From contig JADJFN010000037.1 in the NCBI GenBank assembly GCA_016708565.1, forward strand, positions 64,001 to 128,000: a DNA stretch of 64,000 bases, given 5' to 3'. Under the pieces are notes generated by a model. It ran no database searches. It had not been told where the DNA came from and worked only from the letters and a program-made list of their open reading frames with translations. The number at the start of each line of letters is the position of its first letter. Position 1 is the first letter of the stretch. This DNA is from Myxococcales bacterium (lineage in GTDB: Bacteria > Myxococcota_A > Polyangia > Haliangiales > Haliangiaceae). Both the position numbers and the translations under genes were made by a program. Of this stretch, positions 1 through 64,000 are shown piece by piece.

Positions 1-288
1 GGCGACCGCGGCGATGCCCGACGCGCAGCAGTAGCCGCTCTCGGTGGCCTCGAGCGCGGCCAGCTCGCGGCCCAGCGTGTAGACGGTGGGGTTGAAGTGG
101 CGGCCGTAGAGGAAGCAGCCGTCGCGGTCGGCGGTGCGCCGGCCGGCGAAGATCTCCGGCATCGTGCCGGGATCGAGCACGGTGAACGTGGTCGAGGCCT
201 CGATGCTCATGTTGACCCCGCCGTGCTCGCCGAACTCGTGCTTGGCGGCGGCCAGGGCGCGGACCGGATCAAAGGTGGTAGCGCTCAT
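1..288 (-). CDS. Cys/Met-metabolism PLP-dependent enzyme (cystathionine gamma-synthase/lyase or methionine gamma-lyase family), N-terminal fragment running off the window start
   Basis: Minus-strand translation from ATG at 286-288 gives MSATTFDPVRALAAAKHEFGEHGGVNMSIEASTTFTVLDPGTMPEIFAGRRTADRDGCFLYGRHFNPTVYTLGRELAALEATESGYCCASGIAAVA. The YGRxxNPT motif is typical of the trans-sulfuration PLP family. Not in the ORF track because it is truncated by the window edge. Confidence 0.6.
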   Translation of the reverse strand, partial: MSATTFDPVRALAAAKHEFGEHGGVNMSIEASTTFTVLDPGTMPEIFAGRRTADRDGCFLYGRHFNPTVYTLGRELAALEATESGYCCASGIAAVA

Positions 289-303
289 GGCTATCCGTAT
301 ACG

Positions 304-873
304 ATGCGGCTCATGGCGAAGGCAGCGAACAGAATGCGGAAGGAGCCGGTCCGGAGCCCGCTGGACCGCATCGATCGCGCCCTGGTGGCCGCGGTGCAGC
401 AGGATGTTCGGCGATCCAACAAGGAGCTGGCCGCGCGGGTCGGGTTGTCGCCGTCGGCGTGCCTGGAGCGGATGCGGCGGCTGCGCGCCCGCGGCGTGAT
501 CCGCGGCGCCTGGGCCGAGGTCGACCCGCGGGCGCTGGGCATCGACCTCGAGGCGATGATCGCGGTGACGCTGCGCCAGCACGTCCGCGACGACGTCGAG
601 TCGTTCCGCGCCCACGCGCTGGCCTTGCCCGAGGTGGTCGCGGTGCACCACGTCGCCGGCCAGGTCGACTTCCTGGTCCAGGTCGCGGTCCGCGACAGCC
701 GCCACCTGCGCGACCTGGCGCTCGACGAGTTCAGCGCCCGCGCCGAGGTCGCCCGCATCGAGACCTCGATCATCTTCGCGACCACCTGGTCGCCGCGGCT
801 GCCCGACTACCTCGACCCCGAGCCCGCCGCCGCGCCGCCGCCGCGCCGCCGTCGCCGCACTCTGCCGGCCTGA
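304..873 (+). CDS. lrp: Lrp/AsnC-family transcriptional regulator
   Basis: Internal ATG of track ORF 97..873. The N-terminal HTH reads LDRIDRALVAAVQQDVRRSNKELAARVGLSPSACLERMRRLRARGVI, followed by a RAM/AsnC C-terminal domain. Divergent from the adjacent metabolic gene, the usual arrangement for Lrp regulators. Confidence 0.85.
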   Translation: MRLMAKAANRMRKEPVRSPLDRIDRALVAAVQQDVRRSNKELAARVGLSPSACLERMRRLRARGVIRGAWAEVDPRALGIDLEAMIAVTLRQHVRDDVESFRAHALALPEVVAVHHVAGQVDFLVQVAVRDSRHLRDLALDEFSARAEVARIETSIIFATTWSPRLPDYLDPEPAAAPPPRRRRRTLPA

Positions 874-1011
874 GCGCGTGCGCGGCCCGCGGGGGTGACG
901 CCGCTGGCGAAGACCGGACGCCGCGCTGCTGCTGCGTCGGCGGCGTCGCGTCGCGGTGCCGCAGCGCGGTCGCTAGGCGGCCGCGGGGGCGGGTGCTAGC
1001 GTGCCCGCGCC

Positions 1012-1878
1012 ATGGCCGCCCGTCTCTCTGGTCGTCTCGTCGTCGCCGTCGTCCTCACGATCGGCGTCGGCGTCGGTGCGCTCGGGTCGTGGTGGCTGGT
1101 CCGCTCGCGGCCGGTGCCCGGCGACTTCATCGACGCGGTCGCCACTCCCGATGGCGGCGCGGTGGTGATCCGCCACGAGCGCGGCAGCAAGAACGACTTC
1201 GTCGACGTCTACGGGCGCGATCGGCTGCGCTGGCGCGCGCTGATCCCGCGCTACGCCGGCGCGGTGGGGACGCCGGCGATCGCCGCCACCAGCGAGGTCG
1301 TGACGGTGCGGGTCGTGCGCGACGGCCACCCCAACGTGTTCGCGTTCGATATCGAGCACGGGCGCAAGCTGGCGTCGTTCGATCTGGCCGAGGGCGAGCC
1401 CGCCGATCCCGCCGTCTACACCAAGCCCGGGCTGGCCACGGTGATGGCCGGCGCGTGGTCGGTCGAGGTGCTGGCCCGCCCCGACGGCAGCGCCCGCCTG
1501 TACACGATGGCGCTCGACGAGCACCGCGTGGCGTGGAAGGCCGATCTGGCCAAGGCGCCGTCGGCGGTGTGGCTCGGTCAGGGCGGCCAGGTCCGCGCGC
1601 AGGTCGACCAGGTGGTCTACGCGTGGAACCTGCTGACCGGCGAAGGCGAGCAGCCCAAGCTGCTCGACGGGCCTCGCCAGACCATGGGCGACCCGGCGCG
1701 GGTGATCGCCGAGGGCTTCGAGTTCAACGGTGGCACCCGCGTCGTCGTGCCGGTGCCGCGCACCGCGGTCGCCCCGCAGCCGTACCACCTGGCCGGCGGC
1801 CGCGGCTGGATCATCGAGCCCGACAAGCTGTCGATCGTCGACGGCCCGCTGGGCGTGACCCGCACGATCCCGCGCTGA
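1012..1878 (+). CDS. hypothetical protein with N-terminal transmembrane anchor
   Basis: Protein-like composition with a hydrophobic N-terminus (LVVAVVLTIGVGVGALGSWWLV). No recognised domain. Confidence 0.55.
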   Translation: MAARLSGRLVVAVVLTIGVGVGALGSWWLVRSRPVPGDFIDAVATPDGGAVVIRHERGSKNDFVDVYGRDRLRWRALIPRYAGAVGTPAIAATSEVVTVRVVRDGHPNVFAFDIEHGRKLASFDLAEGEPADPAVYTKPGLATVMAGAWSVEVLARPDGSARLYTMALDEHRVAWKADLAKAPSAVWLGQGGQVRAQVDQVVYAWNLLTGEGEQPKLLDGPRQTMGDPARVIAEGFEFNGGTRVVVPVPRTAVAPQPYHLAGGRGWIIEPDKLSIVDGPLGVTRTIPR

Positions 1879-1893
1879 GCCCGGGGGCCCCGC

Positions 1894-2586
1894 TCAGCCC
1901 GTGCGGACCGAGAAGTCGCGCGAGGTGACGACCAGGTTGTCGACCAGGTCGATCAGGAACGAGCGGCCGGTGCCGACCCGGCCGTCGAACGCCAGCAGGT
2001 ACCAGACGTCGAGGGTCCAGCGGCCGTGCTGGGTCTCGCACGGCGGGGTCCACGACACCGCCTCCAGCTCGCCCAGGTACGACGGCCGGTTGATCGTCGA
2101 CGCCACCAGCTTCTCGTAGTCGGCGCTCTTGGCCGCCAGCGCCACCGCCGCCGCCGCGTCGGAGGCGGCGATGGTCCGGCGCCAGGCCGAGGTCAGCCGG
2201 CAGCGGCCGATCGTGCCCGACGGCGACAGCTCGATCTCGTAGGCCTCGTCGGCCGCGAGCTGATCGAAGTCGGGGACGTCGAACTCTGGGTAGCGATCGC
2301 GCTCGGCGATCACCTCGAGGCGATCGTCGTAGGCCTCGAGCCCGGCCTCGAGCGTGTCGTCGGAGTAGTAGCCGAACACCCGCAGCGCCAGCGTCTGCGA
2401 CGGCAGCTTGTGGTCCCAGTCGACGATCGTGATCGCCCCGGCGTACTCCTTGCGGAAGCAGGGCAGGGGCGGCAGCGCCACCGCCAGCTTGGCGGCCGCC
2501 GACTCGCCGCTGAATAGACCCTGGTACGCCACCCGCGGGTGGACGCGGATCTCTTCCGCGACGAGGGCCCGAAGATCAGATGACAC
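1894..2586 (-). CDS. hypothetical protein
   Basis: 230-aa ORF with balanced, non-repetitive composition (W, Y, F, D, E present), unlike the surrounding R/A/P-rich antisense frames. Confidence 0.55.
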
Positions 2587-2786
2587 GGCGGCTTACACAT
2601 ACTACACGGGCGGGCGCCGCGCCGCGACCGGCGCCGCCTGAACCCGCCCCAGCTACCCCCGACCTCACGCAAGCGGGGCCGGTCCCGGCGACGTGGCGCC
2701 GCGTGGGCCTCATAACTAGCCATAAGTCGCCCTGATGGTGGCGGGATGGCGAGCCATGGCAGGTCGGCCCTGTCGGCCCCCGCCGT

Positions 2787-3419
2787 TCAGGCCGGCGCGA
2801 CCGCGGCGCCCAGGCGCGCGATCAGCTCGGCCACCTGGGCGCCGGCCAGCTTCATCGCCGCCGGGTTGACCACCAGCCGGCTCGACACCTCGCACACCGT
2901 GTCGATGATCGTCAGCCCGTTCTGGCGCAGCGTCTCGCCGGTCTGGGTGATGTCGACGATGCGGTCGCACAGGCCGGTCAGCGGCCCCAGCTCGATCGCG
3001 CCCGACAGCTTGATCACCTCGGCGGTCAGGCCCTTCCGCTGCAGGTAGTCCTTGGTGATCCGCGGGTACTTCGTCGCGTAGCGGATGTGCATCGCGCCGC
3101 GCTCGCGCCGCGCCGCCTCGGGCTCGGCGACGATCATCGTGCAGCGGCCGACCCGCAGGTCGAGCGGCTCGTACAGGTCGCGGCCCTCCTCGTCGATCAC
3201 GTCGGAGCCGGCCACGCCCAGGTCGGCGGCGCCGTGGGCGACGTAGGTCGGCACGTCGGAGTTGCGCACCACCAGCACCCGCACCGGGCCGCAGTCGTGC
3301 ATCAGCCGGCGGCTGTCGCCCAGGGCCGGGCTGAGGTCGTAGCCGGCGCGCGCGAAGATCGCGGCGACGTCCTCGAGGATGCGGCCCTTGGGCAGGGCCA
3401 GCCGCAGCGGCGCGCTCAC
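2787..3419 (-). CDS. hisG: ATP phosphoribosyltransferase (short form)
   Basis: C-terminal 210 aa of track ORF 2787..4679 read [18 protein letters not shown]...[20 protein letters not shown]...[14 protein letters not shown], which are HisG motifs. GTG start at 3417-3419 overlaps the murA stop by 4 nt (GTGA). Confidence 0.85.
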
Positions 3420-4672
3420 GCCTTCACTCGCTTGACCTTGGCGCCGACGCCGCGCAGCTTCTTCTCGATCGTCTCGTAGCCGCGGTCGAGGTGGTAGACC
3501 CGCAGCACCTCGGTCTTGCCGCTGGCGACCAGCCCGGCCAGCACCAGCGACGCCGACGCGCGCAGGTCGGTGGCCATCACCGCCGCGCCCGACAGCTTGG
3601 TGCCGCCGCGGATGATCGCGGTGCGGCCGTCGACGTGGATGTCGGCGCCCATGCGGCTGAGCTCCGGCACGTGCATGTAGCGGTTCTCGAAGATCATCTC
3701 CCGGATCATGCTCTGGCCCTTGGCCTGGGTGGCCAGCACCATGAACTGCGCCTGCATGTCGGTGGGGAAGCCGGGGTGGGGCTGGGTGGTGATGTCGATC
3801 GGCAGGATGTCGCCGCCGCCGCGCACCCGCACCCCGCCGGCCTCGACGGTGACGGTCGAGCCGGCCGCGCGCAGCTTGGCGATGATCGCGTCCATGTGCT
3901 CGGCCCGCGCGCCCTGCAGGAGCACGTCGCCGCGGGTCAGCGCCGCGGCGATCGCGAAGGTGCCGGCCTCGATGCGGTCGGGGATGATCGTGTGCTCGAT
4001 CGGCTGCAGCTCGTCGACGCCCTCGATCGTGATGATCGCGGTGCCGGCGCCGGTGACCTTGGCGCCCATCTTGTTGAGCACCAGGCCCAGGTCCTCGACC
4101 TCGGGCTCGCGCGCGGCGTTCTCGATGACGGTGCGGCCCTTGGCCAGCGCCGCCGCCATCATCAGGTTCTCGCAGCCGGTGACCGTCGGCATGTCGAGCA
4201 CGATCGTCGCGCCCTTGAGCCGCTTGCACTCGACGTCGACGTAGCCGTGGTCGAGGTGGATCTTGGCGCCCATCGCCGCCAGGCCCTTGAGGTGCTGATC
4301 GATCGGGCGGGTGCCGATCGCGCAGCCGCCGGGCTGCGACACCCGGGCCCGGCCGTAGCGCGCGACCAGCGGGCCGAGCACGACGATCGACGCGCGCATC
4401 GTCTTGACCAGCTCGTAGGGCGCCTCGAGCTTGGCCTTCTTCGCCGTCGGCGGGTGGATGACCATCGTGTGCTTGCCGTCCACCTCGCAGCCGAGCTGGC
4501 GCAAGAGCTTGCCCATCGTGGCCACGTCCTGGAGCAGCGGGACGTTCTTGAACGTGCTGGGCCCGTTGGGCAACAGCGCCGAGGCCAGCAGCGGCAGCGC
4601 GGCGTTCTTGGCGCCGCCGATGGGGATGTCTCCAACCAGGCGGCTGCCGCCTTCGACGACGATCTTGTCCAT
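3416..4672 (-). CDS. murA: UDP-N-acetylglucosamine 1-carboxyvinyltransferase
   Basis: Full-length 418-aa ORF: [31 protein letters not shown]...[12 protein letters not shown]...[11 protein letters not shown]. Classic MurA motifs including the catalytic Cys region. Confidence 0.95.
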
Positions 4673-4743
4673 GGGTCACGACCTGGGTAGCACGATTTCC
4701 CCCGGCAGAACGCGCCGGGCGGCGCGGGCATTCGCCGGCCGCG

Positions 4744-6816
4744 TCAGCCGCCGCGAGCGAGGTAGGCGACCAGCGAATCGGCCTCGCCGCGGTGGTTGAG
4801 CCGGCCCGCCGCGTCGCGCATCAGCGCCGCGCCGTCGGGCGAGTCGGCGATGGTCACGAACCGCGCGCAGGTCTCGCCGTCGAACAGGCCGTGGGTGTCG
4901 GCGTCCTCGAGCGCGGTCATCAGCGCCTCGTGCAGCATGTCGGCGAAGTCGCCGGCGCGGTCGCGGTGGGCCCGGGCCTGGCTGGCGGCCAGCGCCGCCA
5001 CCCCCTCGAACTCTTCGAGCGCGACGTCGCGGCTCCAGCCGTCGACGGCCCAGCGCGCGCGGTCGACGGCGCGGCGATCGCGCGCGGCCAGCGCGCCCAG
5101 GCGGGCCTCGCGCTCGGCGATCGTCGAGGCCGCCGCGCGGACGGTGGCGCCGGCGGCGTCGGTGATCAGCGCCACCGCGTCGAGCGGGCCGGGGTGGGCG
5201 GCGCGGAACCGCGGCAGCCACGCCCGCAGCGCCGCGCTGGCCTGGTCGATCAGCTCGTCGTGCAGCTCGGGCAGCGGCTTGACCACGGTGGCGATGACCA
5301 CCGCCTCGGGCGTCACCGCCGCGACCTGCACCTCGTCGCCCAGCCGGCACACCGTCGTGCCGTCCTTGCGCGCCAGCCGGGCGCCGTCGTCGATGACGGT
5401 CAGCCACGCGCCGCGCTCGAGCTTGCCCTGCTCGATCAGCGGCACCCGCACGTCGAGCGGCGGATCGTCGAGGACGACGTGGATGCGGCCGGGCGCGAAG
5501 CCGACGATCGTGCCGGTGTGGCGGACCCGGCGGTCGAACGGCGGCCCCAGCTCGGGGCCGAGCACCGCGGCCAGCACCCGGGCGTCGATGTCGCGGTTCA
5601 GCGCGCGCTGCTGATCCTTGGAGCGGTTGCCGGCCTCGATCACCTGGGCCCGCACCGCCTCGTCCTCGGCGCGCGACCGCGGCGACTTGCCCAGCATCCG
5701 GTCGATGGCCTGGGCGTGGCACTGGATGCCGACGATCTCGCGCATCGGCGCGGTGAACCGCGAGTAGATCTGCTCGCCGACGCCGAAGTGCGCGCGCGGC
5801 TCGGCCGCGAACACCGAGCGGCCGTTGAGCAGCATCGCCTGGCGGTGCAGCGCGCGGGCCAGCCGGCCGCCGGGGCCGGTGATGGGCAGGTGTTGCAGGT
5901 AGCCGGCCATGCCCTGATCGGCGGCGCGGCGGTACAGCCACGGATCGTCGGGCAGGCCGCGCTGGCGCGCCACCTGGGCGACCAGCCGCTCGAAGCCGGC
6001 GATGCGGTCGGCCTCGGGCGGCTCGTGGACGCGGAAGATCGGCTGCACCAGCTCGGGCGGGCCGCCCTGCAGGAAGCGGCCGCCGAGCGCGTTGCACAGG
6101 ATGCTGATCTGCTCGTTGGCCAGCTCGATCGCGGTGCGCGGCGCGCTCGAGATCACCAGCTGGCCGGCGGCGTCGAGGCGCACCGTGGTCTCGGGGCGCA
6201 GGTAGCGCACCATCTGGGCGCGGTCCTCGTGCTTGCAGCGCAGCTCGCCCAGCGCGGCGATCGCCAGGAGGCTCGGGCCGATCGCGCGCGGGCCCGGCAC
6301 CTTGGCCTTGCCGTCGACGAACGCCTGGACGCCCTCGAAGGTGAGCTTGCCGCGGCTGCGCACGCGGGCCCGCTCGAGGCCGAACTTGGTGACCGTGCCG
6401 CGGCCGTCGAACTCGACGTCGAAGATCAGCGCGCGGCGATCGACGTCGGGGCCGATCGACACCAGGCCCTCGGACAGCGCGCGCGGCAGCATCGGCACCG
6501 ACAGCCCGGGCAGGTAGTAGCTGGCGCCGCGGCGCAGCGCCTCGGCGTGGAGCGCGGTGCCGGGTCGCACGTAGTACGACGCGTCGGCGATCGCGTAGCG
6601 CAGCCGGAAGCCGCCGGCGCGGGCCTCGACGTGGATCGCCTGATCCAGGTCGCGGGTGCCGGGGCCGTCGATCGTGACGAACGGCAGCGCGGTGCGGTCG
6701 ACCAGCGCCGGGTCGTCGAGCCCGGGCGCCTTCAGGTAGGCCTCGACCTCGGCCTCGACCGCCGGCGGATAGTCGAGCGTCAGCCCGTGGGCGGCGGCGA
6801 GATCCTCGAATGACAT
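4744..6816 (-). CDS. RNB-domain exoribonuclease (RNase II/R family) with extra C-terminal domain
   Basis: 690-aa ORF containing [19 protein letters not shown], the RNB catalytic motif. Confidence 0.8.
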
Positions 6817-6884
6817 GGCCGCACCTTAGGGCCAGGGAATGGGGAAGTCGAACGTTCTCGCGGCCGATGCATCCCCGCCGGCGG

Positions 6885-7919
6885 CTACCGATGGTTGGCG
6901 ACCGTCGGCACCGCGACGCCGCCGGTGGCCTGCAGCGCGATCGCCTCGGGGTGGGCCTGGTAGTGGCGGCGCACCGCGGCCGCCAGCGCCAGCTTCGCCG
7001 CGTCGGTGACCGGCGCCGGCGACGCGTCGGGCAGCGCGTCGACCAGCGCGTCGACCAGCCGCTCCTGCGGCGCCGGCACCCGGTCGCGCCACGACGCCAA
7101 GAGCGCGCGATCGACGTGGCTGGGCAGCGAGCCGAGGATGCCGACGTCGTTCTGATCGTGGATCAACAGCCCCGACGTGGTGCCGCGATCCAGCGTCAGC
7201 ACCTGGAACAGGTACAGCGTGTGGTACGCGAGCTGCGCCGCGCGATCGGCGGCGGTGATCGGCGTGGCCCGGGCCAGCGCCGCGCCCAGCAGCCGCGCGT
7301 AGGTCGTGGTCGCCGCGGCCCCGACCCGCTCGGCCAGCGCCAGGTCGGCGGCGGGGTCGGCGGTGGCGTGGTCCTCGAGGTAGAGGTGGGTCACGCCGCG
7401 GTGGCGGCCCAGCGCCGGGATGAAGAAGTAGCGGTCGCCCTGGGCCTGCGCCTCGTCGTACAGATCGCCGGCGGCCTCGCGCAGCGCCGCGGCGAAGCCG
7501 GCCGTGTCGTCGGGGTTGGCGATCGCCGGGTTGAGGTCGGCCATGATCCGCCAGTAGGCGCGGCCGCTGCGCAGCTCGGTCCAGCTGACGTGGATGTGCA
7601 CCGACGGCGCGTGCGGCGACCGCGGGTGGATGATCGTCGACAGCGCCGTGGCCGAGGCCAGCGCCCGGGCCGGCTCGTCGTCGTAGTGCACCTGCGAGAC
7701 GTTGATCGACGCGCGGTCGATCGCCGCGACGTCGCCGGTGCCGAGCCGGGTGCCGCCGCCGTGGCGGCCCTCGTCGCGCACCCAGCTGACCGGCGCGAAG
7801 GTCGCCGGCTGGCCGGCGGCGGCGGTGGCGGCCTCCAGCGCGGCGGCGAACCCGCGCTGCAGGCGCTCGACCAGGGACAGCGCGCGGGCGGCGCCAGGCG
7901 ACGCGGCGAAGTTCATCAC
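6885..7919 (-). CDS. hemF: oxygen-dependent coproporphyrinogen III oxidase
   Basis: 344-aa ORF with GGGTRLGTGDV...INVSQVHYDDEP...HIHVSWTELRSGRAYWRIMADLNP...GLLIHDQND, matching the HemF architecture. Confidence 0.8.
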   Translation of the reverse strand: MMNFAASPGAARALSLVERLQRGFAAALEAATAAAGQPATFAPVSWVRDEGRHGGGTRLGTGDVAAIDRASINVSQVHYDDEPARALASATALSTIIHPRSPHAPSVHIHVSWTELRSGRAYWRIMADLNPAIANPDDTAGFAAALREAAGDLYDEAQAQGDRYFFIPALGRHRGVTHLYLEDHATADPAADLALAERVGAAATTTYARLLGAALARATPITAADRAAQLAYHTLYLFQVLTLDRGTTSGLLIHDQNDVGILGSLPSHVDRALLASWRDRVPAPQERLVDALVDALPDASPAPVTDAAKLALAAAVRRHYQAHPEAIALQATGGVAVPTVANHR

Positions 7920-7935
7920 CGCGCGACGATAGCAG

Positions 7936-10797
7936 CTACTTCGCCGGCAAGAGCGTGCCCGACAGGTAGCGCTTGCTCGCCAGGAAGCGGCGGGCGGCGG
8001 CCTTGAGGTTGTCGTTGGTGACCCGCTCGGCGGCCTCGTCGTGGCTGAGCGCCTCGTGCGGGTCGTCGCCGAACTGCGCGGCGTCGCCCAGCAGGTTCAG
8101 CCAGTAGCGGTTGTCCTCGAGCTCCAGCTCGTGGCTGCGGCGGCGGGTCTCCTTGACCTTGTCGAGGTAGCTCGGGTCGACGCCGTCCTTCTGCATGCGG
8201 GCGATCTCGGCCAGCGCCGCGTCGCGCAGCTTGGCGACGTTCTCGGGCGCGCAGCCGAAGCGGATCACGAACTGCCGCCGCTGCACCGGCGCGCGCTGCA
8301 TCCAGCCGTAGACGCCGACGCCGTAGACCCCGCCCATGTCCTCGCGCAGGATCTCGCGCAGGCGCATCTCCAGCACCGCGGCCAGGATGCCGACGTCGCG
8401 CTCGCCGTCCTCGCTCCAGGTGTCCTCGTCGTGGAACACCAGCTGCACCGCGGCCTTGGGCTCCTGGCCCTGCTTGACGACCTTCTTGACGACGCCCTTG
8501 GGCGGCTTCACGCCGATGCTCTTCCAGGTCTCCTTGCGGGCGGTGGCCGGCAGGCTGCCGAGGTAGGTCTCGACCAGCGGCTTGAGCGTCGCCAGGTCGA
8601 GGTTGCCGACGATCGTGAAGGTCCAGTCGCCGGCGTCGCCGAAGCGCTCGCGGTAGGTGGCCAGCGCCGCGTCGAGATCGACCGCGCGGATGTCGGCGGC
8701 GGTGACCGGCTTGCGCCGCTTGTGGCCGCCCGACAGCGCGGTCGTGACCGCGTCGTTCATCGCGATCTCGGGCGTCACGTCGCGGCGCTCGAGCTGCTCG
8801 ACGCGGCCGCGCTGCCACGCGGCGAACGCGTCGGCGTCCTTGCGCGGCGCGCTCAGGCGCAGGTGGATGAGCTGCAACAGCGAGGGCAGCTCGGTGGACG
8901 CGGCCTGGCCCTGCACGCCCTCGCTGACCTCGGCCAGCCACGGCCACACCATCACGCCCTTGTCGGCCAGCAGGCGCTCGAGCTGATCGCTCGACAGCGC
9001 GCCGACGCCGCCACTCTGCACCGCCTCGACCGCGAAGCGCGCGCTGCCGAACCGCTGGTCGTCGATCTGCGCGGTGCCGCCCGGGCTCTCGCCGGCGACG
9101 TAGACCCGCTGGTTCTCGAAGCTGGTCGGCCGCACGATCACGTGGACCCCGTTGGCCAGGGTCCAGCGGGTCACGCCGAGATCGTCGGCCGGGGTCTCGG
9201 CCACCACCTTGCCCGGCGTCGGCGCCTGCGCCATCAGCGCGGTGGGCAGCTCGGCCTCGGTCCACGGCTCGAGCGCGCGGGCGTCGACCGCGGCCACCAG
9301 CGCCTCGACCTCGGCCGCGGTGGGGAGGCCCTTGGCCTTGGCCGGCGCGCTGATCGTGATCGCGCGGGTGGCGCCGCCCTGCCACGCGTCGGCGAGGTGG
9401 TTGACCTCGTCGAGGGTGACCTGCGGCGCGTAGGTGCGGGCCAGCTCGTCCTCGGCCACCCGGCCGATCACCAGCTCGTGCTCGAAGAAGTGGCGGGTCA
9501 GCTCGTCGGCGTACTCGTAGGCCTCCTGCTGATCCCACTCGACGGCGCTGTCGTGGGTGCCCTTCAGGTACGCCTTCTTGGCGCGCTCGAGCTCGGGGGC
9601 GGTGAAGCCGTGGCGCTGCACCCGCGCCACCTCGGTGAGCAGCGCGTCGACGGTGTCGGCGATGCGGCCGTCCTTGGCCATCGCGAACCGCGAGAACGCC
9701 TCGAACTCGCGGGTCTCGTCGCCGGTCGACGAGAACGCCATCACGAACGGCGCGTCGGGCTTGCGGCCGAGCGTGGTCAGCCGGGCGCCGAGCATCCGGT
9801 GGTACAGGCTGTCGAGCACGAACTTGCGGTAGTCCGAGGCGGAGGCCTCGCGCCGGTGCGGGAACAGATCCTGGATCGACACCGTGGCCTGCCGCAGCTC
9901 GGGGTCGGTGTCGATCGCGATCTTGGCGCCGCGATCGAGCGCGCCGCCGCCCGGGCGGGGCCGCGCGCCGGCCGGGTTGGTGAGGTCGCCGAAGCGATCG
10001 CCGATGGCCTTGGTGATCGCGGCGGGGTCGACGTCGCCGACGACGATCACCGCCATCAGGTCGGGGCGGTACCAGTCCTTGTAGAAGCGCTGCGCGACGT
10101 CGCGCGGCGCGCCCTTGATGATCTCGGGCTTGCCGATCGGCAGCCGCTGCGCGTAGCGGGTGCCGCCGTAGATGATCGGCGCCTGCTGCTGGAAGATGCG
10201 CATCTCGGCGCCGCGGCCCAGCCGCCACTCCTCGAGGACGACGCCGCGCTCCTTGTCGACCTCGACCGGATCGAAGCTGATGTTGCCGGCCCACTCGCGC
10301 AGGATGTCGAGGCCGGTGGCGACGAACTGCGGGTCGTCGGTCGGCACCTGCAGCTGGTAGACGGTCTGATCCCACGACGTGTACGCGTTGACGTCGGGGC
10401 CGAACTCCATGCCGATCTTCTCGAGGTAGTCGATGATCGCCTGCTTGGGGTACTTGGCGGTGCCGTTGAACGCCATGTGCTCGACGAAGTGGGCCAGGCC
10501 CTGCTGGTCGTCGTCCTCTTGCAGCGAGCCGGCGTTGACCGCCAGCCACATCGCGGCGCGATCCTCGGGCTGGTGGTGGGGCAGGACGTAGTAGGTGAGG
10601 CCGTTGGCCAGCGTGCCGCGCTGCACCTGCGGCCACAGCGGCAGCGGCTGCTCGGCGTCGGCGGCCGGCGTGGCGTCGCCGCCGGTGGGCGGTGGGTCGA
10701 CGGTGGCGTGGTCGTCGGTGGGCGGCGCGGGGGGCTTCGGCGGGCTGCCGCAGGCGAGGGCGGCCAGGATCGGCAGCAGGCGGAGGTGGGATCGCAT
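7936..10797 (-). CDS. secreted M16-family zinc peptidase (two-domain pitrilysin/insulinase-like), probable lipoprotein
   Basis: 953-aa ORF. Signal with lipobox LAALACGS. Inverted zinc motif HFVEHMAFNGT (HxxEH). The size fits tandem M16 active plus inactive halves. Confidence 0.85.
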   Translation of the reverse strand: MRSHLRLLPILAALACGSPPKPPAPPTDDHATVDPPPTGGDATPAADAEQPLPLWPQVQRGTLANGLTYYVLPHHQPEDRAAMWLAVNAGSLQEDDDQQGLAHFVEHMAFNGTAKYPKQAIIDYLEKIGMEFGPDVNAYTSWDQTVYQLQVPTDDPQFVATGLDILREWAGNISFDPVEVDKERGVVLEEWRLGRGAEMRIFQQQAPIIYGGTRYAQRLPIGKPEIIKGAPRDVAQRFYKDWYRPDLMAVIVVGDVDPAAITKAIGDRFGDLTNPAGARPRPGGGALDRGAKIAIDTDPELRQATVSIQDLFPHRREASASDYRKFVLDSLYHRMLGARLTTLGRKPDAPFVMAFSSTGDETREFEAFSRFAMAKDGRIADTVDALLTEVARVQRHGFTAPELERAKKAYLKGTHDSAVEWDQQEAYEYADELTRHFFEHELVIGRVAEDELARTYAPQVTLDEVNHLADAWQGGATRAITISAPAKAKGLPTAAEVEALVAAVDARALEPWTEAELPTALMAQAPTPGKVVAETPADDLGVTRWTLANGVHVIVRPTSFENQRVYVAGESPGGTAQIDDQRFGSARFAVEAVQSGGVGALSSDQLERLLADKGVMVWPWLAEVSEGVQGQAASTELPSLLQLIHLRLSAPRKDADAFAAWQRGRVEQLERRDVTPEIAMNDAVTTALSGGHKRRKPVTAADIRAVDLDAALATYRERFGDAGDWTFTIVGNLDLATLKPLVETYLGSLPATARKETWKSIGVKPPKGVVKKVVKQGQEPKAAVQLVFHDEDTWSEDGERDVGILAAVLEMRLREILREDMGGVYGVGVYGWMQRAPVQRRQFVIRFGCAPENVAKLRDAALAEIARMQKDGVDPSYLDKVKETRRRSHELELEDNRYWLNLLGDAAQFGDDPHEALSHDEAAERVTNDNLKAAARRFLASKRYLSGTLLPAK

Positions 10798-10874
10798 GAG
10801 GGCTCGGATGCTAGCCGAGGGGTGGAGTTGCAGGAATCACCCCGAATGGAGGGGTCTGGCGTAAACTGGCAACG

Positions 10875-11927
10875 ATGGTTCGCTGGCTGACACTCGTGGC
10901 GGGGGTAGCGCTCGCTGCCGGGTGCTTCAACGCCGAGCACCGATGCGGGACCGCCGCCGACTGCCCGGGCGGCACCTGCGAGCCGAACGGCTACTGCAGC
11001 TTCGCTGGCGCGACCTGCCAGGAGTACGGCGCGGGCGCCGGCAGCCTGGCCGGCACCTGCGTGCTCGACGCGGCGCCCGACGGCGCGGTGGTCGACGCGG
11101 CGGCGCCCGACGGCGCGGTGGTCGACGGCGCGGTGGTCGACGCGCGGGCGCTCGATGCGCCGCTGGCCGATGCGCCGCTGGTCGATGCGCGGCTGGTCGA
11201 CGCGCCGCTGGTCGACGCCGGCTGCACCAGCGGCCATGACGAGGACGGCGACGCCATCCCCGACGCGTGTGACAACTGTCCCCACCTCGCCAACCAGACG
11301 CAGGCCAACATCGACGGCGACGCCCTCGGCGACGCCTGCGATCCGCGGCCGACCGTCCCGACCAGCGCGCTGGTCGCGTTCGAAGCGTGGGGCACCGCGT
11401 CGGCGTTCGTGCCGGGGTGGACCGCGGTGAGCGGGACGTGGTCGGTCGCGGGCGACGGCGTCCAGGTCGGGCTGTCGACGACCGTCGGGCGCATGACGCG
11501 GCCGGTGACGATCCCGAGCGGTGGGACCGGCGGCGTCTTCGTCGAGATCGGCTTCAACCTGTCCCAGGTCCAGGCGCCGAGCTACCTGTCGGTGTTCGCG
11601 CCGGTGGCGGCCGACTTCGCGAGCGGCAACGGCTGCGGGATACGCCAGGAGCTGATCTCGCCGCAGCCGACCCTGATCAGCCAGACCGCGACCAGCGCCA
11701 CGGCGTTCAGCAACACCACGCTGGCCACCTACGAGGGCACGCTGACGCCGCCGGTGGTCGGGGTGATCCGCCTCGAGCACCGCGACGACGCGACCACCTG
11801 CACCGGGACCATCGGCGCGGTCAGCCACACCGGCGACGCGACGTTCCCCGGCGCGATCGATCACGTCGGCCTGGTGACCCGCGGCCTCGCGGGCGTGATC
11901 CGCTACGCGATCGTCTACACCGACTGA
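10875..11927 (+). CDS. lipoprotein with Ala/Asp/Pro-rich tandem repeats and a thrombospondin-type-3-like Ca-binding motif
   Basis: Lipobox LAAGCF. Repeats [22 protein letters not shown]. Motif [35 protein letters not shown]. Non-repetitive C-terminal domain. Confidence 0.65.
11050..11225 (+). repeat. tandem ~15-nt (5-codon) repeats inside the lipoprotein gene
   Basis: DNA-level reiteration gacgcgccgctggtcgatgcgcggctggtcgacgcgccgctggtcgac encoding [14 protein letters not shown] units. Confidence 0.6.
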
Positions 11928-12358
11928 GCGCCGAGCGCGCGCGCGATCCGGGTGGCGTCGGCGTCGAGCGCGGCCCGCGGCACCGGCGGCAGCAGCCGGC
12001 GCGGGCCGATCGCCAGCGCGCGCCACAGGTCGCCGCGCACCCGCGGCACGACGTGCACGTGCAGGTGGGCCACGGTCTGGCCGGCGGCGGGGCCGTCGTT
12101 GACCAGCAGGTTGACGTCGTCGCACGGCAGGCCGGCGGCGCGCACCGCCGCGGTCACGTCGCGGGCCAGCGCGAACACCGCCGCGACGTCGTCGGGCGGC
12201 AGGTCGCCGAGCCGCTGGCCGTGGCGGGTCGGCACGCACAGCACGTGCCCGCGGCGCCACGGCCGGATGTCCATGAACGCCACCGCCGCCGGGCGCCGGC
12301 ACACCACGCTGGCCGGTGCCTCGTCGCGCACGATCGCGCAGAAGACGCAGGGCGCCAC
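11915..12358 (-). CDS. HIT-family (histidine triad) hydrolase
   Basis: C-terminal part of track ORF 11915..12892. GTG start gives [19 protein letters not shown]...HLHVHVVPR, the histidine triad. Starts 14 nt after the upstream gene stop. Confidence 0.8.
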
Positions 12359-12372
12359 GCCCCGATGGTACG

Positions 12373-13275
12373 TCAGCGGCGGCTGAGCTGCAGCGGCGCG
12401 TCGCCGCTGCGGCTGCCGCGGTCGATGCGGTAGACCACGCCGACGGTGAGCTGGCGCTGATCGAAGCCGCCGTCGAGGATCGGCAGCATCGTCGCCGCCA
12501 TGCCGGCGTCGCCGCGATCGACGATCGAGCCCTCGACGTAGACGTCCCAGTCCTTCACCACGGCGTAGACCGAGCCGACCGTCACGTCGAGCCGGGTGTT
12601 GGGCTCGATCCCCGACGACGACGCCACCGGCACCGCGAGGTTGGCGCCCATCCAGGTGCCCCACCAGCCGTTCGGCGTGTGGAACATGACCTGGCCGCCG
12701 ACGGTGGCCTCGGCCAGCCACTGGTCGGGCGTCGCGTCGAAGCGCAGCGCGGTGGCGTCGGCGCCGCCGCTGACCTGGAACGACAGCGTCTGATCGGGGT
12801 GCGCGCGGAACACCATCGCGGTGGCGGCGCTGCCCCACAGCCCGTCGTCGCCGAGCGTCGGCCCGCCGCTGCTCGAGGCCGCCAGCGCCCACTTCGGCGA
12901 CACCGCGATCTTGATCCCGGCGGTCGCGCGCTGCAGGGGGCTGGCGTCGCTGTACGCCGGCTGCTTGGCCAGCAGATCGAGCGACCCGAACAGCTCGACC
13001 CGGCGCGCCGCGGTGTAGCGGACCCGGGCCCGCGCCAACCCGACGTCGGTGAGCTTGAGCGCGCGGCCCTCGGCCAGGCCGACGTCGCTGGTGATGAAGC
13101 GCAGCTCGCCGCCGACGTCCCAGCCCGGCGGGCCGACCAGCCAGTCGCGGGTCGCGGCGCGGGCGTCGCCGACGTCGCCGATCGCCAGGCCGTCGGCGGC
13201 GAAGCCGCGCTCCGGGGGCTGGGCGAGGGCGGTCGCGGGGACGGCGAGGATGGCGAGGCAGGCGAGGCGGCGCAT
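12373..13275 (-). CDS. secreted protein, probable outer-membrane beta-barrel
   Basis: Signal peptide MRRLACLAILAVPATALAQ. Alternating hydrophobic beta-strand-like pattern. C-terminal YRIDRGSRSGDAPLQLSRR. Confidence 0.6.
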   Translation of the reverse strand: MRRLACLAILAVPATALAQPPERGFAADGLAIGDVGDARAATRDWLVGPPGWDVGGELRFITSDVGLAEGRALKLTDVGLARARVRYTAARRVELFGSLDLLAKQPAYSDASPLQRATAGIKIAVSPKWALAASSSGGPTLGDDGLWGSAATAMVFRAHPDQTLSFQVSGGADATALRFDATPDQWLAEATVGGQVMFHTPNGWWGTWMGANLAVPVASSSGIEPNTRLDVTVGSVYAVVKDWDVYVEGSIVDRGDAGMAATMLPILDGGFDQRQLTVGVVYRIDRGSRSGDAPLQLSRR

Positions 13276-13503
13276 GCGGCTACCACGCGCGATCGCGGCA
13301 AAGGATCTCCGGTGGCGTGGTGTCGGCTGGCGATCGCCCCGCTGGCGGCGCGGCCGGCGGGGGGGGCCCTGGCAACTCGATCCGCCGGCTGATCGGGCCG
13401 CGCGACCCCGCTCCGGCGACTGGATCAGCCGGCAGACGCCGTATTGATTTCAATCGGTTAGGCCGGTTCAGCGATGGCACCGGCCTTGCTCAATGGCTCC
13501 GGC

Positions 13504-15129
13504 ATGAAGCGCATCTCGTCCCTCGCTCTGCTGTGTGCGGCTCCGCTCGTCGCCGGCCCCCTGGCCGCGTGCACCTCCGAGGACGACCCGTACGAGGGCG
13601 AGATCGTGAAGGACGCTGACGGCAAGGCCGACACCAGCGCCGCCGCGGTGTTCATGGACATGGAGTTCGACGGCCAGCTCCTGACCGACTCGTCGTGGAA
13701 CGCCGAGCAGACCGTGAAGGACCAGCTCCTCTACACGATCGGCCAGCTCAACGGGAAGAACTCGGTCGGCCGCCTCGACAAGGTGCAGCTCACCAACGTC
13801 GTGAAGACCACCGAGGCGGGCAAGACCAAGATCACCTACCACGCGAAGATGCCGGTCTCGTGGGGCAGCAAGACCAACCTGCCCTCGAGCGTCAAGCTGA
13901 CCTTCCCGCTCGACATGAGCTACTCGAAGCTCGACGCGTTCGCGACCAGCTACGGTCACAGCTGCGTCGACTTCGGCGCCCACGACGTCGACTCGGGATC
14001 GATGTGGTACTACTTCCGCCCGGAGCGCTCGGGCTGCACGTTCACCGCGGCCGACGTGTTCAAGACCACCGCGTCGCTGTCGGTGTCGCCGATCAACACG
14101 ACCGGCAAGTTCCCCGAGTACAACAAGGTGTGGGAGGACGGCACGCTGAAGATGGTCGCCATCTTCGGCAAGTACGAGGACGGCGCGACGTCGGGTGACG
14201 CCGGCATCGACGCCTGGAACCAGTTCATCGCGTCGATGAAGCGCGAGCTCGGCGCCTCGGTGGTGACCGTGCCGGCGACCCTGCCGACCAACCCCGGCAC
14301 CACGGTCACCGACGTCGAGTTCCGCGCCACGCTGGCCGACGGCAAGACCGTCCAGGTCAACGCGATGCTGACCGACAACGTCCGCACCGCGCTCGGCCAG
14401 ACCGCGTTCCGCACCAAGTACGAGTCGCTGTCGACCCGCGCCGACTTCATCGTCTACAACGGCCACGCCGGCCTGGGCGCCAACGTCCGCGCGCTGGCCC
14501 GCGCCGGCCGCTGGGTCGCCGGCCAGTACGTCATCATGTTCGAGAACGGCTGCGACACCTACGCCTACGTCGACGGCTCGATCATCGAGGCCCACAAGGC
14601 GGTCAACGCGGACGACCCGATCGGCACCAAGTACGTGGACGTCGTCAACAACGGCATGCCGGCGTTCTTCTCGTCGATGCCGGGCGCGACGATGGCGATG
14701 TTCAAGGGCCTGATGTCGTACGCGGCGCCCAAGACCTACGAGCAGATCTTCGCCAACGTCGACCGCTCGCAGGTGGTGCTGGTGACCGGCGAGGCCGACA
14801 ACACCTTCACCCCGGGCGGCGGTGGCCAGCCCGAGACCTGGGCCGGCCTCAACGCCAGCGGCACCGTCAAGAAGTCGGAGATCAAGAAGTTCCCGACCCC
14901 GACCCTGGCCGCCGGCACGTACACCTTCTCGATGACCGGCACCGCGGACGCCGACCTCTACGTCCGCGTCGGCAGCGAGCCGACCGCCTCGACCTACGAC
15001 TGCCGCCCGTACAAGAACGGCTCGAACGAGTCGTGCGAGCTGACCCTGGCCCAGCCGGCCAAGGTGTTCGTCCAGGTCCGTGGCTACGCGACCACCTCGA
15101 CCTTCGAGCTGGTCGGCAAGAAGAACTGA
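13504..15129 (+). CDS. secreted lipoprotein with C-terminal pre-peptidase C-terminal (PPC)-like domain
   Basis: MKRISSLALLCAAPLVAGPLAAC lipobox; an alternative upstream ATG lies at 13474. C-terminal YTFSMTGTADADLYVRVGSEPTASTYDCRPYKNGSNESCELT...VQVRGY is PPC-like. Good codon usage. Confidence 0.7.
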   Translation: MKRISSLALLCAAPLVAGPLAACTSEDDPYEGEIVKDADGKADTSAAAVFMDMEFDGQLLTDSSWNAEQTVKDQLLYTIGQLNGKNSVGRLDKVQLTNVVKTTEAGKTKITYHAKMPVSWGSKTNLPSSVKLTFPLDMSYSKLDAFATSYGHSCVDFGAHDVDSGSMWYYFRPERSGCTFTAADVFKTTASLSVSPINTTGKFPEYNKVWEDGTLKMVAIFGKYEDGATSGDAGIDAWNQFIASMKRELGASVVTVPATLPTNPGTTVTDVEFRATLADGKTVQVNAMLTDNVRTALGQTAFRTKYESLSTRADFIVYNGHAGLGANVRALARAGRWVAGQYVIMFENGCDTYAYVDGSIIEAHKAVNADDPIGTKYVDVVNNGMPAFFSSMPGATMAMFKGLMSYAAPKTYEQIFANVDRSQVVLVTGEADNTFTPGGGGQPETWAGLNASGTVKKSEIKKFPTPTLAAGTYTFSMTGTADADLYVRVGSEPTASTYDCRPYKNGSNESCELTLAQPAKVFVQVRGYATTSTFELVGKKN

Positions 15130-15153
15130 GCGCCTGCCTCGCCTGGCTTGCGG

Positions 15154-15185
15154 CGGCCCCTCGACGGGGCCGTCGCCGTTTTCGG
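15154..15185 (+). terminator. putative intrinsic terminator after the lipoprotein gene
   Basis: Stem cggcccc-tcgac-ggggccg followed by tcgccgttttc, a T-run. Sits between convergent genes. Confidence 0.45.
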
Positions 15186-15191
15186 GCGCCG

Positions 15192-15356
15192 TCAGCGGCG
15201 CGGCTTGGGCTTGGGGTCGGGGAACGTCTTGTGGCAGCGCGGGCAGCGGCGGAAGGCGGCCGGCCGCAGCCGCGACACCAGCTTGCGCTGGCCGCAGTGC
15301 GGGCAGGTGATCGCGGTGGTGCGGGCCAGCGCGGCGGCCATCGCGATCGCGCCGGC
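15192..15356 (-). CDS. possible small zinc-ribbon protein
   Basis: Tail of track ORF 15192..15911 (the rest is an off-frame artefact of the lipoprotein gene) reads MAGAIAMAAALARTTAITCPHCGQRKLVSRLRPAAFRRCPRCHKTFPDPKPKPRR, a CPxCG...CPRC ribbon. Confidence 0.3.
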   Translation of the reverse strand, partial: AGAIAMAAALARTTAITCPHCGQRKLVSRLRPAAFRRCPRCHKTFPDPKPKPRR

Positions 15357-15358
15357 CA

Positions 15359-15931
15359 TCAGCGGCCGCCCATCGCCGACGCCATCCGCGCCTTCAGCTT
15401 GCTGGTGAGCTCGGGGCTGGCGAGGTGCTCGCAGCCCTTCCAGTCCTCCAGCGGATCCTTGGCGTTGGCCAGGCACGCCTTCATCGCCGGCGGCCAGCCG
15501 TCCTGGTTGCACGAGTCCTTGATCGCCGCCGCCGCTCGCTCGGCGAGCTTGGCCATCTCGGGCGGCCCGCCCCCGCCGCCGCCGAGCTGCTTCTCCATCG
15601 CGCCGCGCAGCTTGGCCGCCACCACGTCGCACTGCCCATCGACCTTGACGTCCGGGAACATGCGCGGCGCGCACAGCGCGGCCGACCACACGTCCTTGGC
15701 CGCCATCAGGCACTCGCCCTGCTTGGCGTCGACGCCGGTGTCGCGGCACGCCTTGACGAAGCGCGCCACCGTCGGCGCCCGGGTCTCCGGCGGCGCGTAG
15801 TTGCCCAGCTCGAACGCCGCGGCCGCCGCCCCCACCTTGTCGCAATCGGCCGGCGGCCCGCCGCCGCCGCCGCCGGTCTTCTGGCAACCCACCAACGCGA
15901 GCGCGACGCACAACGCGACCTGACGACTCAT
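15359..15931 (-). CDS. Cys-rich lipoprotein
   Basis: Lipobox LALVGCQ. Gly-runs and 8 Cys. The alternative frame 15192..15911 is R-rich and rejected. Confidence 0.6.
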   Translation of the reverse strand: MSRQVALCVALALVGCQKTGGGGGGPPADCDKVGAAAAAFELGNYAPPETRAPTVARFVKACRDTGVDAKQGECLMAAKDVWSAALCAPRMFPDVKVDGQCDVVAAKLRGAMEKQLGGGGGGPPEMAKLAERAAAAIKDSCNQDGWPPAMKACLANAKDPLEDWKGCEHLASPELTSKLKARMASAMGGR

Positions 15932-16005
15932 GCCCCGATCATACGCGCTCGCTCCGCCCCGCGCCCGCGCGCCGCCGATCGCCGCGTGGCGTCACCCGTA
16001 CGCGA

Positions 16006-16701
16006 TCAATACGCCGCCCGCGGGCTGGCCAGCTGGCCGCCCTCGACCGCGACCAGCCGGTAGAAGGTGCCGGCGCCGCGGTGGGCGAACTGGCCGTGCG
16101 CGGCCAGCTGCGCGTCGAGCTCGTCCTGGCGCACGTCCTCGCGCTCGAGCCAGCCGGTGGCCTCGGCGAGGCCGCCCTCGGCGCCGCGGTCGTCGACGTC
16201 GACCCCGAGCAAGGTCGGGCGGCGGGTGGCGTGGAGCGGGCCGCGCAGCGTGACCAGCTCGCCGACCGCGGCGGGGACGTCGGCGGCGTCGACGATCGTG
16301 CGCGCGGCGCGCGCGACCAGCGGGCCAGCCACCCGCGGCACCAGCGCCGCCGCGTAGCCGCCGATGCCGTAGCAGCGGGCCGCCGGCGGTGGCGGCGTCG
16401 CGGCGTAGCGGACCAGCACGTGATCGCCGGCGTCGATCACCGCCGCCAGCGTCGGCGGGTCCATCGAGTCGCCGCGGGTGATCACGATCAGCATGTCGCG
16501 GCCGAAGTCGATCGGCGGACGGGCGCGCAGCGGATCGGTCGAGCGCGGGGCCGGCTGGCGTTGCTGGATCCGGTGGGTCGGCAGCGTCGTGATCAGCGCG
16601 TCGTAGGCGGCCTCGTCGCGGATCGCGCGCGTGGTCGGCGCGTCGTCGTCGCCGAGGTGGATCTGCCCGAGCCAGCGCGCGGTGATGGGGAGGCTCCGCA
16701 T
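16006..16701 (-). CDS. hypothetical protein
   Basis: 231-aa ORF with protein-like composition. No domain recognised. Confidence 0.5.
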   Translation of the reverse strand: MRSLPITARWLGQIHLGDDDAPTTRAIRDEAAYDALITTLPTHRIQQRQPAPRSTDPLRARPPIDFGRDMLIVITRGDSMDPPTLAAVIDAGDHVLVRYAATPPPPAARCYGIGGYAAALVPRVAGPLVARAARTIVDAADVPAAVGELVTLRGPLHATRRPTLLGVDVDDRGAEGGLAEATGWLEREDVRQDELDAQLAAHGQFAHRGAGTFYRLVAVEGGQLASPRAAY

Positions 16702-16741
16702 GACCCGACGGTAGCGCGCCGGCGGTGGTTCTTGCCCGCTG

Positions 16742-17380
16742 TCACGGCCGAGCGGCCGCTGGCGAAGTGACCAGCCGGCCCGCGTCGAGCACCAGCTCGC
16801 GGGTCGCCACCTGCGCCCGCACCGCGGGATCGTGGGTGGCGATCAGCACGCCAGCGCCGGCGGCGGCCGCGGCCGCCAGCAGCGTCGCCATCGCGGCCAG
16901 CGCGCCGGCGTCGAGCCCGTTGTCGGGCTCGTCGAGCACCAGCGCCGGCGGCGCGCCGATCAGCGCCGCCGCCAGGCACGCGCGCCGGCGCTGCCCCAGC
17001 GACATCCGCTCGAAGCGGCGATCGGCGATTGGCGCGAGCTCGAGCGCGTCGGCTACCGCGGTCGGCAGCGCCGCGCCGCCGCGCAGCCCGCCGACCAGCG
17101 CCCACAGCTCGGCCGCGGTCAGGTGGCCCGGCGGATCGGCGCCCTCGGGCACGTAGCCGACGCGGCGCCGGGTCCCCGAGGTCGCGCCGGCGATCGCCAC
17201 CCAGCCGCGATCGATCGTCAGCGCGCCCGCGATCATCGCCAGCGTCGTCGACTTGCCGGCGCCATTGCCGCCGACCAGCGCGACGAGCTCGCCGGGCGCC
17301 ACCGCGAACGCCACGTCGTCGACCACCCAGCGGTCACCGCGGCGCTTGCCCAGCCCGCGCACCTCGATCGCCGCGGTCAT
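16742..17380 (-). CDS. ABC transporter ATP-binding protein
   Basis: C-terminal 212 aa of track ORF 16742..19570: MTAAIEVRGLGKR...GGNGAGKST (Walker A)...MSLGQRRR (signature)...LVLDEP (Walker B). ATG at 17378-17380 overlaps the permease stop (ATGA). Confidence 0.85.
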   Translation of the reverse strand: MTAAIEVRGLGKRRGDRWVVDDVAFAVAPGELVALVGGNGAGKSTTLAMIAGALTIDRGWVAIAGATSGTRRRVGYVPEGADPPGHLTAAELWALVGGLRGGAALPTAVADALELAPIADRRFERMSLGQRRRACLAAALIGAPPALVLDEPDNGLDAGALAAMATLLAAAAAAGAGVLIATHDPAVRAQVATRELVLDAGRLVTSPAAARP

Positions 17381-18501
17381 CGCCCGCGCCCCCCGACGGC
17401 GACCGCGCCGCCGACCAGCACCACCGCCGCCACGCCGAGCAGCGACAGCATCCCGATCGCGATCACCGACGCCAGCGCCACGCCGCCCGCGCCGCCGGCC
17501 AGCGTCTGGCCCGGGTGCGGCGCCGCGATCGCCCGCCGCGCGACCGCGGTCATCGCCAGGCCGACGCCGACGCCGGCCGCGATCGACACCGCCGCGATCG
17601 CCGCGACGTGCGCCGCCGGCGGCGCCGCGATCGCGATCGTCGCCGCCGCCACCACCGCGCCCAAGAGCGCGCCGGCGATCACCAGCACCAGCGCCCGCGC
17701 CCCGGCCACCGCGCCGCGCGAGGTCGCGGCCGCCGCCACCCACGCCCGCAGCCGCAGGTCGTCCTCGACCACCGCGGTGCCCACCGCGACCAGCCCGCAC
17801 GCCACCGCCACCGCCGCCACCGCCGCCACCAGCGTCGCCGACGGCAGCGCCGCGACCGCCGCGCTCTCGATCAGCGCCGCGCCCAGCGCGCCGCCCAGCA
17901 CCGCCAGCCCCGCCGCGAACAGCACCGACCCGCCCCGCCGGCGCACGATCGCCCGCGCGTGCACGCCGACCAGCGCCGCCACCGCGCCGCGCCACCGCGG
18001 CCGCCGCGGCGCCCGCACCCAGCGCGCCATCGCCAGCGCGATCGCCAGCGACGCCAGCGCCAGCCCGAGCCAGGTCAGCGCGCCGGTCGCGCCGCGCGCC
18101 GCGATCGCCACCGCCGCCCACGGCGCGTGGATCGCCAGCGCCGTCGCCAGCCGCGCCGCCACCTCGAGCCCCGGCGCCCCCGGCAGCGAGCGCAGCAGCT
18201 CGAGCCCGGGCGCACCGACGATCGCCCGCGCCGCCGGCGTCAGCAGCACCAGCCAACCGCACGCCACCACCGCGATCACCCGCGGCGCCCCGGCGGCCAG
18301 GGCCGCCACGTCGCGCGGGGCCAGGCCGTTGCCGCCGAACACCGCGCCGCCGACGATCGCCGCGCCCAGCCACGCCGGCATCGCGCGGCCCAGCCCGGCG
18401 CGCCCCAGCGTCGCCAGCCACACCCGTCCGGCGCGGGTCCAGGCCCAAGCGGACGGCGCGGCGAGCTGCATCGGCGCCACCATACAGCTTGACCCGCCCA
18501 C
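17377..18501 (-). CDS. polytopic membrane protein, probable ABC permease partner
   Basis: Very hydrophobic Ala/Leu/Val/Gly-rich ORF directly upstream of the ATPase with a 4-nt overlap. The true start is probably an internal Met, since the annotated start is only 25 nt from divergent obg. Confidence 0.55.
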   Translation of the reverse strand: MGGSSCMVAPMQLAAPSAWAWTRAGRVWLATLGRAGLGRAMPAWLGAAIVGGAVFGGNGLAPRDVAALAAGAPRVIAVVACGWLVLLTPAARAIVGAPGLELLRSLPGAPGLEVAARLATALAIHAPWAAVAIAARGATGALTWLGLALASLAIALAMARWVRAPRRPRWRGAVAALVGVHARAIVRRRGGSVLFAAGLAVLGGALGAALIESAAVAALPSATLVAAVAAVAVACGLVAVGTAVVEDDLRLRAWVAAAATSRGAVAGARALVLVIAGALLGAVVAAATIAIAAPPAAHVAAIAAVSIAAGVGVGLAMTAVARRAIAAPHPGQTLAGGAGGVALASVIAIGMLSLLGVAAVVLVGGAVAVGGRGR

Positions 18502-18526
18502 GCGCTGGCCCTATGTCTCCACCGCA

Positions 18527-19540
18527 GTGCACTTCATCGACGAGGCGACGATCCACGTGAAGGCCGGCGACGGCGGCGACGGCTCGTCGGCGATGCGCCG
18601 CGAGGACAACGTGCCGCTGGGCGGTCCGTCGGGCGGCGACGGTGGCAACGGCGCCAGCGTGGTGTTCCGCGCCGACGTCCAGCTCGGCTCGCTGCTCGAC
18701 TTCCGCTACAAGCGCCACTACAAGGGCGAGCGCGGCGAGCACGGCCGGGCCAAGGATCAGTACGGCGCGGCCGCCGAGGATCTGGTGCTGCGGGTGCCGG
18801 TCGGCACGGTGATCTACGACGCCGACACCGGCGATCTGCTGGCCGACCTCGCCACCGACGGCGCGCGCGCGGTCGTGGCCCAGGGCGGCAAGGGCGGCCG
18901 CGGCAACATCCACTTCAAGACCCCGTGGAACCAGGCGCCGCGCACCTGCGAGCCGGGCACGCCGGGCCAGGAGCGCACGCTGCGCCTCGAGCTCAAGCTG
19001 CTCGCCGACGTCGGCTTGCTCGGCTACCCCAACGTCGGCAAGTCGACGTTCATCTCGCGGGTGTCGCGGGCCCGGCCCAAGATCGCCGACTACCCGTTCA
19101 CGACGCTGGCGCCCAACCTGGGGGTGGTGCGGCTGTCCGACGAGCGCAGCCTGATCATCGCCGACATCCCCGGGCTGATCGAGGGCGCCGCCGAGGGCGC
19201 GGGGCTCGGCCACCAGTTCCTGCGCCACGTCGAGCGCTGCCGCGCGCTGCTGCACATCCTCGACGACACCTACACCACCGGGCCCGAGCGCGATCCGCTC
19301 AAGGACTTCGACGTCATCAACGCCGAGCTGGCCCGCTACGCGCCGCACCTGGCCGACAAGCCGCAGCTGGTCGTCCTCAACAAGCTCGACGCCGGCACCA
19401 CCCACGGCTCCGTCGACGAGCTGACGGCGCAGTTCGCGGCCCGCGGCATCACGCTGCACACCATGTCGGCCGCCACCGGCGAGGGCGTCGACGCGGTGAT
19501 CGCGCGGCTGTGGGACCTGGTGCATCCGCGGCCGGAGTGA
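18527..19540 (+). CDS. obg: GTPase Obg/CgtA
   Basis: C-terminal 337 aa of track ORF 16832..19540. GTG start gives VHFIDEATIHVKAGDGGDGSSAMRREDNVPLGGPSGGDGGNGASVVF (Obg fold), then GYPNVGKST...DIPGLIEG...NKLD GTPase motifs. Confidence 0.9.
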   Translation: MHFIDEATIHVKAGDGGDGSSAMRREDNVPLGGPSGGDGGNGASVVFRADVQLGSLLDFRYKRHYKGERGEHGRAKDQYGAAAEDLVLRVPVGTVIYDADTGDLLADLATDGARAVVAQGGKGGRGNIHFKTPWNQAPRTCEPGTPGQERTLRLELKLLADVGLLGYPNVGKSTFISRVSRARPKIADYPFTTLAPNLGVVRLSDERSLIIADIPGLIEGAAEGAGLGHQFLRHVERCRALLHILDDTYTTGPERDPLKDFDVINAELARYAPHLADKPQLVVLNKLDAGTTHGSVDELTAQFAARGITLHTMSAATGEGVDAVIARLWDLVHPRPE

Positions 19541-19559
19541 TCCGGCGCCGCGCCGGATC
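19539..19559 (+). terminator. GC hairpin immediately after the obg stop
   Basis: gatccggcgc-c-gcgccggatc is a perfect 10-bp inverted repeat. No clear U-tract. Confidence 0.3.
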
Positions 19560-19575
19560 GTGATATCCACGAGGC

Positions 19576-21510
19576 GTGCCGCGGTTCGAGCAGCGCGCCA
19601 CCGGCCGGTTCTGGGAGGTCGAGGTCGACGATCGCGTCGTCACGACGTGCGTCGGGGCCATCGGCGGTGACCCGCCCAAGCCCGCCACCGTCGAGCACGC
19701 CGACGCCGACGCGGCCTACTACGCCGCGACCTCCGCGATCCGCCAGCAGCGCCGGCGCGGCTTCGTCGACGCCGGCCCGGCCCAGGTCCTCGCCGGCGCC
19801 GAGCCGTGGACCGGCGCCGGCTCGACCATCCTGCTCGACGAGTTCTTCGACCGCGGCGACGACCGATTCGGTCTCGAGCTGCGACGCGCGACCGCCGCCG
19901 CCAAGCTCGGCGCGCTGGCCGAACGCTGGTATCGCGATCCCCGGCCGTGGGCCCGGGCCCAGCTCCTGGCCTACCTCGACGACGGCTGCGATCGCCCGCA
20001 CCACAAGCAGCTGATCAAGAAGCTGTTCAAGCTGGCCGAGGCCGCCGACGACGATCGCGCGATGGCCGGGTTCCTGGTCGCGTTCGATCGCCTGACCCGG
20101 AGGTCGTTGGTCGCGGTCACGCGCTACGACTGGCAGACCCGCGTCACCACCACGACCCACGTGCTGCGCGACGATCCCAGCGTCATCGAGAGCCTGGTCC
20201 GCGCCGGCCGCCCCGCGATCGACAGCCCTGTGTTCTCGCGGTCGACGCGGCGCTACCTGGCGCGCCGGGCCGCGCGCTACTTCCGCTACCTCGGCTACCG
20301 CGATCCGGCCCGCTACCGCGCGGCGATGCTGGTGGCGCTGGCCCGCTACACCGACGCCGCGCTCGGCACCACCACCCGGCTGCTCGACGCCTGGGGCCTG
20401 ACCCACGCGCTCTACGGCGGCTCGCCGGTGCTGGTCCACCACCCGCGCGGCCTGCGCCTCGCGCCCGATCGCCGGCTCGACGAGCTGACCCCGGCGCCGC
20501 AGATCCCGGCGGCGTGGCAGGACGCGTTCGCCGATGTCTGGCGCCTGTTCGTCGACGCGCGCAGCCGCGCGGTCCGGGCGTGGGCGCTGGCCTGGCTGCG
20601 CGCCCACCACGCCGCCGAGCTGGCCGCGCTGCCGTTCGCCGAGGTCGCGACGCTCCTGCGCTCGCCCCACGCCGACGTCGCCGCGCTCGGCGTCGAGCGG
20701 CTGCCGCACACCCGCGGCCTCGAGACCGTGCCGCTGACGATCTGGCTCGAGCTGCTCGCGCTCGGCGATCTCGACGTGGTCGCCGCGGTGGTCGCGACGG
20801 TCGAGCGGGTCGTGACGCCAGCCCGGACCACGCTCGCACAGTGCCTCGACCTGGCCGGCGCGCCGATCGCCGCGGTCGCGGAGCTCGGCCTCGCTTGGGC
20901 CAAGACCAAGCCGATCACCACCGTCGACGATCTGCACCTGATCGCGCGCCTGGCCCGGGCCCGGGTCGCCGCCGTCCGCGCCGCTGGCGCCGCGTGGGCC
21001 CTCGAACTCGCCGGCGCCCACCCCGCGGTCGACTACACCTTCGTCCGCGACCTGTGCGACGCGCCGTTCGCCGAGGTCCGCGCGCCGGCGCTCGCGGTTG
21101 CCGCCGCCGACCCGCGGTTCGCCGCGGTGCCGGCGCTGTGGTTCGCGCTCACCGAGTCGCCGTACGACGACGTCCGCGCCGCGGTGCTGGCCCACGCCAC
21201 CCGCTGGCACGCGACCGCCACGCCGGCCACGCTGCAGTGGGTGTGGTCGGCGGCGATCCTCGCGGTCCACCGCGGCAGCAAGACCAAGGCCGGCGTGCCG
21301 CGCGCGATCGCCGACCGCGTCGTCGCGCACCCCGACGAGGCCGAGCAGCTGCTGCCGATGCTCGCGCTCGCGCTGCACAGCGTCCGCGCCCCCGAGCGCG
21401 CGGCGGCGCTGGCGGCGCTGGCGCGCGCGCTCCACGGCGATCCGGCGCTGGCGGCCCGGGCCCGCGTCCACCTGCCGACGCTCACCGTCGGCGTCGAGGT
21501 GATCCGGTGA
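19576..21510 (+). CDS. WGR-domain protein with long HEAT/ARM-like helical repeat region
   Basis: N-terminus MPRFEQRATGRFWEVEVDDRVVTTCVGAIGGDPPKPATVEHADADAAYYAATSAIRQQRRRGFVD matches the WGR fold (named for its W-G-R residues). The rest is Ala/Leu-rich helical repeats. Stop overlaps the next gene start (GTGA). Confidence 0.7.
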   Translation: MPRFEQRATGRFWEVEVDDRVVTTCVGAIGGDPPKPATVEHADADAAYYAATSAIRQQRRRGFVDAGPAQVLAGAEPWTGAGSTILLDEFFDRGDDRFGLELRRATAAAKLGALAERWYRDPRPWARAQLLAYLDDGCDRPHHKQLIKKLFKLAEAADDDRAMAGFLVAFDRLTRRSLVAVTRYDWQTRVTTTTHVLRDDPSVIESLVRAGRPAIDSPVFSRSTRRYLARRAARYFRYLGYRDPARYRAAMLVALARYTDAALGTTTRLLDAWGLTHALYGGSPVLVHHPRGLRLAPDRRLDELTPAPQIPAAWQDAFADVWRLFVDARSRAVRAWALAWLRAHHAAELAALPFAEVATLLRSPHADVAALGVERLPHTRGLETVPLTIWLELLALGDLDVVAAVVATVERVVTPARTTLAQCLDLAGAPIAAVAELGLAWAKTKPITTVDDLHLIARLARARVAAVRAAGAAWALELAGAHPAVDYTFVRDLCDAPFAEVRAPALAVAAADPRFAAVPALWFALTESPYDDVRAAVLAHATRWHATATPATLQWVWSAAILAVHRGSKTKAGVPRAIADRVVAHPDEAEQLLPMLALALHSVRAPERAAALAALARALHGDPALAARARVHLPTLTVGVEVIR

Positions 21511-23201
21511 AGGTCGACCTCCGCTACCACGGCGGCTCGGGGCTGCGCGAGCTGGCCGGCGGCGCCGGCCTGCGGTTCGCGACCAACGTCGCGCGGCTGC
21601 CGGTCGCGTTCGACGGCGAGCTGGTCGAGCCGCTGCGCTTCCGCGAGGCGGTGAGCGCGCTGCACGAGATCGTCGTCGGCGATCTGCGGTTCCAGCCGCG
21701 CGACAAGCGCGCGTACCAGGCGTGGCTGGCGCGCCAGGCCGCCGACGAGGCCACGCTGCGCGCCGCCGCCACCGCGCGCGGCCAGGCCGACGCGCTGGCC
21801 CGGGGCCCCGGCGGCCCGCCGCCGCCCGGCCTCGAGGCCGACTTCCGCCGCCAGCACGACCTGTACTGGACCGCGCGCCGCGCCTGGGCCGTCGAGCTCA
21901 ACCGCAACGACCCGGCGATGTTCCGCGCGCTGGTGCCGTGCGATCCGGTCGTGACCGTCGCCCCCGACGTCGTCACCTTCGAGTGCTTCAGCAAGGACGA
22001 GTCGGCCTACGGCTGCCTGTCGGTCGATCGCGACGGCTTCCGCCCGGCCGCCGAGGTCGCGCTCGGCACCACCAACGTCGACTACTCGCTGGCGCTCTAC
22101 GAGCACTTCCAGACCATCCGCACCTACCGCCCGACCCGGCTGCAGGTCGACCCGGGCGGCGTCACGGCCGCGGTCGGCGCGGCGTCCGCGCTGCGCGAGG
22201 AGAAGATCGACCTGCCGCCGTCGTGGCTGCGCGGGTTCGGCCAGCTCCAGGCGGCGATGGCGCTGCCGGCGCGCCACGTCGAGCTGTCGCCCGACGTCGT
22301 CTACTCGCTGCTGGCGTACCTGCGCCGCCACCGTGAGCGCACCGGCCCGCGCGCGCTGCGGTTCGTGCTCGCGCCGGGTCAGCCGCCGCAGGTCGTGATC
22401 GAGCCGTGGGGCGTCACGCTCACCTCGCGCGGCGCGCCGTACGCCGGCGACCGCGCCGAGGAGATCAAAGTGTGGGGCCGGCGCCGCTTGCTGGCGTTCG
22501 CGCGCACGCTGCCGCTGGCCGAGCGCTACGACGTGCGCCTGCTCGGCACTGGCCTGCCGAGCGTGTGGATCGCGCGCATGGGCGCGCTGCGCCTGACCCT
22601 GGCGCTGTCGGGCTGGACCGCCAACGACTGGGCGCGGGGCTCGAACCTCGACGGCCACTTCGCCCGCTACACCGCCCACGCCAGCGCCGTCGACGCCGTG
22701 GCCCGGATCCTGGCCGCGCGCCACGTCGCGCCGATGGCCGCGCTGACCGCCGCCGTGCCCGAGCCGCGCGAGACCGTGCTGGCCGCGCTGTTCGAGCTGG
22801 CGCGCCGCGGCCAGGTCGCGTTCGACTACGCGATCGACGCCTACCGCTGGCGGCCGATCCTCGACGCCGCGATCACCGACGCCGCGCTTGGCCCCGAGCC
22901 CGAGGAGACGGTGGCCGGGCGCCGGCTCGCCGCCAGCGTCACGATCGAGCGCCGCGAGCCACTCGGCGACGGCCGCCGCGCGCTGGTGGCCAAGGTCGGC
23001 GGCACCTCGTGCGAGGCGGTGCTCGACGCCGACGATCGGCTCGGCCGCGCCCGCTGCACCTGCTCGTACTTCCATCGCTTCCGCCTGCGCGCGGGGCCGT
23101 GCCGCCACCTGCTGGCGCTGCGCCTCCACGCCACGGCGCCCGACGATCGCGCGCTGCCGGCGGCGCGCGTCGTCGCGTCCAACCCCCGGCGGTCGACCTG
23201 A
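21507..23201 (+). CDS. SWIM zinc-finger protein (MolR-like partner of WGR proteins)
   Basis: C-terminal 564 aa of track ORF 19806..23201; the upstream part of that ORF is an off-frame artefact. GTG start at 21507. C-terminus GTSCEAVLDADDRLGRARCTCSYFHRFRLRAGPCRHLLALRLH is a CxCxnCxH SWIM motif. Confidence 0.7.
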   Translation: MKVDLRYHGGSGLRELAGGAGLRFATNVARLPVAFDGELVEPLRFREAVSALHEIVVGDLRFQPRDKRAYQAWLARQAADEATLRAAATARGQADALARGPGGPPPPGLEADFRRQHDLYWTARRAWAVELNRNDPAMFRALVPCDPVVTVAPDVVTFECFSKDESAYGCLSVDRDGFRPAAEVALGTTNVDYSLALYEHFQTIRTYRPTRLQVDPGGVTAAVGAASALREEKIDLPPSWLRGFGQLQAAMALPARHVELSPDVVYSLLAYLRRHRERTGPRALRFVLAPGQPPQVVIEPWGVTLTSRGAPYAGDRAEEIKVWGRRRLLAFARTLPLAERYDVRLLGTGLPSVWIARMGALRLTLALSGWTANDWARGSNLDGHFARYTAHASAVDAVARILAARHVAPMAALTAAVPEPRETVLAALFELARRGQVAFDYAIDAYRWRPILDAAITDAALGPEPEETVAGRRLAASVTIERREPLGDGRRALVAKVGGTSCEAVLDADDRLGRARCTCSYFHRFRLRAGPCRHLLALRLHATAPDDRALPAARVVASNPRRST

Positions 23202-23229
23202 TGTATCGTCCCTCGCACCTCCCGTCCTG

Positions 23230-23242
23230 CAAGGAGATCCGC
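23230..23242 (+). repeat. retron a2-like inverted repeat (left arm)
   Basis: caaggagatccgc is the exact reverse complement of 23438-23450. Confidence 0.55.
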
Positions 23243-23437
23243 GCGCACGAGCCCACTATGCTGCGGCGTTCCGCCGTGGCGGGACTTGCTCCACCATTGC
23301 TCACCCACGCCCGATTTTCTTTTGGGCCCTATGCGGTGCTAGCGCTCCTCACTGAGACGACCACGAGAGTCTTGGGAGCCGCTAGCACCGCCGGGCCCTC
23401 GGTGATCGGTCGCGGTCCTGCGCACGAAGTCGAGCGA

Positions 23438-23450
23438 GCGGATCTCCTTG
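23438..23450 (+). repeat. retron a1-like inverted repeat (right arm)
   Basis: gcggatctccttg. Overlaps the TTG start of the RT ORF. Confidence 0.55.
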
Positions 23451-25097
23451 GAGGGCGGGAGGCACGACACTGACATGGGGTTCTGGGACAAGGTCAAACG
23501 GTTCTTCGGCGGCGGCGGCGCGCTGCAGCCGGACCCGTCGGCGCCCACTGCGGCACCGCCGTCGACGCCCACGCCGTCGACCCCGGCGCCGGCCCCCGCG
23601 CACACCGCCCCTGCGCCGCCAGCCGCGCGCACCGCACCCGCGCCGACCTCGACCGACGACAGCGCGCGCTTCCGCAACCCGGCCATCCTCGGCCTGTCCG
23701 CCGCCGAGCTGCGCAAGCGCGCGCTGCGCATCAACCCGTACCAGACGCCGTGGATCGGCCGGGTCGACACCATCCCGCCGCAGAGCGACGAGCGCACCGC
23801 GATCATCGACCGCGGCCTGATCCTGCGCGGCCTGCTCACCGCCGCGCAGATCGAAGAGATCCACCGCGTCGGCGACCTGTGGCTCGCCCACCACGACGCG
23901 ATGCGCCTGGCCGCCGCCGCCGGCGCCGCGTCGGGCGAGGCCGCGGTCGCCGCCGAGCGCGCCCGCCGCGCCGAGGCCAAGCGCGCCAAGCAGGCCGCGG
24001 CCGCCGCCCGCGCCGCCGCCCGCGCCGCCGCCGTCGCCGCGCGCCGCGCCACCGACATCATCTTCGTCGGCCGCGGCGTGTCCGCCGGCCTCGCCGACCG
24101 CCGCAGCCACGTCGAGCAGCTCGCCGCCGCCGGCCTGCCGGTCCTGGCCGCGCCCGCCGATCTCGCCGCCGCGCTCGGCCTGACCGTGCCGCGCCTGCGA
24201 TGGCTGTGCTTCCACGCCGACGCGCCCGCGAAGACCCACTACACGTACTTCACGATCCCCAAGCGCTCGGGCGGCACCCGCAAGCTGGCCGCGCCGCACC
24301 GCCAGCTCGCCGCGGCCCAGCGCTGGATCTTCGATCAGATCCTCGCGAAGCTGCCGATCACCGACGCCGCCCACGGCTTCGTCCCCGGGCGCTCGACGGT
24401 GACCAACGCCCGGCCCCACGTCGGCCAGCGCATCGTCATCAACCTGGACCTGGCCGACTTCTTCCCGTCGATCACGTTCCCGCGCGTCCGCGGCCTGTTC
24501 GCCTCGCTCGGCTACTCGCCGGCGATCGCGACGCTCCTGGCCATGCTCACCACCGAGGCGCCGCGGGTCGAGGTCGAGTTCGCCGGCCGCACCCACTACG
24601 TCGCCACCGGTCCGCGCGCGCTGCCCCAGGGCGCGTGCACCAGCCCGACCTTGGCCAACCTGGTCGCGCGCAAGCTCGATCGTCGCCTCGGCGGCGCTAC
24701 CCGCAAGCTCGGCTGGACCTACACCCGCTACGCCGACGACCTGACGTTCTCGGCGCCGGCCGCGGGCTCGGCCCAGGTCGCGCTGATCTTCGCCCGGGTC
24801 CGCGCCATCGTCACCGCCGAGGGCTTCGCGGTGAACGAGGCCAAGGGCCGGGTCCAGCGCGGCGGCCGCCACACCGTCACCGGCCTGGTCGTCAACGATC
24901 GGCTCGCCGTCCCGCGCGAGCAGGTGCGCCGGGTCCGCGCGATCCTCCACGGCGCCCGCACGACCGGGCTGGCCGCGCAGAACCGCGCCGGCCATCCCGA
25001 CTTCCGCGCATGGCTGCAAGGCACGATCGCCTACATCCACATGGTCGACCCCGCGCGCGGCGCCGCCTTCCAGGCCCAACTCGACGCGCTATCGTGA
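23448..25097 (+). CDS. retron-type reverse transcriptase with ~240-aa N-terminal extension
   Basis: RT motifs: YTYFTIPKRSGGTRKL; QRWIFDQIL; HGFVPGRSTVTNARPHVG (NAxxH); LDLADFFPSI; LPQGACTSPTLANL; YTRYADDLTFS (YADD); RHTVTGLVVN (VTG). NAxxH plus VTG are retron hallmarks. The N-terminal 240 aa carry a Pro/Thr/Ala-rich linker and a helical Ala/Arg/Lys-rich segment. TTG start at 23448; alternative ATG at 23475. Confidence 0.85.
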   Translation: MEGGRHDTDMGFWDKVKRFFGGGGALQPDPSAPTAAPPSTPTPSTPAPAPAHTAPAPPAARTAPAPTSTDDSARFRNPAILGLSAAELRKRALRINPYQTPWIGRVDTIPPQSDERTAIIDRGLILRGLLTAAQIEEIHRVGDLWLAHHDAMRLAAAAGAASGEAAVAAERARRAEAKRAKQAAAAARAAARAAAVAARRATDIIFVGRGVSAGLADRRSHVEQLAAAGLPVLAAPADLAAALGLTVPRLRWLCFHADAPAKTHYTYFTIPKRSGGTRKLAAPHRQLAAAQRWIFDQILAKLPITDAAHGFVPGRSTVTNARPHVGQRIVINLDLADFFPSITFPRVRGLFASLGYSPAIATLLAMLTTEAPRVEVEFAGRTHYVATGPRALPQGACTSPTLANLVARKLDRRLGGATRKLGWTYTRYADDLTFSAPAAGSAQVALIFARVRAIVTAEGFAVNEAKGRVQRGGRHTVTGLVVNDRLAVPREQVRRVRAILHGARTTGLAAQNRAGHPDFRAWLQGTIAYIHMVDPARGAAFQAQLDALS

Positions 25098-25160
25098 TCG
25101 ACGCCCCGGTCGACGCACCGCCCGACTGCGCCGCCAACGGGGCCCGCGCGCCACACGCTG

Positions 25161-25346
25161 ATGGTCGCGGCCGCCGACATCGCCGATCCCGCGGCGCGCA
25201 CCTACGACATCACCGGCGAGGCCACCCACGGCCACACCGTGATGCTCACCGCAGCCGACTTCGCGGAGCTGGCCGCCAACCGCCGGGTCACCGTGACCTC
25301 GAGCGCGGTCGGTCACAGCCACGCCGTCACGATCACCTGCGTCTGA
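25161..25346 (+). CDS. small His-rich protein downstream of the RT (possible retron accessory)
   Basis: 61-aa ORF MVAAADIADPAARTYDITGEATHGHTVMLTAADFAELAANRRVTVTSSAVGHSHAVTITCV. Strongly GC3-biased codons match genomic usage. Lies 64 nt after the RT stop. Confidence 0.45.
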   Translation: MVAAADIADPAARTYDITGEATHGHTVMLTAADFAELAANRRVTVTSSAVGHSHAVTITCV

Positions 25347-25521
25347 GCCGTCGCCGCGATCTCGACAAAATTCATCGGGATTTCAGACTTCTGCAAGATC
25401 GTGACGGCGGTCAAGGACGGGGGCGCGGCAGTTTGATCCGCTCCCTGCGGGGTGTTACAACTGCTCTATTCCACTCGAATTTGGCCGACCCGTCCCTCGG
25501 CCATCGTGGACCGGTTCGCCG

Positions 25522-26397
25522 GTGCGGAGCCCCATGCGTCAAACCCAGATCTCCCGCCGCGGTCTCGACCGCACCTCCGTGACTGTCCTCGCGCTGGCGC
25601 TCGCCGCTGGCTCCGTCGCAGCGCAGCCTGGTGCGACCCCGACCGGCACGCCGACGACGCCCAAGCCACCGACCACCGCGCTGCCCGCCGCGACCGGCAC
25701 CCCGGCGACCGGCACCCCGGCGACCGGCACGCCGACGACCGGCACGCCGACGACCCCGACCACCGGCACGCCGGCCACCGGCACGCCGACGACGGGCGCC
25801 CCGACGCCAGGCACCACGCCGACCGATCCCACCGATCCCAACCAGACCGCCACCGCCGACACCGTCGACCCCGAGTCGATGCCGGTCAACCTGCGGCTGC
25901 GCCGTCTCGAGCAGCGCGTGCAGGCCCTCAAGGAGCGCGCCTGGCGCGCCAAGGCCCGCACCACGCAGCTCAAGGAGGCCGTCATCGGCGGCGGCGTCGG
26001 CGCCCAGGCCACGCTCGTCCACGAGAACAAGATGGGCAGCTCGTTCCGGCTGATCCGCCTGGTCTACGCCCTCGACGGCACCCAGGTGTTCGCCCGCTCC
26101 GAGGACACCAGCCCCAACCTGTACAAGACCAAGTCGTTCGACATCCTCACCGGCCCGATCTCGCCCGGCAGCCACTCGATCAGCGCGCTCGCGGTGTACC
26201 GCGGCCACGGCTACGGCGTGTTCAAGTACCTCAACAAGTACACGTTCACCGTCCGCGCCAGCCACACCTTCACCGCCGCCGAGGGCAAGGCCACCCGCAT
26301 CGAGGCGTCGGGCTTCGAGAAGGGCGGCCGCACCACGCCGCTCGAGAAGCGCCCCGCGATCGACTTCAAGGTGACCGCCGGGACCGGGGAGAAGTAA
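25522..26397 (+). CDS. secreted protein with Thr/Pro-rich linker and C-terminal beta-rich domain
   Basis: Signal-like N-terminus and GTPATGTPATGTPTTGTPTT repeats. The C-terminal domain has protein-like composition. First gene of a co-directional operon. Confidence 0.6.
   Translation: MRSPMRQTQISRRGLDRTSVTVLALALAAGSVAAQPGATPTGTPTTPKPPTTALPAATGTPATGTPATGTPTTGTPTTPTTGTPATGTPTTGAPTPGTTPTDPTDPNQTATADTVDPESMPVNLRLRRLEQRVQALKERAWRAKARTTQLKEAVIGGGVGAQATLVHENKMGSSFRLIRLVYALDGTQVFARSEDTSPNLYKTKSFDILTGPISPGSHSISALAVYRGHGYGVFKYLNKYTFTVRASHTFTAAEGKATRIEASGFEKGGRTTPLEKRPAIDFKVTAGTGEK
25690..25810 (+). repeat. 15-nt tandem repeats (accggcaccccggcg) encoding TGTPA units
   Basis: Direct DNA-level reiteration visible in the sequence. 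Confidence 0.6.
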
Positions 26398-26400
26398 GCC

Positions 26401-28851
26401 ATGGCGTCCGGTTCGCGCACCGCGCTCGCCGCGGTGCTCATCGCATGCGCCGGCGGGGCGGTGGCCCCGGTCCGCGCCGACGTGCTCGACGACATCGGCA
26501 AGAAGCTGGTGACCGTCGAGGGCGAGGCCCGCGAGCTCGGCAGCGGCATCAAGAAGCCGACCGGCCAGCCCAAGAAGGACGACGTCATGTCGCGCCGGCT
26601 GATCGACGCCCAGGTGGCGTTCGGCGTCGGCAACTACGACAACGCCGCGCTCCTGCTCTACGACTACGTCGCGCAAGCGACGCGCGGCCGCGACTACGAC
26701 ACCGCGCTCTACTACCTCGGCGAGGCGCTGTTCCAGAAGAAGGACCGCGTCGCGTCGCGCACCTACTTCACCCAGCTGGTCAAGGAGCTGCCGTCGAGCA
26801 AGTACTACCAGCAGTCGCTCGAGCGGCTGATCGAGCTGTCGCTGATCCTCGGCGACACCGACGGCGTCGACGCGTGGCTGGCCGACCTCGATCGGGTGCC
26901 GTCCGACAAGCGGCGGCCGTCGGTGCCCTACGTCCGCGGCAAGTACGCGTTCGCGCAGAACGACTTCGCCGGCGCCGAGGGCTGGTTCAAGCAGGTCCCG
27001 GCCGACTCCGAGTACGGCTTCCAGGCCCAGTACTACCTGGGCACCGCGTACGTCGGCATGAGGGAGCTCGGCAAGGCCACCCAGGCCATGGCCGCGCTGC
27101 TCGATCGCGAGCCCAAGACCGACGACGACGCCCGGGTCAAGGAGCTGGCGCAGCTGGCGCTGGGCCGCCTGTACTACGAGCGCGATCAGCCGACCAAGGC
27201 CATCGACAGCTACCTGCTGCTCGACCGCAAGAGCGACCTGTTCCCCGACGCGCTCTACGAGGTCGCGTGGGTCTACGTGAAGTCGCAGCAGTACGACAAG
27301 GCGCTGCGCGCGCTCGAGCTGTTGGCGCTGGCCGACCCGACCTCGCAGCGGCTGCCGACGGTGCGCATCCTCGAGGGCAACCTACGCGTGCGCAAGGCCC
27401 AGGGCATCCACGAGAAGGTGCTGGCCGGCCTCGACACCGGCAGCGCCAGCGGCACCGAGGAGTACGACAAGGCGACCCGCCTGTTCGGCGAGACCCACGA
27501 GCTGTACGCGCCGCCCCACGACGAGCTGGCCAAGATCATCGCCGCCAACGAGGACCCGCAGGCGTTCCTGGCGCAGATCACCGGCCGCGCGTCGGAGACC
27601 TTCCACACCAACTCGACGATGCCGGAGATCGCCGCGGCGTGGATCCGCGACGAGCCCAACGTCAACCGGGTGATGACCGTCGAGACCGACCTCGGCGACA
27701 TCCAGGGCGAGATCAACGAGGCCGAGCGCACGATCCAGCGGCTCGACGCCGTGCTCGGCTCGGCCAACCGGGTCAACATCTTCCCGTCGCTGGCCACCAA
27801 GCGCTCGCGCTCGACCGAGCTGCTCGAGGACCTGCTCGGCATGCGCGAGAAGCTGGCCGACGAGGAGTACCGGCTGGCGCAGCAAGGCAACGCCAACGCC
27901 CAGCTGGCCGCGGTCGAGCCGCTGACCCAGCGCCGGCGCGCGCTCTTGACGCAGTGGAAGGCGATGCCCGACGCGGCGATCAGCTACGGCCAGCGCGTCG
28001 AGAAGGCCCAGGGCCAGTTCGACGACGTCGATCGCCAGCTGGCCGAGGTGCTGGTCACGATCGACACCACCCAGGCCACGGTCGTCGCGCTCGACAAGTT
28101 TGTCAAGGAGTCGGCCGAGCCGTCGGACCCCGCCGCCAAGAAGGCGTGGATCGCCCAGAAGCTCGAGGCGCAGAAGGTGATCGCCGAGCTCAACATCGAG
28201 ATGGCCGAGATGCACCAAGAGCTCGACGGCATCCGCCGCGAGGTCGTGCTGGGCCGCGACGAGGCCGGCAGCGGCGACGAGGTGTCGCTGCGCGCCCGGA
28301 CGCTGCGCGATCAGCTGCGCGCCGCCTACGCCGACGAGCACCGCGCGGTGGCGCGGCTGACGCTGGCCGACGCCAAGCGCGGCGGCAAGATCGGTGACCT
28401 GATCCGCCGCTCCGACGCGGCGATGGGGCAGCTCGACACCGTCAACGACACGATCGATCAGATCGTCGAGGTGGCGCTGACCGAGGTCCAGGACACGCTG
28501 ACCTACGAGAAGGCCGAGCTGGCGTCGTACCGCCGCGAGTTCTTGCTGTACGAGGCCGAGTCGCGCGCGCTCGGCGGCACCGTGCTCGGCAACGCGTTCC
28601 GCGACGTCAAGGCCAAGTTCTACGACGTGCTGGTGCGCTCCGACGTCGGCGTCGTCGACGTCGGCTGGTCGCAGAAGGAAGAGTCCGACGAGGATCTGTC
28701 GCGGCTCAACGTCGAGAAGCAGCGCGAGATCAAGCAGCTGCGCGACGAGTTCGCCGACCTGATCCGCGAGGCCAAGGAGGACGCGCCCGCGCCGGCCCCC
28801 GAGCCGGCCCCGCCGCCGCCCGATGGCGCCACGCCGGGAGGTCTGCCGTGA
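26401..28851 (+). CDS. periplasmic TPR plus coiled-coil protein
   Basis: 816-aa ORF. Signal MASGSRTALAAVLIACAGGAVAPVRA. Multiple TPR-like units (YYLGEALFQKKD, YYQQSLERLIEL, YYLGTAYVGMRE) then long coiled-coil. ATG 4 nt after the upstream stop. Confidence 0.75.
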   Translation: MASGSRTALAAVLIACAGGAVAPVRADVLDDIGKKLVTVEGEARELGSGIKKPTGQPKKDDVMSRRLIDAQVAFGVGNYDNAALLLYDYVAQATRGRDYDTALYYLGEALFQKKDRVASRTYFTQLVKELPSSKYYQQSLERLIELSLILGDTDGVDAWLADLDRVPSDKRRPSVPYVRGKYAFAQNDFAGAEGWFKQVPADSEYGFQAQYYLGTAYVGMRELGKATQAMAALLDREPKTDDDARVKELAQLALGRLYYERDQPTKAIDSYLLLDRKSDLFPDALYEVAWVYVKSQQYDKALRALELLALADPTSQRLPTVRILEGNLRVRKAQGIHEKVLAGLDTGSASGTEEYDKATRLFGETHELYAPPHDELAKIIAANEDPQAFLAQITGRASETFHTNSTMPEIAAAWIRDEPNVNRVMTVETDLGDIQGEINEAERTIQRLDAVLGSANRVNIFPSLATKRSRSTELLEDLLGMREKLADEEYRLAQQGNANAQLAAVEPLTQRRRALLTQWKAMPDAAISYGQRVEKAQGQFDDVDRQLAEVLVTIDTTQATVVALDKFVKESAEPSDPAAKKAWIAQKLEAQKVIAELNIEMAEMHQELDGIRREVVLGRDEAGSGDEVSLRARTLRDQLRAAYADEHRAVARLTLADAKRGGKIGDLIRRSDAAMGQLDTVNDTIDQIVEVALTEVQDTLTYEKAELASYRREFLLYEAESRALGGTVLGNAFRDVKAKFYDVLVRSDVGVVDVGWSQKEESDEDLSRLNVEKQREIKQLRDEFADLIREAKEDAPAPAPEPAPPPPDGATPGGLP

Positions 28852-31800
28852 TCCGCACTCGCCTCATCGCCGCGCTGCTCGGCGTCGCCGTCGCCGCCGG
28901 CCCCGTCGTCGCCCAGCCCGGCGCGCAGGGCCCGGGCAGCGGCCCCTGGAACCAGCCTGGCTCCGGCCCCGGTCTCGGCGTGCCGTCGGGCGCGGTCCCC
29001 ACGCCGCTCACCGACGCCGAGCGCGCCGCGCTCAAGGAGGTCGAAGCCGACTGGGGCCGCTACGTCGGCCAGGCCGACGAGCACCACCGCCGGCTGCGCG
29101 ATCAGCTGCTGCGCTCGTTCGACGAGAAGACCGCCGACCTCGAGGCCCGCTACGCCTCGCGCATCGCCGACGCGACCGCGACCAAGGCCGAGCGCCAGCG
29201 CTCGATCATCGCGCAGCTCGAGAAGTTCATCGCCGATCACCCCGACCATCCGCAGTTCACCCCGGACGCGATGTTCCGGCTGGCCGACCTGTACCTCGAC
29301 GTCGCCGACGAGGCGCTCGACCTGCTGACCGATCCCTCGGCCGAGCCGATCGCCGACTATTCGAAGTCGCTCGAGCTGTGGGAGCAGATCGTCACCCGGT
29401 TCCCCGACTACCGGCAGATGCCGTCGGTGCTGTACCTGCTGGCGTACTACGGCAAGACCAAGGACGAGCGCCGGTCGATGGTGCTGTTCCTGGCCCTGAC
29501 CTGCACCAACCACTTCAAGTGGAACGACGTGCCCACCGCGGCGCCGACCAAGGAGGAGGCGCTGGCGCGGATCGATCGGCCCGAGCTGACCGATCCCTAC
29601 GGCGACTGCCAGCCGTGGCCCGACGCCGACGTCGAGCTGGTCCGCCACGCCTGGGTGCGCGGCCTCGCCGACTACCACTTCACCGTCCCCGGCGAGCTCG
29701 ACGAGGCGATCAGCGCCTACAACAAGGTCGTCGGCACCGCCAAGGACTCGCCGCTCTACGCCGAGGCGCTCTACAAGCTGGCCTGGTCGTACTACAAGCG
29801 CGACAAGCTCATCGAGTCGATCCAGAAGTTCGACGAGTCGGTGAAGCTCTACGACGACATCGTCGCCAAGGGCGCGATCCCGACGCTCGAGCTGCGCGAG
29901 GAGTCGCTGCAGTACATCGCGATCGGCTTCACCGATCCGTGGAAGGGCGAGACCGACCCCGATCCGGTCAAGGCCTTCGACCGCGCGCGCGAGTTCTACA
30001 AGGGCCGCGAGAACGAGCCCCACGTCCGCGACGTGTGGGAGGCGATGGGCGGCGCGTTCATGGAGCTCCAGGCCTACGACCAGGCCGTCGACTCGTACCG
30101 CATCGCGATCGGGCCGCCGTGGGAGCTCAACGCGCGCAACCCGCTGGTGCACCAGGCGATCGTCGACGCCTTCGAGGCCAAGGGCGACAAGCTGGCCGCC
30201 GACGAGGCCGCCGCGCAGCTCGCCATCCGCTACGCGCCGGGCACGCCCTGGTACATCGCCAACGAGAAGGACCGCGAGGCGATGGAGAACCAGCGCCGCA
30301 TCGCGGAGCGCGCGCTGTACGCCTCGGCCCGCAACACCCACCTGGCCGCGACCAACCTGCGCAAGGAGTACGAGGCCGGCGGCAAGACCGAGCCGGCGCT
30401 GAAGGAGGAGTACCTCGCGCTCTACGCCTCGGCGGTCAAGCTGTACCAGACCTTCGTCAAGCAGTACCCCGAGAGCGACTACGCCTACGAGTTCACCTAC
30501 TACCAGGGCGAGGCGCTGTTCTACAGCGAGCGCTACATGGAGGCGGTCGAGCAGTACAAGTGGGTGCGCGACCACCGCGACCTGTCCGAGGCGTTCTTCC
30601 TCGACGCCGCCAAGAGCATCCTGGCCAGCTACGAGGCCGAGGTGGCCAAGCAGGTGGCGGCCGGCCAGCTGCCCGAGCTGCGGGTGCCGACCTCCGACGA
30701 GCTCAAGGCGCTGCCGCAGCCGCTGACGCCGATGTCGATCCCGGAGCTGTACCTGCAGCTGCAGGCGCAGTGGGACGACTACCAGAACGTCGTCAACGAC
30801 CCGGCGACCGCGCCGCAGCAGGGCATCAACGCCGCGCTGGTCAGCCTGGCGTACCTGCACATCGACGACGCGATCGCCCGCATGGACAAGGTCATGACCA
30901 AGTTCTGCGGCGTGCCCGAGGCGATCGCCGCCAAGGACGGCCTGCTCGCGCTGTACGAGGCGACCGGCCAGCTCGAGAAGTTCACCGAGGTGAACAACAA
31001 GTTCATCAGCCAGAAGTGCGGCGACGCCAAGGCGATCGAGGCGGCCAAGAGCCAGAACCGCTCGGTCGAGTTCATGAAGGCCGGCCAGCAGTACGCCGAC
31101 GGCAAGTTCCTCGAGGCCGCCGAGAGCTTCTACCGCTTCTACAAGATCGCCCCGGCCGCCGACGCCGACGGCCCGACCGCGCTCTACAACTCGGCCGCGG
31201 CCTACATGCAGGCCAACCGCCCCAAGACCGCGATCGCGCTGTTCAAGGAGTTCACCCAGAGCAAGGAGAAGAACTACCGGGAGAGCCCGTACTTCCTCGA
31301 GGCGATGCGCCTGACCGCGGCCAGCCAGCAGAGCGTCTTCGACTACGACGCGGCGATCGCCACCAACCTCGAGCTGTACGCGGTGGCCAAGGACGCCAAG
31401 AAGCGCGGCATCAAGCCGCCGCCGCCGCTGCCGGGCGAGGCGCAGCGCACCACCGATCAGATCGCGCTCGAGGCGCTGTACAACGCCGCGTTCCTGGCCG
31501 AGCTCAACCGCGACTTCAAGCGCGCGGTCGACCTGTTCGGCAAGTACGACAAGGAAGAGACCGACCGCGGCAAGAAGAGCGACGCCGCCTGGGAGGTCGT
31601 CATGATCTACAAGACCTCGGGCGACATCTCGAGCCTGATCGCCGCCGCCGATCGCTGGCGCCGGGGCTACGGCGCCGACGCCGGCAACGAGGACAAGTTC
31701 GTCCAGTCGTACTACGACACCGCGGGCCTGTGGCGGCGCAAGGGCAAGACCAAGGACGCCGAGGCGGCCGGCCGGCAGACCATGGACGCGTGGGTCACCC

Positions 31801-32348
31801 GCGGCAGCGTCAAGGGCGGCAAGGGCGCCAAGCTGGCCGGCGAGTGGGCGCTGTACTTCGCCGAGAGCTACTTCACCAAGACCTTCCAGCCGTACAAGAT
31901 CACCGAGGTGGCCAAGACCATCGATCGGTCCAAGGCGATCAAGGCCGCGCTCGAGAAGCTGACCCTCGAGGTCCAGGACAAGTACGTCGCGCTCGACGCC
32001 TACGGCGTGGCCGAGTACTCGATGGCGGCCAAGGTGCGCTTCGGTGAGAGCCTGTCGCAGTTCGCCGAGAAGCTGGCGCAGTCGCCGACGCCCAAGTACG
32101 TGCTCGACCTCGACAAGAAGAACCCCGACGCCGGCGCGGTCGCGGCCTACGAAGAAGGCCTGGCCCGCAACCTGGCCAAGTACGTCGACCAGGCCAAGGC
32201 GCAGTGGACCGAGGTGGTCAACCTCGCGAAGAAGAACGGCGTGTCCAACAAGTGGAGCCAGCTCGCGCTGGAGAACCTCAACCGCGAGTTCCCGGACGAG
32301 TTCCCGGTCCTGCACCAGGAGCTGTTCGACGGCACGGAGGCGCCATGA
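28848..32348 (+). CDS. large periplasmic TPR-repeat protein (GltD/AgmU-like by size and architecture)
   Basis: 1166-aa ORF. GTG start overlaps the upstream stop (GTGA). Signal MIRTRLIAALLGVAVAAGPVVAQ. Dense TPR-like helical repeats throughout. Confidence 0.75.
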   Translation: MIRTRLIAALLGVAVAAGPVVAQPGAQGPGSGPWNQPGSGPGLGVPSGAVPTPLTDAERAALKEVEADWGRYVGQADEHHRRLRDQLLRSFDEKTADLEARYASRIADATATKAERQRSIIAQLEKFIADHPDHPQFTPDAMFRLADLYLDVADEALDLLTDPSAEPIADYSKSLELWEQIVTRFPDYRQMPSVLYLLAYYGKTKDERRSMVLFLALTCTNHFKWNDVPTAAPTKEEALARIDRPELTDPYGDCQPWPDADVELVRHAWVRGLADYHFTVPGELDEAISAYNKVVGTAKDSPLYAEALYKLAWSYYKRDKLIESIQKFDESVKLYDDIVAKGAIPTLELREESLQYIAIGFTDPWKGETDPDPVKAFDRAREFYKGRENEPHVRDVWEAMGGAFMELQAYDQAVDSYRIAIGPPWELNARNPLVHQAIVDAFEAKGDKLAADEAAAQLAIRYAPGTPWYIANEKDREAMENQRRIAERALYASARNTHLAATNLRKEYEAGGKTEPALKEEYLALYASAVKLYQTFVKQYPESDYAYEFTYYQGEALFYSERYMEAVEQYKWVRDHRDLSEAFFLDAAKSILASYEAEVAKQVAAGQLPELRVPTSDELKALPQPLTPMSIPELYLQLQAQWDDYQNVVNDPATAPQQGINAALVSLAYLHIDDAIARMDKVMTKFCGVPEAIAAKDGLLALYEATGQLEKFTEVNNKFISQKCGDAKAIEAAKSQNRSVEFMKAGQQYADGKFLEAAESFYRFYKIAPAADADGPTALYNSAAAYMQANRPKTAIALFKEFTQSKEKNYRESPYFLEAMRLTAASQQSVFDYDAAIATNLELYAVAKDAKKRGIKPPPPLPGEAQRTTDQIALEALYNAAFLAELNRDFKRAVDLFGKYDKEETDRGKKSDAAWEVVMIYKTSGDISSLIAAADRWRRGYGADAGNEDKFVQSYYDTAGLWRRKGKTKDAEAAGRQTMDAWVTRGSVKGGKGAKLAGEWALYFAESYFTKTFQPYKITEVAKTIDRSKAIKAALEKLTLEVQDKYVALDAYGVAEYSMAAKVRFGESLSQFAEKLAQSPTPKYVLDLDKKNPDAGAVAAYEEGLARNLAKYVDQAKAQWTEVVNLAKKNGVSNKWSQLALENLNREFPDEFPVLHQELFDGTEAP

Positions 32349-33536
32349 GTTCGGTAGATCCTCGATCCCGCTCGCGCGTCGGTAGTGTCGTGCGTCGCCT
32401 CGGCACCATCGGCATGGCCCTCGCCCTCGCGGCGGCGGTGGCCTGTGGCGGCGGCAGCAAGAAGAAGCCGACCACGCCGGGCGCCGGCTCGGGGTCGGGC
32501 TCGACCGCCGATCCCGGCGGCATGAACGACACCGGCGACCCCACCGGCGACGGCGTCCCCACCACCGGCGGTGGCGGCGGGAGCGCGGGCGGCGGCGGCG
32601 ACACGGGCGGCGGCGGCGGCGGTGGCGACCTGGGTGGCGGTGGTGGCGACGGCGGCGACCCGGTCGCGGCCGGCGACCCCGAGCCGCCGCCGATCGTCCC
32701 GCCCAACCTCGACATCCCGCCCGACCAGGCCCGCACCGAGGTCGATCGCCACCTGCGGCAGGCCAAGGCGATGCTGGCCGCGGCCAAGCCCGACCCCGAC
32801 GGCGCGATCATCGAGGCCAAGGCGGCGCTGGCGGTCGACGGCACCAACGTCGACGCGCAGATCGCGATCGCCCACGCCTACTACCTCAAGCGGCTGACCG
32901 ACACCGCCGAGGTCATCCTCGACACGCTGTACAACAAGCGGCGCGCCGCGGTCGAGAACAACGCCTACCTGAACTACGTGTACGGGCTGGTCTACGACCG
33001 CAACAACGAGCCGGCCCGCGCGTTCGCCGCCTTCAAGAAGGCGGTCGCGCTCGACGGCAACTTCGCCAGCGCGCTGGTCAACCTCGGCGTCCACCAGCTC
33101 GAGCAACAAGCAGTACGGCGACGCGGTCGAGTCCTTCGAGCGGCTCACCGGCCAGCTCGGCCGCACCGACGCCGCCACCTGGTCGTCCCTCGGCTCGGCC
33201 TACCGCGGCCAGGCCGCCGACTACGATCCTGGCAGCGCCAACAAGAACCAGCTCCTGGGTCGGGCCGAGAACGCCTACAAGCGGGCGCTGGCCGCCAACC
33301 AGAGCTACGGCCCCGCGTACTACAACCTCGGGCTGCTCTACCTCGACGCCGATCCGTTCCCCGACGGCGGCGGCGCGATGGACACGCTGGTCCGCCTCAA
33401 CAAGGCCAAGACCTACTTCGAAGAGTACAAGAACATGGCCGGCGTCGACCTGGCGCTCTACGACGAGCGCCTGAAGGACGTCACCAAGCTGATCAAGCGC
33501 GAAGAGAAGAAGCGCAAGAAAGCCGGAGGTGGCTGA
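32345..33536 (+). pseudogene. TPR lipoprotein gene (GltE-like) interrupted by a +1 frameshift near 33104-33112
   Basis: Frame A: MSSVDPRSRSRVGSVVRRLGTIGMALALAAAVACGGGS (lipobox)...ASALVNLGVHQLEQ. It then degenerates into an R-rich read-through. Frame +1 continues as QYGDAVESFERLTGQLGRTDAATWSSLGSAYRGQ...YYNLGLLYLDADPF...KREEKKRKKAGGG*, which is TPR-like and ends at TGATG overlapping the next gene. The frameshift is either real or a sequencing indel. Confidence 0.55.
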
Positions 33537-33823
33537 TGCGTCCGACCCTCGCCCTGTTGCTGGTGGCGGCCCTGGCCGGGACCGCGGGCGCCGACCCGGC
33601 GGTCGCGTTCCACGTCGTCGACGACGGCGGCCACAAGAAGATCGTCATCGACACGCCGATCGACGTGAACGGGCGGGCGCCGCGGCCCGAGGTCGCGGTG
33701 CTGGGCGCGACCTTGCGCCCCGACTACGTGTGGCCGCTGGTCGAGCAGTCGATGCTCGACCTGGTGCTGGCCACCGTGCAGCGCGCGCCGTTCGTCGCGG
33801 CCCACGCCGGGGGCCGGCCGTGA
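33536..33823 (+). CDS. small secreted protein (paralog 1)
   Basis: MRPTLALLLVAALAGTAGA signal, then GHKKIVIDTPIDVNGRAPRPEVAVLGATLRPDYVWPLVEQSMLDLVLATVQRAPF. Start overlaps the upstream stop (TGATG). Confidence 0.55.
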   Translation: MRPTLALLLVAALAGTAGADPAVAFHVVDDGGHKKIVIDTPIDVNGRAPRPEVAVLGATLRPDYVWPLVEQSMLDLVLATVQRAPFVAAHAGGRP

Positions 33824-34119
33824 GGGCGGTCGCGCTGGTGGTCGCCGCGCTGGCGCTGGCCGCCCCGACGGCCGCGCGCGCCGAGGGCTGCGACGACCAG
33901 GACACCGAGAAGAAGAACGACGGGAAGAACTTCCACATCGAGTACCGCAACGGCCAGAAGGTCCACGTCATCGACACCGTCATCGCGGTGTGCGGCAAGG
34001 TCCCGCGGCCCAGCGTCGTCTACGTCTTGCAGGCCAAGAACATCAACTACGAGTGGGAGCATCTGAAGCAGGACTTCCTGCCGCTGATCCTCGCCTCGGT
34101 CACCAAGGCCCCCTTCTGA
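33820..34119 (+). CDS. small secreted protein (paralog 2)
   Basis: GTG start overlapping the upstream stop. VRAVALVVAALALAAPTAARA signal, then GQKVHVIDTVIAVCGKVPRPSVVYVLQAKNINYEWEHLKQDFLPLILASVTKAPF. Clearly homologous to the preceding ORF. Confidence 0.6.
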   Translation: MRAVALVVAALALAAPTAARAEGCDDQDTEKKNDGKNFHIEYRNGQKVHVIDTVIAVCGKVPRPSVVYVLQAKNINYEWEHLKQDFLPLILASVTKAPF

Positions 34120-35525
34120 TGGCGACCGCACCCAACGCCCACGGCCCGCGTCCGCGCATCCTGCGCATCGGCGTCCTGCTCGGCGGCAAGATCGTCGAGG
34201 AGCGGTTGATCCGCGACCGCGGCGACGTCACCGTCGGCCAGACGTCGAAGAACACCTTCTCGGTGCCGCTCGAGGGCCTGCCCCGCGAGTGGACGCTGTT
34301 CAAGGCCCACGAGGGGCGCTACACGCTCGACTTCACGGGGCAGATGGACGGCCGCCTGTCCGACGGCGACAAGGTCCAGACGCTGGCCGCGGCCCGCGAG
34401 GCCGGCGCCCGGCGGGTCGGCGAGCACTTCTCGCTGCCGCTCGGCGACCACGCGCGCGGCAAGGTGTCGCTGGGCGACCTGACGCTCCTGTTCCAGTTCG
34501 TCACCGAGCCGCCGCTGCAGCCCCGGCCGCTGTTGCCGCACTCGGTGCGCGGCACGCTGGCCGATCGCATCGACCCGCGGCTCGCGATCACGGTCGCCGC
34601 GTCGGTGGCGATCCACTTCGGCTTCATGATCGCGGCGTGGCAGTGGGATCCACCGGGCGACGGCGGCATCGCCTACCGCGCGGCCAAGCAGACGTTCGCC
34701 GAGGACTCGGTGCCGGTCGACTTCCAGGAGCCGGTGGCGGTGCCGGAGAAGGGCGACGAGAAGGGCGCCGAGACCAAGGGCGAGGACAAGCAGCCCGAGA
34801 AGGCGCCCGACAAGAAGCCGGCCGGCGACAAGAAGCCGGCCGGCGACAGCAAGCCGGCCGAGGCCGGCGGCGGCCGCAACGAGAACGACGCGGTCGCGCT
34901 GCAGGAGGAGTCGGCCCGCATGGCCGACGCGCTGTTCTCCGAGGACGAGGCCGGCGGCGGCCTGGCCGGCGCGATGGAGAACAAGAAGCCGGGCAGCGAC
35001 CTCGGCAACCAGCTGTCGGAGGTCGCCAAGAGCGGCGCGCAGACCGCGATCGGCAACACCGCCGGCCGCGGCACCCGCGGCAACGGCGACCCGCGCGTCG
35101 GCACCGGCACCGGCCCCGGCGTCACCGGCCCCGGCGGCCCGGTCAGCGCCACCGGCCCCGACGGCAAGGGCGAGAAGGTCCCGACCGGCCGCATCTCGGT
35201 GTCGGACAAGAAGACGTTCGACGACTCGACGCTGACCCCCGACGCCGTGCTGCGCAAGATCACCAGCGCGTACATGAGCGGCCTGAAGCGCTGCCACAAG
35301 GAGCTGCTGAAGACCGATCCCACCGCGCGCGGCAAGGTCAAGCTGGCGTTCACGGTCAACGAGAGCGGCCGCACCGTCAGCCCGCGCGTGAGCGGCTTCG
35401 CCGACAGCCTCGACTCGTGCATCGAGGGGCAGATGGGCAACTGGCGCTTCGACATCCCCAAGGACGGCGACGGCGAGCCGACCGACGCCAGCTTCGAGAT
35501 CGCGCTGCAGCTCGTCCCGGAGTGA
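34119..35525 (+). CDS. bitopic envelope protein: FHA-like cytoplasmic domain, one TM helix, Lys/Pro-rich linker, TonB-C-like periplasmic domain (GltG/AgmX-like)
   Basis: ATG overlaps the upstream stop (TGATG). N-terminal GDVTVGQTSKNTFSVPL...GRYTLDFTGQMDGRLSDG is FHA-like. TM helix AITVAASVAIHFGFMIAAW. Linker KKPAGDKKPAGDSKPAE. C-terminal KVKLAFTVNESGRTVSPRV...FEIALQLVPE is TonB-C-like. Confidence 0.65.
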   Translation: MATAPNAHGPRPRILRIGVLLGGKIVEERLIRDRGDVTVGQTSKNTFSVPLEGLPREWTLFKAHEGRYTLDFTGQMDGRLSDGDKVQTLAAAREAGARRVGEHFSLPLGDHARGKVSLGDLTLLFQFVTEPPLQPRPLLPHSVRGTLADRIDPRLAITVAASVAIHFGFMIAAWQWDPPGDGGIAYRAAKQTFAEDSVPVDFQEPVAVPEKGDEKGAETKGEDKQPEKAPDKKPAGDKKPAGDSKPAEAGGGRNENDAVALQEESARMADALFSEDEAGGGLAGAMENKKPGSDLGNQLSEVAKSGAQTAIGNTAGRGTRGNGDPRVGTGTGPGVTGPGGPVSATGPDGKGEKVPTGRISVSDKKTFDDSTLTPDAVLRKITSAYMSGLKRCHKELLKTDPTARGKVKLAFTVNESGRTVSPRVSGFADSLDSCIEGQMGNWRFDIPKDGDGEPTDASFEIALQLVPE

Positions 35526-35527
35526 GC

Positions 35528-35549
35528 CAGCTCGGGGTAGCCCGAGCTG
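35528..35549 (+). terminator. hairpin just after the operon's last stop codon
   Basis: cagctcggg-gtag-cccgagctg is a 9-bp perfect stem, followed by tgctcct. Confidence 0.45.
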
Positions 35550-35660
35550 TGCTCCTGACAACGGACGACGCGGGGCGGCGTAGTCGTTTGCGGGCGTCGC
35601 TCGCACACCGTCTCACTCCGAGATCATCGGAGCGTGCGGCAGAACATCGCAGCGCTGACG

Positions 35661-35694
35661 CGGTGGGGAGATCCGCGACGTGAATGGCGTACTC
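35661..35694 (+). promoter_or_regulatory. conserved promoter-like motif upstream of DUF4157 gene 1
   Basis: ggtggggagatccgcgacgtgaatggcgtactct. Aligns with 54029-54067 and 60713-60749 upstream of the two paralogs, sharing the (G)AGATCnGCG...GGCGTAnTnT core. Confidence 0.4.
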
Positions 35695-35718
35695 TGGTGA
35701 CACTGGGGGATCATCGCC

Positions 35719-38193
35719 GTGACCAGCTACGCTGTATCCGCTGTATCCGGACCACACGTCGACCAGCAAGCGTCGTCTGCCGCGACGCTCGACGAGCCTA
35801 TCCGTCGTCCCGCGGCGAGCGTCGCCGCCTCCACCCCGTCGACGGCGCCACCCGTGCCCGGCGGCGGATACCAGGCGTACTCGTACGACGTCCAGCGGCA
35901 GGCCGAGACGGCCGTCGGCGCCACCGATAGCGACGCCGTCCACGCCGTCGCGGCCCAAGGCGTCGCCGGGGGTGGCGGACCGCTGCCCTTCGCCGATCGC
36001 ATCGGCGCGAGCTTCGGCGCCCACGACATCAGCGACGTCCGCGCGCACGTCGGGGGCCAGGCCGCCGCCGCGAACGACGCGCTCGGCGCCCGCGCCTACG
36101 CCACCGGCCGCGACATCGCGTTCGCCGGCACACCGGACCTGCACACCGCCGCCCACGAGGCGGCGCACGTCGTCCAGCAGCGGGCCGGCGTGTCGCTCAA
36201 GGGCGGCATCGGCGAGGCGGGCGATCCCTACGAGCAACACGCGAACGCGGTCGCCGACGCGGTCGTCGCGGGACGCTCGGCCGAGCCGCTGCTCGACACG
36301 GTGGCCGGCAGCGGCGGCGGCGGCGGCGTGCAGCGCCAGGCCGTGCAGTTCTGGGACGGCCACGAGCACCGCGCGGTCGGCAACCTCGGCGCCATCCTGG
36401 CGACCGGCAACGCCGAGTTCCGCACCGGCGAGATCAACCGCCTCCGCCAGTCGTTCAACCCGACCCGCCCGGGCGAGACCTTCGACAACCACCAGTTCAC
36501 CCCTGGTTCGATCGGCGCGGGCGGCATCACGCAGTCGAGCGATCCGACGCTGGTGGCGCTCGAGCAGCGCGGCAAGAACGTCAACCGGGTGCGGACCAAC
36601 GATCGCCACCTGACCGACCCCGAGACCCACCAGACCGAGACGATCGAATCGAGCATCTCGTTCGGCGCCGCCAACGAGTTCGGCGGCGACTACAACAAGA
36701 CCCCCGAGGCGCTGGCGCGCGAGCACGACGACGACGACCCGGTCGGCCACGACTTCCTGGTGATGGTCGACGTCGCCACCAGCAACATCAACCACTTCTA
36801 CCCCCTCAACGGCGAGGAGTACCGCACCCACCACGCCGCCGCGGTCGCGCTGGCCCAGCGCAGCTTCCAGGCATCCCAGGCCGGCAACACCGAGCTCGCC
36901 AGTCAGCTGATCCGGCAGGCCATCCTCAAGGAGGGGTTCGCCGCGCACTTCCTGGCCGACACCTTCGCCGCCGGCCACATGGCGCCGCGCGCGCTCGATC
37001 GGATCTCCACCAGCGGCCTCGGCGAGGACGAGCTCGGCCTCAACCGCAGCAAGCACTGGCACGACGCGCTCAACGCCGTCACGGGTTCGCCGGGGTTGCC
37101 CACGACGCGCGGCTACTTCCACGGCGACGACACGATGACGGGGCGCGAGCTCGCGATCATCGGCAACGACGTCGGCGCCTCGCTGCGCGAGATCGTCACC
37201 ACCGCGGCCGGCCGCGCCGAGGCCGCCAACATCTCGCTGGCCGCGCCCAACGTCGGCGAGATCCTGGCCAGCCCCGACTACGGGCCGATCTGGCGCGGCA
37301 TGATGGGCGACTACGAGCAGGACCTGCGGGCGGCCGAGCGCCGCGGCGCGGCCGGCGAGTCGATGACGTCCGATGGTGGAGTCACGACGTCGACCGGCGA
37401 CATCGCGAGCTCGATGCGCAACGGCGTGTTCGGCGGCGATCGCGTCCAGCTGCAGCGGCTGGCGGGCTCGTCGTGGAACGGCAACACCCTCAACTTCACC
37501 GTCACCGTCGAGGGCCGGCCGGCCCCCGCCGGCACCCAGGTGTACGTCCAGTTCTACGACAAGGACCTCGGCTTCGACCGCGCCGCCAGCGGCTACACCG
37601 CCGGCACCCTGGCCAGCGACGCTGGCGCCGGGCTCAACAACACCGACGAGAAGATCGGCGGCCACCAGCTGGTCACCCTCACCGACGGCGGCCTGGGCAC
37701 CGCGACGTGCACCGACGACGATCCCGGCGACGTCTACGCGGTGATCTTCGCGGCCACCTCGCGGCTCGACGCGGGCGAGCACGCCGGCCCGATGGGCACG
37801 TTCCAGCCCACCGAGGTGCCGATCGGCCGCACCGAGACGCAGGGCACCGGCAGCGGGCGGGTCGCGCTGCCGCTGCAGGTGTCGGGGATGTCTTGGTCGG
37901 GCGCGACGCTGCGGTTCCGGGTCAACTCCGACGGCAAGCCCGCCAACGGGCGCACGGTCTACGTCCGCTTCTTCGACAAGGACGCGGGCTTCGATCGCGA
38001 CGAGGAGGGCAACCTGGGTGACGCCTGGGACTCCGATGAACCGATCGGTCCGATGCAGCCGGTCGCGATCAGCGACGGCGCGGGCTGGATCACCGCCACC
38101 GGCGACGCGGTCGACCCGGGCGACACCTACGGCGTGGTGTTCAATGACGAGGGCGGGCGCGTCGCGCTCCGGCGCTCGGACGTCATGCCGTGA
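35719..38193 (+). CDS. DUF4157-like zincin (HEAAH) domain protein with two C-terminal ~100-aa tandem repeat domains; polymorphic-toxin/eCIS-cargo-like
   Basis: 824-aa [71 protein letters not shown] is the DUF4157 signature. Internal duplicated modules [36 protein letters not shown] and [35 protein letters not shown]. Confidence 0.8.
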
Positions 38194-38216
38194 TCGTGGC
38201 GCGCTGATCGAGGCCG

Positions 38217-39902
38217 ATGTTCGCCTGCGTCGCGACGACCGACGACGGCCGCCTGGCGGTGCTCACCGCCGGGCGGTTGACGCTGTACGACCTGGCCACC
38301 GGGAGCGCGGTGGTGGCGGTCGACGTCGACGGTGACCGCGTCGTCGCCATCCACGGGCACCTGCTGGTCCACGGCGGCGACGCGGCGCGGAGCGCGCTCA
38401 CCCTGCTGGCGACGCCGGGGCTGAGCGTGGCCGCGCGCCTCGAGGTGTCGGCGCCGACCCGGCTGGTGACCGGGGCTGGACGTGTGGCGGTGGTCGAGCG
38501 CGGCGATGAGGCGCTGATCGCCAGCGGCGCGGGCGGCGCGATCACGCTGGCGTCCCTGCGTCCGCCGGCGCTGTTCGATCTGGCGTTCGGGCTCGAGGGC
38601 GACGAGCTGCTGACGTTCGGACCGCGCGGCACCGAGGTGTGGGACGTCGCGCGCCGGCAGCCACACCGTCGGCTGGCGCTCGAGCTGCCCGACGCCACCG
38701 TGGCGTGCGGCGTGACCGCGCGCAGCGCCGCCCTGTGGATCGCGACCGACGCCCCCGCGCTGACCACGCTGCGCTTGTCGGACGGCCGCGCGGTCGAGCT
38801 GGCGCTGGACGCGCCGCCGCGTCGCGTGCGCAGCGACCCCCGCGTCGCGTGGCTCACCGCCGAGGTCGGCAGCGTCACGGTGGCGATCGACGTGAGTCGT
38901 GGCGTGGTCGCGCCGCTGCCCGCCGACCTGGGCCCGGTGGTGGCGGTCGCGCCGATCGGCGAGCGATCGACGGCGTGCGCGGTCGCGCTGGACGGCGGCG
39001 CCTTGCGGATCGTGCGGCTCGGCGAGAGCGGCGCCGCGGAGGTGGTCGCACGGCGTGAGGTCGCGGCGGTGCCGCCCGCGGCGATCGCGCCCGCGGCGAT
39101 CGCGCCCGCGACGCCGGCTCGACGCTCGGTGCATGAGCAGCTCGCCGCGCTGGGGCTCGCCCCCGCGGCGGTCGCGCCACAGGCCGCGGCGGTCGCGACG
39201 CGAAGTCATCGCGGATGGCGCGACGAGCTGCTGGCGTGGACCCGCGCGCCGGTGGGGCCGCCGCCCGCGCTGGGCGGTTCGCCGCTCGCCGAGCTGCACC
39301 GGCGGCTGGGTCACGCGCCGGCCACCTGGCCCATGATCTGCGCGCTGTACGGCGCGTGGCTCGAGGGCGACGACGCGGGTCTCGCCAGCGCGCGCCTCGC
39401 CGACCTCGCCGCGCCGGCGGAGGAGCGCTGGGACGCGGCGCTGGGAGGGGTGCTGGCGGCGGGCGGCGTCGCGATCTGGCGGCGGGGCCGCGCTCGCCTC
39501 GCGCCCGCCTATGGCGACTACCTCGACGGCCGCGGGCCGCGGGCCATCGAGCGCGTGGGCGCCGCGGCGCCGGTGGCGGTCGCGCCGCCCGGCGGGCGCT
39601 ACACCCTGGCCGTCGACGGTGGTCTCGCGGGCGCGGTCCGCGCGCTCGCCGCGCAGCTGGGCGAGCTGGGCTTCTATGCGCCCCGGCCCGGCGCCCCCCC
39701 CGCGCTGGCCCGGGCCCGCGTCGAGGCGTGGCTGCGCGGCTGGGCGCTGGCGACCACCGCGCCGCTCGCGGGCGTCGCGACCCAGCCTGGTGAGTGCCTG
39801 ATCTGGTTGGCGGCGCCCGCGCACGCGACATCGCCGAACGCGCCGCCGCCGTGGCCTCACGCGACCGCGGGCAGCGTCACATCGGCAGGGCGCGGCATCT
39901 AG
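38217..39902 (+). CDS. hypothetical protein downstream of DUF4157 gene (candidate cognate/immunity protein)
   Basis: 561-aa ORF 24 nt after the toxin-like gene. Ala/Leu/Gly-rich but with structured segments. The antisense frame 38127..39860 is R-rich and rejected. Confidence 0.5.
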   Translation: MFACVATTDDGRLAVLTAGRLTLYDLATGSAVVAVDVDGDRVVAIHGHLLVHGGDAARSALTLLATPGLSVAARLEVSAPTRLVTGAGRVAVVERGDEALIASGAGGAITLASLRPPALFDLAFGLEGDELLTFGPRGTEVWDVARRQPHRRLALELPDATVACGVTARSAALWIATDAPALTTLRLSDGRAVELALDAPPRRVRSDPRVAWLTAEVGSVTVAIDVSRGVVAPLPADLGPVVAVAPIGERSTACAVALDGGALRIVRLGESGAAEVVARREVAAVPPAAIAPAAIAPATPARRSVHEQLAALGLAPAAVAPQAAAVATRSHRGWRDELLAWTRAPVGPPPALGGSPLAELHRRLGHAPATWPMICALYGAWLEGDDAGLASARLADLAAPAEERWDAALGGVLAAGGVAIWRRGRARLAPAYGDYLDGRGPRAIERVGAAAPVAVAPPGGRYTLAVDGGLAGAVRALAAQLGELGFYAPRPGAPPALARARVEAWLRGWALATTAPLAGVATQPGECLIWLAAPAHATSPNAPPPWPHATAGSVTSAGRGI

Positions 39903-39907
39903 CGGTC

Positions 39908-42412
<2,505 letters not shown>

Positions 42413-42422
42413 CGGCGCTGGG

Positions 42423-43445
42423 TCAGCGCGGCAAGAGCGTCGGCCACACCGCGCCGCTGCGGGGATCGGTGAGCGTGGTCTGGTCGCGGTAGACCCGCGC
42501 GGTGCGGTGCAGCGCGGCCAGCGCGCTGGTCAGCGGCATCGACTGGTAGCGCTCGGGCCAGTGGGCGAGGATCCGATCGCGCACCAGCGGGGCGTGGCGG
42601 GTGCTCATCGCCGGGAACATGTGGTGCTCGACGTGGTAGCCGAAGCCGAGCGTCAGGAACACCAGCGGGCGGGGCAGCGTGACCGACAGCGAGTTCACCA
42701 GCACGTCGTTGACCTTGGGGGTCAGGGGGCTGAGGCCGTGGTTGGTGAGGATGAACGCCATCACGATGACGTTGGCCAGCACCAGCGGGATCGCGAACAC
42801 GAACAGGAACGCGAGCGGGCCGACCAGGAACGCCACGGTCAGCCACATCGCCACGCCGAGCGCGCTCTCGACGAACGCCAGCGTGTGCTCGCGGCGCGAC
42901 ATCCAGCCCCACCGCCGCACGGCGAACAGGATCTGCGCGCTCTGCACCGTGAAGCCGAACATCAGGCTGAGCACGCCGGTCCAGCGCCGGGCGCCCAGCG
43001 AGAAGCCGTCGGTGACCAGCCGGACCAGCCGGCTCTGCTCGTAGGTCGACAGCTCCGGGTACATGTCGGGATCGAGGCCGGGCTGGTTGGCGTGGGCGTG
43101 GTGCTCGCGGTTGTGCCAGACGCACCACAGGCGCGGCGACACCACGAACGGCGCGAAGCCGATCCACCCGACGACCTTCTTCAGCACCTTGTTGCGGGTG
43201 ACGCCGCCGTGCAGCGTCTCGTGCGCCAGGAAGGTGATGCCGCCGAAGCCGATGCCGATGGCGATCGAGGCCAGCGGCACCAGCGCCCAGGGCAACCAGC
43301 CGTTGGCGATCGCCACCGTGCAGGTGACGATCACCGCCAGGTGGAAGGGCAGCCACAGGAGCCGCGACGTCGCGGGCGCGAACGCCTCCGCGGGCAACTC
43401 GGGGCGAACGGTTCGTACGTACGCTGACAACGGCGACAACTGCAC
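42423..43445 (-). CDS. membrane fatty-acid desaturase family protein
   Basis: Histidine boxes HETLHG, HNREHHAH and HVEHHMFP, with four TM segments. Confidence 0.85.
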   Translation of the reverse strand: MQLSPLSAYVRTVRPELPAEAFAPATSRLLWLPFHLAVIVTCTVAIANGWLPWALVPLASIAIGIGFGGITFLAHETLHGGVTRNKVLKKVVGWIGFAPFVVSPRLWCVWHNREHHAHANQPGLDPDMYPELSTYEQSRLVRLVTDGFSLGARRWTGVLSLMFGFTVQSAQILFAVRRWGWMSRREHTLAFVESALGVAMWLTVAFLVGPLAFLFVFAIPLVLANVIVMAFILTNHGLSPLTPKVNDVLVNSLSVTLPRPLVFLTLGFGYHVEHHMFPAMSTRHAPLVRDRILAHWPERYQSMPLTSALAALHRTARVYRDQTTLTDPRSGAVWPTLLPR

Positions 43446-43530
43446 ACGGTGATCGTGACCACTTCTGGGGTCGGGATGGTCACGATCCCATCATGGCGCT
43501 GTCATGTGCGGCCTATGCCGCACCGCGTGA

Positions 43531-43785
43531 TCACTCGGCCGGTTCGGCGTCGCCGGGGCCGATGTCGCAGGCGTCGACCGGGTTGCGGTGGTCCTCGGGG
43601 CACTGCTCGAGCGGGATCACCGAGTGGGTGGCCGTGCCCTCGTCGTCGACCGCGATGCAGCAGGTGACCTCCTGCGGCACGTCGTCGGGCGCCGGGCCAG
43701 CGGGGGCCTTCTTGGCCGGACCACCGCAGGCCAGGGACAGGGAGACGAGCGAGGCGAACAGGAACGCGAGCTTCATGGGCGGCAT
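43531..43785 (-). CDS. small Cys-containing lipoprotein
   Basis: Internal Met of track ORF 43531..43812: MPPMKLAFLFASLVSLSLACGGPAKK, with a lipobox. Confidence 0.45.
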   Translation of the reverse strand: MPPMKLAFLFASLVSLSLACGGPAKKAPAGPAPDDVPQEVTCCIAVDDEGTATHSVIPLEQCPEDHRNPVDACDIGPGDAEPAE

Positions 43786-43914
43786 TGCGCCATGAACGCT
43801 CCCCGCGTGCAAACATTACGGGCGCCTGCGGCGCGGCCGTGGGGGATGAACGCCGGGCCCGGCGTGACGTCTAAGCCTTCGTTGCGCCACCCGTCCGACG
43901 TCTCTATCTTCCCG

Positions 43915-44526
43915 ATGTCCATGCCCCGCATCGTCGCTCTCGCCTTGGCGCTCGGCCTCGTCGTCGCCTGTGGGGATCCGCCCCCGTCGAAGTACCCGAC
44001 CCAGGCGTTCTACGTCGAGGACACCCGGCTCGGACCCGACGATCAGCTCGACATCGCCGTCTACCTGGGCGGCGGCTCGCAGAAGCTCGAGGACGTCAGC
44101 AAGGTCTACCCGGTGTCGGCCGACGGCATGCTGTCGTTCCCGATGATCGGCACGGTGGCCGCCAACGGCCGCAGCCCCAAGGACATCGAGGGCGAGATCC
44201 GCACCCGGCTCGCCGACGGCTACATCGTCAACCCCAACGTGACGGTGCAGGTGAAGGAGTACAAGAGCAAGAAGGTCTCGATCACCGGCGAGGTCCGCAA
44301 GCCCGGCACGCTGATCTGGCGCCCCGAGATGACGATCAACGAGGCGGTTTCGGAGGCCAACGGCTTCACCGCGATGGCCAAGCCCAACGCGGTGGTGGTG
44401 ACCCGGCGCACCGCCGACGGCGTGGTGAAGTACACCGTGCCGGTCGAGCGCATCTTCAACAACCGCTACGATCAGTTCTACATGCGGCCCGGCGACTCGG
44501 TCTACGTGCCGAAGCGCCTCTGGTGA
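43915..44526 (+). CDS. polysaccharide export protein (Wza/EpsY-like Poly_export plus SLBB), lipoprotein
   Basis: Internal ATG of track ORF 43588..44526. MSMPRIVALALALGLVVACG lipobox. PDDQLDIAVY...VYPVSADGMLSFPMIGTVAANGRSPKDIEGEI...VQVKEYKSKKVSITGEVRKPG motifs. Confidence 0.75.
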   Translation: MSMPRIVALALALGLVVACGDPPPSKYPTQAFYVEDTRLGPDDQLDIAVYLGGGSQKLEDVSKVYPVSADGMLSFPMIGTVAANGRSPKDIEGEIRTRLADGYIVNPNVTVQVKEYKSKKVSITGEVRKPGTLIWRPEMTINEAVSEANGFTAMAKPNAVVVTRRTADGVVKYTVPVERIFNNRYDQFYMRPGDSVYVPKRLW

Positions 44527-44541
44527 GACGGGTGGGCCGGC

Positions 44542-46860
44542 ATGCGAACGCGTGATCGCGTCGCGCTGGGCGCGATCGCCGCGACCCTCGCGCTGGCCGG
44601 CGTGCTGGTCGGCGGCGCCACCCGGTGGGCGGCGTGCGTCGCGGCGCTGGCCGCGGTGGGCGCGGCCGCCGTGCACCTCACGTCGCGGCGCACCGGCCGG
44701 CCCGGACCGCTGGTCGCGCTGATCGGCGTCGCGCTGATCGCGACCGCGGCGCAGCTGATCCCCCTGCCCGAGGCGATCGCGACGATCGTCGCGCAGGAGA
44801 AGTGGGCGCTGGTCCGCGATCGCGCGGCCGCGCTCGGCGAGGCCGGCCCGCGCTGGGTGGTGGCCTCGCAGGACCCGCCGGCGACGCTGGTCGAGCTCGC
44901 CAAGCTGCTCGGCTACCTGGCGCTGGCGTGGAGCGCGACCCGGCTGGCGTCGCAGCGGCGGGCGCGGCCGTGGCTCGCGGCGGCGGTGGTGGGCGCGGCG
45001 ACGCTGATCGCGGTGATCGCCCTCGGCCATCGGCTGGTCGGCGCGACGCGGCTCTACGGGGTGTTCACGATGCCCAACGCCGAGGTCGTGCCGGCACCGC
45101 TGATCAACGAGAACCACCTGGCCGGGCTGACCGCGATGGTGGTGCCGCTGGCGCTGGGGCTCGGGCTCGGGTGGCGCGGTGGCAAGCGGATGGGGGCGTT
45201 CGCGGCGGCGCTGGTGCTGGCCGGCACCGCGCTGCTCACCGCCTCGCGGGGGGGCGCCGTCGGGCTGGTCGCCGGGGCGGTGGTCGTCGGCGTGGTGCTG
45301 GTGGCGCAGCGACGGGCCGGCCTCGCCGACGACAACCGGCGCGCGCCGGCGTCGATCACCGTGCCCGCGATGGTGGTCGCCGTGTGCGCGCTGGTGCTGT
45401 TCGGGTTGGTCTCGGCGCGCGGCGTCGCCCGCGAGCTCGATCACACGCAGCTCGCCGAGCTGGCCGAACCGAGCAGCAAGTACCAGATGTGGACGACCGC
45501 GGCGCCGATGATCGTCGAGCACCGCTGGCTCGGCATCGGCCACGGCGCGTTCGAGCCGGTCTACGCGCAGCGCAACCCGGTCGACTACTTGACCTACGGC
45601 TACGTCGAGAACACCTACCTCCAGGCCGCGATCGACTGGGGCGTGCCCGCGACGCTGGCGTTGGTGCTGGCGCTCGGCGCGCTCACGCGGGCCGCGGTGA
45701 AGCGGTGGCGCCACGGGCCGATCGAGGCCGGGGCGCTCGGGGCGCTGGCCTCGATCGCGATCCACGACGTCGTCGATTTCAGCCTGGCGATGCCCGCGGT
45801 GGCGATGGCCGCGATCGCGATCGCCGCGCTGCTGGTGCCGGCGCGGCTCGGCACCGACGAGCACCGCGCGCCGGTGGCGCGGGCGGTGCTGGGGCGACGC
45901 GCGGGCCTGCTGGCGGCGGCGGCGGCGGTGGTGGTGCTCGCGGCCACGCCGCTGGGCCGCGGCTTCCGGGTCGAGCGCGCCGCGCTGCCCGCCGGCGCGT
46001 CGCCAGCGGAGGCGCTCGCGGTGCTCGAGCGTCACCCCGCCGATGGGCTGGCCGCCGGTCACGTCGCGGCGGCGCTGTACGCGCGCCGCGATCCGCGCGC
46101 GCTGCCGATGATCCGCCACGCGCTGGCGCTGCGTCCCAACCACGGCGGGTTGCACCTGCTGGCCGCGCGGATGATGACCTCGACCCAGCGCCCGGACCAG
46201 GCCGCGGGCCAGTACGCCCAGGCGATCGTCTACACCCGGGCGATCGATCCGATCATCGACGAGATCCTGGCGCGGTTGCCCGGCGTCGGCGCCGACGGCG
46301 TGCCGGAGGCGGCGCGGGCGCTGCCCGACGATCCCCGCCACGTCGGGCGGGTGTGCAGCGCGCTGGCCGCGCGCGGTCGCCACGACGTCGCGCTGGCGTA
46401 CACCGACGCGATCGCCGCTCGCGACCCCGACCGCGCCGACGTCCAGCTCAACCGCGCCGCCGCGGCGCTCAAGCTCGGTCGCTGGGCGATCGCGCTGGCC
46501 GCGGCGCGGGCCCTCACCGGGCGCATGCCCGGGCCGCGGCCTGCGCTGATGCAGGCGTTTGCGCTCGACGGGATGGGACGCCAGGCCGACGGCGTCGCGA
46601 TCCTGGCCGCGCTGCCGCCGCCCGACACGGCGGCGGAGCGAGGGGAGGTCGCCCTGTACCTGGCCCACCTGCAGTCAAAGCTCGGTCGCCATCCGGCGGC
46701 GCGGGAGACGCTGATCGCGGTTGTGGACCAGCTCGATGGCTCTCCTCGGCTGGAGGCCGAGCTGCGCAGGCTGCTCGCGGTGGTCGAGGACGCGCTCGGC
46801 CACACCCAGGCCGCCGCGTGGGAACGAAAGCGCGCCGCCGAGCTCATTGGCTCTCCGTGA
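44542..46860 (+). CDS. O-antigen ligase/Wzy-like polymerase fused to C-terminal TPR domain
   Basis: ~12 TM segments with the Wzy_C-like stretch LTASRGGAVGLVAGAVVVGVVLV. The C-terminal 250 aa are TPR-like. Confidence 0.7.
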   Translation: MRTRDRVALGAIAATLALAGVLVGGATRWAACVAALAAVGAAAVHLTSRRTGRPGPLVALIGVALIATAAQLIPLPEAIATIVAQEKWALVRDRAAALGEAGPRWVVASQDPPATLVELAKLLGYLALAWSATRLASQRRARPWLAAAVVGAATLIAVIALGHRLVGATRLYGVFTMPNAEVVPAPLINENHLAGLTAMVVPLALGLGLGWRGGKRMGAFAAALVLAGTALLTASRGGAVGLVAGAVVVGVVLVAQRRAGLADDNRRAPASITVPAMVVAVCALVLFGLVSARGVARELDHTQLAELAEPSSKYQMWTTAAPMIVEHRWLGIGHGAFEPVYAQRNPVDYLTYGYVENTYLQAAIDWGVPATLALVLALGALTRAAVKRWRHGPIEAGALGALASIAIHDVVDFSLAMPAVAMAAIAIAALLVPARLGTDEHRAPVARAVLGRRAGLLAAAAAVVVLAATPLGRGFRVERAALPAGASPAEALAVLERHPADGLAAGHVAAALYARRDPRALPMIRHALALRPNHGGLHLLAARMMTSTQRPDQAAGQYAQAIVYTRAIDPIIDEILARLPGVGADGVPEAARALPDDPRHVGRVCSALAARGRHDVALAYTDAIAARDPDRADVQLNRAAAALKLGRWAIALAAARALTGRMPGPRPALMQAFALDGMGRQADGVAILAALPPPDTAAERGEVALYLAHLQSKLGRHPAARETLIAVVDQLDGSPRLEAELRRLLAVVEDALGHTQAAAWERKRAAELIGSP

Positions 46861-46964
46861 TTTCAGGTACATGGGACGCAGCCAAGGAGCTGGATCTGCT
46901 CCCACAACTGTCGCAGGATGTGCGCCTGAACGCCCCGGACACCATGGGCGTCTAAGGATCCACT

Positions 46965-51139
<4,175 letters not shown>

Positions 51140-51235
51140 CCGCGTCGCACGCGCGTGTGCGGCGCGCCACGCCTCGGTGATTTTCTCGGGGTGCGGCGGC
51201 TCGTCGCAGCGGGGCGGGCCGGGTATCGTGCGCCG

Positions 51236-51694
51236 ATGCGCCGTACCCTCGCCTCGCTCCTCGCCTCGACCACGCTGCTCCTTGTCGCCTGTGGCGACGA
51301 CGGCGGCTCCACCCCGCCCATCGACGCGCCGGTGTCGATCGACGCGCCGGGCGCCGTCGATGCGCCGGCGACCATCGACGCGCCGGTGGCGATCGACGCG
51401 CCTGCGGCCACGACGGTGGTCGAGGTCCCGTGCGCCGGCGCCACCATCGCCAGCGAGGTCAGCGCGCCGGGCTTCCAGTTCACGATCACCGACAGCACGA
51501 TCGCGGTCGACGCGATCGTGCGTTTCACGATGCCGCTCTCGCACAGCGCCGTGAGCGGCAGCCCGGCCGGCACCAACGACGGCAAGTTCACGGTCAGCTT
51601 CAACGAGACCAAGTGCCTGCGCTTCACCGCCGCCGGCACCTTCCCGTTCTGGTGCAACCCGCACCAGTTTACCGGCTCGATCACCGTGCAGTGA
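51236..51694 (+). CDS. lipoprotein with (I/V)DAP repeats and C-terminal cupredoxin-like motif
   Basis: Internal ATG of track ORF 51155..51694. MRRTLASLLASTTLLLVACG lipobox. Repeats IDAPVSIDAPGAVDAPATIDAPVAIDAP. C-terminal FPFWCNPHQFTGSITVQ resembles a type-1 copper CxxH site but has no Met. Confidence 0.5.
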   Translation: MRRTLASLLASTTLLLVACGDDGGSTPPIDAPVSIDAPGAVDAPATIDAPVAIDAPAATTVVEVPCAGATIASEVSAPGFQFTITDSTIAVDAIVRFTMPLSHSAVSGSPAGTNDGKFTVSFNETKCLRFTAAGTFPFWCNPHQFTGSITVQ

Positions 51695-51795
51695 TCCCGC
51701 CGCGCTGGTCGCCGCCCGACGTGTAGGTGCGGCGGGCGCCACGGCCCCGCGACCGGCGCTTGTGCGGGGCCGGCCGCTAGGCGATCCTGTCGGCC

Positions 51796-60807: not shown

Positions 60808-63800
60808 ATGACCTGGGACCGTCGAGACGAAGGCAAGGAAGCGACGGCGCCGGCGGCGGCAGAGCCGAAGGCGGCGTCGAGCCGCGTGGACGCGCCGGCG
60901 AACGACGCTGACTACCAGGCCCAGTGCGACGCCCGCGTGGTGCAGTTCCTCAGCGCGCCGTTGCCGCTGACGCCGTCGGAGCGGGAGGCGCGTGACGCGG
61001 GCGGGGCGGCGTCGGAGGCGGGCGGCGGGCCGGTGCAGCACGCGCACCCGAGCGCGGGGCGGGTGACGGGCGACGGCGGGCTGGGGTTGCCGGCGAGCGG
61101 CGAGGCGCTGCCGCACGGCGATCGCATCCGCGGCTCGTTCGGCGCCCACGCGGGCGTGCTCGATGGGGTCACGGCCCACGTCGGCGGCGAGGGCGGCGCG
61201 ATCACGCGGGCGCAGGGCGCGCAGGCGCTCGCGGTCGGCGATCACGTCGCGTTCGCGGCGCCACCCGACCTGCACCTGGCCGCGCACGAGGCCGCGCACG
61301 TCGCGCAGCAGCAGCAGGGCGTGCAGTTCCACGGCGCCGGCGGCGACGCCGCGCTCGAGGCCCACGCCGATCAGGTCGCGGATCGCGTGGTCGCCGGCCG
61401 CAGCGCCGAGGATCTGCTGGCGCCCGGGCCGGCGGTGGGCGCGCGGGTGCAGCGCAAGGTCGCGACCGCGACCGAGCGCGACATGGTGCCCGAGCTCGAT
61501 CCCGGGCTCGAGAAGGACCTGCTGGAGATCTTGAAGCGCCCGGTCGCCGCCGGCGATCAAGAGGAGGCCGACCTGCGCGCGGCCGAGTTCGACGGCCTGT
61601 TGATGCCGTTCGACGTCGACGTCTACGCGTCGCTGTGGGCGCGGCTGTCGGTGCAGCCGCCGCCCGCCTCCGACAAGCTGGCGACCGCGTTCCACCACAC
61701 GTTCTCGACGAAGACCCGGACGCGCATGCTCAAGCGCATCGAGCACGCGGCGCGCGAGTACAAGCCGGTGCAGGCGGTCAGCGACGCGGCCGGCGCCGAC
61801 GTGTGGAAGCAGCTCGCGCCCGGCGAGACCACCAAGGCGGTGCATGAGACCGCGCGGGTGAGCGCCGAGAAGGGCCTGCACCTGCGCGCGACGCCGGCCG
61901 GCGACAAGGGCACGCTGTTGCCGTTCGGCACGATGGTCATCGCCGACCGCGAGACCTCGAACGGCTGGTACCACGTGGTCGCGCCCGGCATGGACGGCAG
62001 CCCGACCGGCGAGGGCTTCGTCGAGTCGCACCTGGTGGTGACCGATCCGCCGGAGCCGACCGCGGGGCTGTACCAGGTGAAGCCTGGCGACATGCTCAAG
62101 GACATCGCCGCGCAGCACTACCCGAAGTTCGTGTGGGGCGCCGACGCGCGGCTGTACGTGCAGGCGATCTACCACGCCAACCACGGGCGCCGCGCCGTGT
62201 ACCGCAAGGGCGCCGGGCAGATCGACGTCGACGACAAGGCGCTGTCGACCAAGGACAACCACGAGGCGTTCGAGCTGTGGTCCCGGGCGAAGGTCCGCGA
62301 GGGCCACATGCTGTGGGTGCCGTCGGAGGAGTTCGTCAACCAGCTGCGCGCCAGCGGCAAGATCGTCTCGGGGTCCGACAGCTACGAGGCGGTCCAGGAC
62401 CTCGGCGAGATGATGCGCGACGCCTGGGACTCGACGGTCGGCGTGATCGAGCGCGCGATCGACTGGGCCCAGTACGCGGCCGGCTTCGTGGTCGGCTTGC
62501 TCGAGGGGGCGTGGGGCTCGCTGGCCGACCTGTTCAAGGGCGTCGGCGAGCTGGCGTCGATGATCTGGTCGGCGGCCAAGATGCTGGTCGGCGACTTCTC
62601 CGAGATCAAGCAGCTGGCCAAGGACCTGTCCGCGGCGTGGAAGAACAAGACGGAGATCATGCAGGGCATCGCCACCGACTTCATGGCGAAGTGGGAGGCG
62701 AAGAACGACTACGACCGCGGCAACTTCCAGGGCGAGTTCCTGGGCTACGTGATGATGCTGGCGTTCATCACGCTGGTGACGATGGGCGAGGGCACGGTCA
62801 TCGCCGGCGCCGGGCGCTTCGGCGCGTTCATCAAGGTGATCCAGGCGGCCGACGCCGCCGGCTCGATCGGTACCTACGTCGGCAAGCTGCGCAAGAGCAT
62901 CAAGCTGCCGGCCAAGGCGGTGAAGGAGGCCGAGGAGGCGGTCGGCAAGAACGCGCGCAAGGTCGTGAAGATGGGCGGCGACGCCGACGCGCCCGACGTC
63001 GACGCGCCGCACGTCGACAAGCCGCACGTCGACAAGCCGCACGCCGACAAGCCGGCGGGGCCTGATCCCGACGCGCCGCGGAAGGGCGGCCCCTACAAGG
63101 ACCCCGACGATCCGACACGGGAGGCGCACCAGCCGATCCGGACGCTCGCCGACGACGAGCTGGCCCACGCCAAGGACCTGCACCCGACCCGCCGGGGCAA
63201 GGATCTGATGCGCCCGGGGTCGCGGGCGGTCGGCAAGGTGTTGAAGACCCGGGGCGAGGGCGAGACGATCCTCCACCTGCTCGCCACCGGCGACAAGAAC
63301 GCGCTGGCGGCGCTCGACATCGACGACATCCCGAAGAAGCTGAAGGTCACCGAGCGCGAGTGGGCGCTGGTCGAGACCCGCGACGGCTTCGTCATGTACA
63401 TCGGCGACGCGGACAACGTGAGCATGCCGCCCAACGTGCGGTCGGTCGCGCACACGCACCCGACCCACGCCAAGGGCAAGCGCCTCGAGCTCGACGTGCC
63501 CGACGGTCAAGGCGGCATCGACTTCGCCGACATCGCCAAGGACCCGAGCAAGGCCAAGGGCTCAGGCCTGTTGCCGTCGGCGATGGACCTGCACACCGTC
63601 GTCGATGGCACCGAGCACACGCTCCACACCCAGTTCGTCATGGACTGGGATGGCACGATCACCAACGCGGTGGACGGCGATACGCGACCGCGGGTGCAGG
63701 TCCACATCAGCAAGTCGCGCGTGGTCCGCTACAGCGAGCGCCAGAAGGTCTACTTCTACCAGGCGCAGATCGACGTCAGCGCGAGCGGCCAGTCGATCTG

Positions 63801-63915
63801 GAGCGGCGATCTCTACGGGCAACGCGGGTTCCAGACCGACACCGACAAGGTCTCGTTCAAGCGCTTCGGTGAGCTGGATCGTCCACCCCCGGTGAGCTAC
63901 GTCGATCCGCCATGA
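60808..63915 (+). CDS. DUF4157-like zincin (HEAAH) plus SH3b plus LysM multidomain protein, toxin-like (paralog B)
   Basis: Internal ATG of track ORF 60769..63915. Its N-terminus [15 protein letters not shown]...[27 protein letters not shown] aligns with paralog A. DUF4157 core [19 protein letters not shown]...[18 protein letters not shown]3b-like [36 protein letters not shown]. LysM-like [17 protein letters not shown]. The conserved C-terminal ~300 aa are shared with paralog A. Confidence 0.8.
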
Positions 63916-64000
63916 GCCTCGTCACCTACCCCGAGTACTACACGTGTGGCGAGGGCCGGTTCCTGGTCCGCCGGCGGTTGATCGTCGGCACCAGCATCTA
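63912..64000 (+). CDS. pseudokinase-like protein, paralog of 57202..58092 (5' fragment at window end)
   Basis: ATGA overlap with the upstream gene. [29 protein letters not shown] aligns with [29 protein letters not shown]. Confidence 0.6.
   Translation, partial: MSLVTYPEYYTCGEGRFLVRRRLIVGTSI

Follow-up and report, generated by a model that had tools for sequence, protein, structure and literature searches.

Closest described systems

It was in retrons of the type XIII class that msDNA was first discovered. As described by Mestre et al. (2020, NAR 48:12632, PMC7736814), this type corresponds to reverse transcriptase (RT) clade 10, is defined by a WGR-like/HEAT-ARM protein, a SWIM protein, an ncRNA, and an N-terminally extended RT, and takes in Mx162, Mx65, Sa163, and Ne144. 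The same description gives the cluster-114 protein of the type a DEDE motif, a winged helix, and a C-terminal SWIM motif of the form CxCx12CxH; the passages there on the SWIM protein call it possibly transposase-derived and make no mention of a sliding-clamp-like fold (PMC7736814). Inheritance of the type is presented there as vertical, with a correlation of 0.78 with 16S, and domestication is suggested (Mestre et al., 2020, PMC7736814). A census paper on retrons mentions neither type XIII nor Myxococcus, and searches of the PDB and the literature found no solved structure or functional study of any type XIII retron.

In Ec86, the effector is a nucleoside deoxyribosyltransferase-like protein, the RT lacks a 250-aa N-terminal extension, and the a1/a2 stem is about 12 nt long. 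This type II-A retron (Retron-Eco1; 7V9U, 7XJG, 8QBK) has the closest RT of solved structure to the one described here (3.5e-40 over residues 216-493, with retron RTs ranking first among PDB relatives) and follows the same msr-msd-RT logic. The deoxyribosyltransferase gene is missing from our locus, where the partners are instead WGR/HEAT and SWIM proteins, neither of which found a relative in a PDB sequence search.

Gene content and class of the locus

Within the window, the 64,000-nt stretch of Myxococcales DNA analysed here, positions 19576-25097 very probably hold a type XIII retron that is complete and, it appears, functional, with four parts on the plus strand in the order WGR-like/HEAT-ARM gene (19576-21510), SWIM gene (21507-23201), msr-msd region (23213-23467), and RT gene (23475-25097). 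GC3 periodicity is strong and every ORF of the locus is unbroken; the copy is complete and intact. The PADLOC "retron XIII" set has HMMs for all three proteins (RT, HEAT-ARM, and SWIM), and since the matches to RT_XIII, HEAT-ARM_XIII, and SWIM_XIII together amount to the full type XIII gene set of Mestre et al. (2020), we assign the locus to that type. The initial annotation, covering 23230-25346, had correctly recognized a retron but had proposed a candidate retron type worth defining; this proposal is contradicted by a gene set that is exactly that given for type XIII (RT clade 10) in the published classification (PMC7736814), a class already established and including the classic Myxococcus retrons. 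The annotated span encloses a 61-aa ORF that is not a component and leaves out the two upstream components. The annotation also had no canonical effector gene adjacent to the element, which is incorrect for type XIII: both canonical partner genes lie directly upstream at 19576-23201. Of the three effector options then offered, the right one is the upstream WGR/SWIM pair.

The first partner (644 aa, similar to Mestre cluster 216) combines a WGR-like N-terminal domain with HEAT/ARM-like repeats; it matches HEAT-ARM_XIII at 1.8e-157 (524 bits, profile 7-556 of 564), and its gene shows a GC3 frame signal. The WGR assignment is weak, with Pfam WGR scoring 18.2 bits on residues 7-68, under the 22-bit cutoff. 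This gene precedes the SWIM gene in 67 of 80 related loci. Its stop codon is overlapped by the GTG start of the SWIM gene (GTGA), which encodes a 564-aa zinc-finger protein similar to Mestre cluster 114 and matching SWIM_XIII at 1.2e-168 (560 bits, profile 1-503 of 509) and Pfam SWIM at 7.8e-5. The SWIM gene occurs in 71 of the 80 loci. The CxCx12CxH motif is coded at 23055-23108, and the DEDE residues D146, D154, E159, D192, and E231 show no variation across 33 homologues. In an AF2 model of medium confidence (pLDDT 67, pTM 0.66), the SWIM protein is predicted to adopt a clamp-like fold with a winged helix, the best structural matches being PCNA and the 9-1-1 checkpoint clamp.

As far as the published definition of type XIII goes (PMC7736814), the locus agrees with it in having the same three protein families by dedicated HMMs, a SWIM protein that shares CxCx12CxH and the acidic motif Dx7Dx4Ex32D...E, a WGR-like/HEAT-ARM gene before the SWIM gene, and, in general layout, an ncRNA whose msr hairpin and long msd stem-loop lie between terminal repeats. 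A Myxococcota host and a vertical-looking pattern are likewise common to both, and among these features no difference breaks the definition.

Reverse transcriptase

The RT is a 540-aa protein (23475-25097, plus strand) that matches PADLOC RT_XIII (PDLC02956) at 1.5e-154, with 513.5 bits for residues 143-539 on profile positions 47-423 of 469 and 354 bits for the next-best model, and Pfam RVT_1 at 1.4e-16. The retron motifs reported from the sequence are all there: NARPH, an instance of the region X motif NAxxH, at residues 311-315 (24405-24419), YADD at 419-422 (24729-24740), and VTG at 468-470 (24876-24884). The length of 549 aa first given for this protein comes from a merely mechanical frame opening at TTG 23448; the conserved start, ATG 23475 (MGFWDK...), gives 540 aa, and from end to end the resulting protein shows 100% identity to a 540-aa protein already deposited from a metagenome-assembled genome (MAG). 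The source of the RT is an uncultured Kofleriaceae/Myxococcales MAG.

A non-retron RT (group II intron, DGR, Abi, or DRT) standing beside a fortuitous inverted repeat is a reading to which we give a negligible probability. A perfect 13-nt inverted repeat is indeed not rare in a window of 72.6% GC, but the RT scores 200-513 bits with retron models as opposed to 53 bits with the group II intron model TIGR04416 (cutoff 300), 26 with Drt2, and 24 with Drt3a, and both NAxxH and VTG are present in it. Among the matches listed for the protein, none is to a DGR or Abi RT model, Rfam scans found no group II intron RNA, and the repeat itself covaries across 58 sequences.

The msr-msd RNA

The ncRNA is framed by a 38-nt inverted repeat with 84% complementarity, of which the a2 arm (23213-23250, plus strand) forms the 5' end of the msr and the a1 arm (23430-23467, plus strand) pairs with it from the 3' side of the msd. 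The perfect 13-nt inverted repeat that had drawn attention to the region, caaggagatccgc (23230-23242) and gcggatctccttg (23438-23450), is present as the core of these longer arms; the lower GC between the repeats is likewise borne out (64-65% between the arms vs. 78% in the flanks), as are the nested hairpins and the T-rich tract, ATTTTCTTTT at 23314-23323. The right repeat had also been described as overlapping the RT start codon. The conserved ATG 23475, however, lies 8 nt past the end of the extended arm, and with this start the repeat is therefore clear of the true start codon.

Taken by itself, the 13-nt repeat was rejected as significant, given that the window contains about 8 perfect 13-nt repeats within 300 nt of each other vs. 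about 5 in first-order Markov simulations. The repeat structure exceeds chance because of its 38-nt extension, a fold z-score of -8.9 for the msr-msd region, its conservation in related loci, and its covariation. Of 80 related Myxococcota loci, 75 have a homologue of this RNA, located with an nhmmer profile, immediately before the RT gene; the same 75 also carry the type XIII protein set, and the window holds a single copy. In an alignment of 58 sequences, compensatory changes occur in 36 of the 48 consensus base pairs, the a2/a1 stem contributing 29 consensus pairs, 25 of them with such changes; paired cells reach 94.7% vs. 36-48% in slid controls, and the covariation score of 0.453 compares with at most 0.111 in controls and was reached by none of 500 shuffles. 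The repeats are thus kept and covarying in relatives, the structure between them is conserved, and region 23213-23467 is a real msr-msd RNA, as the initial annotation had proposed for the sequence between the repeats. With the RT grouping with retron models, none of the three refuting conditions attached to that annotation holds. No Rfam 15 family matches the ncRNA, whether gathering or E-value thresholds are applied. Weak Rfam matches are chance matches within GC-rich coding sequence.

Invariant positions lie at the end of the long stem. C43, G44, A45, and G46 are invariant in 58/58 sequences, the CGA pairs with an invariant TCG (23430-23432), and the motifs flanking the stem, CGAG and GTCG, are both invariant. 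G23251 (plus strand), in the CGAG motif and a GAGC context, stands directly after the last a2/a1 stem pair and is likewise invariant in 58/58; from this placement, closing the stem, it is the predicted branching (priming) G. Every invariant position of the ncRNA is kept in the window copy. Downstream, the MFE fold contains an msr hairpin, GCTGCGGCG-TTC-CGCCGTGGC (23260-23280, plus strand), which corresponds to the conserved helix 4 (99.3% paired, with double-sided changes in 3 of 7 pairs).

The msd forms a long stem-loop (23305-23415, plus strand) made of helices 5 and 6, a T-rich bulge, and a central hairpin. The base of the stem is conserved (CC.C..CCGAT / ATCGG..G.GG), and the central hairpin folds in 58/58 sequences, with MFE values from -34 to -74 kcal/mol; its sequence identity is 41% vs. 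74% in the conserved core, while the structure is kept. The reverse complement of the msd also folds as DNA (z = -4.6). Given how retrons work and where the stem lies, the 5' end of the msDNA is predicted to be templated at 23428 or 23429, and the predicted msDNA, the reverse complement of the msd template (23300-23429, minus strand), would measure ~125-135 nt, with an uncertain 3' end. Across the 58 loci, the G and the template are kept 174-192 nt apart. A scan for promoters and terminators found no such site; it covers sigma-70-type consensus sequences only and is uninformative for a GC-rich organism.

Mx65 msDNA, at 65 nt, falls far below the length predicted for our locus. In the published classification, Retron-Mxa2 (Mx65) belongs to the same type as the locus (PMC7736814), and its priming G stands in the same GAGC context as here, while in its RT the N of NAxxH is substituted (PMC6868368), a residue that the present RT keeps (NARPH). 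Retron-Mxa1 (Mx162) and Retron-Sau1 (Sa163) are assigned there to the same type and clade as the locus (PMC7736814) and resemble it in their N-terminally extended RT, myxobacterial host, and vertical inheritance (PMC6868368). They differ from it in the context of the priming G, which is CAGC in both and GAGC here and in the 58 aligned relatives, and Mx162 also differs in its msDNA length, 162 nt (PMC6868368) as against the ~125-135 nt predicted here from geometry. The locus is probably a member of a distinct and widespread sub-lineage whose mark is an MGFWDK...IPPQSDERT N-terminal module.

N-terminal extension and downstream ORF

About 250 aa precede the RVT_1 domain of the RT and are conserved in homologues, so that this RT is N-terminally extended like those of Mx162, Mx65, Sa163, and Ne144. 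The protein begins with the MGFWDK motif, followed by a Pro/Ala linker, a conserved helical module at approximately residues 65-215, and the RT domain. Pfam has no domain in the extension, and in every representative checked, the N-terminal module is either fused to an RT or found in a protein that is a truncated RT fragment. An AF2 model of low confidence (pTM 0.35) is extended and all-helical, with one helix of ~70 residues. The extension is thus predicted, on the strength of this model, to be a helical scaffold rather than an enzyme, and these observations do not support it as the effector, an option that had been put forward earlier.

The third effector option, the 61-aa ORF at 25161-25346, does exist, but as a gene remnant: it is the tail of a gene for an exported HxH-repeat protein, 5'-truncated, frameshifted, and unrelated to the retron. 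Full-length members of its family measure 119-133 aa, carry a signal peptide, and are exported, lipoprotein-like HxH-repeat proteins. A 90-aa gene corresponds to the ORF in a 95%-identical relative, and, relative to L083, a 20-nt deletion after 25149 breaks the frame of the window copy. Pfam, PADLOC, and NCBIfam gave no significant match for the ORF, none of the 80 related loci has a homologue, and relatives with an 88% identical RT (L081 and L082) lack the segment; the ORF was rejected as an effector on the frameshift, the exported family, and these absences.

Both candidates bear on the proposal of a new minimal retron type, with the N-terminal extension or the 61-aa ORF as its effector and the WGR/SWIM genes as unrelated neighbours. 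The extension is long and conserved, and the ORF has a high GC3 and abuts the RT stop, which count in favour of the proposal. It is nevertheless highly improbable in view of the broken frame and exported family of the ORF, its absence from the relatives named above, and of an extension that has no Pfam match and is predicted to be all-helical; moreover, the family with the N-terminal module nearly always has the WGR/HEAT and SWIM genes, and these match type XIII-specific HMMs with E <= 1e-157.

Conservation and neighbourhood

Among the 80 related loci, the gene order is kept, with two exceptions, in all those with enough upstream DNA, and the system is spread over Sorangium, Polyangium, Chondromyces, Labilithrix, Myxococcus, Pyxidicoccus, Archangium, and Kofleriaceae. 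Compared with a relative whose RT is 88% identical, the ncRNA is 99.6% identical and the flanking genes 90-95%; overall, the ncRNA is 99.6-100% identical to that of relatives in which the flanking genes have diverged by 5-10%. Preservation of this kind bears on whether the locus could be a decaying or inactive relic that no longer makes msDNA. The small neighbouring gene is visibly decaying, and solo RT homologues with neither the RNA nor the partner genes occur in Minicystis rosea (L014) and in L029. We nonetheless consider a relic very unlikely, as the three ORFs are full length against the HMMs, the catalytic and retron motifs are unbroken, and the ncRNA retains both its near-identity to that of diverging relatives and all of its invariant positions; the preferred reading remains an intact retron.

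In close relatives, the locus adjoins the housekeeping gene obg, with no obvious defence island and no mobile-element or defence genes nearby. We rejected obg as a part of the system because the linkage is confined to close relatives and missing from the 80 distant loci.

Proposed mechanism and function

In the mechanism that we propose, the ncRNA would be transcribed together with the RT, probably within the operon, since the gap between the SWIM stop and the a2 arm is only 11 nt. Pairing of the 38-nt a2 and a1 arms would bring the invariant G23251 to the stem's end; the RT would recognize the conserved msr hairpin, prime from the 2'-OH of G23251, and copy the msd leftward from ~23428 to ~23300, and RNase H would strip the template to leave ~125-135 nt of hairpin msDNA with a 2'-5' link to the msr RNA. 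The two partner proteins may then bind the RT-msDNA particle, the WGR-like/HEAT-ARM protein as a scaffold or DNA-end reader and the SWIM protein, with its predicted sliding-clamp-like double domain, winged helix, and zinc finger, as a DNA-binding sensor or effector. By analogy with other retrons, the complex may guard against phage interference, with perturbation of the msDNA or RT leading to growth arrest; this effector step is conjecture because neither a structure nor a functional study of type XIII was found.

The presence of the system across Myxococcota and its reported vertical inheritance are no less consistent with a domesticated role than with classical mobile defence. Under this alternative, the same retron and msDNA biochemistry would serve not phage defence but a vertically inherited, domesticated module, its msDNA, WGR-like end reader, and clamp-like SWIM protein taking part in the host's own DNA transactions, for instance in repair, replication-stress signalling, or development, which we regard as possible, if somewhat unlikely. 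Conserved gene order in 80 loci with a wide Myxococcota spread, the correlation with 16S and the domestication suggested in the published account of the type (PMC7736814), and the setting next to obg, free of mobile-element and defence genes in close relatives, all speak for it, as may the resemblance of the SWIM model to PCNA and the 9-1-1 checkpoint clamp. Weighing against it, all retron types tested so far act in defence in the literature found, as far as those accounts extend, PADLOC classes the components as defence genes, and the fast evolution of the msd hairpin sequence (41% identity) is what would be expected of a decoy or sensor in an arms race.

A more specific proposal, which we hold to be doubtful, is that the SWIM partner is a PCNA/9-1-1-like clamp fold with a winged helix and zinc finger rather than a transposase-derived nuclease, and that it reads or holds the msDNA hairpin together with the WGR-like HEAT protein, a putative PARP-type DNA-end reader, and the long helical arm of the RT.

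Significance

As a single instance, the locus matters little: PADLOC-type annotation would flag it automatically, and its RT has already been deposited from a MAG. It is a clean, unbroken example of type XIII, and it comes with comparative data that could guide experiments, namely a 58-sequence covarying ncRNA alignment, the invariant CGAG/GTCG motifs, the predicted branching G, the G-to-template spacing, and the predicted clamp-like fold of the SWIM protein. If the clamp reading were true, Myxococcota would possess, in the oldest known retron lineage, a checkpoint-like machine for DNA sensing that depends on msDNA and is inherited vertically, rather than a mobile toxin-antitoxin defence.

Gene Organization and Type Assignment

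The initial annotation correctly identified a retron, and that identification is strongly supported; its further suggestion of a candidate new retron type is not, because the gene set matches one that has already been defined. All features lie on the forward strand. According to GC3 frame analysis and translation, an Obg GTPase gene (18527–19540) is followed by a 644-aa gene (19576–21510), which matches the PADLOC model HEAT-ARM_XIII (523.6 bits, 1.8e-157), and a 564-aa gene (21507–23201), whose GTG start overlaps the preceding stop and whose product matches SWIM_XIII (559.9 bits, 1.2e-168). A structured msr-msd region separates the SWIM gene from the reverse transcriptase (RT) gene (ATG 23475 to 25097), which matches RT_XIII at 513.5 bits (1.5e-154; second-best model, 354). 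Among NCBIfam models, those for retrons score 200–219 bits against the RT, versus just 53 bits for the group II intron model (cutoff 300) and 24–26 bits for the DRT models.

Type XIII comprises RT clade 10 and has three defining features: a cluster-114 protein in which a DEDE motif and a winged helix are combined with a SWIM CxCx12CxH motif at the C-terminus, a WGR-like/HEAT-ARM gene that usually precedes the cluster-114 gene, and a distinct ncRNA. Mx162, Mx65, Sa163, and Ne144 are listed as members (Mestre et al., 2020; PMC7736814). The SWIM_XIII protein of the window carries CTCSYFHRFRLRAGPCRH, and its residues D146, D154, E159, D192, and E231 are invariant across 33 homologues. The WGR domain of the 644-aa protein gives a weak Pfam match (18.2 bits versus a cutoff of 22). 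Together, the PADLOC matches, the published definition, and these motifs therefore identify an established type XIII set, and the element, originally delimited at 23230–25346, should read 19576–25097.

The RT itself contains the NARPH, YADD, and VTG motifs noted earlier, and its best relative in a PDB sequence search is Ec86. A mechanical ORF call gives a 549-aa frame from TTG 23448, versus the start conserved in the family (MGFWDKVK...), ATG 23475, which yields a 540-aa protein identical over its full length (100%) to a deposited protein of a Myxococcales/Kofleriaceae MAG. The inverted repeat is consequently clear of the true start codon, which it had been thought to overlap.

Two features of the surroundings were also recorded. 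The obg gene ends 36 nt before the retron operon, a linkage held in the close relatives L081–L083 (RT 88–95% identical) and in 0 of 80 more distant loci. The intergenic interval ahead of the following gene (25377–25534; ATG 25535) shares 100% identity with L083 and 96.8% with L081, compared with 90–95% for adjacent coding DNA; it shows neither a significant fold (z = +0.35) nor an Rfam match, and may represent a conserved promoter or leader.

Conservation and Covariation of the Noncoding RNA

The perfect 13-nt inverted repeat (23230–23242/23438–23450) was confirmed and forms the core of longer arms, 23213–23250 and 23430–23467 (38 nt, 84% complementary). The repeat was rejected as proof by itself, since about eight such repeats within 300 nt occur in this 72.6% GC window and about five are expected from first-order Markov simulations. 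The reported drop in GC (64–65% between the arms versus 78% in the flanks) and T-rich tract (23314–23323) are likewise present. The 271-nt region folds with an MFE of -153.8 kcal/mol (z = -8.9 versus dinucleotide shuffles) and matches no family in Rfam 15.

An RT-alignment scan limited to one genome per species yielded 80 loci, nearly all from Myxococcota (Sorangium, Polyangium, Chondromyces, Labilithrix, Minicystis, Myxococcus, Pyxidicoccus, Archangium, and Kofleriaceae among them). A search with an nhmmer profile built from the sequence upstream of the RT gave a single match within the window and placed homologous RNA immediately 5' of the RT in 75 of these loci; three of the other five are contigs that start inside the RT. 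By tblastn, the order WGR/HEAT–SWIM–RNA–RT holds in all loci with enough upstream DNA except L014 and L029.

Of the 48 pairs in the RNAalifold consensus of a 58-sequence alignment, 36 show compensatory double changes. An explicit count found 94.7% of cells paired, against 36–48% with slid partners, and 396 cells with double-sided changes, against 42–115 in controls; the covariation score of 0.453 (versus at most 0.111) was matched by 0 of 500 shuffles. The a2/a1 stem formed by the 5' and 3' arms supplies 29 of the 48 pairs; the remainder lie in a conserved msr hairpin (23260–23280) and in the basal part of the msd stem. At 41% identity, versus 74% in the core, the central msd hairpin varies too much to be aligned, and it folds in 58/58 sequences (MFE -34 to -74 kcal/mol). 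Relative to a locus with an 88% identical RT, the RNA differs by one base (99.6% identity), compared with 90–95% DNA identity in the flanking genes.

Several loci depart from the common pattern. L014 (Minicystis rosea, CP016211.1) and L029 (CAWHDJ010000018.1) are solo RT copies: their RTs are 60–66% identical and retain the N-terminal module, and the ncRNA homologue, WGR/HEAT gene, and SWIM gene are all absent within 7 kb on either side. A reading frame upstream in L014 looks, by eye, like an FKBP-type isomerase. In two Sorangium loci (L023 and L048), the ncRNA is separated from the RT start by about 170 nt of extra sequence that contains repeated GGCG/CTTGGCG-like segments and that other Sorangium loci lack. 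Four loci (L019, L033, L039, and L079) have the full type XIII set in MAGs labelled Thermoanaerobaculia or Acidobacteriota, and could be mis-binned Myxococcota contigs or transfer beyond the phylum.

Predicted Branching Guanosine and msDNA

Within the alignment, CGAG (23248–23251) is invariant; its CGA pairs with an invariant TCG (23430–23432), leaving G23251 unpaired at the stem end. This is where retrons have their branching G, and G23251 is the predicted branching residue. Its GAGC context is that reported for Mx65, unlike the CAGC context of Mx162 and Sa163 (PMC6868368). The predicted branching G and the template start lie 174–192 nt apart in 58/58 loci, from which an msDNA of approximately 125–135 nt is predicted; folded as DNA, it has a z of -4.6. 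By analogy with established retrons, the RNA would be transcribed, the a2/a1 arms would pair, synthesis would be primed from G23251 to copy the msd, and RNase H would trim the template. All of the anatomy of the locus is consistent with this biochemistry.

Candidate Effectors

Two of the proposed effectors are not supported. The 61-aa ORF, whose GC3 is high, is in frame with the RT and lies beyond its TGA stop. The corresponding gene of L083, the closest relative (RT 95% identical), encodes 90 aa from a GTG overlapping the RT stop; 20 nt of it are missing from the window after 25149, which puts the GTG-initiated frame out of register with the frame of ATG 25161. The entire segment is absent from L081 and L082 (RT 88% identical) and from all 80 distant loci. 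The family has seven database relatives and no Pfam match; its full-length members (P0123, P0124, and P0127; 119–133 aa) have two NHGH/GHSH repeats as well as a signal peptide containing a lipobox-like cysteine. The ORF is thus part of a 5'-truncated, frameshifted remnant (25094–25346) of an unrelated exported HxH-repeat protein gene, rather than an effector.

The N-terminal extension of the RT, also proposed as the effector, is conserved across the family in the order MGFWDK, variable Pro/Ala linker, ILGLS...WIGRVDTIPPQSDERTALIDRGL...EIHRVGD, and charged helix. An exhaustive HMMER search with residues 60–215 returned 163 clusters; of the 10 examined, four (573–706 aa) carry RVT_1 and six are shorter fragments that reach the beginning of the RT domain. 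Its AF2 model is all-helical with one helix of about 70 residues (pLDDT 68.5, pTM 0.35), and the extension looks like a scaffold or arm rather than an enzyme.

Partner Proteins and Possible Functions

No PDB sequence relatives were found for either partner protein. The AF2 model of the SWIM protein (mean pLDDT 67, pTM 0.66) is mostly well predicted over residues 250–545 (block means about 80–94) and poorly over 191–237. Foldseek matched it to PCNA (E = 4.5e-8, probability 1.00), and neither a transposase nor an RNase H-fold protein was among the best 60 structural matches. The succession of strands and helices leads us to infer a double clamp domain at residues ~148–370, whose N-terminal half, predicted with less confidence, would contain the DEDE residues. 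A literature search linking SWIM, WGR, and sliding clamps returned nothing relevant, and the clamp-like fold, suggested by one medium-confidence model, is a lead rather than a finding.

No functional or structural paper on any type XIII retron was found, and defence by abortive infection is the default function by analogy with other retrons. A domesticated host function is a serious alternative, given a gene order conserved phylum-wide, the vertical inheritance noted by Mestre et al. (PMC7736814), the housekeeping neighbourhood, and the combination of predicted clamp-like and WGR-like DNA-reading domains. The locus is chiefly valuable for the well-documented comparative data that it provides on an uncharacterised retron type.
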